Source: Chiloscyllium plagiosum (Eukaryota). From it: 60,277 nucleotides of DNA. Under the pieces are notes generated by a model. It was not told where the DNA came from, searched no databases, and worked only from the letters and a program-made list of their open reading frames with translations. How positions within the stretch are numbered: the first letter of the stretch is position 1; each line of letters starts with the position of its first letter. The stretch spans positions 2,822,068 through 2,882,344 of the forward strand of contig NC_057719.1 of the NCBI RefSeq assembly GCF_004010195.1, written 5' to 3'. This document shows, piece after piece, positions 1 through 60,277 of this stretch. The position numbers and the translations under genes were made by a program.

Positions 1-346
1 TCACTGGTATCCATACACACAGACAAAGAGGGACAACAGTTCGACTGGGACAACACATCCATCCATTCTTGGCCAGGCTAAACAGAGACACACACGGGAA
101 TTCCTGGAGGCCTGGCATTCAAGCCAGAACTCCATCAATAAGCACATCAATTTGGACCCCATTTATCAACCTCTCAAAAAAAACTGGAAATGATATCACC
201 CACCACAACAGACCAAGACACAGAAATAGAAAGTGGGACAGAACACCAGCGTTTCACCGGAGGCTCACTGATGATGTTACCCAGCATGGTGACGAAACAT
301 CTGAGAACAAACCTACCAGTTCAGCAAGCTAACTTACAACCTGAGT
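1..346 (+). mobile_element. Penelope-like element 3' end (GIY-YIG endonuclease C-terminus plus pseudo-LTR)
   Basis: Frame 1 reads SLVSIHTDKEGQQFDWDNTS, then after frameshifts LGQAKQRHTREFLEAWHS..NSINKHINLDPIYQPL, a typical PLE endonuclease C-terminus. An HHR motif follows. Related copy at 44468-44700 (-). Confidence 0.85.
264..305 (+). ncRNA. Minimal type-I hammerhead ribozyme motif
   Basis: Stem I CTCA/TGAG, core CTGATGA (268-274), stem II GTTACC/GGTGAC, GAAA, then CATC (probably a CpG-decayed CGTC). Confidence 0.8.
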
Positions 347-610
347 CTTATTGGACTTGAGACTCTCTTTAAATTAAGGGGTGGTAGGTATAGGACAGAT
401 GTTAGGGGTAGCTTCTTTACTCAGCGAGTCATGAGTTCATGGAATACCCTGCCAGTAGCAGTGGTGGACTCTCCCTCTTTATGGGCATTTAAAAGGGCAT
501 TGGATAGGCATATGGAGGATAGTGGGCTAGTGTAGATTAGGTGGGCTTGGATCGGCGCAACATCGAGGGCCAAAGGGCCTGTACTGCGCTGTATTTTTTC
601 TATGGTTTCT
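347..610 (+). mobile_element. CR1 LINE 3' end fragment
   Basis: ORF2 C-terminal FFTQRVMSSWN-like motif and a CR1 3'UTR ending ...GGGCCTGTACTGCGCTGTATTTTTTCTATGGTTTCTA. Confidence 0.85.
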
Positions 611-3600
611 AGACCTGTGGCATGTGCCTTTTTCTTGATGTGGGAGCTCAGGAACATGGCTGATGTCCGAGAAGTGTGTCCAGCTGCAGCTCTTATTTGA
701 TTGCATGACGGCTCTGCAGCTGCAGATGAACTCACTGTGGAGCACTCGCGATGCTGAGGAGGTCGTGGATAGCACACTTACTGAACTGGTCACACTGCAG
801 GTTAGAATTGCTAAGGGAGACAGGGAACGGGTGACCAAAAGGCAGAAAAAGAATAGGAAGGCAGTACAGGTGTCCCTGCAGTCATCTCCCTCCAAAACAG
901 ATATACCATTTTGGATACTGTTGGGGGAAATGGCTCACTAGGGAAAGGTAGCAATTGCCAAGATCATGGCACCATGGCGGGCACTGCTGTTTAGAAGGGC
1001 AGGAAAAAGACTTGTAGGGCCATAATCATAGGGGTTTCTATTGTAAGGGAAGTAGATAGGCGGTTCTGTGGCCGGAAACAGGACTCCCAGATGATAGGTT
1101 GCCTTCCAGGTGCTCAGGTCAGGGATGTCACCGATCGGCTGCACAGCATTCTAAAGGGGAGGGTGATCAGCCAGTTGTCTTGGTGCATACAGGTACCAAC
1201 AATATAAGTAAAAAACGAGTTGAGGTCCTGAAAGCAGAATTCAGGGAGCTAGGAGAGAAGTTAAAAAGGAGGATCTCAAAGGTAGTGATCTCGGGATTAC
1301 TACCAGTGCCAAATGCTAGACAGCGTAGAAATGAAAAAAATAGGCAGGATGAACATGTGGCTTGAGGGATGGTGGAGATTCAGATTTGTTGGACATTGGG
1401 ACCGGTTCTGGGGAATATGGAACTTTACAAGATGGATGGTCTACATCTGAACCAGACTGGAACAAATGTCCTTGGGGGAGTTTTTGCTACTGCTGTCGGG
1501 GAGGTTTCAAACTAATGTGGCAGGGGACTGGGAACAAGTAGGCAGCTAGGTGGAAACTGGAGACTCTAAGAATCATGAAAATAGTATTAATAAGGGGAAG
1601 AGTAGGCAGAGAGCAGATGAATGCAAAAGAACTGGTGGCCTGAAGTGTATCTACTTTAATGCAAGGAGTACAGTGAGTAAGGCAGATGAACTTTGGGCTT
1701 GGATTGGTGCCTGGGAGAATGATGTTATGGCAATCACAGAGACTTGGTTGAAGGAAGGGCATGATTGGTAACTAAATGTCCCAGGATATAGACGCTTCAG
1801 ATAAGACAGGGAGGGAAGTAAAAGAGGGGCTGGAGTTGCATTGCTGGTCAGGGATGATATCACAGCTGCGCTAAAGGAGGACACTATGGAGGGCTTGAGC
1901 AGTAAGGCATTATGGGGAGAGCTGAGAAAAAAGGTTGCAGTTACATTGTTGGGGCTGTATTACAGGCCTCCCAAAAGTGAGCGTGAGGTAGAAGAACACA
2001 TAGGTAAACAGATTATGGAAAGATGTACAGGCAACAGGGTAGTGGTGATGGGAGATTTTAATTTTCCCAACATTGTCTGGGATACACTCAGAGTCAGAGG
2101 TCTAGACAGAATAGAATTTATAAGAAGCATCCAGGAGAGTATTTTAGATCAGTATGTCAATAACCCGACAAGGGAGGGGGCCATATTGGAGTTGGTGTTG
2201 GGGAATAAGCCAGGCCAGGTGGTAGACGTTGCAGTGGGGGATTTCTTTGGGAACAGTGACCACGATTCTGTAGGTTTTAGAATGCTCGTAGACAAAGATG
2301 CGAGTGGTCCTAAGGGAAGAGTACTTGGACCAAGGCCAATTATATCAATATTAGGTAGGAGCTCAGAAATGTGGATTGGACACAGCTATTTGAAGGGAAG
2401 TCCACATTTGAGATGTGGGAGGCTTTCAAAGATAGGTTAAAGACAGTGCAGGATAGGCATGTCCAGTTGAAGGCAAAGGATAGGAAAGGCAAGATTCGTG
2501 AACTGTGGATGACAGGAAAAATTGTACGACTAGCCAAGAGGAAAAGGGAAGCTAAGAACAGAATGGGTCCTGGAGGAATATCGGAAGACTGGGACCAGTC
2601 TTAAACGAGGAATCAAGCGGGCTAAAAGGGGTCATGAAATAGCTTTAGTGAGCAGAATTAAGGAGAATCCCAAAGCCTTTTATTCTTATATAAGAAGCAA
2701 GCGGGTAACTAGAGAAAGGATTGGTCCACTAAAGGATAATGAAGGAAGGCTGTGTGTTGAACCTGAGAGAATAGGTGAGATTTTGAATTATTACTTTGTA
2801 TCAGTTTTCACTGAGGAGAGGGACATGATGAATTTTGAGATTAGAGATAGAAGTTTGATTAATCTGGATCACGTTGGCATAAGTAGGGAAGATGTGTTGG
2901 GTAGGCTACAGGTTATTAAGATGGACGAATCCCCAGGACTGGATGGGATCTAGCCCAGGTTGATCCAGATCTATCCCTATTCCTGATTAAGGGCTTTTGC
3001 CCGAAACGTGATTTTCCTGTTCCTCGGATGCTGCCTGACCTGCTGCGCTTTTCCAGCACCACTCTAATCTAAACTCTATCCCAGATTGGTGAGGGATTCG
3101 AGAGAGGAAATAGCTGTGGCACTGACAGATATCTTTGTGGCATCCTTAAATACAGGCAAGGTGCCGGAGGACTGGAAGGTTGCTCATGTTGTCCCCCTGT
3201 ACAACAAAGATAGTAGGGATATTCTGGGTAACTATAGACCAGTGAGCCTGACGTCAGTGGTGGGAAAGTTGCCGGAGAAGGTACTGAGGGATAGGACCTA
3301 TTTATATTTAGAAAAGAATGGGCTTATCAGTAATAGGCAATATGGTTTTATGCAGGGGAGATCGTGCCTTACCAACTTAATAGTGTTGAGTAAGTGACCA
3401 AGTTGATAGATGCTGGAAGGGCTGTTGATGTCATATACATGAACCTTAGTAAGGCGTTTGATAAGGTTCCCCATGGTAAACTAATAGAGAAAGTGAAGTC
3501 ACATGGTGTGCAGCGTGTTCTACCTAGGTGGATAAAGAACTGGTTGAGCAACAGGAGAGAGAGTGTAGTAGTTGAAGGGAGTTTCTTGAAATGGAGAAAG

Positions 3601-4570
3601 GTGACCAGTGGTGTTCCACAGGGATCAGTGCTGGGGCCACTGTTGTTTGTGATATACATAAATGATCTGGAAGAGGGCACTGTTGGTATAATCAGCAAGT
3701 TTGCAGATGACACGAAGACTGGTGGCATTGCAGAAAGCATAAGGGACTGTCAAAGAATACAGGAGAATATAGATAGACTGGAGAGTTGGGCAGAGAAGTG
3801 GCAGATGGAGTTCAATACAGGCAAATGTGAGGTAATGCATTTTGGCAAGTCTAATTCTGGAGCGAATTGTACAGTGAACGGAACAGCCTTGGGACGGCAG
3901 AAAGATCTGGGAGTGCAGGTCCGATGTACCCTGAAGGTGGCTGCACAGGTGGATAGAGTGGTCAAGAAGGTATGCTTGCCTTCATTGGATAGGGTATTCA
4001 GTATAAGAGCTGGCAGGGCATGTTAAAATTGCACACGACGTTGGTTCGGCCGCATTTAGAATACTGTGTACAGTTCTGGTCGCCACATTACCAAAAGGAT
4101 GTAGACGCTTTGGAGAGGGTGTAGAGAAGATTTATGAGGATTTTTCCTGGTATGGAAGGTGCTAGCTATGAAGAGAGGTTGAGCAGGTTAGGTTTATTTT
4201 CATTAGAAAAAAGGAGATTGAGGGGGGACCTGATTGAAGTTTATAAAATCATGAAGGGTATAGACAGGCTGAAAGATTCGATAACGAGAGGTCACGCTTT
4301 CAAGATGAGAGGTAAAAAGTTTAAGGGGGATACACACGGCAAGTACTTTACACAGAGGGTGGTGGGTGTCTGGAATGCATTACCAGCAGAGGTGGTAGAG
4401 GCAGGCATGGTAAATTCATTTAAGATGCATCTGGACAGATGCATGAGTAAATGGGGAGCAGAGGGATACAGGTGCTTAGGAATTGGGCAACAGGTTTAGA
4501 CAGTAGATTTGGATCAGCTCAGGCTTAGAGGGCCAAAGGGCCAGTTCCTGGGCTGTAAATTTTCCTTGTT
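611..4570 (+). mobile_element. Near full-length decayed CR1 LINE (ORF1 Zn-finger plus SGNH esterase; ORF2 APE endonuclease plus RT)
   Basis: ORFs contain [61 protein letters not shown] and KFADDTK. Multiple stops and frameshifts; CR1 tail near 4540-4570. Confidence 0.95.
2963..3074 (+). mobile_element. Short PLE pseudo-LTR insertion with a degenerate HHR, inside CR1
   Basis: CCTGATTAAGGGCTTTTGCCCGAAACGTG followed by GATGCTGCCTGACCTGCTG, same family as 24069. Flanked by a degenerate 14-bp duplication TCTAGCCCAGGTTG (2949-2962) / TCTATCCCAGATTG (3075-3088). Confidence 0.8.
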
Positions 4571-4574
4571 TTGT

Positions 4575-5500
4575 CTTTTGGGGTGTTCAAGTGTCATGTG
4601 ATACACGGCCTGCAGCAAATGGAAAGTCTTAGGTGCTCCGAGCAGACTGGATGGTCACATCTGCGAGAAGTGGCATCACCTTGATCAGCTTGAACACCAG
4701 TTTCCAGAGCTTGCACATCAGCTAAAGCTATAGAAGTGAATCCACGATGCTGACAGATACATGGATAACACATTATTAGACATAGTCACTCTTTTATATA
4801 AAGAGTGTAGTCGGAGAAAAATTGATGACCACCAACCTGAAAAAGAGAGGCAGGTAGTCAAAGCCCAGAATGCATTTCACTTAAGAAGGACCAAAGATCA
4901 GAAGGACCTTGATCTGTGTGTACCAAAGTCCCTTAAGATATCAGGGTAGATGATTAAATTGGTCAAAAAATCACATGGAATTGTTGGTTAGGCTACAATA
5001 GAGTATTCTGTGCAGTTCTAGAATCCAAATTATTAGGATGAATGTGACTGCTCTGGAGAGTGCGGAGGAGATTTACCAGGATGGTGCCTCAGCTGGTGAG
5101 TTTCAGTTGTGAAGAGAAATTGGATCGACTGGGGTTGGTTTCCATAGAGCAGAGGAGAGTTGGGGGGGAGGCATGACTGTGATGTAAAAATTCTGATGGA
5201 CACACACAGTAAAATACAACAGCAGCAGCCAGGCCTGTGGCATTACAATTGGCTCTGCTGTAAACCAGGTTCAGGCAAAGTCCAAGTGAATGTTAGTAGT
5301 AGAGAATGGCGGGTCAGGGGCACAGACAGGCATTTCTATGGCTGCAATCAAAACTCCAGATGGTGAGATGACTCCTTGGTGCCATGGTGCAGGATGTCTC
5401 TGAGCAACTGCATGAAATCTTAAAGGGAGAGGGTGAGCAGCCAGAAGTCACTGTACACATGAAGGGTATTGACACATATCGGCATCGTGGATGCACTTCT
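4575..5500 (+). mobile_element. Patchwork of old CR1 fragments (ORF1 Zn-finger, RT C-terminus, esterase)
   Basis: Nucleotide similarity to the CR1 copies elsewhere in the window (CACATCTGCGAGAAGTG, GAGTATTCTGTGCAGTTCT, GGGAGAGGGTGAGCAGCCAG). Confidence 0.65.
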
Positions 5501-5547
5501 ATAGCTTTAGCTGATATCATTGGTCCTGAAAAGTGATTATAGGAAGT

Positions 5548-7757
5548 TAGGCAGCAGCAACCGAAGCTGTGAGAGCGAGGACCATGGGGCTGCCGAAAGG
5601 TAAATTCCCCATTTAAATACTTACCTCGTGGAATCAACAGTCTCCATTTTGCACCAGGAGCAGTGAGGAGGAGGACCAGTGGTCTCCCGGGAATGTAAGT
5701 TTCCCACTTTATACTTACCTTGTGGAATCAGCAGTCTCCATTTTGCAGCACCAGCGGGAGCAGTGACATAGAAAACAAGGGGGCTGCCGGGATGGTAAGT
5801 TTTCCATTTAAATACTTACCTCGTATCATCGACGGTCTCCATTTTGCAGCAGCAGCGGGAATGGTGACATCAAGGACCGGGAGCTGCCGGAAAGGTACGT
5901 TTCCCATTTAAATAGTTACCTCGTTGAAGCAGCTGCCTCCATTTTAAAGCAGCAGTGGGATTGGTGAGAGCGAGGACCGGGGGCTACTGGGAAGATAAAT
6001 GTGTCATTTAAATACTTAGCTCATGGAATCAACTGCCTCCATTTTGCAGAGGGAGTGGGAGCAGTGAGGATGAGGAGCTGAGAGGGACCGGTCGAATTGC
6101 ATTCTGGGAAGGTGAGTGAACGGATATATTTGGGCAGTGGATAAACCTGAGACACTACATGTTCATGTCTCCCAACTGCCCTCCTCCTCTAACCAAAAAT
6201 AGAAGAGGCTGTGGTGTGTTGATAAGGTAAAGTTTTTTTTTGTTGCGTGCTGGTAAGTAGTGTGATTGGTAAAAAATTTTAAATTTCATTTATCTATTAT
6301 TTGATATTACAGTTGGACTAAGTTAAGCTTAAGAGCAAAAATCGCAGGAGATCTCAGACCTGTTATGGACCTCTTGCTCAATATGGGAGCTCAGGGACAT
6401 GGCAGATATCCCTGGCTCCTTCATGTGCAGGAAATGTGTCCAGCTGCAGCTCTTGTTAGACCATATGATGACTCTGGAGCTATAGATGGACTCACTTTGG
6501 AGTATCCGCAATGCTGAGGAAGTAGTGGATAGCATGTTTAGCGAATTGGTCACACCACAGATTAGAATTGCTGAAGGAAAAAGGGAATGGGTGACCAAAA
6601 CGTAGAGAAAGAGTAGGAAAGCAGAGCAGGTGTTCCCTGCGGTCATCTCCATCCAAATCAGGTATACTGTTTTCGATATTGTTGGGGGAGATAGCTCATC
6701 AGGGGAAAGCAGCAGTAGCCAGGTTCATAGCACCAGGGCTGGCACTGCTTTAAAGAAGGATGAGAAAAAGAATGGAAGGGCTATAATGAGATTCAATTGT
6801 AAGGGAAATAGGCAGTTCTGTGGTTGAAAATGAGATTCTCTAACAGTATGTTGCCTCCCAGGTACACGGGTCAGGAATGTCTCAGATCAGCTGTAGGGCA
6901 TTCTGAAATAGGACGGGGAAGAGCCATCAGCCATGGCGCATGTAGGCACCAATGATATAGGTAATAAACGGGATGTGGTCCCACAAGGTGATTTTAGGGA
7001 GTTAGGAGCCAAGTTAAAAAGTAGGACCTCCGAGATAGTAATCTCAGGATAGCTACCAGGGCCACATGCTAGTCAGAGTAGAAATGAAAGAATAGGCAGG
7101 ATAAATGAATGGCTTGAGATGGTGCAGGAGGGAGGGGCTCAAGATTTTTGGGATATTGGGACCAGTTCTGGGGGAGGTGGGAATATTACAAATTGGACAG
7201 TCTACACCTGGGCAGGATTGGAACCAATATCCATGGGTGTGCTTTTGCTAATACTGTTGAGGAGGACTTAAACTGATAGAGCAGGGAGATGTGAACCAAA
7301 TGAGGTCAGTGGACAGTGAAGAGGTAGTAACTAAAGCCTGTAAGGAACCAGATAATGAAGTCAGCGTGACTAAGGGGAAGAATGGGCAGGGAGCCAATGA
7401 TGGCTGCGAAGGGGCAGGTGGTCTGAAGTGCATTTGTTTTATTGAGATAAGTGTAGTAGGTAAGTGTAGTGAACCTAGGGCTTCAATTAGTACCTTGAAC
7501 TATGATGTTACTGCTCTTCCTGTGAGTTCATTGAGGGAAGGGCAAGATTGACAACTCTATATCCCAGGAAATAGATGCTTCAGATGGGATAGAGGGAGGT
7601 AAAAGGGATGGAGGGTTGCATAACTGGTCAGAGAGGATGTCAAGGCCGTGAAGGACAGTACTATGGAGGACTCTAGCAATGAGGCAATATAGGCAGAGCT
7701 CAGAAATAGGAGGGGTGCAGTTGCATTGTTGGAGGTGTACTACATGCTTCCTAACAG
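5548..7757 (+). mobile_element. CR1 LINE 5' portion (monomer-containing 5'UTR, ORF1, start of APE endonuclease), 3'-truncated
   Basis: ORF1 C-x2-C region at about 6370-6450, esterase GTND motif near 6945, LKCICF at about 7423. Confidence 0.9.
5560..6080 (+). repeat. About five tandem ~100-bp monomers in the CR1 5'UTR
   Basis: Recurrent GGTAAGT..CCATTTAAATACTTACCTCG..CTCCATTTTGCAG at about 5599, 5693, 5794, 5894 and 5994. Confidence 0.9.
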
Positions 7758-7759
7758 AT

Positions 7760-10700
7760 TTCTGTTCAGCAACAGCAGCAGTACGAAGGGCAGGAGCGGT
7801 GGGTCACTGATTTGAGTCTTTACATCTGACATCGGAGAGCAGTGAATTCTGGGAAAGGGACATTTTATTTCCCTCCAGCGACATTAGTGAGTGTTTTCTA
7901 AACTTGAGACCCTACCTTTGTATGGCCTCCCACCTAACCACCTCCTTGAACCTTAACACCAAGGACACATCAGGTAAGCTTCCCTTTTTTTACATTGTGA
8001 TAAGGGAACTAGCAGTAATGGCAGTGCAGGAAGAGGAATGTTCTTCCACGTGATGTCTGGGATGATGGACATGATTAGTGTCCCATCTAAGTACATCTGC
8101 AGGAAGTGCACCTAACTCTCGTTCCTCCAAGACCGAGTTAGGGAACTGGAACAGGAGCTGGATGAAGTCCGGATCATTCAGGAGGCAGAGGCCGTGATAG
8201 ATAAGTGTTACAGGGAAGCAGTTACTCCTGGGCACGAAGAAAGCTGGGTAACTGTTCGAAGCGGGGAAAAGCAGTCAGTGCAGGGATCCCCTGTGGTCGT
8301 TCTCCTGAAAAACAAGTATATCGTTTTGGATACTGTCAGGGGGAAGACTTACCAGGGGCATGCAGTGGGGTGCAAGTCCCTGTTCCTGTTGCACAGAAGG
8401 GAAAGGAGAATGTTAGTCACTGGGGACTCAATAGTTAGATGGTCAGATAGAAGGTTTGTTGGGAACAAATAAGATTCACAGTTGGTGTGTTGCCTCCCAG
8501 GTGCCAGGATCCATGATGGCAGAAGAGTTGAATTGATACTTTAGATCTGTCTTCACTGGGGAAGACATGAGAAATCTCCCAGATGTACTAGTGGCTGAAG
8601 GACCTGAACTGAAGGGAATTTATATTAGGCAGGAAATGATGTTGGAGAGACTGTTAGGTCTGAAGGCTGGTAAGTCCCCGGGACCTCATGATCTGCATCC
8701 CAGGGTACTGAAGGAGGTGGCTCTAGAAATCGTGTATGCATTGGTGATCATTTTCAAACGTTCCATAGATTCAGGATCAGATCCTGCGGATTGGAGGGTG
8801 GCTAATGTCCCACTTTTTAAGAAAGGAGGGAGAGAGAAAATAGAATTATAGACCAGTTAGTCTGATCTTAGTGGTGGGAAAAATGCTGGAGTCAATTATA
8901 AAGGACGAAATTACGACACATCTGGATAGCAGTAACAGGATAGGACAGAGTCAGCATGGATTTATGAAGGGGAAATCATGCTTGACTAATCTTCTGGAAT
9001 TTTTTGAGAATGTAACTCTGAAGATGGACAAGGGAGATCCAGTGGATGTAGTATACCTGGACTTTCAGAAAGCTTTTGATAAAGTCCCACATAGGAGGTT
9101 CGTGAGCAAAATTAGGGCACATGGTATTAAGGGCAAAATACTGACTTGGATTGAAAATTGGTTGGCTGACAGGAAACAGAGTAGTGATAAACGAGTCCCT
9201 TTTGGAATGGCAGACGGTGACCAGTGGTGTGCTGCAGGGATCAGTGCTGGGACCGCAGCTTTTTACAATGTACATTAATGATATAGATGACGGTATTAAA
9301 AATAATATTAGCAAATTTGCTGATGATACAAAGCTGGGTGGCAGGGTGAAATGAGGAGGATGTTAGGAGAATACAGGGTGACCTGGCCAGGCTAGGCGAG
9401 TGGACGGATGCATGGCAGATGCAGTTTAATATGGATAAATGTGTGGTTATCCACTTTGGTGGCAAGAACAGGAAGGCAGATTACTACCTAAATGGAGTCA
9501 AGTGAGGTAAAGAGACAGTACAACGAGATCTAGGTGTTCTTGTACATCAGTCAATGAAAGCAAGCATGCAGGTACAGCAGACAGTGAAGAAAGCTAATGG
9601 CATGCTGGCCTTCATAACAAGAAGAATCGAGTATAGAAGCAAAGAGGTCCTTCTGCAGCTGTACAGGGCCCTGGTGAGACCGCACCTGGAATATTGTGTA
9701 CAGTTTTGGCCTCCAAATTTGAGGAAAGACATTCTGGCTATTGAGGGAGTGCAGCGTAGATTCACAAGGTCAATTCCCGGAATGTCGGGACTATCTTATG
9801 CTGAAAGATTGGCACAACTGGGCTTGTATACCCTTGAGTTTAGAAGGCTGAGAGGGGACCTGATTGAGACATATAAGATTATTAAAGGATTGGACACTCT
9901 GGAGGCAGGAAGCATGTTTCTGCTGATGGGAGTCCCGAACCAGAGGACACAGTTTAAAAATAAGGGGTAGGCCACTAGGAACAGAATTGAGGAGAAACTT
10001 CTTCACCCAGAGAGTGGTGGGTGTATGGAGTGCTCTGCCCCAGAAGGCTGTGGAGGCCAAGTCTCTGGATACTTTCAAGAAAGAGTTGGATAGAGCTCTT
10101 AAGGATAATTGAATCAAGGGTTATGGGGATAAGGCAGGAACAGGATACTGATTGAGGATGATCAGCCATGATCATATTGAATGGTGGTGCAGGCTCGAAG
10201 GGCAGATTGGCCTACTCCTGCACCTATTGTCTATGTCTCAGATCATGTCTTTGGGGTCCTGAAGGGAGAGGGTGACCAGCCTCAAGTCGTGGTCCACGTA
10301 GGTACCAATGACATAAGTAGAAAGAGGAATAGGGATGTAAGGAAGGATTTCAGGGAGCTAGGGTGGAAGCTGAGAGCTAGAACAAAGAGTTGTTATCACT
10401 GGTTGTTACCTGTGCCACATGATAGCGAGGCAAGGAATAGGGAGAGATATCAACTGAACACATGACTGCAAGGATGGCGCAGGAGGGAGGATTTCAGGTA
10501 CATGGATATTTGGGGTCCATTTTTGGGGAGGTGGGACCTCTACAAACAGGACAGTCTTCACTTGAACCAGAGGGGTACTAATATCCTGGGTGGGAAATTT
10601 GCTGGTGCTATCTGGGTGGGTTTAAACTAGCTCAGCAGGGGGATAGATGTAAATCCAGTGCACAGGAGGATGAGAGAAGGGAGGGCTTGGACAGGATTTC

Positions 10701-13545
10701 ACGGTCACAGGAATGTGCTGGCAGACAGTAAGGTGGTTTGAAGTGTGATTACTTCAACCCCAGGATATATCCGGAATAAGGTAGGTGAGCTTACATCATG
10801 GATAGGACTTCTGTGTTGTGGCCATTTCGGAGATGTGGATAGAGCAGGGTCAGGAATGGATGTTGCAAGTTCTAGGGTTTAGATCTTTCATTAAGAACAG
10901 GGAAGGCAGTAAAAGAGGGGGAGGTGTGGCCTTGTTTGTCAAGGACAATATAACGGTGGCTGAAAGAACTTCTGATGAGGACTCGTCTACTGAGGTAGTA
11001 TGGGCTGAGGTTAGAAACAGGACAGGAGAGGTGACACTGCTGGGAGTTTTTTGTATGCCTCCGCAGAGTTCCAGGGATGTGGAGAAGAGGATAAGCAAAA
11101 TAATTCTGGGTAAGAGCGAAAGGAACAGAGGTGGTCAATATGGGGACTTTAACTTCCCCTACATTGACTGGAAATGCTATAACTCTAGTACATTGGATGG
11201 ATCGGTTTTTGTCCGATGTGTGCAGGAGGGTTTCCTGACACAGCACGTCGAAGGGCTGACAAGAAGGGAAGCCACACTGGACCTGGTGCTTGGTAATGAA
11301 CCAGGCCAGGTGTTTGATTTAGTGGTAGGTGAGCACTTTGGAGAAAGTGACCATAATTCGGTTACGATTAGTTTGGTGATGGAAAGGATAGGTACATGCC
11401 ATAGGGCAAGAGTTGTCGATAGGGGAAGGGCAATTATAATGCGATTAGGCAAGACTTAGGATGCATAGAAGGGTAGCAAAATGCAGGGGATGGGGACAAT
11501 CAAAATGTGGAGCTGGTTTAAAGAACACATATTGCGTATCCTTGATAGGTATGTCCCAGTCAGGCAGGGAGGAAGTGCTAAGGTAAAGGAGCCGTGGTTT
11601 ACTATAGAAATTGCATCTATTGTTTAGCGTTAGAAGGTGGATTGTGACGATGAGACAAGATGGTTCAGATGAGGCAATGGAGAGTTACAGATTAGCTAGG
11701 AAGGATTTAAAGAGAGAGAGAGTTAAGAAGAGCAATGAGGACATGAAGCAGTCTTTAGCAGCTAGAATAAAAGAGAACCCTAAAGCTTTCTATCGGTATG
11801 TGCGGAATAAAAGGATGACTAGGGTAGGAATAGGGCCAATCAAAGACAGAAGTGGGAAGTTGTGTGTGGACCCTGTGGAGACCGGAGAGGTGCTAAATGA
11901 ATATTTGTCAGTTTTCACTCAGGAACAGGAGAATATTATACAGGAGAAGAATGAGATTTGAGATATTAGACTAGAAATAATCCAGGTTAGTTACAAAGTG
12001 GAATTATCAATTCTAGGAGTGAAAGTAGACAAGTCCCCTAAGCGGATGAGATTTATCCAAGGATTCTCTGGGAAGCTAGGGAGGAAATAGCAGAGCCTTT
12101 GGCTTTGTTATTTGAGTCATCATTGTCCACAGGTTTAGTACCAGAGAACTGGAGGATAGCAAATGTTGTGCCCTTGTTCAAGAAGGGCAGTGGAGATGAC
12201 CCAGGTAATTATAGACCAGTGAGCCTTACATCTGTTGTAGGAAAGGTTTTGGAAAGGATTATAAGAGATAGGATTTATACTCATCCAGCAAGCAACAATT
12301 TGATTTCAGATAGTCAACGTGGTTTTGTCAAGGGTAGGTTGTGTCTCTCAAACCTCATTGAGTTTTTTGAGGTGGTGACCAAGCATATAGATGAGGGTAG
12401 GGCAGTTGACGTGATATACATGGACTTCAGTAAAGCCTTTGATAAGGTTCCACATGGTAGGCTGTTGGAGAAAATGCAAAGGCATGGGATTGGTGATTTA
12501 GCAGTTTGGATTAGAAACTGGCTTTCTTAAGAAGGGAGCGAGTGGTGGTTGATAGGAGATATTCCGCCTAGAATCTGGTCACCAGTTGTGTGCCACAAGG
12601 ATCTGTTTTGGGACCACTGCTGTTTGTCATATGAATGACTTGGACGCAGGCCTAGGTGGATGGGTTAGTAAGTTTGCAGATGACATTAAAGTCGGTAGAG
12701 TGGTGGACAGTGTGGAAGAATGTTGCAGGTTGTGGGGGGACTTGGATAAACTGCAGAATTGGGCTGAGAGGTGGCAAATGGAGTTCAATGCTAAATGTGA
12801 CGTGATTCACTTCAGGAAGAATAACAGGAAGGCAGAATACTGGGACAATGGAAAGATTCTTGGTAGTGTGGATGTGCAGAGGGACCTTGGAGTCCATGTA
12901 CATAGATCCCTGAAAGTTGTCACCCAGGTTGACAGTGGTGTTATGAAGGCATATGGTGTTAGGTTTTATTGATAGAGGGATTGAGTTCCGGAGCCATAAT
13001 ATCATGCTGCAACTATACAAAATGCTAGTGCTGCCGCTCTTGGAATATTGTGTACAGTTGCCCCATTACAGTAAAGATGTGGAAGCATTGGAAAAGGTGC
13101 AGAGGAGATTTACCAGGATATCGCCTGGTCTGGAGGGAAGGTCTTCTTAGGAAAGACTGAGAGACTTGGGTCTATTCTCACTGGAAAGAAGACTACAAGG
13201 GGATTTGATAGAAACATATAAGATGACCAGAGGATTAGACAGGGTAGACAGTGAAAGTCTTTTTCCAAGGATGATGACGTCAGATTGGACGAGGGGGCAT
13301 AGCTACAAATTGAGGGGTGATAGATTTAAGACAGATGTCAGAGGCAGATTCCTTACTCAGAGTGATAAGGACGTGGAACGCCCTGCCTGCCAGTGTAGTT
13401 AACTCAGCAACATTAGTGAGATTTAAACAATCCTTGGTTAAGCACATGGATGATGATGGGGTAGCGTAGGGGGAATGGGCTTAGATTAGTTCACAGATTG
13501 GCATAACATCGAGGGTGAAGGGCCTGTTTTGCGCTGTTGTTCAAT
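7760..13545 (+). mobile_element. Full-length decayed CR1 LINE (second subfamily), interrupted at ~8517-10235 by another CR1
   Basis: ORF1 (VTGDSIVR) breaks at GGATCCATGATG and resumes at TCTCAGATCATGTC (VHVGTND). APE at 10818-11459, RT at 12099-13400, 3' tail near 13540. Confidence 0.92.
8517..10235 (+). mobile_element. 5'-truncated CR1 LINE (RT plus 3'UTR) nested in CR1 ORF1
   Basis: KSPGPHDLHPRVLKE, YLDFQKAFDKV, KFADDTK, VRPHLEYCVQFW; tail CCTACTCCTGCACCTATTGTCTATG. Confidence 0.93.
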
Positions 13546-13764
13546 GAAAGTGAGGACTGTAGATGCTGGAGATCAGAGTAGAGAGCGTGGTGCTAGAAAA
13601 GCACAGCAGGTCAGGCAGCATCCGAGGAGCAGGAGGATCGACGTTTCGGGCATAAGCCTTTCATCAGGAATTGAATCAGCCCTGTTGAAGGGCTTATGCC
13701 CAAAATGTTGTTTCTCCTATTCCTCAGATGCTGCCTGACCTACTGTTTTTGCAGCACCACACTC
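13546..13764. mobile_element. PLE pseudo-LTR fold-back hairpin (older copy)
   Basis: Inverted arms at about 13583-13668 and 13681-13764, with a 12-nt spacer and several mismatches. Confidence 0.85.
13637..13670 (-). ncRNA. Minimal hammerhead ribozyme motif
   Basis: Reverse complement TTC-CTGATGA-A-AGGC-TTAT-GCCC-GAAA-CGTC-GAT, with one stem II mismatch. Confidence 0.75.
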
Positions 13765-14879
13765 GTACAAATATATAAATAGATTATGAAGAGATGGAGG
13801 AGCAACAGGTTGATTTTGGGAGATTTTAATTTTCCCAACACTGACTGGGACTCAGTTAGTGTTAGAGGTACAGGTGGAGCAAAATTTATAAGGAGCATCC
13901 AGGAGGGTTTTATAGAGCAGTATGTAAATAGTCCAAATTGGGAAGGAGCCAGTTTCAGTAGGGAATTGCTTTGGGAACCGTGATCACAATTCTGTAGGTT
14001 TTAGAATACTCATGGACAAAGACTAGAGTGATCCTGAAAGAAGAGTGCTAAACTGGGAAAAGGCCAACTATAGCAAAATTCGGCAGGAGGTGGGGGATGT
14101 GGATTAGGAGCAGCTGTTTGAGGTTAAATCCATATTTCATATGTGGGACGATTTTAGAGAGGTTGATTAGAGTGCAGGACAGGCATGTCCCTGTGAAAAT
14201 GAGGGATACAAATGGCAAGATTAGGGAACCATGAATGAAAGGTCAAATTGTGAGACTAGCTAAGAGGAAAAAGGAAGCATACATAAGGCCTAGGCGACTG
14301 AAAACAAACAAAATTTTGGAAGAATGGCGGGAATGTAGGACCAATCTGAAATGAGGAATTATGAGGGCTGAAATATCTTTAGCCTACAGGGTTAGGGAAA
14401 ATCCGAGAGCCTTTCATTTGTGTATAAGGAGCAAGAGAGTAACTAGAGAAAATGCTGGCTCACTCAAGGACAAAGGAGGAAGTTATGCATGAAGTTAGAG
14501 AAAATGGGTGAGATTCTTAATGAGTACTTAGCATCGGTATTCACCAAGGAGAGCAACATGATGGATGTTGAGGTTACGGATAGATGTTTGATTACTCTGG
14601 GTCAAGTCGGTAAAAGGAGGAAGTGTTGGGTATCTTAAAAGGTTTTAAGGTGCATAAGTCCTCAGGTCCAGGTGGGATCTATCCCAGGTTACTGAGGGAA
14701 GTGAGAGGAAATAGCTGGGCCTTAACAGATATCTTTGCAGCATTCTGGAACAAAGTTGAGGTCGGAGGACTGGAGAAGTGCTAACGTAGTCCCTGTTTAA
14801 GAAGGACAGCAAGGATATTCCAGGCAAATATAGACCGGTGAGCCTGACGTCAGTGTTAGGGAAGCTGCTGGAGAAGATA

Positions 14880-17251
14880 GTCATAGAGATGTACAGCATG
14901 GAAACAGACCCTTCGGCCCAACCCGTCCATGCCAACCAGATATCCCAACCCAATCTAGTCGCACCTGACAGCACCTGGCTCATATCCCTCCAAACCCTTC
15001 CTATTCATATATTCATCAAAATGCCTCTTAAATGTTGCAAATGTACCAGTCTCCACCACTTCTTCTGGCAGCTCATTCCATTCACACCACCCTCTGTGAA
15101 ACCTTGCCCCTTGGGTCTCTTTTATATCTTTCCCCTCTCACCCTAAACCTATGCCCTCTAGTTCTGGACTCCCCGACCCCAGGGAAAAGACTTTGCCTAT
15201 TTATCCTATCCATGCACTCATAATTTTGAAAACCCCTATAAGCCTCCGACACTCCAGGGAAAACAGCCCCAGCCTGTTCAGCCTCTCCCTATAGCTCAAA
15301 TCTTCCAACCCTGNNNNNNNNNNNNNNNNNNNNNNNNNNNNNNNNNNNNNNNNNNNNNNNNNNNNNNNNNNNNNNNNNNNNNNNNNNNNNNNNNNNNNNN
15401 NNNNNNNNNNNNNNNNNNNNNNNNNNNNNNNNNNNNNNNNNNNNNNNNNNNNNNNNNNNNNNNNNNNNNNNNNNNNNNNNNNTCGCTGTCCACTACACCT
15501 CCAATTTTGGTGTCATCTGCAAACTTACTAACTGCATCTCTTATGTTCACGTCCAAATCATTTATGTAAATGATGAAAAGTAGAGGACCCAGCACCGATC
15601 CTTGTGGCACTCCACTGGTCACAGGTCTCCAGTCTGAAAAACAACCCTCCAACACCGCCCTCTGCCTTTGAGCCAGTTCTGTATCCAAATGGCTAGTTCT
15701 CCCTGTATTCCATGAGATCTAAACTTGCTAATCAGTCTGCCATGGGGAACCTTGTCGAAAGCCTTACTGATTTCCATATAGATCACATCTACTGCTCTGC
15801 CCTCATCAATCTTCTTTGTTACTTCTTCAAAAAACTCAATCAAGTTTGTGAGATATGACTTCCCGTGCACAAAGCCATGTTGATTATTCCTAATCAATCC
15901 TTGCCTTTCCAAATAAATGTACATCCTGTCCCTCAGGATTCCCTCCAACAACTTGCCCACCACCGACGGCAGGCTCACCGGTATATAATTCCCTGGCTTG
16001 TCCTTATCACCTTTCTTAAACAGTGGCACATTTGCCAAACTCCAGTCTTTCAGCATCTTACCTGTGACTATCGACGATACAAATATCTCAGCAAGAGGCC
16101 CAGCAATCACTTCTCTAGCTTCCCACAGAATTCTCGGGTACACCTGATCAGGTCCTGGGGATTTATCCACCTTTACCCGTTTCAAGACATCCTGCACTTC
16201 CTCCTCTGTAATATGGACATTTTACAAGATGTCACCATCTATTTCCTTACATTCTACATCTTCCATATCCTTTTCCACAGTAATTACTGATGCAAAATAC
16301 TTATTTAGTATCTCCCCCATTTCCTGCAGCTCCACACAAAGGCCACCTAGCTAATCTTTGAGGGGCCCTATTCTCTCCCTAGTTACCCTTTTGTACTTAA
16401 TCTATTTGTAAAAACTCTTTGGATTCTCCTTAACTCTATTTGCCAAAGCTATCTCATGTCCCCCTTTTGCCCTCCTGATTTCCCTCTTAAGTATATTCCT
16501 ACTGCCTTTATACTCTTCTAAGGATTCACTCGATCGATCCTGTCTATACTTTATATATGCTTCCTTCTTTTTCTTAACCAAACCCTCAATTTCTTTCGTC
16601 ATCCAGCATTCCCTATATCTACCAGCCTTTCCTTGCACCCTGACAGGAATATACTTTTTCTGGATTCTCATTAACTCATTTCTGAAGGCTTCCCATTTTC
16701 CAACCGTCCCTTTACCTGCGAACATCTGCCCCCAATCAGCTTTTGAAAGTTCTTGCCTAATACCGTCAAAATTGGCCTTTCTCCAATTTAGAACTTCAAC
16801 TTTTAGATCTGGTCTATCCTTTTCCATCACTATTTTAAATCTAATAGTCCTACCTTGTCCCTGCCTGCCCTGACTGTTTGACTCACTTCTGTTCTCAAAT
16901 GTACTAGTCTCAGACTGATCTCTTTCCTCACTACCTCCCTGGGTCCCCCCCTCTCACCTTACTAGTTTAAATCCTCCCGAGCAGCTCTAGCAAATTTCCT
17001 TGCCAATATATTAGTCCCCATCCAATTTAGGTGCAATCCGTCCATCTTGTACAGGTCATTTCTACCCCAAAATAGATTCCAATAATCCAAAAACGTGAAT
17101 CCTTCTCCCAAACACCAGCTCGTTAGCCATGTATTCATCTGCTCTATCCTCCTATTCCTGCCCTCACTAGCTTGTAGCACTGGGAGTAATCCAGATATTA
17201 CTACTCTCAAGGACCTCCTTTTTAAATTTCTGCCTAACTCTCTGTAATCTT
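14880..17251 (-). mobile_element. CR1 LINE on the minus strand, internally deleted, spanning an assembly gap
   Basis: Minus ORFs: VVISGLLPV (ORF1), [39 protein letters not shown]. 3' tail at 14880. Confidence 0.92.
15314..15482. other. Assembly gap (169 N)
   Basis: Run of N in the sequence. Confidence 1.
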
Positions 17252-20200
17252 AATGAGGGATAGAATCTATTTACATTTGGAAGAAAATGGGCTGACCAGT
17301 GATTGGCAGCATGGTTTTGAGCAGGGAAGGTCACGTTTTCCCAACTTAATAGAATTCTGTGAGGAAATGACAAAGTTGATTGAGGGAAGGGCTGTAGATT
17401 TTATATACATGGACTTCCGTAAGGCGTTTGACAAGGTTCTCCATGGTAGGCTGATGGAAGAAAGTGAAGTGAAGTCACAAGGTGTCCAGGGTGTACTAGC
17501 TGGATAGATATAGAACTGGCTGTGCAGCAGGAGACAGTAGTCGTGGAATGGAGTTTCTCAAAATAGAGAACTGACCAGTGGTGTTCCACAGGGATCCATG
17601 CTGGGACCACTGTTGTTTGTGACAAACATAAATGATCTAGAGGAAGGTATAGGTGGTCTGATTAGCAAGTTTGTAGATGACACTAAGATTGGTGCAGTAA
17701 CAGATAGTGAAGGGGACTGGCAGAGAATGCAGCAGAATATGGATAGATAGATTGGAGAGTTGGGTGAAGTGACAGATGGGGTTCAATCCAGGCAATGCAT
17801 GAGGTAATGCATTTTTGAAGATCCAATTTTTGAGCAAACTATATGGTAAATAGAAAAGCCCTAGAGAAAATTGATGTACAGAGATCTGGGTGTTCAGGTC
17901 CATTTCCCCTCAAGGTTGCAATGCAGGTCGATAAGAGTAGTCAAGAAGGCATACAGCATGCTTTCCTGCATTGGAGTTGGCAGGTCATGTTACAATTGTG
18001 TATGACTTTGGTTCGGCCACATTTGTTATACTGCGTGCAATTCTCGTTGCCACATTACCAGAAGGATGTGGATGCTTTGGAGAGGGTGCAGAGGAGGTTC
18101 ACCAGGATGTTGCCTGGGATGGAGGGCGCTAGCTATGAAGAGAAGTTGAGTAGATTAGGGTTATTTTCATTAGAAAGATGGAGGTTGAGGGGGGGATCTG
18201 ATTGAAGTTTACAAAATCATGACAGGTACAGACAGGGTGGATAGCAAGAAGCATTTTTCCAGAGTGGGGGCCTCAATTACTAGAGTCATGAATTCAAGGT
18301 GAGGGGAAAGGTTTAAGGGACATATGCATGGAAAGCTCTTTACGCATAGGGTGGTGGGTACCTGGAATGTGTTGCCAGCGGAAGTGGTAGAGACAGGCAT
18401 GATATTATCACTCAAGATGTATCTAGACAGAAACAAGTTTGGATAGACAGCCTTGGAAAATAGGCGACAGGTTTAGATCGAGGATCTGGATCAGCGCAAG
18501 TTTGGAGGGCCGAAGGGTCTGTTCCTGTGCTGTAATTTTCTTTGTTCACTTTGTTGTCTGATAAAATGCAGGACTTCAAGGATAGTTATTTCTACACTAC
18601 TTCAGGAGCCATGTGTTAGTAAGAGTAGGAATAAGATTTGGTAGGTGAATATGTGGCTTCAGGTGGTGCATGAAGTCGGGATTCAGATTCTTGGATCACT
18701 GGGATCTCTTCTGGGGTAGTAGGTAACCTGTACAAGGACAGGTTGCACCTGAACTGGAGGGAGACTAATATCCTGGTGGGGAGATATGCGAGAGCCAATC
18801 AGGAAGGTTTAAACTAGTCTGGCAGGGGGTGGGATCCAAAGCAGTAGGGAGACAAAACAGAAGGTTGAGGATAGTAGAGAGGTTAATGAGAGTAAGGTAA
18901 GCAGTGAAGGCAATTATGGTAATCCTAGTACTGGACAAGGCAGGCAAGAGTTCTGCATGAAATAAGGGAAGTGTAGGTTAAACTGTATTTATTTCAATGC
19001 AAGAGGTATGACAGATATGGCAAATGAACTTGGGCATGGATGAATACACGGGACTAGGATAATATAGCTACTAGAGAAACATGGCTGAGGGAGAAACAAG
19101 ACTAGCAGCTCAATGTTCTGGGGTATATATGTTATAGGAAGGATAGAAGGGGACACAAGAGGAGGCGAGTTGTATTTTTGATTAGGAAAAGCATCACTGT
19201 AGTACTGAGAGGGGACATTCTTGAGAGTTTGTCCACTGCATTGTCTACCACATGGGTAGAACTGAGAAATAAAAAGGTGGAGATCACTTTGATAGCAATC
19301 TACTACAGCCCCCAACAGTCAGTACAAAATTGAGGAGCAAATATGTAAGGAAATTGCAGATAGCTGCTTGAAAAATACAGTTGTAATAGTATAGGATTTT
19401 AACTTTCCTAACATCAACTGAGACTGCCATAGTGTTAAGGGCTGAGATGGAGAGAAATTTGTTAAACGCTTTCCGGAAGAATTTCTCATGTAGTGTGTAG
19501 ATGGCCCTGCTATATACGGGGAAAAACATGACCTCCTGTTGGGAAACAAGACAGGGCAAGTGATAGAAGTGTTAGTGAGGGAGCACTTTGGGGTCAGTGA
19601 CCATAATTCCATTAGTTTTAAAAGAGCTATGGAAAAGTGATCGATAAGTTAAAGTTCTACATTGGCTAAAAAGCCAATTTTGATGGTCTTAGACAGGAAC
19701 TTTGAAAAGTTGACTAGCCAAGGCTACCTGCAGGCAAAGGGACATCTGGTAAGTGGAAGGCTTTCAAAAGTGAGTTAATGAGGGTTCAAAGTTAGTATGT
19801 TCCTGTTAGAATGAAGGGTAGGACAGGCAGAAGTAGGGAATCCTTGATGACTAGAATTATTGAAGCCTTAGTCAAGAAAAAGAAGGCGGCATATGACAAC
19901 GTATAACCACTTGGGTTCAAGTAGATTCCTTGAGGAGTATAGATGGTATTGGTATACACTTAAGAAAGAAATTAGGAAGGCTTAAAGTGAACATAAGATG
20001 CCTTTGGCAGATAAGGTAATAGACAATCCAAAAAGATGCCACAAGTACAAAAGCGAAGATCAGCAGGGTTGTCTATGTGTGGAGCTACAAGAGTAGGATA
20101 AGATCCTATATGAATGTTTCTTGTCAGTACTTACTGTTGAGAAAGGCATGGATGCTGGGGAACTTGAGGAAATAAATAGTGATGTCTTTTAAGAAAATCT

Positions 20201-21144
20201 ATTTTACAGAAGAGGAGTTGCTGGAAGTCTTAAAACATAAAGGTAGATAAATCCCCAGGACCTGAAGTGTATCCCAGGACTTTGTGGGAGACTAGGGAAG
20301 AAATTGCGAGCTGCTAGCGGAGATATTTTTATCGACAGCCATAACGAAGTGCCCAAACATTGGAGGGTGGCTAATGTTGTGCCACTATTTAAGAAAGGCT
20401 GCAAGGAAATGCTTGCGAACTACAGACCAATGAGACTAACATCTGTGGTGGGTAAGTTATTATAGGGAATTCTGAGAGGCAGGATCCAAGGGCATTTGGA
20501 GAGACAAGGAGATATTTTGGATAGCATGGCATTGTGTGTGAGAAATTATGTCTTAAAAATTTGATTGAAGTTTTTTGAAGTGGTGACTAAGAAAGTAGAT
20601 GTGGGCAGTGCAGTAGACATTATCTACATGGACATCAGCAGGGCTTTTGACAAGGTACCGCATGGTGGGTTGCTGTGTATGATTAAATTTCACAGGATCC
20701 AGGAAGAGCTAGCCAACTGGATACAGAATTGGCTTGAAAGTAGAAGCCAGAGGATAGTGAAAGGGTTGTTTTTCAAATTGGAGGCCCATGACCAGCGGTG
20801 TACCACAATGATTGGTAGAGTCCATATTTATTCATCATTTACGTAAATGATTTGGATGATAATTTAGGAGGAATGGTTGGTAAGTTTACGGATGACGCCA
20901 AAGTTGGTGGCATAGTTGATAGTGAAGATTATCTGGGAAAATGGCGAGATCTTGATAAACTGGGCTATTAGGATGAGAAATGGCAGATGGAGTTTAATTT
21001 AGAAAAATACAGGGTGTTGCATTTTGATAGGTCAAACCAAGATGTACACAGTCAATGGCAGGGCCCTGGGTATGTTATAGAATAAAGAGATCCAGGGGTA
21101 CAGGTTCACAGTTCCTTGAAATTGAAGTCACAGGTAGACAGGGT

Positions 21145-21320
21145 GATTTAGATTTAGATTATTTACAGTATGGAAACAGGCCCTTCGGCCCAACAAGTCC
21201 ACACCAACCCACCGAAGCGCAACCCACCCAGACCCATTCTCCTTCATCTAACGCTACGGGTGATTTAGCATGGCCAATTCACCTAACCTGCACATTTTTG
21301 GACTGTGGGAGGAAACCGGA
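21145..21320 (-). mobile_element. HE1-type V-SINE, 3' half
   Basis: Highly similar to the 3' part of the SINE at 43533-43825, with a CR1-derived tail. Confidence 0.85.
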
Positions 21321-21690
21321 TGAAGAAGACTTTCAGCATGCTTGCTTTCATTGGTCAGAGCACAGTATAGGAGTTGGGATGTCTTGTTGCTGCTGAACAA
21401 GATGTTGGTCTGGTCACATTTGGAGTACTGCATGCTGTTCTGATTGCTCTAGTATAGACAGGATATTAATAAATTGAAAGAGGGCAGTAAAGATTTACTA
21501 GGATGCTACCTGGACTGAAAGGTTCGAGTTAATAAGGACAGGCTGGGACTTTTCTCTGTGGATTGTAGGAGACTCAGAGGTGACCTAATAGAGGTCTATA
21601 AAATCATGAGAGGCACACGAGGTATGATTTGGAGATGCTGGCGTTGGACTGGGGTGTACAAAATTAAAAATCACACAACACCAGGTTATA

Positions 21691-22650
21691 GTTGTTGTGG
21701 TTCTGTTCGCCGAGCTGGGAATTTGTGTTGCAGACGTTTCGTCCCCTGTCTAGGTGACATCCTCAGTGCTTGGGAGCCTCCTGTGATGTTTCCTCCGACA
21801 TTTATAGTGGTTTGAATCTGTCGCTTCCGGTTGTCAGTTCCAGCTGTCCGTTGTAGTGGTTAGCTGTCTTCCTGTTTGTCCTGTGTAGTGTTTTGTGCAG
21901 TCCTTGCATGGGATTTTGTACACTACATTGGTTTTGCTCATGTTGGGTATGGGGTCCTTAATTCTGGTGAGTTGTCTGAGAGTGGCTGTTGGTTTGTGTG
22001 CTGTTATGAGTCCTATTGGTCGCAGTAGTCTGGTTGTCAGTTCGGAAATGCTCTTGATGTATGGTAGTGTGGCTAGTCCTTTGGGTTGCGGCATGTCCTC
22101 GTTCTGTTGTCTTTCCCTTAGGCATCTGTTGATGAAATTGCGCGGGTATCCGTTTTTGGCGAATACATTGTATAGGTGTTCTTCTTCCTCATTTTGCAGT
22201 TCTGGTGTACTGCAGTGTGTTGTGGCCCTTTTGAACGGCACACCCATGGGGTCACCCATCTCTGGACTCACAGCAGAAGCGGGAATGCAAAGATTAGAAC
22301 AAACAGTCTTACCACAAATTCAACCCAAACTCTGGGTCAGATATGTGGATGACACCTTTGTAATCATTAAAAACACAGAAATAGAGAACACACACCAGAT
22401 CATCAACGCCACACTCACAGGCATCTGATTCACTAGAGAGGAAGAAAATGACAACCAACTCCCATTCCTAGGCGTGATGGTACAGAGAACATCGAATGGA
22501 GAATTTACCACAAAGGTATACAGGAAAGCCCCACACAGACCAAGTCCTAAACTACAAAAGCAACCACCCCAACACACACAAAAGAAGTTGCAGCAAGACA
22601 CTATTCAAAAGGGCCACAACACACTGCAGTACACCAGAACTGCAAAATGA
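21691..22650 (-). mobile_element. Poseidon/Penelope-type PLE with an inverted 5' segment
   Basis: Minus 21691-22235 reads ATLPYIK..VVYKIPCKDC..YTGQTGR (GIY-YIG) plus pLTR. Plus 22234-22650 encodes RT GTPMGSPIS..RYVDDTF. Confidence 0.93.
21730..21769 (-). ncRNA. Minimal type-I hammerhead ribozyme motif
   Basis: Reverse complement GCA-CTGAGGA-T-GTCACC-TAGACA-GGGGAC-GAAA-CGTC-TGC. Confidence 0.85.
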
Positions 22651-22818
22651 ATTAGTAGCAAAAGTTTACAATGTGATGTAACTGAAATTATTATTGAAAA
22701 AGACCTGGATTGTTTAAGTCTGTTAGAATGACCATGTTGGCTTCAGTTCTTTCATAAGTAAATTGCAAAACCTTTTTAAAAGTTACATTCCCATGTGAAC
22801 TTTAACAATTGGTGTCAT

Positions 22819-23480
22819 AGAACATAGAAAAGTATAGCACAGAACAGGTCCTTTGGCCCACGATGTTGTGCCGAGATTTAATCCTAATATAAAATATAGT
22901 AACTTAACTTACGCAACTCTCAACTCACTGCTATCCATGTGCATGTCCTCCGGCAGTCGCTTAAATGTCCCCAATGACTCTGCTTCCACCACAGCTGGCA
23001 ATGCATTCCATGCATTCACTACTCTGTGTAAAGAACCTACCTCTGTCTCCTTTATACCTTTCTCCTAATATCTTCAAACTATGACGACTCATGCCAGTCA
23101 ATCCTGCCCTGGGGAAAAGTCTCTGGCTATTGACTCTACCTATTCCCCTCATTATTTTGTACACCTCTATCAGGTCTCCTCTCTCCCTCCTTCTCTCCAG
23201 AGAGAAGTCCAAACTTATTCAAACTTTCTTCACAAGGCAAGCCCTCCAAGTCCAGGCAGCATCCTGGTAAACTTTCTTTGCACCTTCTCCAAAGCCTCTA
23301 TATCTTTCCTATAGTAGGGCAACCAGAGCTGGACACAATATTCCAAGTGTGGTCTCACCAGGGACTTGTAGAGCTGCAGCAAAACCTCGCGGCTCCTAAA
23401 CGTGATCCCCGTTAATGAAAGCCAAAATACCATATGCTTTCTTAACAACCCTATCCACTTGAGTGGCAACTTTGAGGGAT
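22819..23480 (-). mobile_element. 5'-truncated CR1 in the left PLE arm
   Basis: FRSREVLLQLYKSLVRPHLEYCVQLW; tail TTCTATGTTCT. Confidence 0.92.
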
Positions 23481-23698
23481 GTAATTCTGCAAGTGCAGAT
23501 TCACCCTACAAACCTATATGCATATGTGTGCATGTGGGTGTGTGGGAGGGGGGTGCAGGAGGGAGGATGGCTATGGGTGTCTGAGAGTGTGTGTGTGTGT
23601 GTGAAGGGATGTAAGTCTGTGAAAGGGTGTGTGTGAGTGTTTGCGTGAGTGCATGAGGGTCTGTGTGAGTGTGTATGTGTAGGAGGTTGTGTGCGTAG

Positions 23699-23732
<34 letters not shown>

Positions 23733-24068
23733 TGCAATGGGGTCACCTCTCGTGTGACATGAACCCAAGATCCAGTTGAGGCCATCCTCATGGGAACCGA
23801 ACATTGTTATCAGCCTCTGCTTGGCCACTTTTCTTTGCTGTCTGTCCCAAAGTCCGCCTTCGAGGACGGTCACACGAAGGTCCGAGATCGAATGTCCCAG
23901 ACTGCTGAAGTGTTCTCTGACTGGGAGGGAACATACCTGTCTGTTGTTTGTTGGGTGGTGTCCATCCAGGACAGGCAACAACGAAAAGTGGCTGAGCAGA
24001 GGCTGATAGTCAAGTTCAATACCCATGAGGATAAACGCAACTGGGACCTTGGGTTCACGTCATACAGG

Positions 24069-24284
24069 AGAAAGTGAGGTCTGCAGATGCTGGAGATCAG
24101 AGATGGAAATGTGTTGCTGGAAAAGCGCAGCAGGTCAGGCAGCATCTAGGGAACAGGAGAATCGACGTTTCGGGCATTAGCCCTTCTTCAGGAACCTGAA
24201 GAAGGGCTAATGCCCGAAACGTCGATTCTCCTGTTCCCTAGATGCTGCCTGACCTGCTGCGCTTTTCCAGCAACACATTTCCAT
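24069..24284. mobile_element. 216-bp PLE-derived perfect hairpin mini-element with a 15-bp TSD
   Basis: Arms 24103-24192 and 24195-24284 are exact reverse complements with an AA loop. TSD TTCACGTCATACAGG at 24054-24068 and 24285-24299. Confidence 0.95.
24195..24226 (+). ncRNA. Hammerhead ribozyme core (mirror copy on the minus strand at 24161-24192)
   Basis: C-CTGAAGA-A-GGGC-TAAT-GCCC-GAAA-CGTC-GA. Stem I is short because the fold-back point truncates it. Confidence 0.8.
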
Positions 24285-24831
24285 TTCACGTCATACAGGT
24301 GACCCCATTGCACTATACACACAGAGACACTCCTACAGAAACACACACATACACACTCCCACACAGACTTATACCTTTACACTCACATACACTCTCTCAT
24401 AGACAGCCATAACACCCTTCTCTCATATGCTCACAAATACACACACACACCCTCTCACAGACTTATACCTTTACACTCTCTCACACTGTCTCATAGATAG
24501 CCATAACACCCCCCCACCAACACCCACATGCATGCATACATATAAGTTTGTGGGGTGAATCTGTACTTGCAGAATTACATTTTACTTTGCTCAAAAATTG
24601 CATGAATCCATGCAAGATTCTTTAAATCCGTTTTTTAGATTAGAATCAGTCTGACCACTGTGGCACAGAGGGAAGCTCATACAGGGAAGCTCACACCTTC
24701 AATACATTATCTAGGCCAACATGACACCAATTGTTAAAGTTCACTTAAGAATGTAACTTTTAAAAAGGTTGTGATTTACATATGAAAGAACTGAAACCAA
24801 CATGGTCATTCTAACAGATGAGAGACTTAAC

Positions 24832-25943
24832 TCATGTATAAAGTCAGGGGTATGGGATACAGGGAGATTTGGCTATCTGGATTCAGAAATGGTTGGCTAA
24901 CAGAAGGCAGAGAGTGGTTGTAGATGGAAAGTATCCTGGCTGGAGGTCAGTGTTGAGTGGGGTCCTACAGGGCTCTGGTCTTGGGCTTCTGCTCTTTGTA
25001 GTTTTTATAAATGACTTGGATGAGATTGAGGGGTGGATTAGTAAATTTGCAGATGACACAAGGGTGGGAGGTACCATTGATAGTATCAAGAGCAATTGCA
25101 GGCTGCAGCGCGACATAGATAGGATGCAAAGCTGGGCTGAGAAATGGCAGATAAGAGTTCAACATGGATAAATGCAGTGGAAGGTCAAACTTGAATGCTG
25201 AATATAGGATTAAAGACAGGATTCTTGGCAGTGTGGAGGAACAGAGGGATCTTGGTGTTCAAATACATAGATCCCTCAAAGTTTCCACCCAAGTGGATAG
25301 TGGTGTTAAGAAAGCATATGGTGTTTTGGCTTTCATTAACAGGGGGATCGAGTTTAAGAGCCGTGAGGTTTTGCTACAGCCCCACAAATCCCTGGTGAGA
25401 CCACACTTGGAATATTATGTCCAGTTCTGGTTGCCCTACTATAGGAAAGATACAGAGGCTTTGGAGAGGGTGCAAAAAAGGTTTACCAGGATGCTGCCTG
25501 GACTGGAGAACTTGTCTCATGAAAGAGAATGAATAAGCTCAGACTTTTCTCTCTGGAGAGATGGAGGGAGAGAGGTGACCTTATCGAGGTATACCAGGTA
25601 ATGAGCGGCATGGATGGAGTCAATAGCCAGAGACTTTTCCCCAGGGCAGGACCGACTGGCACGAGGGGTCACAGCTTTAAGATATTAGGAGAAAGGTATA
25701 GAGGGGACGTATAGGAAGGTTCTTTACGCAGAGAGTTGTGAATACATGGAATATGTTGCCAGCCATGGTGGTGGAAGCAGAGTCATTAGGGACATTTAAG
25801 CAATTGCTGGACATGCACATGAATAGCAGTGAATTGAGGGGTGCATAGGTTGTTATTTCATTTTACATTAGGATTAATCCTCGGCACAACATTGTGGGCC
25901 AAAGGGCCTGTTCTGTGCTGTATCTTTCTATTCTATTCTATTC
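24832..25943 (+). mobile_element. 5'-truncated CR1 in the right PLE arm
   Basis: SGVLQGSGLG, KFADDTR, FKSREVLLQPHKSLVRPHLEY; (TTCTA)n tail; possible TAAC duplication at the flanks. Confidence 0.92.
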
Positions 25944-26439
25944 TTTTCGTAACAAACAGTCCGGGTCTTTTTCAACATATAATTTCAGTTACATCACACT
26001 GCAAACTTCTGCTATAAATTCTGTGTCTTACAATCTTATACTCCACAATCGCCTGAAGAAGCAGCGCTCTGAAAGCTAGTGCTTCCAGTTAAACCTGTTG
26101 GACTATAAATAGATAAGGTAGTTAGTTTTCCCCACAGTAGGGGAGTCTAAAACTAGAAGGAATAGGTTTAACTGAGAGGAGAGAGATACAAAAGGGGTCC
26201 AGAGCGGCAATTTGTTCACACAGGTGGTGAATGTCTGAAACAGGCTGCCAGAGGTAGTGATGGAGGCAAGTTCAATTTCATCATTTTAAGAAACATTTGA
26301 ACAGGTACATAGATGAGATAGGTATGAAGGGATGTGGACCAAATGCACACAAGTGAGACCAGTTTTTGTAAAAACTCTGTGGTACAGACAAGTTGGGCTG
26401 AAGAGCCTGTTTCCATGCTGTAAACCTCCATGACTCTGG

Positions 26440-29400
26440 AGTTGAGACCAGGATAGGATCAGCCATTATCATATTAAATAGTGGAGTGGGCTCAAAGGGC
26501 TTAATTTCCTACTCTTGATCCTAATTCCTATGTTTCTAAATATGTATGATATTCATTTTTTAGGAAAACCAGACAAGAGGTAAAGGAGATAGGGTGGTAT
26601 TGTTGACTCAAGAGTTCATTAACACAACAGTAATGAAGGAGAACAGTTTCAGTGAAGTGGTATCTGTATGGTATACCTTAGAAACATCAAGTGGGAGAAA
26701 ATTATGGTGAGGTTTGAAGATCGATCCTCCACTAGTGGTAATATTGGAGAAGGTAGACAAGGAAGTAACACCAGTATAGCTGTAATTGTAGGTGATTTTA
26801 ATCTGCATATCATTTGACTAAATCAAGTCAATACATTGAGGAGCAGCCCATCCTAGAATGTGTACTGATAAAGAAGTAATTAGTATCCTAGCTGTGAGAG
26901 GTCCTTTGGGGGCAAATGTCATAATATGATCATATTCTTCTTTAAGTTGTAGAGTACACAGTTGATTCTGAAACTGGAGTCCTGAATCTAAATATAAGAA
27001 ATACAATGGTATGAGGTGTGAGCTGATGATAGGTTGGAGAACATTACTAAAAGGAATGGTAAACATCACGAGTGCACTAAGAACTGCAAACAATTGTTCA
27101 TTCCTGCATGGCATAAAAATAAACAAAGTTTGTTTCACCATGGCTAACATTGTAAATTTAGAACATTATCAGATTTAAGGAAAAGACAGGCAAATTGGCT
27201 TTAAAAAAGCAGCAGACGCGAGGACTGGGTGCAGTTTAAATTCAGCAATGGAAGACAAAGGGAATAATTAAGAAGGGGAGGAAATAGAGTACAAGAATAA
27301 GTTTGCAGGGAACATACAAACTTATTATAAAAGCTTCTACAGGTATGTGAAGAGAAAAATGTGAAGACAAAGGTAGGTTCCTTATAGTCAGAAACAGGAA
27401 AATTATGATGGAGAATAAACAGATGGCAAACCAATTAAACATGAATTTTGGTTCTGTCTTTCTAAAGGACGGCACAAATAACGTTGCATAACGCTGGAGA
27501 ACACATGGTCTAGTGAGACAGAGAAACTGAAGGAAATCCGTATTAGTAAGGAAATGATGTTTAGGAAATTAATAGGATTAAGCAATGACTAATCCCAATG
27601 TTCTGAATCTACATCCCTGAGTATTTAAGGAAGTGACCAAGAAATAGTCGAAGCATCAGTGGACATTTTTCAAGATTGTACCAATTCTGGAACAGTTTCT
27701 ACGATTTGGATAGTGGCTAATGCGACCCCATTATTTAATAAAGGGGGTAGAGAGAAAACAGGGAGGTGTTGACCAGTCAATGCTACAGATTTAAAGCAGA
27801 ACTCTTGGAAAACCGAGACAAGATGGGACAGAGTCAGTATAGATTTTACAAAAAGGAAATCCCACTTGACAAAACTACTGGAATTTTGTAAAGACATAAC
27901 TAGTAAAGATAAGAGAGCCAATGCATGTGGTTTACTTGGAACTTTCAGAAGACTTTCAATACGGTCCCACATAAGAGATCAGAAGTATAATTAAGGTACA
28001 TGGGATTAGGAGTAATGAACTGACATGGTCAGACAACTGGTTGGCAGACTGGAAATGAAGAGTAGGAATTAATGGGTAATTTTCTGATTGGCAACCAGTG
28101 CTGTACCACAGGGATCAGTGCTTGGACCCAATCTACTCATAGTATACATTAATATGTTAGATGAGGAAACAAAATGTAATACCTCATGTTTTGAGAACTA
28201 AAAAAAAGTGGGTGGGAGGGTGAACTGTGAGGAGGATCCAAAAATGCTTCAGGATGATTTAAACACTAGTCAGTAAATGCATGGCAAATGAAATCTATTG
28301 TGGACGAATATGAAGTTACCCATTTTGGTAGCAAACATAGGAAGGCAAATTATTTTCTGAACGTCAGGAGATTGGGTAAGTGGGAGGTGCAATGAAACCT
28401 GCATATCCTTGTACACCAGTTGCTGAATGTAAGGGTACAGATGCAGCAGGCAAATGTTAGCCTTCATTAACAGAGGATTGGAATCTTTTGTTGCAATTGT
28501 TCAGTTGCCTTAGTAAGACCACATCTGGGTCATCTGCATTGCTCTCTTCTTTGAAGAAAGGATATTCTGGCTAAAGAGGGGGTTACCAGATTGACTCCTG
28601 GGAATGGCAGGACTGGAATGAAGAGACCAGATTAGTTAGGACTATATTTATTGGAGTTTGGAAGAATGGCAAGAGTGAATCTCTCAGAAATCTATAAAAC
28701 TACAAGAGGACGAGGCAAGGTGAAGGCAGAAAGGATATTCCTGATGACTGGTGAGTCCATAAACAGGATCAGTCTGAGGAACAAAAACAGAACTTCTCCC
28801 AACATCTGTTGGGACAAATTATTTAACATTTTGGGGACCTGAAACATTAACTCTAATTTCTCTCCACAGATGCTGCCACCTGCTGCACTTCTCAAGCAAT
28901 TTCTGTTTCTGTTTCTGATTTCCAGCATCTGCAGTTCTTTTATTTTTTGTCAGTCTAAGTATATGGGGTAGGTCAATTAGGACTAAAATGAGGCAAAATT
29001 CCTTCACCCATAATGAGGAGCATTTGCAATTCTCTGCCACAGAAAGTTCCTGAGGCTAAAGCATTAAATATTTTGACAGACTTAGATATACTTCTTAAAT
29101 CTAAAGGGATCAAAGGGGAGGAATCAACCAGGAAACTACAGACCAGTAAGTCTAACATCTGTGGTAGGGAAACTATTTAAAAGAATCTGAGGAATAGGAT
29201 TAAACCCTACTTGACGAGGCAAGAAATAAGTATTTTATTTGGCTTAACAGGGTGGGATTATGTCTGACAAGTTTGATAGAATTTTGCAAGTTTGTAATAA
29301 GATGCGAATATGAGAGAGCCTATGTGGACTTAAGGCTTTTGACAAGGTTTTAATAGTTCACTGGACAACAAGGTAAGGACCCATGGGATTGAGGGCAATT

Positions 29401-30270
29401 TGGTAAATTTTATTCAAAACTAGCTTAGTGGCTGAAGGCAAAGTGTGATGGCTGAAGGTTGTTTTTGTGACTGGAAGTTTGTGTCCAGTAGTAGGGTTTG
29501 GTGTCGTGTCCTGTGCTGTTTGTAGTGTACATTGTCTAGACATTAATGTAGGAGGTATTGTCAATAGGTTTGCATATGACCCAAAAATCAGTAGTGTAGA
29601 AAATAGCAGGGAAAAAAATCAGACCACACGACAATACAGACAAGCTGGTCAGATGAACAGAACAAGGGCAAGTGGTAATTAATCCTGAAAAGTGTTAATT
29701 ACGAATTTTGGGAGGACTACAAGGCAAGGGAACAGATGATAAATGGCAGGACCTGGGAAATACACAGGATCAGGATTTACATGTCCATAGATCCTTGAAG
29801 GCATCAAGAGTTAGATAAGGTGGTTAAGCCGGTTTATGGGAAGCTTGCTTTTATGAATACAGAGTTTTGATTATTTAAATAAAACATTATTTCAGCAACA
29901 GCAGGACTACTGTGCGCAGTTCTTTCACTTGGCATAAGGCTAAAGCTGAGAGGTCACATGCACCTGTGAATTTTAAATAAATAAAAAGAAATAGCCACGG
30001 AGATAGTGGATGGACTGGTAATAATCTTCCAAAAATCTGTGGCTTCTGGAAGAATCTCAGGATTAGAAAAAAATCCAATGTAATTCCTTTATTCGAAAAG
30101 AGATAACAATAAAACAAGTATAGGTCAGTTAGCTTAACGTCCATCGTTGGGAAAATGCAGTGATTTATTCTAACATATGCAATAATACAGCATTTATACA
30201 TGATAAAATAAAGCAAAGTCAGTGAAGCTTCATAAGATGATACGTTTTTCTGACCTTATTGAGGTGAATC
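26440..30270 (+). mobile_element. Cluster of old, heavily degraded CR1 copies
   Basis: Remnant motifs GTAGGTGATTTTAAT (VGDFN), CAGGGATCAGTGCTTGGACC (QGSVLGP), GTAAGACCACATCTG, AACTACAGACCAGTAAGTCTAACATCTGTGGTAGGGAAA. Confidence 0.8.
28778..28950 (+). mobile_element. Old PLE pseudo-LTR remnant inserted in CR1
   Basis: GAAACATTAACTC..CACAGATGCTGCC..TTTCCAGCATCTGCAG resembles the other pLTR tails. Flanked by TCAGTCTGAG/TCAGTCTAAG. Confidence 0.6.
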
Positions 30271-30544
30271 CTCTAGATTTATGCATTTTTATTGTACTGA
30301 GAAAGCCAACATTCTCTGCAAAATGTAACATTCAGGGCACATTCAGATCCAGAAGTGGCACCATTTAAATCTGGGGTCACTCAGGACAGTTCAAAGGGAG
30401 AAAGACCAAGAACTCAAAGGAGACCCACCTTGGAGATCAGGAAAAAGAGGGTAGATTCCATGTCAGAAGTTGTATGTTTTAGCAATAATACAACAAAGAC
30501 AACTGACTTACTGTGTTGCTTTGGTGTCAGATACATTGTAGGGG

Positions 30545-30868
30545 GATGGTGGTGTAGTGGCAATGTCACTGGCTAGTATGTCAGAACTGCAGAAAAATGC
30601 TGAGTGAACGTGAGTTTGAATTCCATCATGGTCGATGGTGAAATTCAAATTTAATAAAATCCAGAATTAAAAATGAACCAGTGAAACCATTTGTCAACTG
30701 TCATCAAAACCCACCTGGCTCCCTATTACCCTTTCGGGATGGAAATTTGAGGCCAATACCTGGTCTGGCCGATATGAGTCTCCAGGAGACCTGCAGCAAT
30801 ATGGCTGACTCTTAACTGTCCTCTGAAATGGGCTGGCAGGCCATTATTTGGAGGACAATTAATGACAA
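30545..30868 (+). mobile_element. tRNA-derived SINE, interrupted near its tail by a solo LTR
   Basis: A-box-like GGTGGTGTAGTGG and B-box-like GAGTTTGAATTCC. The tail appears to resume after 31562. Confidence 0.7.
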
Positions 30869-31562
30869 TGTTATGAAGATGTGGGTGCACTTTTAAGAGA
30901 GTTAAAAGCAGCAGAACTAATGGACAAAGAACCAAGTGTTCTCAATAAGGCAACAATGTAACACTGGGGTCGAACAACTCGATTAGTTTGTTGCCTGGAG
31001 ACAAAAACACATTTGAATTTGACTAAAGTTTAAATTCTACCCTGTGAAAAATACCAATTTCCATGAAGTTTGAATTGAGTATATTGACAATCTTAAAAGC
31101 TAATGACACAATCTGATGCTCTGGGGTATAAGACCAAGGAAAATTGAACAATTGGAAGGAGAACTGCTAAGCCCTAGAATGTAACAGACTGCTCAAAAAA
31201 ATCTCTTAAAAGTACCTTTTCAATCAGTAACCTGTGAAGCAGAAATTCCTAACAAGGAGAAAAGACACAGGAAGATCCAAAGACAAGAACCTGCAGCTGT
31301 CTTGCTTTGAGATAAGCGTTGATTTGTAAATATTAAGAGTTTTATCCGACTAGTGTTACAGAAAGGTAAAAGATAGGTTAGAGAAAGAAATTGTAAATAG
31401 TGGTTAGTTAATTATTCTGTTATACTTTAAGAAATAAACTTGTTAATTTTTACTTTACATAGTTGTTGGCCACTCAAACTTTTACAGATTACTGCACGGG
31501 ATACATCTTTTCTGTGTTGCCTGTTTTAAATTAAGCAGCAGAGTTTACCCCATGTTGTAACA
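30869..31562 (+). mobile_element. Solo LTR of the Gmr1-like Gypsy group
   Basis: TGTTATG...TTGTAACA termini. Shares blocks (ACAGATTACTGCAC, ATCTTTTCTGTGTTGC, TTTGAATT) with the LTR at 50768-51502. Confidence 0.85.
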
Positions 31563-33385
31563 AATGCCAATACCTGAATCACATAAGTGAACAAGTTTAA
31601 CAGCTTTCTATAGATGGAGCTCAGGGAAATATTAAATGAGAAACAGGCCATCTTCATGCAGACATGTAAGTTCTTGCTGCAAAGGTCAGTAAATCTCATT
31701 AAACTTCACTTGTGCCAGTCCAGCTGTGAAACCTCCTCTCAAGGTGTCATAGACTGAATGATAATACATTTCTGGAGACCCAGTGAGAAGTCAAGAGCAA
31801 TTGTATATTTCTGTTTTGTTAGAACTCAGGCCAGGTTCTAGCAGTTATTTGGAAGCTAGGTATTGCAGCTAGGGTTTAGAAAGTGTCGTGGCTCAAAAAA
31901 AGCCAAGTTCCACTAACAGCTCAATACAACTGAGAGTCCGGGTGGGACTGGAAAATCCATATAACAGTATTTGCTTCAAACAAATGAGCAAAGGAAAGGT
32001 CTAGTTTGGTGATGCTGGATATTAGAGAAGAGCCATAATTTGCCTCTGAATAAGCTGGATCTGCAAAAGTGAAATATTGTAATCCCTTGTGAAGTTTAAT
32101 AAGAGATGATGACCCATTGTTTTATTAATGTAAGAGGAGCTACTGAGAAATGCATGGCATCTATCTTTATCAAACCTCCTATTTTTTTGCTTTCTGTGAG
32201 GTGTTTGAACACAGTATATTCATGCCTCTGTATCCACGAAATCAGTTTTTGTAAATTAGCCTATCTGCGCCAAAGAAAAAGCAACCAATTAATTAACATC
32301 AGTGGGCAAAAAGCACATAACCACAACCACTTGTGCGGAAAAACAAAGTTGCCCTTGTGCCCCTTTGTGCTATCATTATGGTTCCCCAGCAAAGTGGTAG
32401 TACTAGTGTGCCTATGTGCAAGAAGTGGTGATGAAGTTCAGTGAAGAGGTGAAAGTGTTGGATAAGTTGTAAAGTGCTAAGTTGGCTAGTGCTGCAGTCC
32501 AAGTTCGGCCTCAATAAGTCTACTGTTCAGTCAAGCAGGAGAAAAGAGGCCGAATTAAGAAAATGTGCTCCTTAGAGTGCAAAGGTGATATCTGGGTGCA
32601 GGATATCAACTATAAGATGATCGAAAAGAGGCTTAGTTTGAGGATTGAGGAGATGGTAACAGAGAAGAAAACCATAGCGGCAAGCGTTGTGCATCTCTAA
32701 ACATGTGATGAAAGACGTGCAGGATGCTGAGCCTTTCACAGCCATTTGGAAGCACTATGGCCTTAACAACATCAAGTGAGTGGGAAAGAAGGTTCCTGAG
32801 TAGGAGGCCCCTAACACATTTGTGGAAGTGACTGAGGAGAAGAGATATAGATTGCGCAAGTATTTAATGTGGACAAAACAAGCTTCTTCTATAAGCAAAT
32901 GGGGCCCAGCTTGCACATCACTAAGTAAGTCACCACAGTGTCACAAAATGAATCAGGAGGATATTGAACTGATGATGGATGCATATTTAGGCACCAATAA
33001 ATGGAGACGGGTTAAGGCCAAAACTAACCGGTCGGAAGGCTCCTTATAAGAACTATTAGGACAACTGTGGGAGGATGTGAAGAAGGCACTAGGCAAAGCT
33101 ACCTGAAAACTGTTGACTGGTGAAAAATCCATGAGCTTATGCAGAAAATTGATGAGGATGTGGTGGAATTACGTTGAACAACTCCTCTTGGTTTTTGAAT
33201 GATACTTAGGTATTGAGGGAAACGCGGGGACTCCTACCCTTGTCAGTACTATTGGAAACAGGTTGCACATACTGTCTGTGTAGGATGGGAACCTAAGAAC
33301 CTAACGAAATCTTGATTATCCTACAACATTGCCTGTACCAATTACTCCAGCGCCAGCTCCAGCAGCAGAAAAATAAGGAAAGACC

Positions 33386-34478
33386 ATTAATGGGAAGCCC
33401 TCTATGTTTCTGGTGGACACTAGGGCCACATACTCCGCTTTGAAAATGTCAAATTACCCTACTCTAAAAAGGACTGGTCAGACAGTTAAGTTGTAGGATT
33501 GATGGGACAACACATACCATACCCATGTCGGAGGACATATTGTGTGATATTCAGGGCTGGACTGAACATCAATTCTTGTTTGCAGATGGCATTGCTTGTA
33601 ATCTCCAGTGAAGGAATCTACTCTACAAAACAATGTGCTCCCTCATTTGTACAACTACAGGCTTTGAATTACAGGTCCGAACACAAAAATAGGGCAATGT
33701 CTATGAGCTCCTACAAAGACACATGCCCTGTTGTCTGGTGGTGACACATGATTAACAAGACCAACTCTTAGTTGACGCTCCAGGTACTCCTGCAACTACT
33801 GGAGCTCCCTCAGGTACCATCCCATTTGCAGTCCAACACTCCGGACGTCTCTACATGGCATTGCCAATTACACTGTATTGCGTATGATGATGATGATAAT
33901 GGCAGTGATCAAGAATGAGTCAAAGACTTCTGGCTAGATTGGTCAGTCTTTCTTTATGACTGCTCCATCTTTATATGTCGGAAAGGAGGGTGTTGCCCTA
34001 TCCATCCCTCTACTGCCCAGTGCCCAGGTACTGTAAAGCCAGCCTCCTTCGAGATTTCCCCACTGCTCTCTCAACATAGCATTTGGATTTAAGGCAAAGA
34101 GCCTGGGCTGCATGATTTATAGACTACAGTCACAGCCACCCTCTAGACCAAGGCGATACAGGAGACATCCTCACTAAACATGCTCTACAACTGACAGATA
34201 CATGCTGACCACCAGATTTGAACACATCCTTGCACGCATTCTCCAGCCATCGTCTCTTCTCCCAGCCCAGATCCCAGTACCCTTTGGGTGACCCACCCAA
34301 CAATGTAGGGCGCAACCTATCGGCTGAGTCCTTTAAGGTTAAGATCAACTCTATCAAGCCACATCCTCACAGACCCCTGTATCCACTCAGCCGTGCAGCA
34401 GAGGAAGGGATCGTCCCTGTTATTACTTACCTGCTCCAACAAGGAATCATCATTCTCACTGTCAGCCCGTTCTGCTAG
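33386..34478 (+). pseudogene. pol: ERV pro-pol remnant including a putative 2H-phosphoesterase-like domain
   Basis: LVDT(R)ATYS; LHCI at 33868-33879 and PHCSL at 34058-34072; RT N-terminus in ORF 34218-34478. Stops and frameshifts are present. Confidence 0.75.
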
Positions 34479-34619
34479 TAAGAAAGCCCAGAAGGCCGCC
34501 TTCACATCCTCCCACAGCTGTCCTAAATAGTTCTTATGATAATGAGCTCCTCAGCTCCTGCCTGACCTGCTGTGCTTTTCTAGCACCACACGATTGATTT
34601 GTTTTTCTAGTCCCATTCA

Positions 34620-35170
34620 TGCATCACCTTTATGACCTCTTTGAAATCTAATCTGCAGTACACAAACATGCCATCACAGAAACAGAACAATTCTTTGCTC
34701 TTTTGTTCCCCACCTACAGAACAACCGAGTTGGCCAGTGAATCTATCAATGTGGCATCTATCCGAGAACAGATAGCCAATTACACCTCTCAGGCCCTTGA
34801 TAAGATTACTGCTGAAATGATTGCTCTACGAGCCACCTCGATGCAGAATTGCATAACTCTGAACTGGATCATAGCCAGAAAAGATGATACCTGTGCCCTT
34901 ATAGGTCAGAAATGTTGCACCTACATCCCTAAAAACTCTGAAAATCACCAACCTGGATGACCATATCCATAAGGAAATGAACAAACTTCAGCAAACACCC
35001 TGGCTTCAAAGGCCCAGTAGGCTGGCTTAAAGCCACCCCGGGGTATCGGTGTGGCTCAATTGTGTGGTAGGGTACTGCTCCAGATTGTCAATCTTGGTTC
35101 TGATAGGGTGCAGCAGGACCCTTTGCACTAGTTGTGAAAAACAAACTACAGCCAGTGCCACGGTTTAACA
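34620..35170 (+). pseudogene. env: ERV envelope transmembrane subunit remnant
   Basis: Heptad region, ISD-like MQNCITLNWIIA, and CX6CC motif CALIGQKCCTYIP. Confidence 0.9.
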
Positions 35171-35257
35171 GCTGATAGTATCCAAAGATAAGGATGAAGA
35201 TAGAATTCCAGAGGCTGGGCCAGATTGAGCCCTAAGGTTTTGTCCTGAATGAGGGGG

Positions 35258-35690
35258 TGTGGAAGGAATCAAAATGGGGACAGGAAAGCAAGACAGCTGA
35301 ACATGCTCACAAGCTAACACTAACCACACCTGGTTCCAGCTAAGCGAGAAAGTAGGACAGCTAAGCTTGTTCACAAGCTAGCATTAACTGCACATGGTTC
35401 CAGTTAAGTGCAGCAAGTTCTAAACCACGCCCAAGTGATGCTGCAAAAGCTTAAGGCAGATGATCTACTGATGAAGTGTCATGTTGCTAAATCAGAATAT
35501 GACTGGTCTGTTGTGTTGCTAAGGCATGAGATCAAAATGTAATTAGTCAATAAAGGGGATGCTAATTAGTGCATAAGTGTGATTGCAACCACCTGTTGCG
35601 AGACCCGCCACGCTGGGTTTTCTACGACCCACTGGTCGACTCTCCTTGCATGCAGGTAACAAAGAAAGCATTGTACAGCATACTATCGTC
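35258..35690 (+). repeat. Probable ERV 3' LTR (right end uncertain) with an internal ~64-bp tandem duplication
   Basis: Follows the PPT. TCACAAGCTAACACTAAC..TGGTTCCAG occurs at about 35307 and again at about 35371. Confidence 0.6.
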
Positions 35691-36129
35691 CAAATGATCT
35701 TGACAACTACACATAGAACCTGCACCAGATTGCTTGCCAAGCCGTCTACAGACAAAAAACTGACGATGATGAAGCAACTCAACATCTGTCACATTATCAA
35801 CTTTGTGATGTCTCTTGAGAGGCCACATAATCTACCATTGACAACTGCTGGAAGATCTGGCCTAAACATGTGATTAACTTTGAAAGCTTTCACAGCATTA
35901 ACTGTGGCGTCAAGAATATCCTATGTTTGGCCAAGAAGATCAGAGGGAAAGACTTTGATGACATTAATAAGAATGAAATTGAGGACATGCTGACCCAAAC
36001 GCCCAAAGAAGCAACAAATGAGATAGACAAGATAGCTAACGGGTGGTTCAATAATGGTGACAATGACATTGAAGGTCTTCCCAAGGTCAAGCCTCTTACT
36101 TCAGTGAACGTATCATCCCAGCTGGGACT

Positions 36130-36470
36130 GGACAGACTGGTTGCAGGAAGAATGTTCGCAGTATAGAGGAAGTCCAGAACTAGGGGGTCACAGTCTGAGA
36201 ATAGGGGGTAAGCCATTCAGGACTGAGACGAGGAAGAATTTCTTCAGAGTTGTGAACCTGTGGAATTCTCTACCACAGAAAGCTGATGGGGCCAGTTCCT
36301 CAGATATATTCAAGGGAGAGCTGGACATGGCCCATGCAACAAAAAGGATCGAAGGGTACGGAGAAAAAGCAGGAGACTGATATTGAAAACACATGATCAG
36401 CTATGATATTGAATGGTGGTGTAAGTTTGATTGGCTGAATGGCCGACTCCTGCACCTATTTTCTATGTTT
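36130..36470 (+). mobile_element. CR1 3' end
   Basis: GHSLRIGGKPFRTETRKNFFRVVNLWNSLP; tail CTCCTGCACCTATTTTCTATG. Confidence 0.9.
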
Positions 36471-38070
36471 TTACACTTAATACCATGTGCAGGGAGCTGC
36501 AAGAATCTGATCCCATACTTGAACAGAGCCTCAAGTTCAACAGGGCACTTGAGATCAGAAGTCTCCCATACTTCGAGCTCAAGGATATCTAGTGACAGGG
36601 ACTACAAACAACACTGACACAATTCCTATGACATGTTTCAGAACAGGGCTCATCCCATCAACCCTCCATGAGCAAGGATACAGGTGCTCAGGAGGATGAA
36701 CAGGTCAAGAAAAGCCTTGAGGACATCTGCCAACTGGAGGCAGAGGAGGACAATGAATCATCAGGTGAGAGTGGCTGGAGAGAGGCATGTCTACATCATA
36801 ATAACCATCCATAACCTCCCCTAACATCACCTGCTCTTGATCCATAGAATTTCGCTCTTTCATTGCTTAGTTAGAATATATTACAATGTTTTTAACATTT
36901 CATTTTATTAATAGTAACTTTTATTTCAGATGTTTTATTGTTTAAGAAAATAGTATTGATATAAAAGGTGACAAAATTTAAAAGTTATTGGCAAAGGAAA
37001 TGGTTGTGTTCTTATGGTCAAGTGTTGGTATGATAGGTGATGACGAACTATAGGAAAAGAAAACGTGTGTAGTAGTGAAAAAGCATTCAAGAAAGAAAAC
37101 AGTACTAACCGATGAGGCCATCTCGACAGAAAAAGGCAGTCACCGGCTGGGATACTCGGGTAGACTCTGTTCCATTTTATCCGTCACTTAGGCTACTGAC
37201 TGTATAGATACTGTACACTTTTTATTATGCATTCTCTTATATTAAAAAAAAATTCTATTTAACTATTAACTTAATGTGCCTGAACCCGGTGTCTGTCCAC
37301 TCTATCAGCTCATCTTTTTAATATTTGTTTTCATGTTACCTTCTGGAGAGAGCTCAGTCATGAAGACTGCTGTGGTGACAGCATTAGAGTCTTCAGAGTA
37401 GCAGTAGCTGGGACAAAGTAGACATTGACACTGAATAGCAAGGCAGTTGGTGAGCCTGGGTGGCCTTTGCTGACAGAGCAGCTGATGAGCCCAGATGCCA
37501 GCCAGAAGTGAGCAACTCAACCCAGAAGGGGGAAGAGTGTACCCTCGTGTGGAAAGCCCAGCATGGAGCAATTGCAGGCCCATGGCTAAAAGAGGGACTG
37601 CAATGTTGAACAATTAATTGTATTCTTCATTTTTCTACTTTATAAGTATAACGGTGAATTTTTCATTGCACTCGTCTACTTGAGTACACATGACAATAAA
37701 ACCTAATTCTAATTTATTGTTTTAACCCCAAAAGAAACCTGGCACCATTTTACCAATTCAAGGGTGCATCATGATCCACAGGTTGTGACCATTGTGATTG
37801 CGAATGTGAATTTAATGTAAAGATATTTTGAGCTGCTCAGGAACTGTACAGAATTTTCTGCAGCAACAAGCTGTACATGAATTGTACAGAAATTAAAGAA
37901 GCTAACTTTAGAGAATACTGGATTGAATACGTTGTGACAATGAATTTATATGGTCATGTAGTCATAGAATTTTACAGTATGGAAAGAGACCCTTCTACTC
38001 ATTGTGTCTGCACTGGTCACCAACCACCTATTTAAGCTAGTTGCATTTTCCAGCACTTGGCCTGTAGCCT

Positions 38071-38744
38071 TGTGGGAAGGTACTGTGCCTTAAGAAATGT
38101 GTTCTGTCCTATATCTCTTGCAGAGGGATTTTGACACAGATGTGCTGAGTGTCTCCTCCGGCAGGCAGTTTGTAAGTAGCTTTGGGTTTCTCCCTGGGTG
38201 TTCTTTTTGAGAGTAAGATGAAAGAATCATGAGTAGGCAGCATCAGGCTCACACAGACCCAGAGGATTTTGGTTCAGCATTTAGTTGTCTTTTTTGTTAT
38301 TTAGCTGCTGGAGTGGACAGCTAGAGTTCTCTCATAAGTCTTCAATCTAGCAGGAGAGAGTTTTCCCATTAGAAATAACGAGTGCATTCTTTTCTTCACT
38401 GTTTCTTTCAACTGGAGAGAGACAGCACATGAGAATACTAACCGGTTTGCTGCATTACATTTTGCCAAAGGGTGTGTTTATGCAATGCTGCCTATATAAG
38501 AACAATTGATGATTAGTGGTCAAATAATACATTGGCTTGTTACAGACGTCAATTAAGTTATACCAATTCTTCATTTTGTTGTATTTTAATTGCACTGCAA
38601 TACTGCAGTGTTTTGATTTAAGGTTTAGAGGTAGACCAATCAAATCATATCTGGAACACAACCTCACACATGCATTTAAAATAAACGTTAGGTCTAGACT
38701 ATCATAATAAAATATTCTGGATGAGACTGGTTTGATCTCTGACA
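38071..38744 (+). mobile_element. Solo LTR (Gmr1-like group) inside a minus-strand CR1 tail (~37950-38070)
   Basis: TG...ACA termini; 5' motif GGTACTGTGCCTTAAGA shared with the other LTRs; CCT duplicated at the flanks; 3' end resembles 58400-58500. Confidence 0.7.
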
Positions 38745-39569
38745 CCTTGTATGCATCACTTTACAAAAAAAAAGAAAAATTTGCCAACACTGGCATGACC
38801 AAAATCTTCTCACCGGAAGTCTGCTGCCCTTCCCCAACTTAGGCAAGTTGAACTGCATGTTGGGTAAGTGCTTTGTGCAATAGCTATATTCAGTCTGGAA
38901 GTGTGACTTTGAGCTTTGGTAGAACTTAGGCATTTTTGTTTCCTACTTTGTCCTCATCATACTGTTCAAGTGAAGCTTAACAAAAGCTCAAGGAACAGGA
39001 TCTCATCCTTTGACTAGGAATTTTACAGTCTTCCAGACTCAACACGGAGTTACACAATTACAAAATATAACTTCTGTGTGTGTTTTTTGTTTCCTTTTCT
39101 GAACAGGCTTTAGTTAAATATTTCCTTATAAAAATGATAATCAATTCAAGGTTAAGGAATACAGAGGTATTATTTGCTTTAGGTTTGATAATGACAATAT
39201 CTTAGGTAACGTGCATGATAACATCATGTGAAACAACCAGAGATAACCATTTTATAGCACTAATGTAGTATCCAATAAGGTACCCATGCTGCGGAGTAAA
39301 TCTTCAATTCAAAAGACGCAAATGAAACATGCCTTGATAGTCTACTACTGGAAAAACTATCATCTGTAGGTCATATCAAGGAGTGTACTAAGATCATTAA
39401 GTATTTGATTACTAGAAGTAATAGAATATTTAAAAAACACATCAAATCCAGGTTAGTGGTTGATTTCACTTTGAAGTAACATCTGACAATCTAAATTTTT
39501 CATGGTCTGGCACAAACACATTACTTTCTCCTATTACTAATTATATGAGAGAGCAATATCTGAAATGGG

Positions 39570-39930
39570 CAAGGAAAGGTTCGATAGGCTGAGCTTAATG
39601 TTTCTAGTCTAGAACAAGAGCTAGTTTGGTTTGAGCATGTGAGATCCTGAAGGAGACTGACAGGATGGATGTGGATGGAATGTTTCCTCTAGTGGAAAAT
39701 ACAATAGTCACTGCTTAAAAATAAGGGGTCATCTATTTCAGACAGAGGTGGCAAAATTTGTTCACTTGGAGGATCATAAATCCTTGGAACTCTTCTTGAG
39801 AAAGCAGTGTATTTTTAAGACAGCAATGGATAGATTCTTGGTTACTGGGGGCAGATCTGAATGGGGAGCTAAGCTTACAATTATATCATCTATGATCTTA
39901 TTAAATTGTAGAATAGGTGTAGGGTCAAAA
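39570..39930 (+). mobile_element. Old CR1 3' fragment
   Basis: GTCACTGCTTAAAAATAAGGGG, TTTAAGACAGCAATGGATAGATTCTTG. Confidence 0.7.
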
Positions 39931-41089
39931 TCCCTAACAGCATAATGGGTCTACCTAAGCAGTTCTAAAGAATGCAGCTCATCATCACCTTCTGTAGGGC
40001 AACTTCAGATAGGCAATAAATAATGGCGCAACCAGTGATATCCACATCCTATAAGTGAATTTTTAAAAAAGCTTAAGGGGCCAAATAGCCTACTCCTAGT
40101 TGATATGTATGAATGCCATCTTTCTCCTTCCCATTCTATGTTATTGCCAGATCCATCATGGTGGGGGCTGTGGTTTGTGCTTTTCCAGTTTGTTGAGACT
40201 CCAAGAGAAATCAGGGCCCAAATGCTGTGGGTCTGTTCCACAGTAGCTAAGGCAGCAGGATCTTTGACACACAATCACTGGTCTAAGATATTGTTAAGAA
40301 TGTAACTCACATCTTATTCATGTTGATGATGAGTGACTGGGTTGCAAATGGACTACCACTACTGATGTTCTGGCTCAAAAACTGCTTGAATAACTAACAG
40401 CAATAGGATTCAGTAATTATGCACTGCCAGGATGATAGTGTCTTCACTGCTCACTGAGTCTGAGTGAAAGAATCAGCTGTCAGCCACAGCGACATTCTTG
40501 AGTACATCAGGCAGCAGGCATCAGAATCAAAGTGAATTTTGCTATGGATTGGGTATGGTGATTTCACAATTTAAATTCTTTCCCCCTATAAGAACTATTT
40601 TTGGAATACGGTAGCTTTGTTGGGCTACCCTGAAATAAACTTACAACTGATCGGGTAGCAAGGTATATTAGATTTGGTATTGTGTAATGTGAAGTCTAAC
40701 GACATCGGAGTTCAGACAACCTTATGTAGATACAGCACATAATCAAGGTGAATAGGATCCATCCTTTACTGAGAGAAATAAACAAAGAACAAATGTTATG
40801 CTTCTGTTGTACAGAGACTCTGAGCAATTTATTGCCCCAATATTTGTTGTTTCACATACATTTCCCTATTTCAATAGAGAATAATTTCCAGTATACGTTT
40901 AATAATTTCATTTTTGCAATGTTGCCAACTATTCCCAGCACCTCTTGCATGTTGATGTCACATCACAGCAGCTCCTGCCCAGCACAGCATTCCCCTCACC
41001 ACTGTGTTTGTAGATCTCATAATGAAAATGTGTCATGAAATTGCCCTTAATTTTTAGTGTTGAATCCAAGTAACCATGCAACCTTGAGC

Positions 41090-42420
41090 AGAAAATGCAT
41101 TGCTAGTGCAATTTTTGAAACTTTTCAATGTTAACAATAACATAAAAGTATGATTCCATGTAAAATTAGGGATAATTAAGCAAAGTGAAAGTGAGAAACA
41201 TGCTGTCGATATCATCCACTATCTTGGATGATCCCTGATCATTTGTTCCACCCTTTAAGAGTGACCAGAAAAGCAAGAAAACTATTCAATGCAAAGATAA
41301 CAGTGCAGCAATGGACATAACAGAACATAGGCATGCAATGTGACTTGAAGATCTTCTTGAAAAAAAGCTGATCAGCCTTGCCATTATCCAGCATAAGTCT
41401 ATTAGTTATATGAGACTGTCAAAAAGTCAAGGGAGGGAGCTATATTAAAGGCCCAAGTGAGAAACAAGAAACCTTTAGTGCAAGTCATGGCTGGTTTCAT
41501 TGTTTCCTTGCACATACAGCTTTAAGAATGTATACCTGCAGTGGGAAGCTGCAAGAGCCAACAGCGATGCTGCTATGTCCCTGGAGACGTGGTGCATCAT
41601 AGAGAATAGCAGTTTCCATCCTCACCAAATTTTCAATGCAGCTAAGACAGGTCTGCATTGGAAAGCAGGTCAGAAATGATATGTCCCGCAGTTACTCAAA
41701 ACGTGCTCCTGGCTTGATAATTTTGAAACATCACCTCATTCTGTTGGATAACTAGGCAGATTTTCCGTCACTGGTTCACGGACCATTTTGTGCCCGAGAT
41801 AAAGAAGCATTGTGTCAAGTAAAAATTCAAAACTTAAAATTCTTCTCATTTTGGACAACACCTACACTCATGACTTGGACTGTGAAACTCTTTGTTCAAA
41901 TGTCAAAGTTGTGCTCCTACCTCCACGAATGACATCCATTGCACAGCCGATAGACCACGGTATCAAAGTCTATTATCTCCATTGGATTTTCTGGACTCTT
42001 AACCAAGAAAACAAATTGTGGAGGGGGAACCATCTGTTCAATAGTTCTGGAAAAAATTTAAAATCATGGATGCTGTTAACATCTTTGGTTCTGGAGAGAA
42101 TGAAATCTCAGTTCATTGCACAACCAGGTGGAACAAGTCATTCCTGTAGACAGTAAGCAACTTCACTGGCTTTGAACCACTGCCATTTACAATGAGATGG
42201 TGAAACAGGATCAGCAGGTCAGAGAGGATGCTGTCTCAGTTACTAGAATCCCATTTCAAGCTGCTCATTAACAAGGACATTGCAGAGCTGGATGTACATG
42301 CATTCAGCGAAGAGAACTGAGATGGCAACATGCCACTGGAATACGAAAAGGGCTTGACAGTGAAGTGCCTGCAAGATACTTTCACTGAGGATGATGAGGC
42401 TTGCTTAATTTTTCACAAGC
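41090..42420 (+). mobile_element. Tigger/pogo DNA transposon relic (DDE_1 transposase pseudogene)
   Basis: TFSASHGWFHCF (~41470), QIFNAAKTGLHWK (~41626), KILLILDNTYTH..VKVVLLPPRMTSIAQPIDHGI (41812-42156). Confidence 0.85.
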
Positions 42421-43532
42421 TTAATGTTAATTCTTTAGATAAATGAAATGTATTTTATTTTTTATATAAGGTGCTATTGAAAGCTGCTTTCTTTTTAGAA
42501 AAAAAACCTCTTCTAAAAATAAAGATATTAATGTCATTGAGGGCATGTAAGACACAGAATTAGATGGCTAGTAGTTTGAAAGAAGTGATCATGCAGCAGG
42601 ATCTGTCATAGATGAGTGAATGTCAGCTAAGATGATAGTTCAGATATCTCCTGTGGTTATTCCTCTCTCAAACAGATATGAATTTTTTTTCAAAGTGTTA
42701 GTCTCTCAGAGGCAAAATCAGATCTTGAGCACTAAGGATTAACCTTATGTTAGGAGGGGTTTGACAAAATTTAAAAGAATTATTAAAGGGGACTGTCCTG
42801 CCGGGGAGATTCTGCAGCAGTGAGTGTGAACAAGATCTCAAAATGTTTGATGCAAATTGTTTGAAGGGGAGAGTGAGAAGCCAGGAGTTGTGTACAATAA
42901 TGACAGAGTAAATTTAAAGACTTTACAGAATGTCTACAAGAAGTTAGGTAGCAGATTAATAAAACAGAACCTCAAAAGTAGAAATCTCTGGCTTCCTCCA
43001 AATAAACTCGAATGAGGGAAGGAGATAAATCAATGGCTGAAGAGGTGGTGGGATTCAGGTTCTTGCATGATTGGGATCTCTTAGGCAGAAAAAAACCTGT
43101 TCAAAAATGATGGGTTTCACCTGAATGGGATAGGGACCAATATCCTAGCAGGAGATTTGCTTGTTCTAATAAGGGAGACTATAAACTATTAGAGTTGGGG
43201 AGGGGGGGGGAGGATCCTAAGCAGCAGAGTAAATAGAAATATAGATGAGGATGGTTCTGAATCTGAAAATAACAAGTTAATTCAAAAAGACAGACTAGAG
43301 CAAGTCAGAGAACCAAATAATTCTGAATAATTAAACGGCATTTATTTCAATCCAAGGGGTCTTTCAGCTAAGGCTGATGAACTCAGGGCATGTTTGGGAA
43401 CATGGGATTGGGACATCACAGCTATCAAAGAAACTTGGCTGAGGAATGCACAGGATTGACAGCTCAATACTTCAGGTTTTCAGATGCGATAGAAGCATAA
43501 AAGGAGGCCAAAGAGGAGGGGAAGTGGCATTT

Positions 43533-43825
43533 TTTAGATTAGATTACTTACAGTGTGGAAACAGGCCCTTCGCCCCAACAAGTCCACACCAACGCGCCAC
43601 CCACCCAGACCCATTCCCCTACATTTACCCCTTCACCTCACACTATGGGCAATTTAGCATATTCAATTCACCTAACCTGCACATTTTTGGACTGTGGGAG
43701 GAAACCCACGCAGACACGGGGAGAATTTGCAAATTCCACACAAACAGTTGCCCGAGGCAGATATTAAACCCAGATCTCTGGTGCTGTGAGGCAGCAGTGC
43801 TAACCACTGTGCCACCGTGCCGCCC
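43533..43825 (-). mobile_element. HE1-type V-SINE (tRNA head, V domain, CR1 tail)
   Basis: Reverse complement GGCGGCACGGTGGCACAGTGGTTAGCACTGCTGCCTCACAGC..TCTCCCCGTGTCTGCGTGGGTTTCCTCC. Confidence 0.92.
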
Positions 43826-44467
43826 TTAAATTAAATTCCCTTTTATTAAGGGAAATGTTACTGCTGTAACAAGAGAGGATATTTCTGAAAAATCATCCAA
43901 TAAAAATATTTGGTTTGAAATTAGAAATAAGAACGGAATGATCACCCTCGTGGAATTGTACTATGGGTCCCCCAACAGTCGAGGGAGGGGGAAGCATGGA
44001 GGAACAATATATAGCAAGATCTCAGATATATTGAAGTATAACAAGGTTGTATTGGCAGATGATTATCATTTTCTAAACAGTCAGTAGGGCTACCATGATG
44101 TTAAAGGCTTGGACTGAATTTGTTGAATGTATTCAAAAATATTTGCTTCATCAATATGTACATGTTCCTCCTACAGAAGGAGCAAAACTTGATCTTCTCT
44201 TGAAGTGATATTGGAGAACATTTTGGGTTTAGAGATCATAATTCTATAAGTTTTAAAATAATTATGGAAAAGGATAAGCCTTCCATAAGAATTAAAGTTT
44301 TTAATTGGAATATGGAAAATTTTAATGGCATGACAGAATTTTCAGAAGTTGATTGGACTAGACAGTTCACAGGTAATGGGATGTCTGATAAGTGTGATGC
44401 TTTCAAAAGTGTGATAAACAAGGGTTCAAAATAATTATGTTTCTAGTGTTTTGAAAAATATTTTTAG

Positions 44468-44700
44468 CTCAGGTTGTAGGTAAGGTTTATTCACCAAACT
44501 GCTGTTTTTCTGTAGACGTTTCTTCACTTCACTAAGTGTCACTGTCAGTGCACCTCCGGTGAAGCAGTGGTGGTCTGTTATGTCTGGTATTCATGTGTCT
44601 CTGCTTCCTGGTACTTCTGGATCTGTATTTGAGTGGTTTGTATATGTGGTCCATTTCAGTATGTTTATTGAGTGAGTTCCGGTTGGAGTGCCAGGCTTCA
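44468..44700 (-). mobile_element. PLE 3' fragment with a decayed HHR (44512-44551)
   Basis: Reverse complement encodes EAWHSNRNSLNKHTEMDHIYKPL and ends CTACAACCTGAGC, like 1-346. Confidence 0.8.
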
Positions 44701-46196
44701 TTGTCTTTCTATTAGAGTGAAAGATAAAGCTGGTAAGATTAGCAAACTACAGGTGAAGAAAGATACTGAGGTCCTAGTCAAGACGAAAAAAAATCAGATA
44801 TAGACAACGGGCTTCAAGTGAATCTCTTGAACAGTATAAAGAGAGTAGGGTCATTCTTCAGCAGGAAATCAGCAAGTCAAAGAGGGAATTTGAGATAGCC
44901 TTGGCAGATAAGGTTAAGGATAATCCAAAGAGATTCTACAAGTACGTTAAGTGTAAGAGGGCAACTAAACAGAGTAAGGCTTCTTAAAGATCAAAGAGTC
45001 GTCTATGTGTTAAACCTCATCAGATGGGGAGAGATATAAAATAAATACTCCGTGTCAGTTTTTACTGTGGAAGAAGAAATGTAGGCCAGAGAACTCAAAA
45101 ATCTATTTCTGTATTTTGAAAACAAGTCACATTACAGGAGAGGAAGTGCTTGAAGTCTTAGAAAATATAAAGGTGGGTAAATCTCCAGGACATGAGTTAG
45201 TGTATACCATTGTGTGAAGTTAGGGAGGAAATTGTGGGGCTCCTTGCAGAAATATTTGTATCATAACTGTGGGTAAGGTACCAGATGATTGGAGAGTGGC
45301 TAATGCTATGCCTTTGTTAAGGAGGGCTATAAAAGGAGAAATCTGGGACCTCTAGACCTGTGAGGCTGATTTTAGTGATAGGTAGGTTGTTGGAGGTGAT
45401 TCTGATAGATAGGATTATATGCATTTGGAGAGGCAAGGAATGTTTAGGGACAGTCAGCATGGTTTGTGCGAGGAAAATCATGTCTCACAAACCTGATTTG
45501 AGATTTTTTGAGGATGCAAGAAAGATGATTGATGAAGCCAGAGGCAGAGACGTTGTTCACTTGGACTTTACTAAAGCCTTTGACAAAATTCGACAGGGTA
45601 AATTAATTAGTAAAATTAGATCACATGGGATTCAGGGTGAGCTTGACATCTGGATACAAATTTGGCTTAATAGCAAGAGACTGTAGTGATGGAAGGTTGT
45701 TTTTCAGACTGGAGGCTTCTTACCAGCAGCGTTACACAGGGATTGTTGCTGGGTCAATTTCTGTTTGTCAATTATACAAATGATTTCCAGGAGATTAAAG
45801 AAGGCATAGTTAGTAAGTTTGCAGATGACACCAAAACTGGCGGCATAGTAGACAGCAAATAAGATTATTTAAGTTTACAAAGAGATCTTGATCAATTGGG
45901 TCAATGGGTTGAGTAGCAACAGATGGGGTTTAATTGGATAAATATGGGGCATTGAACTTTGGTACAACAAACAAAAGGCAAGACTTACAAAATTACAAGA
46001 CAGGTATTGGATAATGCTGTAGAACAGAGGGACCTAGGGCTTCAGATAAAGAATTCTTTGGAGGGTACATCACATGTAGACAGGGTGGCTGAGAAGGCAT
46101 TTCGCCACTCGCCTTCATTGCTCAGACCTTTTGAGTGTAGGAGTTGGGAGTTATGGTAAGGTTGTACCGGACATTGGTGATGCCTCTTCTGGAGTA

Positions 46197-46528
46197 CAGG
46201 TACACAATCATTTATCCGAAATGCTCGGAACCAGCTGATTTTCGGAATTCTTCGAATTTTGGAATAAATGACAGTTCAACGGTGAAATTTTAAAAAATCT
46301 TACCATCCAGCACACTCACAGTGAGTACTACAGGCCCTGAGACAGATTTGAGGCCTGTCAGTGCTGGGCCATGTCCCTCACGTCGCATCTGAGTGACACG
46401 CATCGAGTGGGTGTGGAGTTGGGTTAACTGTTTGCACACCAAACAACCTTGTTAATGAGATAAAAACTTCACAAAAAACCTTCAGATTTTGGAGCTTTTT
46501 GGATTTCGGATAAAGGGTGGTCTACCTG
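46197..46528. mobile_element. Tc1/pogo-type MITE
   Basis: TA duplication (46195-46196, 46529-46530). Imperfect TIRs CAGGTACACAATCATTTATCCGAAAT / CAGGTAGACCACCCTTTATCCGAAAT. Interrupts the CR1 LEY codons. Confidence 0.9.
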
Positions 46529-47200
46529 TACAATGTCCAGTTCTATTTGCCCTGTTGTTAAACTGGGGAGGGTTCAGAAGAGATTTACCAGGATGCTGCT
46601 GGGAATGGAGGATTTGCGTTATAAGGAGAGGCTGGGACTTTTTTCACTGGAGCATATGAGGTTGTGGGGTGACCTTCAAGAGTTTTATAAAATCATCAAG
46701 GATTTAGGTAAGGCCCCAGGGATTTCAAGACTACGGAATATATCTTTGAGGTGAGAAGATTAAGATACTAAATAAAAAGGGACAACTTTTTTTTTTAAAA
46801 AGCACAGAGCATGGTTAGTGTGTGAAATGAACTTCCCGAAAATATGATGGACCTGGGTACAGTTAGAACTTTTAAAAGATGCTTGGGTAAGTACATCAAT
46901 AGGCATTTTTTGGAGGGATATAGGCCAACCACCGGAAAGTGGGAACAATTTAGTTTAGGATTATGGTCGGCATGGACTGGTTGGACCAAAGGCCTGTTTT
47001 CATGATGTAAGATTGTAACTGGAACTTTTGCAACCCCTGTTACAGACACTTCTACAGCTGAGGAAATTGTCAACATCGACCACCTGTTATGGAGTCATAA
47101 TCTCATACAGCACAGAAGCGGACCCTTCGGTCCAACCAATCCACGCCAACCATAATCCCAAACTAACTAGTCCCACTTTGCCTGCTCTTGGTCCATATCC

Positions 47201-47365
47201 CTGCCCAAAATCCACAAACCTGACTGCCCCGGACGACCCATCGTCTCAGCCTGCTCCTGCCCAACCGAACTCATCTCGGCATACCTCGACACGGTCCTGT
47301 CCCCATTAGTCCAAGAACTCCCCACCTACGTTCGTGACACCACCCACGCCCTCCACCTCCTCCAG
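47201..47365 (+). pseudogene. PLE reverse transcriptase fragment
   Basis: [55 protein letters not shown]; open reading frame with CpGs intact. Confidence 0.92.
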
Positions 47366-47417
47366 GTTCCAGGTGTCATAGTCAATATTTTTTCAATAAT
47401 TAGTACAGCATTTCTTT

Positions 47418-47544
47418 TTGTGGGAGCTTGCTACATGTAAATTGCCTGCTATGTGTCAACACTGACTGTACTTCCAAAGTACTTTATTGGCTGTAAAGCA
47501 TTTTGGATCTTTCTGTGGCCATAACAGTTACTATATAAATGCAA
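47418..47544 (+). mobile_element. Old Deu-domain SINE (AmnSINE1/SacSINE1-like) 3' tail
   Basis: TTGTGGGAGCTTGCT..AAAGTACTTTATTGGCTGTAAAGCATTTTGG..CTATATAAATGCAA matches my recollection of the DeuSINE tail. Confidence 0.7.
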
Positions 47545-48417
47545 TTTAATTTTAATAACTCAATAGTTACTCATAGAAATCTAATGTTATATCACTGGGA
47601 TGCTTTTTTGCCATTATTATGGCAATAATGTTTTTTTCAAATTTAAAAAAAAGTTATGATATTTCAGCTACTTTAATCCCATGTGTATCACTGATGATTT
47701 GTATTTACTCTGTGGAAATTTTAATTGAGTAGAAGATTTTACTGCATTTTACTTTCTGATTTGCTGTTTGAGAATACTTCAGTGTAATTGGCTGCCAACT
47801 CCCTGCGGTGATATCACTGTTACTGTATGCCTAGTGTTTGTCTTGATCTTGCACATATCAAGAAAGGGAAACTTCATGCCTCAGAGATCACTAGATAGCA
47901 GAAAATCCCTTTAATACTTCAAAGTACTCTTTTGGTATGATCCTAGATATTGAATATTGTTAGATATTATTACTGGAGCGAATCATAGATTTACATTTAA
48001 ATAGTTCCCATTTCTGTCTTTGTTCACTCCTTTCCTCAGCAATATTTTGTGTTTGATTTTGTCTACTTTCTGTGGTTTTATTTACCCTAATGAAGAAGAG
48101 CATATCTTCTCAACATCACAACTATTGATCTCACCCTGCTTGGCTGTTGTATGGAACCCCCTACGTGTTAACCCCTTAAAGCCAAATACATAACAATATT
48201 GTCAAATTTGATGGAATTTTAATGCATTTACTTTAGGGGAAATTTGGCATGTTAATATGCTGCAGTTTTTCTTATCTGCGATGTTTTGTGTTATGTTGCT
48301 GAAAATATTACTGATGAAATACTTAGCAGTTGTAGTAAAATCATGCGTATACTTAGGATGAAGAAGATTATGAGTACCACATATGCTTGGTCCAGTTCTT
48401 GTTGGATTCATTTGGAT

Positions 48418-48832
48418 ATCAAAGTTGAAACTTTATTGCTGGAACAGCACAGCAGGTCAGGCAGCATCCAGGGAACAGGAGATTCGACGTTTCGGGCACA
48501 GGCCCTTCTTCAGGAATGAGCAGAGAGTGTTCAGCAGGAGAAGATAAAAGGTAGGGAGGAGGGACTTGGAGGAGGGGCGTTGGAAATGTGATAGGTGGAA
48601 AGAGGTCAAGGTGAGGGTGATAGGTCGGAGTAGGGTGGAGGCGGAGAGGTCAAGAAGAAGACATTTCCAACTCCCCTCCTCCAAGTCCCTCCTCCCTACC
48701 TTTTATCTTCTCCTGCTGAACACTCTCTGCTCATTCCTGAAGAAGGGCCTGTGCCCGAAACGTCGAATCTCCTGTTCCCTGGATGCTGCCTGACCTGCTG
48801 TGCTGTTCCAGCAATAAAGTTTCAACTTTGAT
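48418..48832. repeat. Near-perfect inverted repeat of PLE pLTR (172-bp arms, 71-bp spacer)
   Basis: 48418-48589 versus 48661-48832, with one mismatch seen. Confidence 0.95.
48733..48768 (+). ncRNA. Intact minimal type-I hammerhead ribozyme (mirror copy on the minus strand at 48482-48517)
   Basis: ATTC-CTGAAGA-A-GGGC-CTGT-GCCC-GAAA-CGTC-GAAT: stem I ATTC/GAAT, stem II GGGC/GCCC, GUC cleavage triplet. Confidence 0.9.
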
Positions 48833-50767
48833 CTCCAGCATCTGCAGACCTCACTTTCTCCTCCATATCCCTCTAAACCTTTCTTATTCATGTACCTATT
48901 AAAATTTCTTTTAAACATTGTAATTGTACCCACATCCACCACTTCCTCTGTAAGTTCATTCCACACGCAAACCAACCTCTGTGTAAAATATCTGCCCTCA
49001 TGCCTCATTTTAAATCTTTCTCCACTCACCTTAAAAACTGCCCCCTAGTCTTGAAATCCCCCATTCGGGGGAAAAGACAACTATCATTAACTCTAACTAT
49101 ACCCCTCTTATTTTAAACTTCTGTAAGGTCACCCCTCAATTTTCTATGCTCCAGTGAAAAACATCCTGGCCTACCCAACCTTTATTTATAACACAGAACT
49201 TCCATACCTGGCAACATCCTGGTAAATCTCTTCTGAAACCTGTCCAACTTAATACTATCCTTCCTATAACTGGGCGACCAGAACTAGACACAGTATTCTA
49301 GAGGAGGCTTCACCAATGTCTTGTACAGCCTCAACATGACTTCCCAACTTATATACTCAGACGTCTGAGCAATGAAGGCAAGCATGCCAAACGCCTTTAT
49401 AACCAGCCTGTCTATATGTGATGCAACCTCAAAGAATTATGTACCTGCACCCCTAGGACCCTCTGTTCTACAATACTACTCAAGGATCTACCATTAATTG
49501 TGTAAGCCCTGCCTTTGTTTGCTCTACCAAAATGTAATACCTCGCATTTATCCAGATTGAACTCCATCTGTCATTTTTTAGCCCACTGACCCATTTGATC
49601 AAGATCCTTTTGTAATATTAGAAAACCTTCACTGACCATTACGCCACCAATTTTGCTGTTGTCCATAAACTTACTAACCATGCCTCCTATATTCTCATCC
49701 AAATCATTTATATAAACAACAAACAAAAGAGAATCCAGACTGATCCCTGTGGAACACCACTGGTCACAAGTCTCCAGCCTGAAAAGCAACTCTCCGTTAC
49801 CACTCTTTGCCTCCTGCCATTAAGCCAATTGGCAAGCTCACCCTGAATCCCATGTAACCTAACTTTACTAATTAGTCTACCATACAAAACCTTATCAAAG
49901 GCTTTAGTAAAGTCCAAGTAAACAATATCTACTGCTCTGCCCTCAACCTTTTTGTTAACTCCCTCACAAAAACTCAATCAAGTTTTTGAAACACGATTTT
50001 CCTTGCACAAAACTATGCTGACTACCCGGTCACATTTTGCCTCTCTAAATGTCCATGAATCCTATCTTTTATAAAAACCTCCAACAATTTACCCACAACC
50101 GATGCCAGACTTACAGGTCTACAGTTCCCCAGTTTCTCCTTACACTCTTTCTTAAACAAATGTTTCTTAATAATCCTCCAGTCATCAGGCACCTCACCCG
50201 TAGTTATGGATGATGCAAATATTTCTGCAAGGGGTTCCGCAATTTCCTCCCTTACTTCCCACACGTTTTAGGATATATTGGATCAAATCCTGGAAATTTA
50301 TCCACATTTATATTCTCTAAGACAGTCCCCGAATTTCCTCTTCTGTAATATTAATTGTTTCTAAAACATCAAAATTTATTTTTGCGCATTCTCTAGACTC
50401 CACTTCTCTCTCCACAGTAAATCTAATGTGAAATATTCATTTTGTATCGTTCCCATCTCGCTATTAGGTACAGGATCCTGAGTGAAGCAGCATGGATGTT
50501 GCAGCTGTTTCTGAGATTTATTATAGTTTTATTACAGCCATTAAGTTAATACATTAATAGAAGATTTGTATTCTTTTTGTTTCATTAACATTAAAACAAA
50601 ACAAAAAAAAGTCATGATTTGTTTTCAAATGGACTTTTTTTTAAAAATAAGACCTTTTAAGAAACTATAGTGCATGGCAAATTTTTTTAAATTCTAAATT
50701 TAGAAACTTGAAAAAACTATATGCATAAAACAGATTTCCACCCAACATTGCTGGAGTTGATAGTCAT

Positions 50768-51502
50768 TGTTACGAAGGTGTAAGGGGTACTGTATCTTTC
50801 AGAGAGTTGAAAGCTAGCAATGACTTAGAGAGGCAGAAAGAGTCTGGAATAAGCTAACAATGTAACGCTTGGTCAGAACAGCTAGCACTGGCTGGGTTGC
50901 TATGAAACAAAAACAAATTCAGATTTGACCAGTTTGAATTATGCCCCAAGATACCAAACTCCAAACAGGTTTGAATTTGGTATTTTGACAATATTAAAAC
51001 CAATGAAACAACCTAATGTTTTGGGGGATAATTATCAGACAGTTTGAACAGTTGTCAGAATGGCAAACAGAACTGCCAAAAGACCAACATATGTAGGCTG
51101 CTAGTAAGAACTCTCTGAGAGATGCCTGCCTGGAGGAGGAGTTTGCACAGAAAAAAACATCGACACCGACCTGGAGAGCAAATCCACAGAGAAAGATACA
51201 AAGAGAATATTTGACAGCTTTGAAATTTGAATTTTTCAGCAAATCGTAATCGGGGGTATAATGGGCCCAGTATTGTAGAGGGGAAGGTAAAAGATAGATT
51301 TAGATAAATGGATTGCAGGTAATTGTCAGCTAATATTCTCTGTTAGGCTTTAGAAAAAGTGGTCAATTTTTTACTTTAAATAGTGCCTTTTGGAATAGTT
51401 TTTTGCCTCTCAAATGTTCACAGATTACAGCACAGGGTAAATCTTTTCAGTGTTGCTGGCTTAATTTCGTGGATGGGGGTGGGTTTACCTTGTGTTGTAA
51501 CA
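50768..51502 (+). repeat. 5' LTR
   Basis: TGTTACG...TGTAACA termini, followed by a degenerate tRNA-Pro-like PBS (TTTGGGGACTTTCATCTGAGAT). Confidence 0.92.
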
Positions 51503-53457
51503 GTTTGGGGACTTTCATCTGAGATTTAACAGGTTTAGACAGATTTGAATAGATTTGGGGTACAAAATAGCCCAACAGATTTAAACACTTGCAGGTAGGT
51601 GTCCTAGATATTTAAATAAAAGGTAGGTGAGACAAATTGTTTAATTTCAGTGATTTGTGGTTGATTAAATTACAAGTGAAAGAAATGGTTCTTAAAATTG
51701 CTAGAGGTTCAGGGATTTGAAGATGATACTCAAATTTGCTAAGAAAGTTTAGAAGGAAGGTAAAATGACATACTTTTAGAATTAGCAAAAAAGTTGGATT
51801 TGGGTTTAACCAAGGACAAAAGTAAAGCTGAATTGTAAGGGAGTTACTCAAACACTTGGGTGGGTTAGAGAAACAGACAAGTGCAGTGAACATAGAAAAA
51901 CTTAAATTACAATTGAGTAAGATCGAGTTAGAAGTTAAACAAAGAGAGAGAGCGAGAGAAAGTAGAGAGAGAGCGAGAGAGAGCGGCACACACACAGTCT
52001 CTGCTGAGCAAAGAAAGAGGAAGGGGGGGGGAAGAGAGAGAGAGACAATTTGAACTTGAGAAGATGCGACTTAGTCAGAAAAGTCAAGTTAACAGGATGG
52101 AGATTCAAAGAGAATGTAGTGATATATACAAATATGTCAAAACTCTGCTACATTTTGATGAGAAAGATGTTGAAGCCTTTATTTCATTTGAAAAATTGGC
52201 TAGGCAGATGGAGTGGTCCGAGAATTTATGGGTAATGCTAGTTTAGACTAAACTGGTAGGCAGACCTAGAGAGGTATTTGCCATGCTGTCTGATGAGGGG
52301 TCAAGAGATTATGAAGAGGTTAAACAATCTATTTTAAGTGCTTATGAATTGGTGCCAGAAGCATATAGAAAGCAGTTCAGAAACAAAGAAGGAACCAGGT
52401 CAGAATTAAGTATAATTCAAAAGAATTCAACAGAGTCACGTTGATAGACGGATGTGTGCTTTAAAAATAGATAGGACCTTTGAGGCTCTAACAGAGATTA
52501 TGCTGCTGGAGGAGTTTAAAACCTGACCTCCAGAGATGCTAAGAATTCACATGGAAGAATAAAAAAGTTCAGGAAGTGAGAAGGGCAGTAGAACTAGCAG
52601 ATGAATAAATGTTGGTGCATAACACAAGCTTCTGGCCAGAATTTCGTCCTGTGAGGGATAGAAGTTTGTCGAAGGGGAGATCCTACACTACAAAAGAAAG
52701 AACACTGGTTAAAATTTACCACAGGTTAAAAAAGCCCAAGAGTGTGGAAAGGAGGTGAAAGGCCTCGGATATTTCCACTGTGATAAAGTTGGACATGTAT
52801 AGTCAGTGCTGGTTGTAAAGAAAGGCACTGTGGGAAAAGATATGGTATAAGAAGCTAAGCCAATGGCATTAGTGAAGGTAGTAAAGGAAACCCCTAGAAG
52901 AGCTAAGGAGCTGTAGGACAATGTACAGCCTAGCAGGAGCTGGGTATGGAGTTAGTACCTAATCTTTACAAAGAATTTGACTCTGGGTAAAGCTTACTCA
53001 GAAAGAACAGGGGGAGAAGGACGTAAGTTATCATTTTGAGAGACACAGGATCTAACCAGTCACTGTGAGAGAGGAGTGAAAATGCACTCCTTTTGATCTG
53101 TTACCTGAGAATGTGTAATTTATGGGATATAGGACAGAAATTTCATGTTCCCCAATGTAAGATCAGGTTGGAGTGCCAATTCAACACTAGGAAAGTTACA
53201 GTGGGAATGATTGACAGAATGTCAGTCCTAGGAATTCAGTTTGTTCTTTGGAATGATTTGGCAGAATCCAAGGTAGGAGTGACACCCCTTGTTGTGGAGA
53301 AGCCCAAGAAACTGAGGACTTAAAACAGAAATATCCTGGTATTTTCACAGACTGTGGAGTAATCAGATCTCACTATCGTAAGTGACAACACAACGCAAAA
53401 ACTGAAGAGAAAGATGAAGGAGTTGAGGTTCAATTAGCAGACATTCTGTTTCACATT

Positions 53458-54873
53458 ATGGTGCAGGAAAAACCTGAACGGGCAGAGGGTCAGACCAAAC
53501 TCTCAGACGGAAAGGACTTGCAACAGCAAGACAAAATGATAAAAGATATACATGTGGATGCGTACTCTGAAAAGGAGGCAGGGAATATTCCAGGAGGTTA
53601 TTATCTGAAAGATAGGATCCTAAGACAGAGGTACAGACCACAGCAGGTTAGTGCAGAGAAGAAATGGGCCGAAATTCACCAGATTGTGTTGCTGGTAGCA
53701 TACAGACAGGATGTGTTGCAGGCAGCACATGAACTACCTGTAGGAGGTCACCTCGGGGTACGAAAGGCTCAGGCTAAGGTACAAAAACATTTTTATTGGC
53801 CTGGAATGCAGAAGGATTTGGTTAACTTTTGCCGTGCGTGTCATACATGTCAAATGGTAGGTAAGCCACAGGCGGTAATAAGACCAGCCCCTTTGTTGCC
53901 AATTCCTCCATCTGAAGAACCTTTCACGCGGGTTATAATTGATTGTGTAGGTCTCCTCCCGAGAACTAAAAGTGGGAACCTGTACTTGTTAACCATAATG
54001 GAAGCATCCTCCAAATGACCATAACGGAGTATCAGGTCAAAAAGGGTGGTAAAAGACTTAGTAGCTTTCTTCACACAGTCTGGGCTACCCAGAGAGATTC
54101 AGTCCTACCGAGGGTCAAATTTTACTGCCACGCTATTTGAGGTGGTTTTGGATAGCTTAGATATACAGCACTTTAAATCCAGAGCATACCATCTTGAACC
54201 CCAGGGAGCTTAAGAAAGGTGGCATCAAACCTTGAAGACCATATTGAGAGCATACTATCAGGATTACCCGAATGATTGGGATAAAGGTATCCTATTCGTA
54301 TGGTTTGCCATTAGAGATGCCCCAAATGAATCTACTCAGTTCACTACCTTTGAGTTAATATTCGGGCACGAAGTGAGAGGCCCTTTGAAATTAATTAAAG
54401 AAAAATTATCAGGACCAAAATCAGAGATCTCACATTTAGATTATGGATCCAAGATGAGGGAGACATTAAATAGAGTAGGTGAGTTAGCTAAACAGCACCT
54501 AAAGGGGGAACAGTGTAGAATGAAGAATGTGGCAGATAAGCGCTCTGAGACTCGAACGTTTTCCCAAGGGGGTGACGTGTTAGACGTGTTAGTACTGTTA
54601 TCAGTGATAGGAGATCCCTTCAAAGCCAGGTTTAGAGGTCCCAATCAAATTGAGAAAAACTTCAGTCAGATGAATGATCTAGTAAAGATGCCAGATAGAA
54701 AAAAGTATCGGGCATGTCATGTAAAGATGTTGAATCTGTATTATACTACAGAGAAAGAACTGGAGAAACAGGTGTTAGTTACTGCCTGGCAGAGTGAGGA
54801 ATCAAATCCAGATGATGTAGATTTTGATGTGCCTCAAAATAGACTAAAAAATGATGAAGTCCTTGAGGAGTAG
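53458..54873 (+). pseudogene. Gypsy integrase (H2C2 zinc finger plus DDE core)
   Basis: AHELPVGGHLG..FYWPGM..CRACHTCQ; PFTRVIIDCVG; FELIFGHEVRGPL. Confidence 0.93.
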
Positions 54874-55213
54874 GAAAGGTTAGTAAACTATCTGTCTCAA
54901 GTGCACAGAACGCAGTTTAAAGGTTTGCAACTGCAATATAAGGACATATATAAGAATCAGATAAGGAGGACTAACGCTATTGTACACAAAGCAGACATTG
55001 TGAATACTGCTCTAATAAAACTACACCCCTTATTGGCTTAGTCCTTTCAAAGCCAGACAGGTCCAGATGGAGGTAGAGGCAATGCTCAACGAAGACATCA
55101 TCTAACCAAGGCAGAGTGGAGTTTGCCGATCATCTTTCTTCCCAAACCAGATGGGTCTCAATGATTTTGCGTGGACTACTGGAAGGTCAATGCCATTACA
55201 AAATCGGACTCAT

Positions 55214-55968
55214 TGTAAATATATGGTTTAGTTCGAGGCATTCAGAAGCCTTTAATGATATATTTGTTTCAGTTACTTATAATACAATGCTATACTTAAC
55301 CATTAACTAGCCCAGTGTGTAGTGTAACCCTTGTATGTACGAACAAACAGTGGAAAAGTACTGAGTACATCTGACTTGTAAAGATGTGCTGATGTGACCA
55401 CACGATAGAAAAAAAACGTTAACATAGATCAGAATGTGCGAGACTGATTCCCATATCTGGTAAAAGAACCTCATATACTAACGGCTTAATAAGAGCGGCC
55501 ACAGTTGCGGTCAGGGGAACGAGATAAACAGCAAGGATGTTACCGCCCTGTGCGTATAGATACGGGATGTGTGATGCTCTGTGGTTGCAAGAGGAGATCA
55601 CGTGGAGACTGTTTCGCGGGCAGGTCACATGGGGTCAGACATCAGAGAACGTGAGAAGGCGGAGAATGGAGTCAGATCAACAGCCAATCAGAAGACAATC
55701 CCACCTCAGTGATTACATGACGTTCTATACTATATAAAAGACTGGGTCAGGGACAGGAATAGGTCTGACTTCATGAACTGACACACTGCTGTTTGTCAGG
55801 GACGGGAATACCTAGACCCAGAGCTCTGTATACTTTATCCACTCACTGCTAAAATAAAGAAAGAATTTGAGACCGAATATCTTCTCCTATTGCTTCATTA
55901 AAAGAACACACAGGACTCGGCTCACACATAAGGGAAAGTAAGCTGGTAGATTGAGCTAGAGTCCAACA
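55214..55968 (+). mobile_element. Unrelated solo LTR inserted in the Gypsy RT
   Basis: TGT...AACA termini, TATATAAAA (55731), AATAAA (~55853). Splits the RT motif NAITKSDS/YPI. Confidence 0.85.
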
Positions 55969-57140
55969 ATATCCAATTCTGAGGACTTGGAGGACTGTAT
56001 CGAGGAAGTCGGACAAGTCAGTTATATCACCAAGTTGGACTTACCGCTTGGTTACTGGCAGGTACCTTTATCAGAGACGGCGAAAGAAATTTCTGTTTGT
56101 AACCCCAAATGGGCTATATCAATTTAAAGTGATGCCATTTGGAATGAAGAACACACCTGCCACATTCCAAAGACTCATGAACAGAGTTGTGGCTGGGTTA
56201 AGAAACTGTGCGGTGTATTTGGACAATGTCGTGATCTTTACTAAGTCCTGGAGAGATTAAATGGTACAGTTGGCAGAGCGCTTTGAATGACAACGAGAAG
56301 CAAAACTATAATAAACTTAAATAAAACTGATTTCTTGAAAGCAGATGTTCTTGGGACATAACATAGGTCATGGAAGGTTGACCCCACGGAACGCAAAGAT
56401 GAAGGCAATCGAGGAATTTCCATGACCAACCTCAAAGTAAGATGTGCTTCGATCCTTTGGACTCAGCAGATTTTATTGCAACCTTGTTCCAAACTTCAGC
56501 AGTGTAGTGGCACTGATAACTGATTTGCTGAAGAACATAAAGTCTCAGTGGCCAGAACAATGCCATTCGACGATTTTAAAGCAATATTAACTAACAAACC
56601 AGTTTTACTTACACCAAACTTTTCAAAACCTTTTAAAGTTGCTATCGATGATAGTGACATACGAGTTGGAGTTGTATTGCTTCAGGAAGATGAGAACAAG
56701 ATTGAACTGCCACTTGGATACTTTTTGAAGCAACTCAACATTCACCAGAGGGAATACTCCACGATCAAAAAAGAACTATTGAGGTTGGTACCGGCCATAC
56801 AACATTTTAACATATATGTCACGAACAATGTGTTGGAGACGATTATGTACACAGATCACAATCCTCTTACATTTTTAGAACACTTTAAAGACAAGAACTA
56901 GACTATTTCATTGGGAGTCTCACGTTATAAACTTTTAATTTAAATATCGTACATGTTGCGGGTTTTAAGAATGTAATTGCAGATGTATTATCGCGGATTT
57001 AACTGACAAAGTTTAGATGAGATTTGTATTTATCCAAAAGGTGAACTTATATAAAAGTTATCTGTATATTATGGTAATGTGCTTAAAGAATAGAAAAAAA
57101 TGAAGTCATTATGATGGTTCATTTTTTCTTAAGGGACAGG

Positions 57141-57642
57141 TGTTTTGAAGGTGCAAGAGGTACTATACCTTTAAGAGAGTTGAAAGCTTGCAAGGATTTA
57201 GAGAGGCAGAGAGAGTCTGGAACAAATTAACAATGCAGAGCTTGGTCAGAACAACTAGCGCTGGCAGGGTTGCTATTAGACAAAAACAAATTCAAATTTG
57301 GCCAGTTTGAATTATGCCCCAAGATACCAAACTCCAAACAAGTTTGAATTTGGTATTTTGACAATATTAAAACCAATGAAACAACCTAATGTTTTGGGGG
57401 ATAATTATCAGACAGTTTAAACAGTTGTCAGAGTGGCAAACAGAACTGCCAAAAGACCAACATATGTAGGATGCTAGTAAGAACTCTCTGAGCAATGCCT
57501 GTCTGGAGGAGGAGCTTGCACAGAAAAAAAACATTGACACCGACTTGGAATGCAAATCCAGAGGAGGATACAAAGAGAAGATTCAACAGCTGGCTAGTTT
57601 TGAAATTTCAATTTTTCAGTAAATCCCAATCGGGTTTTTATC
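57141..57642 (+). repeat. 3' LTR (truncated by a CR1 5' end)
   Basis: Preceded by PPT AAGGGACAGG; colinear with 50768-51255. Confidence 0.92.
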
Positions 57643-60277
57643 AGGCCAGAAAGAGCAGGAGCAGCAGGGGGAAGTGACGAAGACCAGAGGGGCAGCCGGG
57701 AAGGAAAGCAGTGAATATAAATACTCACCCTTCGACGCCAACAGTCTTTTTGAGTGCGAGCAGCAGCAGAGTGTAAAGGAACCCGGAAGGCTACAGCTAA
57801 GGTGAGACAGTTTGTTTTAAAATTACTTAGCTGTAGCGGGCAGCGGTGGTTTTTTTTTCTCTTCACAGAAAGAGCGGAAGCAGCAGGGGCAAGTGACGAA
57901 GACCAGAGGGGCAGCCGGGTAGGATTTTTCGCTATAAAAGCGCGGAGAAGAACCCGAGACACTACAAAGGTAGTGCCTCCCACCCTCCCTCCTCCTCTAA
58001 CCTAATAATAAGACCTGTTGTGGTAAGTAGGTAAGTGCTGCATTTTGCTTGTTCTATTCTTTAGACCCAGTTTTTTTAAAAAAAAGTTTACTTTTAGAGG
58101 GATGGCAGTGAAGGCAGTGCAATGTTCCTCTTGCAACATGTTTGAGGTGAGGGATGCCATGGACGTCCCTGCTGATTACACTTGCAGGAAGCGCACCCAT
58201 CTCCAGCTCCTCCAAGACCGTGTTAGGGAACTGGAGCTGGTGTTGGATGAACTTAGGATCATTCGGGAGGCAGAGGGGGTCATAGATCAGAGCTTTAGGG
58301 AAGTAGTAACTCCTAAGAATTCCTCTTTCTTTGGTTGTCTTTTGACCGTAGTGTTAATTTTTTTTTCTTAACGCTGGGTAGTTTGACAAGTCTCTTGCAT
58401 TTGGAATGGACACTTTACATATGCCTTTAAAATCTGAAAAGTTAGGGTCTAGGCTACCTTCTTAAAATATTTTGAGGAGGGTCTGGTCTGGCTCATAACA
58501 GATAACGAGGCCTGGTGTGTGGGGGTTGGGGTACGGACACTGGAGAGCTCAAGCCCTAAAGTTGTTGAATTCAATATTGAGTCCTGAGGGCTGAGGGTCT
58601 CCAAGCAAGAAATGAGGTACTGTTCTTCCGTCTTGTGCTGAGCTTCACTGGAGCAGTGCAGCAAGCCTGAGACAGATATATTGGCCAGGGAACAGGGTGG
58701 TGTGTTGAAGTGATTGGAAGGTCTGGGTCTTTTTTGCAGACAGAACAGAGGTGTTAAGGCCATAAGACACAGGTGTAGAAATTAGGCCATTCAGCCTATC
58801 GAGCCTGCTCTGCCATTCTAAATTGGCTGATTGGTTAATTTTTAACCACATTTTCCTGCTTTCTCCCCATGACCTCTGATTCCCTTGACAATCAAGAACT
58901 TGGGATGGGAACCCAGACTGTAGCTTTAGGGTGCAGGAACATGGCATCATTTTCAAAGGAGGGTGCCTGTAAACAACAGGAAAGTGGCTTGAAGTGTGTA
59001 TACTTCAATGCAAGAAGTATACGAAATAAGGTAGGTGAACTTGCAGCGTGGGTTGGTACCTGGGACTTCAATGTTGTGGCTATTACGGAGACATGGGTAG
59101 AACAGGGACAGGATTGGCTGTTGCAGATTCCAGGGTTTAAGTGTTTTAGTTGGTCAGAGGTGGGGGTAAAAGAGGGGGAGGTGTGGCATTGCTTGTCAAA
59201 GATCGTATTGCAGCGGTGGAAAGGGCGATGGAAGAAGACTCGCCATCTGAGGTAGTTTGGGCTGAGGTTAGGAACAGGAAAGGTGAGGAAACCCCGTTAG
59301 GAGTTTTTTTTACAGGCCTCCTAATAGTCCTAGAAACGTAGAAGAAAGGATTGCGAGGATGATTCAGGAGAAGAGTGAAAGTAATAGGGTGGTTGTTATG
59401 GGGGACTTTAACTTTCCAGCTATTGATTGGGAAAGCTATAGCTCAAGTTCGTTAGATGGGTTAGTGTTTGTCCAATGTGTGCAGGAGGGTTTCCTGACAC
59501 AATATGTAGATACGCCAACAAGAGGTGAGGCCATACTGGATTTGGTTCTGGGTAACGAACCAGGCCAGGTGTTAGAATTGGAAGTAGGTGAGCACTTTGG
59601 GAAAAGTGACCACAATTCGGTGACTTTTACTCTAGTGATGGAGAGGGATAAGTGTGCACTGCAGGGCAAGAGTTATAGTTGGGGGCAGGGAAATTATGAT
59701 GCGGTGAGGCATGACTTAGAATGGGTGGCTTGGAAAAGTAGGCTTCAAGGCAAGGGCGTAATTGATATGTGGAGCTTGTTCAAGGAGCAACTATTGAGTG
59801 TCCTTGAAAAGTATGTACCTGTCAGGCAGGGAGGAAAGGGTCGTGTGAGGGAGCCGTGGTTTAATAAGGAATTGGAATCCCTTGTTAAATGGAAGAGGGC
59901 GGCCGATGTAAAGATGAGGCGTGAAGGTTCAATTGGGGCGATTGAGAGTTATAAGGTAGCCAGGAAGGACCTGAAGAGAGAGCTAAGAGCAGCAAGGAGG
60001 GGACATGAAAGGATTCGGGAAAACCCTAAGGCTTTCTACAGGTATGTCAGAATGACTAGGGTAGGAATAGATCCAGTCAAGGATAGTAGTGGGAAGTTGC
60101 GTGTGGAGGCTGAAGAGATTGGGGAGACACTGAATGAATACTTTTCGTCAGTATTCACTCAGGAACAGGACATTGTTGCCGATGTGAATACTGAGTCACA
60201 ATTAAGTAGAATGAATGGCTTTGAGGTATGTAGGGAAGAGGTGTAGGAAATTCTGGAAAGGTTGAAAATAGATAAGT
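57643..60277 (+). mobile_element. CR1 LINE (5'UTR, ORF1 Zn-finger, APE endonuclease), running off the window end; ORF1 esterase region replaced by foreign DNA at 58318-58890
   Basis: MAVKAVQCSSCNMFEV..LQLLQDRVRELE; LKCVYFNARSIRNK; MGDFNFP..SDHN. 5'UTR has a ~45-bp duplication at 57660 and 57878. Confidence 0.92.
58505..58745 (-). mobile_element. PLE GIY-YIG C-terminal fragment
   Basis: NHFNTPPCSLANISVSGLLHCSSEAQHKTEEQYLISCLETL in minus ORF 58449-58763. Confidence 0.75.

Follow-up and report, generated by a model that had tools for sequence, protein, structure and literature searches.

A 216-bp head-to-head hammerhead insert in Chiloscyllium plagiosum, probably a one-off product of Penelope-like element insertion

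The closest described counterparts of the locus treated here are the insertion units of EN+ Penelope-like elements (PLEs). In the examples given in PMC3846280, an inverted pseudo-LTR (pLTR) lies within a target site duplication (TSD) and has a one-sided tail of 31 bp, the head-to-head arrangement being the commonest, and PMC8557442 presents an inverted 5'-truncated copy with a tail of 30-40 bp as the standard unit. For PAc, the Poseidon element of Anolis carolinensis, the parts of PMC11167929 that deal with insertion describe a protein, predicted to be a dimer, that cuts and extends both strands, and a reverse transcriptase (RT) that starts at two sites which define the tail and takes uncleaved RNA as its template; the anole hammerhead ribozyme, according to the same parts, requires its protein. 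Minimal hammerheads of metazoans, according to PMC4209133, have no activity as monomers and little as dimers, and pairs of them are found on opposite strands, 100-700 bp apart. Non-autonomous derivatives of PLEs have also been published (excerpts of PMC8557442 and of bioRxiv 10.64898/2026.07.22.740005).

In the window, the whole 60,277-nt stretch of Chiloscyllium plagiosum DNA that was analysed, the insert comprises the 216 bp at 24069-24284, between two direct copies of the 15-bp sequence TTCACGTCATACAGG. The left copy (24054-24068, plus strand) also meets the 3' end of the repeat family, and the right copy (24285-24299, plus strand) is followed by the TGA stop codon of the host ORF. The insert itself opens with an unpaired tail of 34 bp (24069-24102, minus strand), which belongs to the long arm only. 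The long arm (24103-24194) is a copy of the repeat with its sense on the minus strand, pairs exactly over 90 bp (24103-24192), and begins 3 nt ahead of its hammerhead core, at the equivalent of native position 48734. The short arm (24195-24284) has its sense on the plus strand, begins 1 nt ahead of its core, and stops 34 nt before the point where the long arm ends. Both arms, identical over these 90 bp, end no more than 3 nt from the hammerhead core, and the head-to-head junction between them is the dinucleotide AA (24193-24194), two extra bases at the 5' end of the long arm, with no palindrome besides the arms themselves. One strand of the insert is predicted to fold with -206.1 kcal/mol (z = -27.6), and none of 200 shuffled sequences was equally stable. 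The preliminary description, which reported exact inverted arms of 90 bp around a 2-nt loop, here AA, is confirmed on this point; its perfect hairpin of 216 bp has the right length, but the hairpin takes up only 182 of the 216 bp, since 24069-24102 is unpaired.

Each strand of the insert carries, according to a motif scan, the minimal hammerhead core CUGAAGA-A-GGGC(UAAU)GCCC-GAAA-CG-UC. Motif scan and folding together assign the cores to the minimal type I, at 24196-24223 on the plus strand, with a predicted cut between 24223 and 24224, and at 24191-24164 on the minus strand, with a predicted cut after 24164. Scanned on both strands, the whole window yielded four minimal cores, two in the insert and two in a related pair of repeats at 48413-48862. 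An Rfam search with 23400-24900 (E<=10) gave ten matches, all of them under the gathering score, and the hammerhead family was absent from them. Like the metazoan PLE hammerheads of minimal type I shown in PMC4209133, the focal motif has the core boxes, an extra nucleotide 5' of helix II, the pair G10.1-C11.1, and a palindromic ACGU replacing helix III, and in both cases solo copies and opposite-strand pairs occur. It departs from the examples in that source in that its helix II has 4 bp, the 5' strand of the native helix I is cut by the junction, and the motif lies within a 90-bp duplex. The cores reported earlier in both polarities are indeed present as one sense core per strand, but not as two in a single transcript. 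An intramolecular dimer ribozyme made from both focal cores was considered and dropped, because the two cores lie on opposite strands.

Compared with the PLE insertion units illustrated in PMC3846280 and PMC8557442, the locus has the same head-to-head terminal copies and TSD, and it has likewise landed in another retroelement. Its tail of 34 bp agrees with the 30-40 bp of the published cases (31 bp in Pen2a_Av and 34 bp in D. virilis), whereas its TSD of 12-15 bp stands against 8-10 bp in the rotifer PLE examples. Contrary to such units, the focus is without any coding sequence, and its arms stop at most 3 nt from the hammerhead core, which distinguishes it from the units illustrated. With PAc, in the parts of PMC11167929 cited above, the focus shares two end points that lie downstream of the hammerhead with a spacing of about 35 nt; PAc primes both strands and its copies retain the uncleaved ribozyme, both counted as common to the focus, and the RNA run used here (X21, see below) shows no accumulation of RNA ends at the site of the cut. 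Unlike PAc as described there, the focus does not sit at an ATT motif of AT-rich DNA, and the ATG in stem II, as read from the sequence, opens only a short frame.

Another comparison is offered by the animal non-LTR retrozymes, which, in bioRxiv 10.64898/2026.07.22.740005, are non-coding, PLE-related, 100-400 bp long, and equipped with a type I hammerhead, as is the focus. However, they are tandem, with at least two hammerheads on the same strand, whereas the focus is inverted. A tandem arrangement is not found at the focus, although other copies of the family do form tandem units. The suggestion that the insert is a self-propagating element of the retrozyme kind is not upheld by its inverted, non-tandem cores, one sense core per strand. 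The other origin proposed earlier, a minimal product of PLE integration, gains support from the one-sided tail, the head-to-head arms, the TSD, and the three differing junctions described below.

What is found at the locus is a head-to-head inverted, 5'-truncated copy with a one-sided tail of 34 bp (37 bp with microhomology), a minimal hammerhead in the terminal repeat, and a TSD of 12-15 bp with an empty site in the partner arm of the host, all of them features of a PLE unit. The repeat is likely to be the ribozyme-bearing end of a PLE. None of the 54 ORFs of at least 110 aa in the window joins an RT or GIY-YIG domain to the family repeat, so that membership in the PLEs rests on motif and architecture; another family of the window has the order ORF, hammerhead, tail, with the same GAAACGUC box as the focal family. 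The insert is read as two head-to-head ends of an abundant hammerhead repeat, with tail and TSD, left behind as a dead, one-off product of PLE insertion, and this reading is given a probability of about 85%. Since the layout has already been described for the PLE class, the insert is most likely an ordinary landing product and not a new self-copying hairpin. A search of titles and openings of abstracts, with subscription papers and repeat databases outside it, returned no description of the mini fold-backs of this family.

That a 15-mer direct repeat should fall by chance within +-8 nt of the two insert ends has a computed probability of about 4e-7. The perfect 15-bp TSD of the preliminary description holds as a repeat, and its extent is readable as 12-15 bp with 3 nt of microhomology, because the long arm aligns to the untruncated family copy through 24066; loose ends of the family at native 48860-48862 mark its natural 3' end. 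The inner AGG of the left repeat (24066-24068) may be read as element or as target, possibly a microhomology used in priming.

The host of the insert is an older repeat of another family. Its right arm (23969-24600, plus strand) has a GIY-YIG-like C-terminal frame at its end, and its inverted partner arm (23478-23968, minus strand) is 70-79% like the right arm. At 23747-23773 of the partner arm the duplicated word occurs only once, in diverged form, as expected of an empty site. The insertion point lies directly before the stop codon of the short host-repeat frame (24299-24302). A Pfam search with this frame gave no match, and the protein atlas placed it with unnamed eukaryotic clusters at 0.94 and with a cluster containing 15% GIY-YIG members at 0.90. 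We take the frame to be the endonuclease end of a PLE, and the atlas lead agrees. The in vitro target of the anole PLE is likewise an ORF-pLTR junction; the stop-codon landing at the focus is one case, possibly chance. The insert is apparently young, barring homogenisation by gene conversion, because its identical arms lie within a host whose arms differ by 20-30%.

Perfect palindromes can arise as fold-back chimeras, and the locus is known here from the assembly alone. An assembly or library artefact of this sort is nevertheless hardly credible, as it would not be expected to produce a TSD matching a paralogous empty site, a one-sided tail that ends at the natural end of the family, or older, diverged pairs of like design.

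Such pairs are indeed part of the family within the window. The untruncated arm gives nine alignments here, corresponding to six family loci. Three of these loci consist of two inverted arms, namely the focus, 13546-13761, and 48413-48862. Each of the three has a tail on a single arm, and in each of them the short arm ends 30-40 nt before the end of the long arm. Their junctions, on the other hand, all differ, with AA at the focus, a spacer of about 10 nt (13670-13680) in the second pair, and position 48665 in the third, where the ribozyme lies 70 and 150 nt downstream. The pair at 48413-48862 is young (99% over 177 nt), with a 2-nt overlap at its junction and only a 5-bp candidate TSD; on both of its arms the 4-bp helix I is intact and the sequence upstream is rich in pyrimidines. 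A comparison over 78 nt gave no difference within the focal pair, none within the 48413 pair, and seven between the two, so each young pair came from its own template. The hairpin at 13546-13761 has the same total length as the insert, 216 bp, and nearly the same turning point; it is the oldest pair, with more differences between its arms (15) than between its long arm and some other loci (9-11), and no TSD was found at its ends. These features, like the short candidate TSD of the 48413 pair, speak against the reading as PLE insertion products. Among the seven arms that keep the hammerhead region, five begin just upstream of the core, with alignment starts at 48724-48736, and two extend further upstream. 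The native TCATTCC upstream of the core presumably fits the initiator consensus. The lowest of the five starts belongs to a solo, tail-less copy at 2980-3075, which begins at the 5' edge of the hammerhead, inside a LINE-like RT frame, and has an 8-bp TSD into which its family alignment runs.

The three pairs bear on how the second arm is made. It might arise, from the same PLE origin, by self-priming, the cDNA making a U-turn and folding back at the 5' end of the RNA. This route is favoured in the passages of PMC3846280 that cite junction palindromes, and the identical focal arms with a loop of only 2 nt speak for it; a junction palindrome beyond the arms is, however, absent at the focus. Self-priming also leaves the shortfall of the short arm in all three pairs unexplained, whereas two RT start sites, as in the cited parts of PMC11167929, account for it. 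Moreover, the short arm of the 48413 pair cannot be a copy of the long arm, because it reaches about 80 nt further upstream and holds sequence that the long arm is missing. Self-priming is thus an improbable source of the second arm.

In the preferred reading, a PLE protein would nick the two strands of the target with a stagger of 12-15 nt that leaves 3' overhangs, and each nick would prime reverse transcription on PLE RNA. The top nick would use the distal start site, the target AGG-3' pairing with CCU of the RNA, and give the long arm with its tail, while the bottom nick would use a start site about 35 nt upstream and give the short arm. Both cDNAs would pass through the hammerhead, still uncleaved, and terminate at its 5' edge, where the RNA itself probably begins; head-to-head joining of the two cDNA ends, with fill-in, would complete the process. 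These steps are modelled on the anole PLE results given above, and every insertion would create its hairpin afresh. In L1 twin priming, two target nicks prime two cDNAs, which leads to an inversion inside a TSD. The L1 cDNAs copy different parts of the RNA, whereas both focal cDNAs would copy the same 90 nt. A search of the literature by title found nothing specific on twin priming in PLEs.

The fate of the ribozyme after insertion depends on this geometry, in which the antisense arm comes first in either transcript. A fold constrained to the hammerhead is penalised by +56.6 (plus strand) and +55.5 kcal/mol (minus strand), compared with +0.5 kcal/mol for a native single arm, and the pair probabilities of helix II in the focal transcripts round to 0. 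Besides, the plus arm is without the native 5' strand of helix I; the helix I made by the junction has a mismatch on both strands, with five of its first six pairs forming, and single focal arms, in which helix I is weakened by the junction, give 5.9 and 2.4 kcal/mol. Given this order of the arms, and a hammerhead fold predicted to lie about 56 kcal/mol above the hairpin, the motif in the insert is probably inert, a passenger. The earlier proposal that a 90-bp duplex in read-through RNA would sequester the ribozyme is borne out by the predicted folding; with the ribozyme buried, no cleavage would be expected.

The window holds five inverted PLE-like structures of three families in 60 kb (13546-13761, 21640-22650, 23478-24600, 24069-24284, and 48413-48862), one of them nested. 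The third family, at 21640-22650, has on the minus strand a linker/GIY-YIG-like frame (21834-22319), then a hammerhead (about 21766-21733), then the terminal sequence, and a joined RT piece on the plus strand (Pfam RVT_1, E 7e-6). Its minus-strand frame is without a Pfam match, and the atlas clusters for this family are GIY-YIG and HTH_animal, at 0.94-0.95. The two halves of the structure overlap by just 71 bp, like an L1 twin-priming inversion. Most of the remaining window we take, from its translations, to be LINE-like and LTR-type fragments, with LTR-type integrase and RNase H-like frames presumably at 53386-56901 and what appears to us a decayed envelope-like stretch at about 34700-35000 (within about 34000-35200). 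An assembly gap of 169 N (15314-15482) separates LINE-like fragments of opposite orientation, and no host exon was recognised among the window translations.

The family was also followed in four public sequencing runs (X1, X11, X15, and the RNA run X21), with the single native arm 48666-48900 as query at 80% likeness, so that the results describe the family and not the focal locus. For the locus itself the run search listed no RNA run, which counts neither for nor against anything. Contigs matching the native arm numbered 52,189 in X1 (DNA, the best-matching organism) and 59,337 in X11 (another organism); X15 gave 5,496 matches, and X21 gave 3,387 of 12,955,460 reads. The repeat has a sharp 3' end that is fixed across many sites: in the DNA runs, loose ends are most frequent at 48862, beyond which the flanks are unlike, with 992 contigs of X1 (agreement 0.34) and 893 of X11 (0.33). 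At the other side, depth climbs steeply across 48730-48745, the 5' edge of the hammerhead, in all four runs (in X21 from 93/136 at 48722-29 to 420/577 at 48738-45). This step could be due in part to subfamilies with other upstream sequence; 207 reads of X21 depart from the reference before 48733, with an agreement of 0.4. No copies starting at the cleavage site, 48765, were seen among the 24 of 857 loose ends listed, nor is there a sharp step in depth at this place. A pattern scan of metagenome contigs with a 22-nt family motif gave no match, and the matches of a 19-nt motif (48 metagenome, 38 prokaryote-genome, 0 viral) were discarded as chance, because none of the 86 loci aligned to the family over more than 44 bp.

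Joints within the family are relevant to whether the hairpin could move as such, that is, as a non-autonomous, MITE-like or retrozyme-like element copied in trans by PLE proteins. Eight of the 15 joints listed, of 42 in total, use the tail boundary at 48822-48834, and three are strand switches (48732/48832, 48738/48832, and 48753/48829). The joint 48732/48832 was found in two organisms, with a single contig in X11 and another in X15; it may go back to an old insertion common to both or may have formed repeatedly, and its presence in two runs slightly favours recurrence. This opposite-strand joint speaks for an intact hairpin that moves, as do the equal length and nearly identical turning point of 13546-13761, the published non-autonomous PLE derivatives (in the excerpts of PMC8557442 and bioRxiv 10.64898/2026.07.22.740005 cited above), and the tandem units of the family that restart at 48732-48733. 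On the other side, 13546-13761 is another sequence variant with another junction, and retrozymes are tandem same-strand arrays, unlike the focus. Recurrence of the focal loop junction, which the preliminary description had proposed as a sign of self-propagation, was not observed: the junctions of the three window pairs all differ, and the focal one (48734/48736) is absent among the 15 of 42 joints listed, none of which has X21 reads. The latter is a weak test, and perfect fold-backs are likely to be under-recovered in contigs and short reads. A hairpin RNA copied again would also carry its tail at one fixed end and place a 90-bp duplex in the path of the RT. Taken together, movement as an intact hairpin is very improbable.

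Two arrangements of repeated units were seen in contigs of both X1 and X11. In one, the tail end at 48861-48863 runs back to 48732-48733, giving tandem, retrozyme-like units of about 130 bp; in the other, it runs back to 48829, giving tandem copies of the tail only.

In the RNA run X21, family reads occur in both directions, with peak depths of about 870 and 1,240, and 94% of them continue into unlike sequence. Molecule ends are not piled at any place in this polyA single-cell library, which is ill suited for circles or cleavage. Reads in both directions, the high share running into unlike sequence, and the lack of piled ends make the family RNA look like passive read-through of many copies. 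At the loose end 48860, 174 reads of X21 enter one flank (agreement 0.87) containing AATAAA, and this shared flank suggests that a well-expressed 3' UTR elsewhere contains a copy of the family.

A-to-I editing was sought in the same family RNA and rejected as evidence. In RNA (X21), 21 of 120 variant places showed A>G, compared with 3 of 61 and 6 of 92 in the DNA contigs of X1 and X11 (Fisher p ~0.02 each, at the level of the family with paralogs pooled). The sum of A>G and T>C (43 of 120 in RNA against 15 of 61 and 24 of 92 in DNA; p ~0.13-0.14) is not significant, and reads and pooled-paralog contigs differ in sensitivity. In addition, the strand asymmetry of the RNA variants is not confined to A>G, being also seen for C>T. 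For use of the fold-back as an siRNA source or ADAR substrate, the family-level RNA data thus give a confounded hint. Among the titles listed in a search on editing in sharks (12 of 14), nothing specific was found.

Taken by itself, the focal locus carries little weight; it is a clean, young example consistent with a PLE insertion model of two start sites and two strands. A wider scenario, which must be called doubtful, is that PLE transcripts start at an initiator immediately 5' of the hammerhead and that double priming close to this 5' end mass-produces tiny, perfect fold-backs, whose edited or diced double-stranded RNA would form a reservoir silencing the parent element, while a subset might remobilise as intact hairpins. 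If so, thousands of fold-backs would lie in host transcripts, and the transposon would be suppressed by its own landing products. Should the fold-backs amount to a large pool of edited or diced double-stranded RNA, the geometry of PLE insertion would be linked to silencing by the host.

Follow-up and report, generated by a model that had tools for sequence, protein, structure and literature searches.

Results

Structure of the insertion and its target site

The analysed stretch (the window) comprises 60,277 nucleotides of Chiloscyllium plagiosum (contig NC_057719.1, positions 2,822,068 to 2,882,344). Within it, an insert of 1659 bp (47203–48861) interrupts a single CR1-like LINE tail and lies within an 11-bp duplication, the 11-mer TCCATATCCCT being an exact direct repeat at 47192–47202 and 48862–48872. 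The insert consists of a 163-bp reverse transcriptase (RT) piece of a Penelope-like element (PLE), followed by 1.05 kb of AT-rich DNA and then by a pLTR fold-back. The name CR1 and the minus-strand orientation of the split LINE are assigned from reading the sequence. The features are given below, with L015 denoting a PLE copy used for comparison.

47093–47202, minus strand: target, left part of the interrupted CR1-like LINE 3′ region, from alignment to 14879–14989
47192–47202, no strand: left copy of the target site duplication (TSD; TCCATATCCCT), exact repeat
47203–47365, plus strand: sense PLE RT coding fragment, a 5′ addition to the putative retrocopy; corresponds to L015 1501–1663, with the shared G at 47366 equal to 1664
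47366–48419, plus strand: AT-rich "cargo", ordinary host DNA; positions 1866–2919 of a 3362-bp non-coding unit, from alignment to the unit
48420–48662, minus strand: left arm of the fold-back, the reverse complement of the PLE 3′ region (L015 2829–3071; 98.4% over 243)
about 48482–48518, minus strand: putative minimal hammerhead core of the left arm, read by eye
48661–48861, plus strand: right arm of the fold-back, the direct PLE 3′ end (L015 2902–3102; 99.5% over 201), including the 34–35-nt "tail"
48732–48768, plus strand: putative minimal hammerhead motif, compared by eye with the description of the minimal motif in PMC4209133
48862–48872, no strand: right copy of the TSD, exact repeat
48864–49078, minus strand: right part of the interrupted CR1-like LINE (end of the ORF2-like region), from alignment to 14981–15191

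The left flank (47093–47202) matches the CR1-like copy at 14879–14989 in 84 of 109 positions, and the right flank (48864–49078) matches 14981–15191 in 159 of 209. The two alignments adjoin on this copy (14879–15191), and their sole overlap is the duplicated site. This confirms the sequence-only reading, in which a CR1 tail was split with duplication of an 11-mer and was restored by removing the insert. A run of N is present in the window at 15314–15482. The single TSD encloses all three parts of the insert, which indicates one insertion event, as had also been claimed.

Nested or successive events would require that the PLE fragment and the unit copy arrived separately, or that the unit lay inside a PLE that was later trimmed, the 11-mer being repeated by chance. 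PLE fragments and stubs are indeed abundant (2113 candidates for the RT piece; the solo stub at 24066–24273). However, the 11-bp repeat is exact, and removing the DNA that it brackets gives a continuous CR1-like sequence. Exact copies 200–2000 nt upstream were found for 34 of 20,000 random 11-mers of the window, which sets the chance level. In addition, the loci L006 and L073 are built alike, a sense PLE piece and a truncated unit standing between TSDs, and have other junctions. We therefore consider such a history very unlikely.

The RT piece and the autonomous PLE

The RT piece is 100% identical over its 163 bases to 18 other places among 40 scored of 2113 candidates. An unmutated fragment of 165 bp had been proposed; the absence of changes holds, and the length is 163 bp. 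The junction between the RT piece and the cargo was found in the window only, among 40 scored of 821 candidates, and it has a microhomology of 1 nt, the G at 47366. The L015 ORF gave an RVT_1 match of 32.8 bits (cut-off 29.6) beginning at about nt 1508, and the RT piece falls at the start of this match. By this profile match, the RT is assigned to the RVT_1 type and to nothing narrower. The nearest Atlas clusters of the L015 ORF combine RVT_1 with HTH_animal and are chiefly from rotifers and arthropods, which serves as a lead only. Canonical PLEs carry an RT together with a GIY-YIG nuclease. The unmasked ORF pieces of L015 and of a second copy, L016, gave no Pfam match to a GIY-YIG domain, and parts of several PLE copies consist of N. 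Elsewhere in the window, a solo PLE stub is located at 24066–24273.

The fold-back and the hammerhead motifs

The inverted repeat of the fold-back (48413–48589 and 48837–48661) is 98.9% complementary over 177 nt, so its initial description as a near-perfect pLTR inverted repeat was accurate. As RNA, it has a calculated energy of −373 kcal/mol (z = −31). The 3′ end of the insert is 99.5% identical to the 3′ end of L015 over 201 nt and has the identical terminus; the insert thus ends at the 3′ terminus of the PLE family, as proposed. According to the description of the motif in PMC4209133, the minimal hammerhead of PLE pLTRs is without helix III and has a short helix I and a bulged base before helix II. 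By eye, the motif at 48732–48768 and its minus-strand mirror appear to agree with that description: we read helix I AUUC/GAAU, the core CUGAAGA, a bulged A, helix II GGGC-CUGU-GCCC and GAAAC-GUC, with a predicted cut site after 48764. A search against Rfam gave nothing at gathering scores across the whole window. At E up to 10, the region 48380–48900 gave 40 matches, mostly to microRNA-precursor models and none to a hammerhead; these matches are caused by the long hairpin. Thus, the hammerheads described as intact have whole cores (CUGAAGA ... GAAAC-GUC) by eye on both strands, but no Rfam hammerhead model matches them.

The cargo is part of a high-copy non-coding unit

The G+C content of the cargo (47366–48419) is 0.33, compared to 0.42 for the window, in line with the AT-rich 1.05-kb non-PLE part recognized initially. 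Searching the assembly with the cargo gave 431 candidates, and all 40 that were scored were 100% identical (contigs C1–C9). A 33-mer across the junction of cargo and hairpin occurs exactly 300 times in the assembly, 142 times forward and 158 times in reverse, and the controls gave 0 and 0. A 33-mer near the 5′ end of the unit occurs 41 times. The difference between 41 and 300 indicates a gradient of 5′ truncation. It turned out that the copies, up to 3362 bp long, occur singly and scattered over many contigs, with a common 3′ end and with 5′ ends at unit positions 1, 316, 642, 784, 829, 982, 1643, 1835, 1866, 2029 and 2727. Of 30 loci retrieved with the 5′ part of the unit, 24 extend to the common start GTGTGTGTGTGTGTATACG. 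The window copy corresponds to unit positions 1866–3362 and has a single difference from the reference copy in 1497 positions; longer copies carry 1865 bp more cargo upstream.

The full unit of 3362 bp is a mosaic of old repeats that includes a decayed older PLE stub and ends in a young PLE fold-back stub. It starts with a (GT)7 tract without a pLTR; the fold-back at the 3′ end and the decayed internal stub are its only such parts, and a layout with two direct pLTRs was not found. Similarity of the unit to PLE copies is confined to the pLTR parts. Long ORFs are absent from the unit: the region 5600–8950 of locus L011 is overlapped by 18 ORFs of at least 50 aa, and the longest lying wholly in the unit has 84 aa. 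For the stretch 47386–47570, a putative SINE tail that the sequence-only reading had labelled DeuSINE, the window contains no second copy.

These data bear on whether the cargo was captured at the window site, in a founding event in which a host transcript that ran into a solo pLTR hairpin was reverse-transcribed for the first time. The TSD that encloses all three parts speaks for this, as does the RT|cargo junction, seen in the window only (40 scored of 821 candidates). It is opposed by the 300 exact cargo|hairpin junctions in the assembly, by the longer copies reaching 1865 bp further upstream and by the difference of 1 in 1497 positions from the reference copy, which together make a founding event at this site extremely unlikely. 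About 300 near-identical copies mean that the capture was real, yet it was not made here. The claim that about 1 kb was captured in this event accordingly fails, the copies being truncations of a 3.36-kb unit whose cargo|hairpin junction recurs 300 times. The contrast of young flanks and old cargo is likewise illusory: the cargo is as young as its flanks because they were copied together, and the old SINE-like content reflects the age of the progenitor locus only.

Ends of the copies

Of 10 copies tested, 8 have TSDs of 10–17 bp, and L073 has one of 12 bp; overall, 9 of 17 copies tested have a TSD of at least 10 bp. No TSD was found in five full-length copies (within 550 bp) or in L074 (in the sequence examined). 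These five copies were considered as candidates for the source of the family, and none was identifiable as such. Among 17 copies with a visible 3′ end, 12 have the tail and 5 do not, the tail-less copies stopping 34–35 nt earlier. Several hairpin architectures occur among the copies. The fold-back, the optional tail and the variable TSD (10–17 bp) are features of canonical PLE insertions, and all three are present here.

We examined the 5′ junctions of 42 distinct copies, most of which have PLE-derived DNA at this place (5 sense ORF pieces and at least 12 pLTR-derived pieces). Sense PLE ORF sequence was found in 5 of 42 (the window, L006, L051/L072, L073 and L074), and all of these junctions are different. 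The starts of three of the sense pieces fall within 18 nt (L015 1484, 1501 and 1502). An inverted pLTR adjoins directly in 11 copies, and mixed pLTR pieces in one. Sixteen junctions are covered by an N run, which inverted PLE 3′ sequence enters in 7 of the 9 with visible upstream sequence. Three junctions carry a piece of another repeat, "X", whose open frame of 230 aa matched no Pfam family, and one carries an inverted piece of the unit itself. In the remaining 5 of 42, no PLE piece was recognizable. Behind the "X" pieces the unit start is constant; splicing was considered as a cause and rejected, as there is no GT at the donor sides. The junctions have 0–1 nt of shared sequence. The inverted PLE 3′ pieces begin at either of the two sites that distinguish copies with and without the tail, a pattern that priming of both nicked strands from the same RNA sites would produce.

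In 5 of 42 copies a sense PLE ORF piece immediately precedes the unit part, and three of these pieces begin no more than 18 nt apart (L015 1484, 1501, 1502). This might also suggest mobilization in cis, that is, a PLE transcript reading into 3.4 kb of downstream host DNA as far as the next stub, the sense pieces being remnants after internal deletion. This would account for the high copy number. However, among the 30 loci retrieved with the 5′ part, 24 begin at the same (GT)7, and the visible sequence before it is mostly inverted PLE and not sense. The five sense junctions pair different PLE positions with different unit positions. The putative progenitor contigs described below, which span part of the unit only, gave no indication of a PLE at the cargo edges. 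Mobilization in cis is thus improbable.

The cargo in other read sets

We compared contig sets of runs X1 and X5 (organism A) and X10 (organism B). In each run the cargo is covered by one contig, at a depth of 17.1 (X1), 11.3/8.3 (X5) and 12.1 (X10); a flank contig of X1 with 0 differences has a depth of 17.7. The cargo was thus at single-copy depth in both contig sets of organism A and in the one of organism B. Beyond 48419, the contigs continue for 1772 (X1), 374 (X5) and 1802 nt (X10) with sequence other than the hairpin. Compared with the window, the cargo of X1 has 2 changed bases in 1054, and that of X10 has 32 changed bases and 5 gaps. This hairpin-less contig of single-copy depth looks like the progenitor locus.

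In the assembly, a cargo end that does not run into the hairpin has 0 occurrences, a stub terminus followed by the cargo end has 0 matches, and a tail-less terminus followed by the cargo end has 2 chance-looking matches. The only joint spanning the insert among those listed links 47178 and 48863, separated by 13 other letters, at a depth of 338, and derives from CR1 paralogues. No empty CR1 site appeared among the joints listed in the contig sets of the other read runs. Thus, where the sequence-only reading had looked to a donor locus and an empty CR1 site for support, the former has a counterpart in the hairpin-less contigs, and the latter was not among the listed joints.

The largest share of window words in any listed run is 0.78, and no RNA run is among those listed as containing them. 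The family is seen in the assembly only, since the cargo is single-copy in the other runs and the word share does not exceed this value, so the copies have no independent read support. The single-copy, hairpin-less cargo elsewhere means that the family arose in a burst that was very recent and restricted to one lineage or, with lower probability, reflects the assembly. In an alignment of copies totalling about 85 kb, the differences fall almost entirely within the pLTR-derived parts; the unique parts have one private substitution and three differences at the 5′ edge of L060. Such near-zero variation fits a very young burst, and it could also be due to consensus smoothing during assembly. The assembly consists of 101,977 contigs.

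The family itself, or its copy number and near-identity, could have been made or inflated by assembly or gap filling. The hairpin-less cargo at single-copy depth in 3 of 3 DNA contig sets is in agreement with this, and so are the best word share of 0.78, the near-zero variation in unique parts with noise confined to the pLTR parts, the 101,977 contigs and the N run in the window (15314–15482). Against it are the distinct flanks, the TSDs of 10–17 bp, the variable truncation points, the junctions with 0–1 nt, the several hairpin architectures and the occurrence of both tail states. We know of no assembly error that yields these features jointly, and we regard this explanation as unlikely.

Discussion

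In this work, we observed a high copy number, a truncation series, a common 3′ end, TSDs, 5′ additions and a hairpin-less form at single-copy depth. The insert at 47203–48861 is probably a 5′-truncated daughter of a high-copy, non-coding, non-autonomous retroposon family mobilized by a PLE in trans. The sequence-only reading is supported on the single event, the probable template switch and the fold-back as a tag, and it erred in placing the capture at this site. That a pLTR fold-back can tag non-PLE DNA for mobilization is supported by the existence of a family of host DNA ending in a PLE stub.

We infer an RNA intermediate, action in trans, a template switch and a transcription start site, and mobilization may have proceeded as follows. 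A transcript of the source locus would start at the (GT)7 tract and read through the stub. The RT/endonuclease protein of a young autonomous PLE would take this unit transcript in trans. Reverse transcription would begin at either of two internal pLTR sites, giving copies with or without the 34–35-nt tail. The upstream host DNA would be copied next, with a frequent early stop resulting in 5′ truncation, and the 5′ end would be completed with additional PLE-derived DNA. For the window copy, the cDNA would leave the unit RNA at position 1866 and switch through the 1-nt microhomology to PLE mRNA, from which 163 nt from the start of the RT domain would be copied. This cDNA would then be joined to the CR1-like LINE tail, leaving the 11-bp TSD. 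A switch onto PLE mRNA, proposed from the start, is the best explanation of the RT piece.

A PLE protein was shown to start reverse transcription from two internal RNA sites, with the tail between them, and to cleave and extend both DNA strands, hammerhead cleavage not being needed (Frangieh et al. 2024, PMC11167929). The shark family fits this biochemistry. A canonical PLE insertion, as described in PMC11167929 and in the relevant parts of Arkhipova et al. (2013, PMC3846280), has an inverted 5′ pLTR, an optional 30–40-nt tail and internal initiation. The shark copies resemble such insertions in having two alternative 3′ ends 34–35 nt apart. In contrast, their template is host DNA, and the sense ORF pieces (5 of 42) lie outside the described architecture.

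The sequence-only reading knew of no documented PLE-driven transduction system in sharks. The sections of Arkhipova et al. (2013, PMC3846280) on captured DNA describe pLTR-flanked host DNA mobilized in trans by EN+ Penelope elements in Adineta vaga. Non-coding captures are described there as well, Pen1 having a 0.9–1.5-kb host-derived spacer before its 3′ pLTR. By that account, the rotifer and shark cases share a cargo without similarity to the PLE ORF, PLE ends, one TSD and an attribution to action in trans. The rotifer cases described there are single- or few-copy events, with the cargo between two direct pLTRs plus an inverted one, whereas the shark family has about 300 copies of one cargo with a 3′ fold-back stub only, mostly 5′-truncated. 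An empty allele is shown in that account for A. vaga, while in the shark none was among the joints listed. The shark family is a variant of the trans-mobilization already known from rotifers.

Non-LTR retrozymes are described as non-autonomous PLE derivatives in the relevant parts of Cervera and de la Pena (2020, PMC7229834) and Li et al. (2026, 10.64898/2026.07.22.740005). As characterized there, retrozymes resemble the shark family in being non-coding, bearing a hammerhead of the PLE type and depending on PLE proteins. They are short tandem units thought in these accounts to move via circular RNA, whereas the shark family has a dispersed 3.4-kb unit with 5′ truncation, TSDs and no hint of circles; a tandem arrangement of the kind described was not found.

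In LINE-1 5′ chimeras, twin priming, transduction and SVA-type composites, a flank of the source is mobilized together with the element, and 5′ truncation occurs. There, the second nick gives rise to an inverted 5′ segment, and close to the 5′ end the template is exchanged for another RNA. By this general comparison, the shark family works like transduction of the LINE-1/SVA type. It differs in the enzyme class, a PLE RT, and in having no poly(A) tail. Initiation at internal pLTR sites also means that the DNA upstream of the tag is carried and not that downstream, unlike in the LINE-1/SVA type.

In two read sets of the closest organism label and in one of the second label, the stub-less putative progenitor is present alone. 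We tentatively suggest, as a possibility somewhat short of an even chance, that the family was born very recently, when a PLE stub landed at the 3′ edge of a single-copy host locus, and that a burst to about 300 copies followed only in the lineage of the assembled animal. If this is true, the family would be a live example of transcribed host DNA upstream of a PLE stub becoming a retroposon. It would also provide about 300 dated insertions with junctions that record PLE template switching in vivo.

The mobilization of PLEs is poorly understood. In vitro work indicates that initiation is internal to the pLTR and that a small RNA region is enough. Our data suggest for the in vivo situation that a 3′ fold-back stub alone appears enough to move 2.9 kb of unrelated upstream DNA about 300 times. 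The set of junctions (truncation points, inverted and sense additions, tail state and hairpin centres) represents data on how PLE reverse transcription starts and ends. In genome annotation, such units risk being mistaken for unique DNA with PLE fragments. If the burst is truly missing from other individuals, it would point to current PLE activity in a slowly evolving vertebrate genome.

Structure of the insert and its target site

The 11-mer TCCATATCCCT is present at both 47192-47202 and 48862-48872 of the window sequence and is a target site duplication (TSD). On a second CR1-like copy within the window, the left flank (47093-47202) matches 14879-14989 in alignment and the right flank (48864-49078) matches 14981-15191; the overlap of the two alignments is confined to the duplicated site. 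By chance, 34 of 20000 random window 11-mers have an exact copy 200-2000 nt upstream. Since the flanks adjoin on the second copy and the 11-mer is repeated, one target was split: a single old LINE tail is interrupted by a 1659-bp insert (47203-48861). The sequence-only reading had described a split CR1 tail and a single insertion event. Both points were confirmed, with one TSD and one target around all three parts of the insert. A further LINE 3' tail, which is oppositely oriented and which we take to be CR1-like as well, lies at 46800-47020 (+), about 70 bp upstream of the interrupted one.

Parts of the insert (L015 is the copy of the Penelope-like element, PLE, used as coordinate reference)
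47203-47365: RT piece, 163 bp, G+C 0.61, start of the RVT_1 match in L015
47366-48419: cargo, G+C 0.33
48420-48861: fold-back, left and right arm, PLE 3' sequence
Fold-back left arm: reverse complement of the PLE 3' region, L015 2829-3071
Fold-back right arm: L015 2902-3102, reaching the PLE terminus

The RT piece was thus correctly recognized from the sequence, with a length of 163 bp instead of the 165 bp proposed. It is 100% identical over its full length at 18 other places (40 scored of 2113 candidates). The arms of the fold-back pair across 177 nt with 2 mismatches, in agreement with the near-perfect inverted repeat of PLE terminal repeats (pLTRs) described earlier. The predicted fold of the RNA is -373 kcal/mol (z = -31). 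Each arm carries a predicted hammerhead core of the minimal type, made up of CUGAAGA, a 4-bp helix II bearing a bulged A, and GAAAC-GUC. The predicted cores fit the min-HHR that Cervera and de la Pena (PMC4209133) describe for PLE pLTRs. In an Rfam search, no hammerhead model matched the insert.

The window also contains a solo fold-back stub with no cargo (24066-24273, minus strand), which belongs to an older PLE subfamily, consists of a 79-nt inverted arm and a 129-nt direct arm with a tail, and is flanked by a 13-bp TSD, TGTATGACGTGAA. Further decayed PLE stubs lie at 13546-13756 and 2979-3058.

The cargo is part of a dispersed 3362-bp unit

With the cargo as query, 431 candidates came up in the C. 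plagiosum assembly; each of the 40 scored was 100% identical across 1052 bases, and these 40 were spread over nine large contigs. The exact 33-mer spanning the junction of cargo and hairpin occurs 300 times (142 + 158; reversed-pattern control 0), and the cargo end with no hairpin after it occurs 0 times in the assembly. The same sequence is found next to a pLTR hairpin in many copies, and the proposal of the sequence-only reading that the cargo was captured at this site was not borne out.

Comparison of copies with their flanks revealed a common 3' end and varying start points. The longest copies extend 1865 bp upstream beyond the start of the window copy, and a common start, GTGTGTGTGTGTGTATACG, is reached by 24 of the 30 loci retrieved with the 5' part of the unit. 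The common start and the common 3' end give a unit length of 3362 bp. The window copy corresponds to unit positions 1866-3362; a single position distinguishes it from the reference copy, and it is the reference that deviates there. A 33-mer near the 5' end of the unit occurs 41 times versus 300 at the 3' junction, which is the gradient expected of 5' truncation. No long ORF was found in the unit. On visual inspection, the unit is composed of old repeats in a mosaic, namely a tRNA-like SINE, several SINE-like tails and one CR1-like tail, together with a decayed PLE stub that is about 90% similar to the young stub.

A shorter sister family (L037, L040, L045, L063, L064, L072; unit 1-1512) accounts for 6 of the 28 distinct loci with the 5' part of the unit. 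It ends at the older internal PLE stub, followed by a 34-nt tail and unrelated flank. Compared with the long family, it has 0 differences at 1-1290 and 5 common differences in 1291-1440; each copy has 1-3 private differences, all within the final 100 nt of the pLTR. One possible reading is that various PLE RNAs serve as template for the 3' pLTR part, and that a switch guided by homology then leads into the unit RNA. In otherwise identical copies, at least four fold-back architectures were seen (L004-L014, L067-L074, window 48580-48670), with the left arm ending at L015 2829, 2837, 2903 or 2940, the right arm starting at 2828, 2896 or 2902, and a spacer of 0, 35-37 or 50 nt. Every architecture is common to several copies.

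Unit copies carry hallmarks of PLE retrotransposition

TSDs of 10-17 bp surround 8 of 10 copies tested, and a 12-bp TSD surrounds L073. None was found in the retrieved flanking DNA of five full-length copies and L074, giving a total of 9 of 17. The 3' end of the copies takes one of two positions, separated by 34-35 nt; among the 17 copies with a visible 3' end, 12 have the tail and 5 lack it. In vitro, reverse transcription by a PLE protein begins at two neighbouring sites within the RNA, and the sequence that separates these sites forms the genomic tail (Frangieh et al., PMC11167929). The protein also cuts and extends both DNA strands in vitro, and its activity there does not need hammerhead cleavage (PMC11167929).

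Sequence at the 5' junction of 42 distinct copies
N run: 16
Inverted PLE 3' end abutting the unit: 11
Sense PLE ORF piece: 5
No recognisable piece: 5
Piece of repeat X: 3
Mixed pLTR pieces: 1
Inverted internal unit piece: 1

The inverted PLE 3' ends begin at either of the same two sites, and inverted PLE 3' sequence leads into the N run in 7 of the 9 N-run copies with visible upstream DNA. The contents of the 5' junctions match the PLE biochemistry (PMC11167929), and the unit copies look like PLE retrotransposition products.

The N runs, 64 to >1316 nt long, lie directly upstream of the (GT)7 start (L037-L064), and in 16 copies they end exactly at the first base of the unit. Parts of PLE coding regions are covered by runs of this kind as well, and loci with such runs also include L019-L021, L024, L026, L028 and L031-L035. 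They resemble masked stretches, not assembly gaps, and conceal longer inverted PLE add-ons. Two full-length copies with no TSD found, L069 and L070, have sense LINE ORF2-like sequence upstream of the unit start, which may reflect an extensive deletion at the target or, alternatively, a 5' add-on for which LINE mRNA was the template. Repeat X, which provides the 5' add-on in three copies of the unit and is joined to an identical unit position in two of these, gave 443 candidates 95-98% alike (L011 5632-5738; L013, oriented, 5517-5681; L030 about 1020-2262; relatives L031-L036). The motifs TGACGTCA and ACTTCCG are frequent in it, and a 36/72-bp tandem array follows. No Pfam family matched its open frame, downstream of which the sequence is mostly masked.

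Sense PLE pieces and a proposed template switch

Among the 42 copies, five carry a sense add-on, and the RT piece of the window is one of these.

Sense PLE pieces joined to the unit (L015 coordinates)
Window: 1501-1664, joined to unit position 1866
L073: 1484-1670, joined to unit position 2029
L074: 1502-2396, joined to unit position 2727
L006: sense piece from further upstream in the ORF
L051/L072: another PLE ORF piece, sense

That L073 and L074 cover this region is partly a selection effect, because both were found by a match to the 163-bp query. Even with this effect, the starts lie close together (1484, 1501, 1502), as do the ends in the window and L073 (1664, 1670). The junction of RT piece and cargo in the window has no second occurrence among 40 scored of 821 candidates. 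Its letters (PLE ...CTCCAGG/ATTTCC; unit ...GTTG/TTCCAGG; window ...CTCCAGGTTCCAGG) leave at most one base common to PLE and unit. Second-strand priming is ruled out as the source by the sense orientation. We infer, as the simplest account, that the growing cDNA would have switched from unit RNA to PLE mRNA, adding the sense RT piece. This agrees with the template switch suggested in the sequence-only reading.

Candidate progenitor locus and a proposed recent burst

Contig sets of read runs X1 and X5 (organism A) and X10 (organism B) were aligned to the window; the best-covering run listed holds 0.78 of the sampled words of the stretch. Each DNA set has one contig over the cargo, at a depth of 17.1 (X1), 11.3 and 8.3 (X5) and 12.1 (X10), and an X1 flank contig with 0 differences has a depth of 17.7. 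For a family of 300 copies, the expected depth is hundreds of times higher than that over the cargo. The left-hand match of the cargo contigs ends at 47366, as expected since the unit continues upstream there. The right-hand match ends at 48419, beyond which they continue for 1772, 374 and 1802 nt (X1, X5, X10) in non-hairpin sequence. X1 differs from the window cargo at 2 of 1054 positions and equals X10 at both; X10 differs at 32 positions, with 5 gaps. On the plain reading, these sets contain a stub-less progenitor locus without the amplified family. The donor sought in the sequence-only reading would then be visible in these sets, as a contig with single-copy-like depth and no adjoining hairpin. 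No empty allele of the insertion site was seen among the joints shown from the three sets.

The independent reads do not show the copies, and variation among copies is restricted to pLTR-derived parts, as it would be if an assembly effect had produced the family or the copy pattern. Across about 85 kb of aligned copies, the unique parts show 1 private substitution, plus 3 differences at the 5' edge of L060; this near-invariance could reflect consensus smoothing. However, the flanks differ from copy to copy, TSDs are present, truncation points are many, junctions have no shared sequence, and hairpins come in several architectures with the tail present or absent. Because such distinct flanks, TSDs, truncation points, junctions, hairpin types and tail states are hard to get from assembly error, we consider an assembly effect very unlikely and favour the reading that the burst is real, very recent and confined to the assembled animal's lineage.

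Relation to known systems

In the rotifer Adineta vaga, an intron-containing NRPS gene was captured between pLTRs, within TSDs, and moved in trans; the same holds for non-coding DNA in "a few other cases" (Arkhipova et al. 2013, PMC3846280). The paper also describes a 0.9-1.5-kb host-derived spacer upstream of the 3' pLTR in the Pen1 family and concludes that the cis-acting sequences are the terminal repeats. Therefore, the principle of the pLTR tag is already published for rotifers. The pLTR hairpin had been put forward as a mobilisation system not known to be documented in sharks: its role as a tag is supported, the principle has a precedent in rotifers, and for sharks our literature search found no report of pLTR mobilisation of host DNA. 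In the literature outside subscription journals and repeat libraries, no high-copy family on a single 3' fold-back stub was found. Retrozymes are other known non-autonomous PLE derivatives; by their abstracts (PMC7229834; preprint 10.64898/2026.07.22.740005), they are short tandem units, unlike the 3362-bp family. The pLTR stub acts as a mobilisation tag for non-PLE DNA, and the capture of host DNA took place at a source locus, not at this site.
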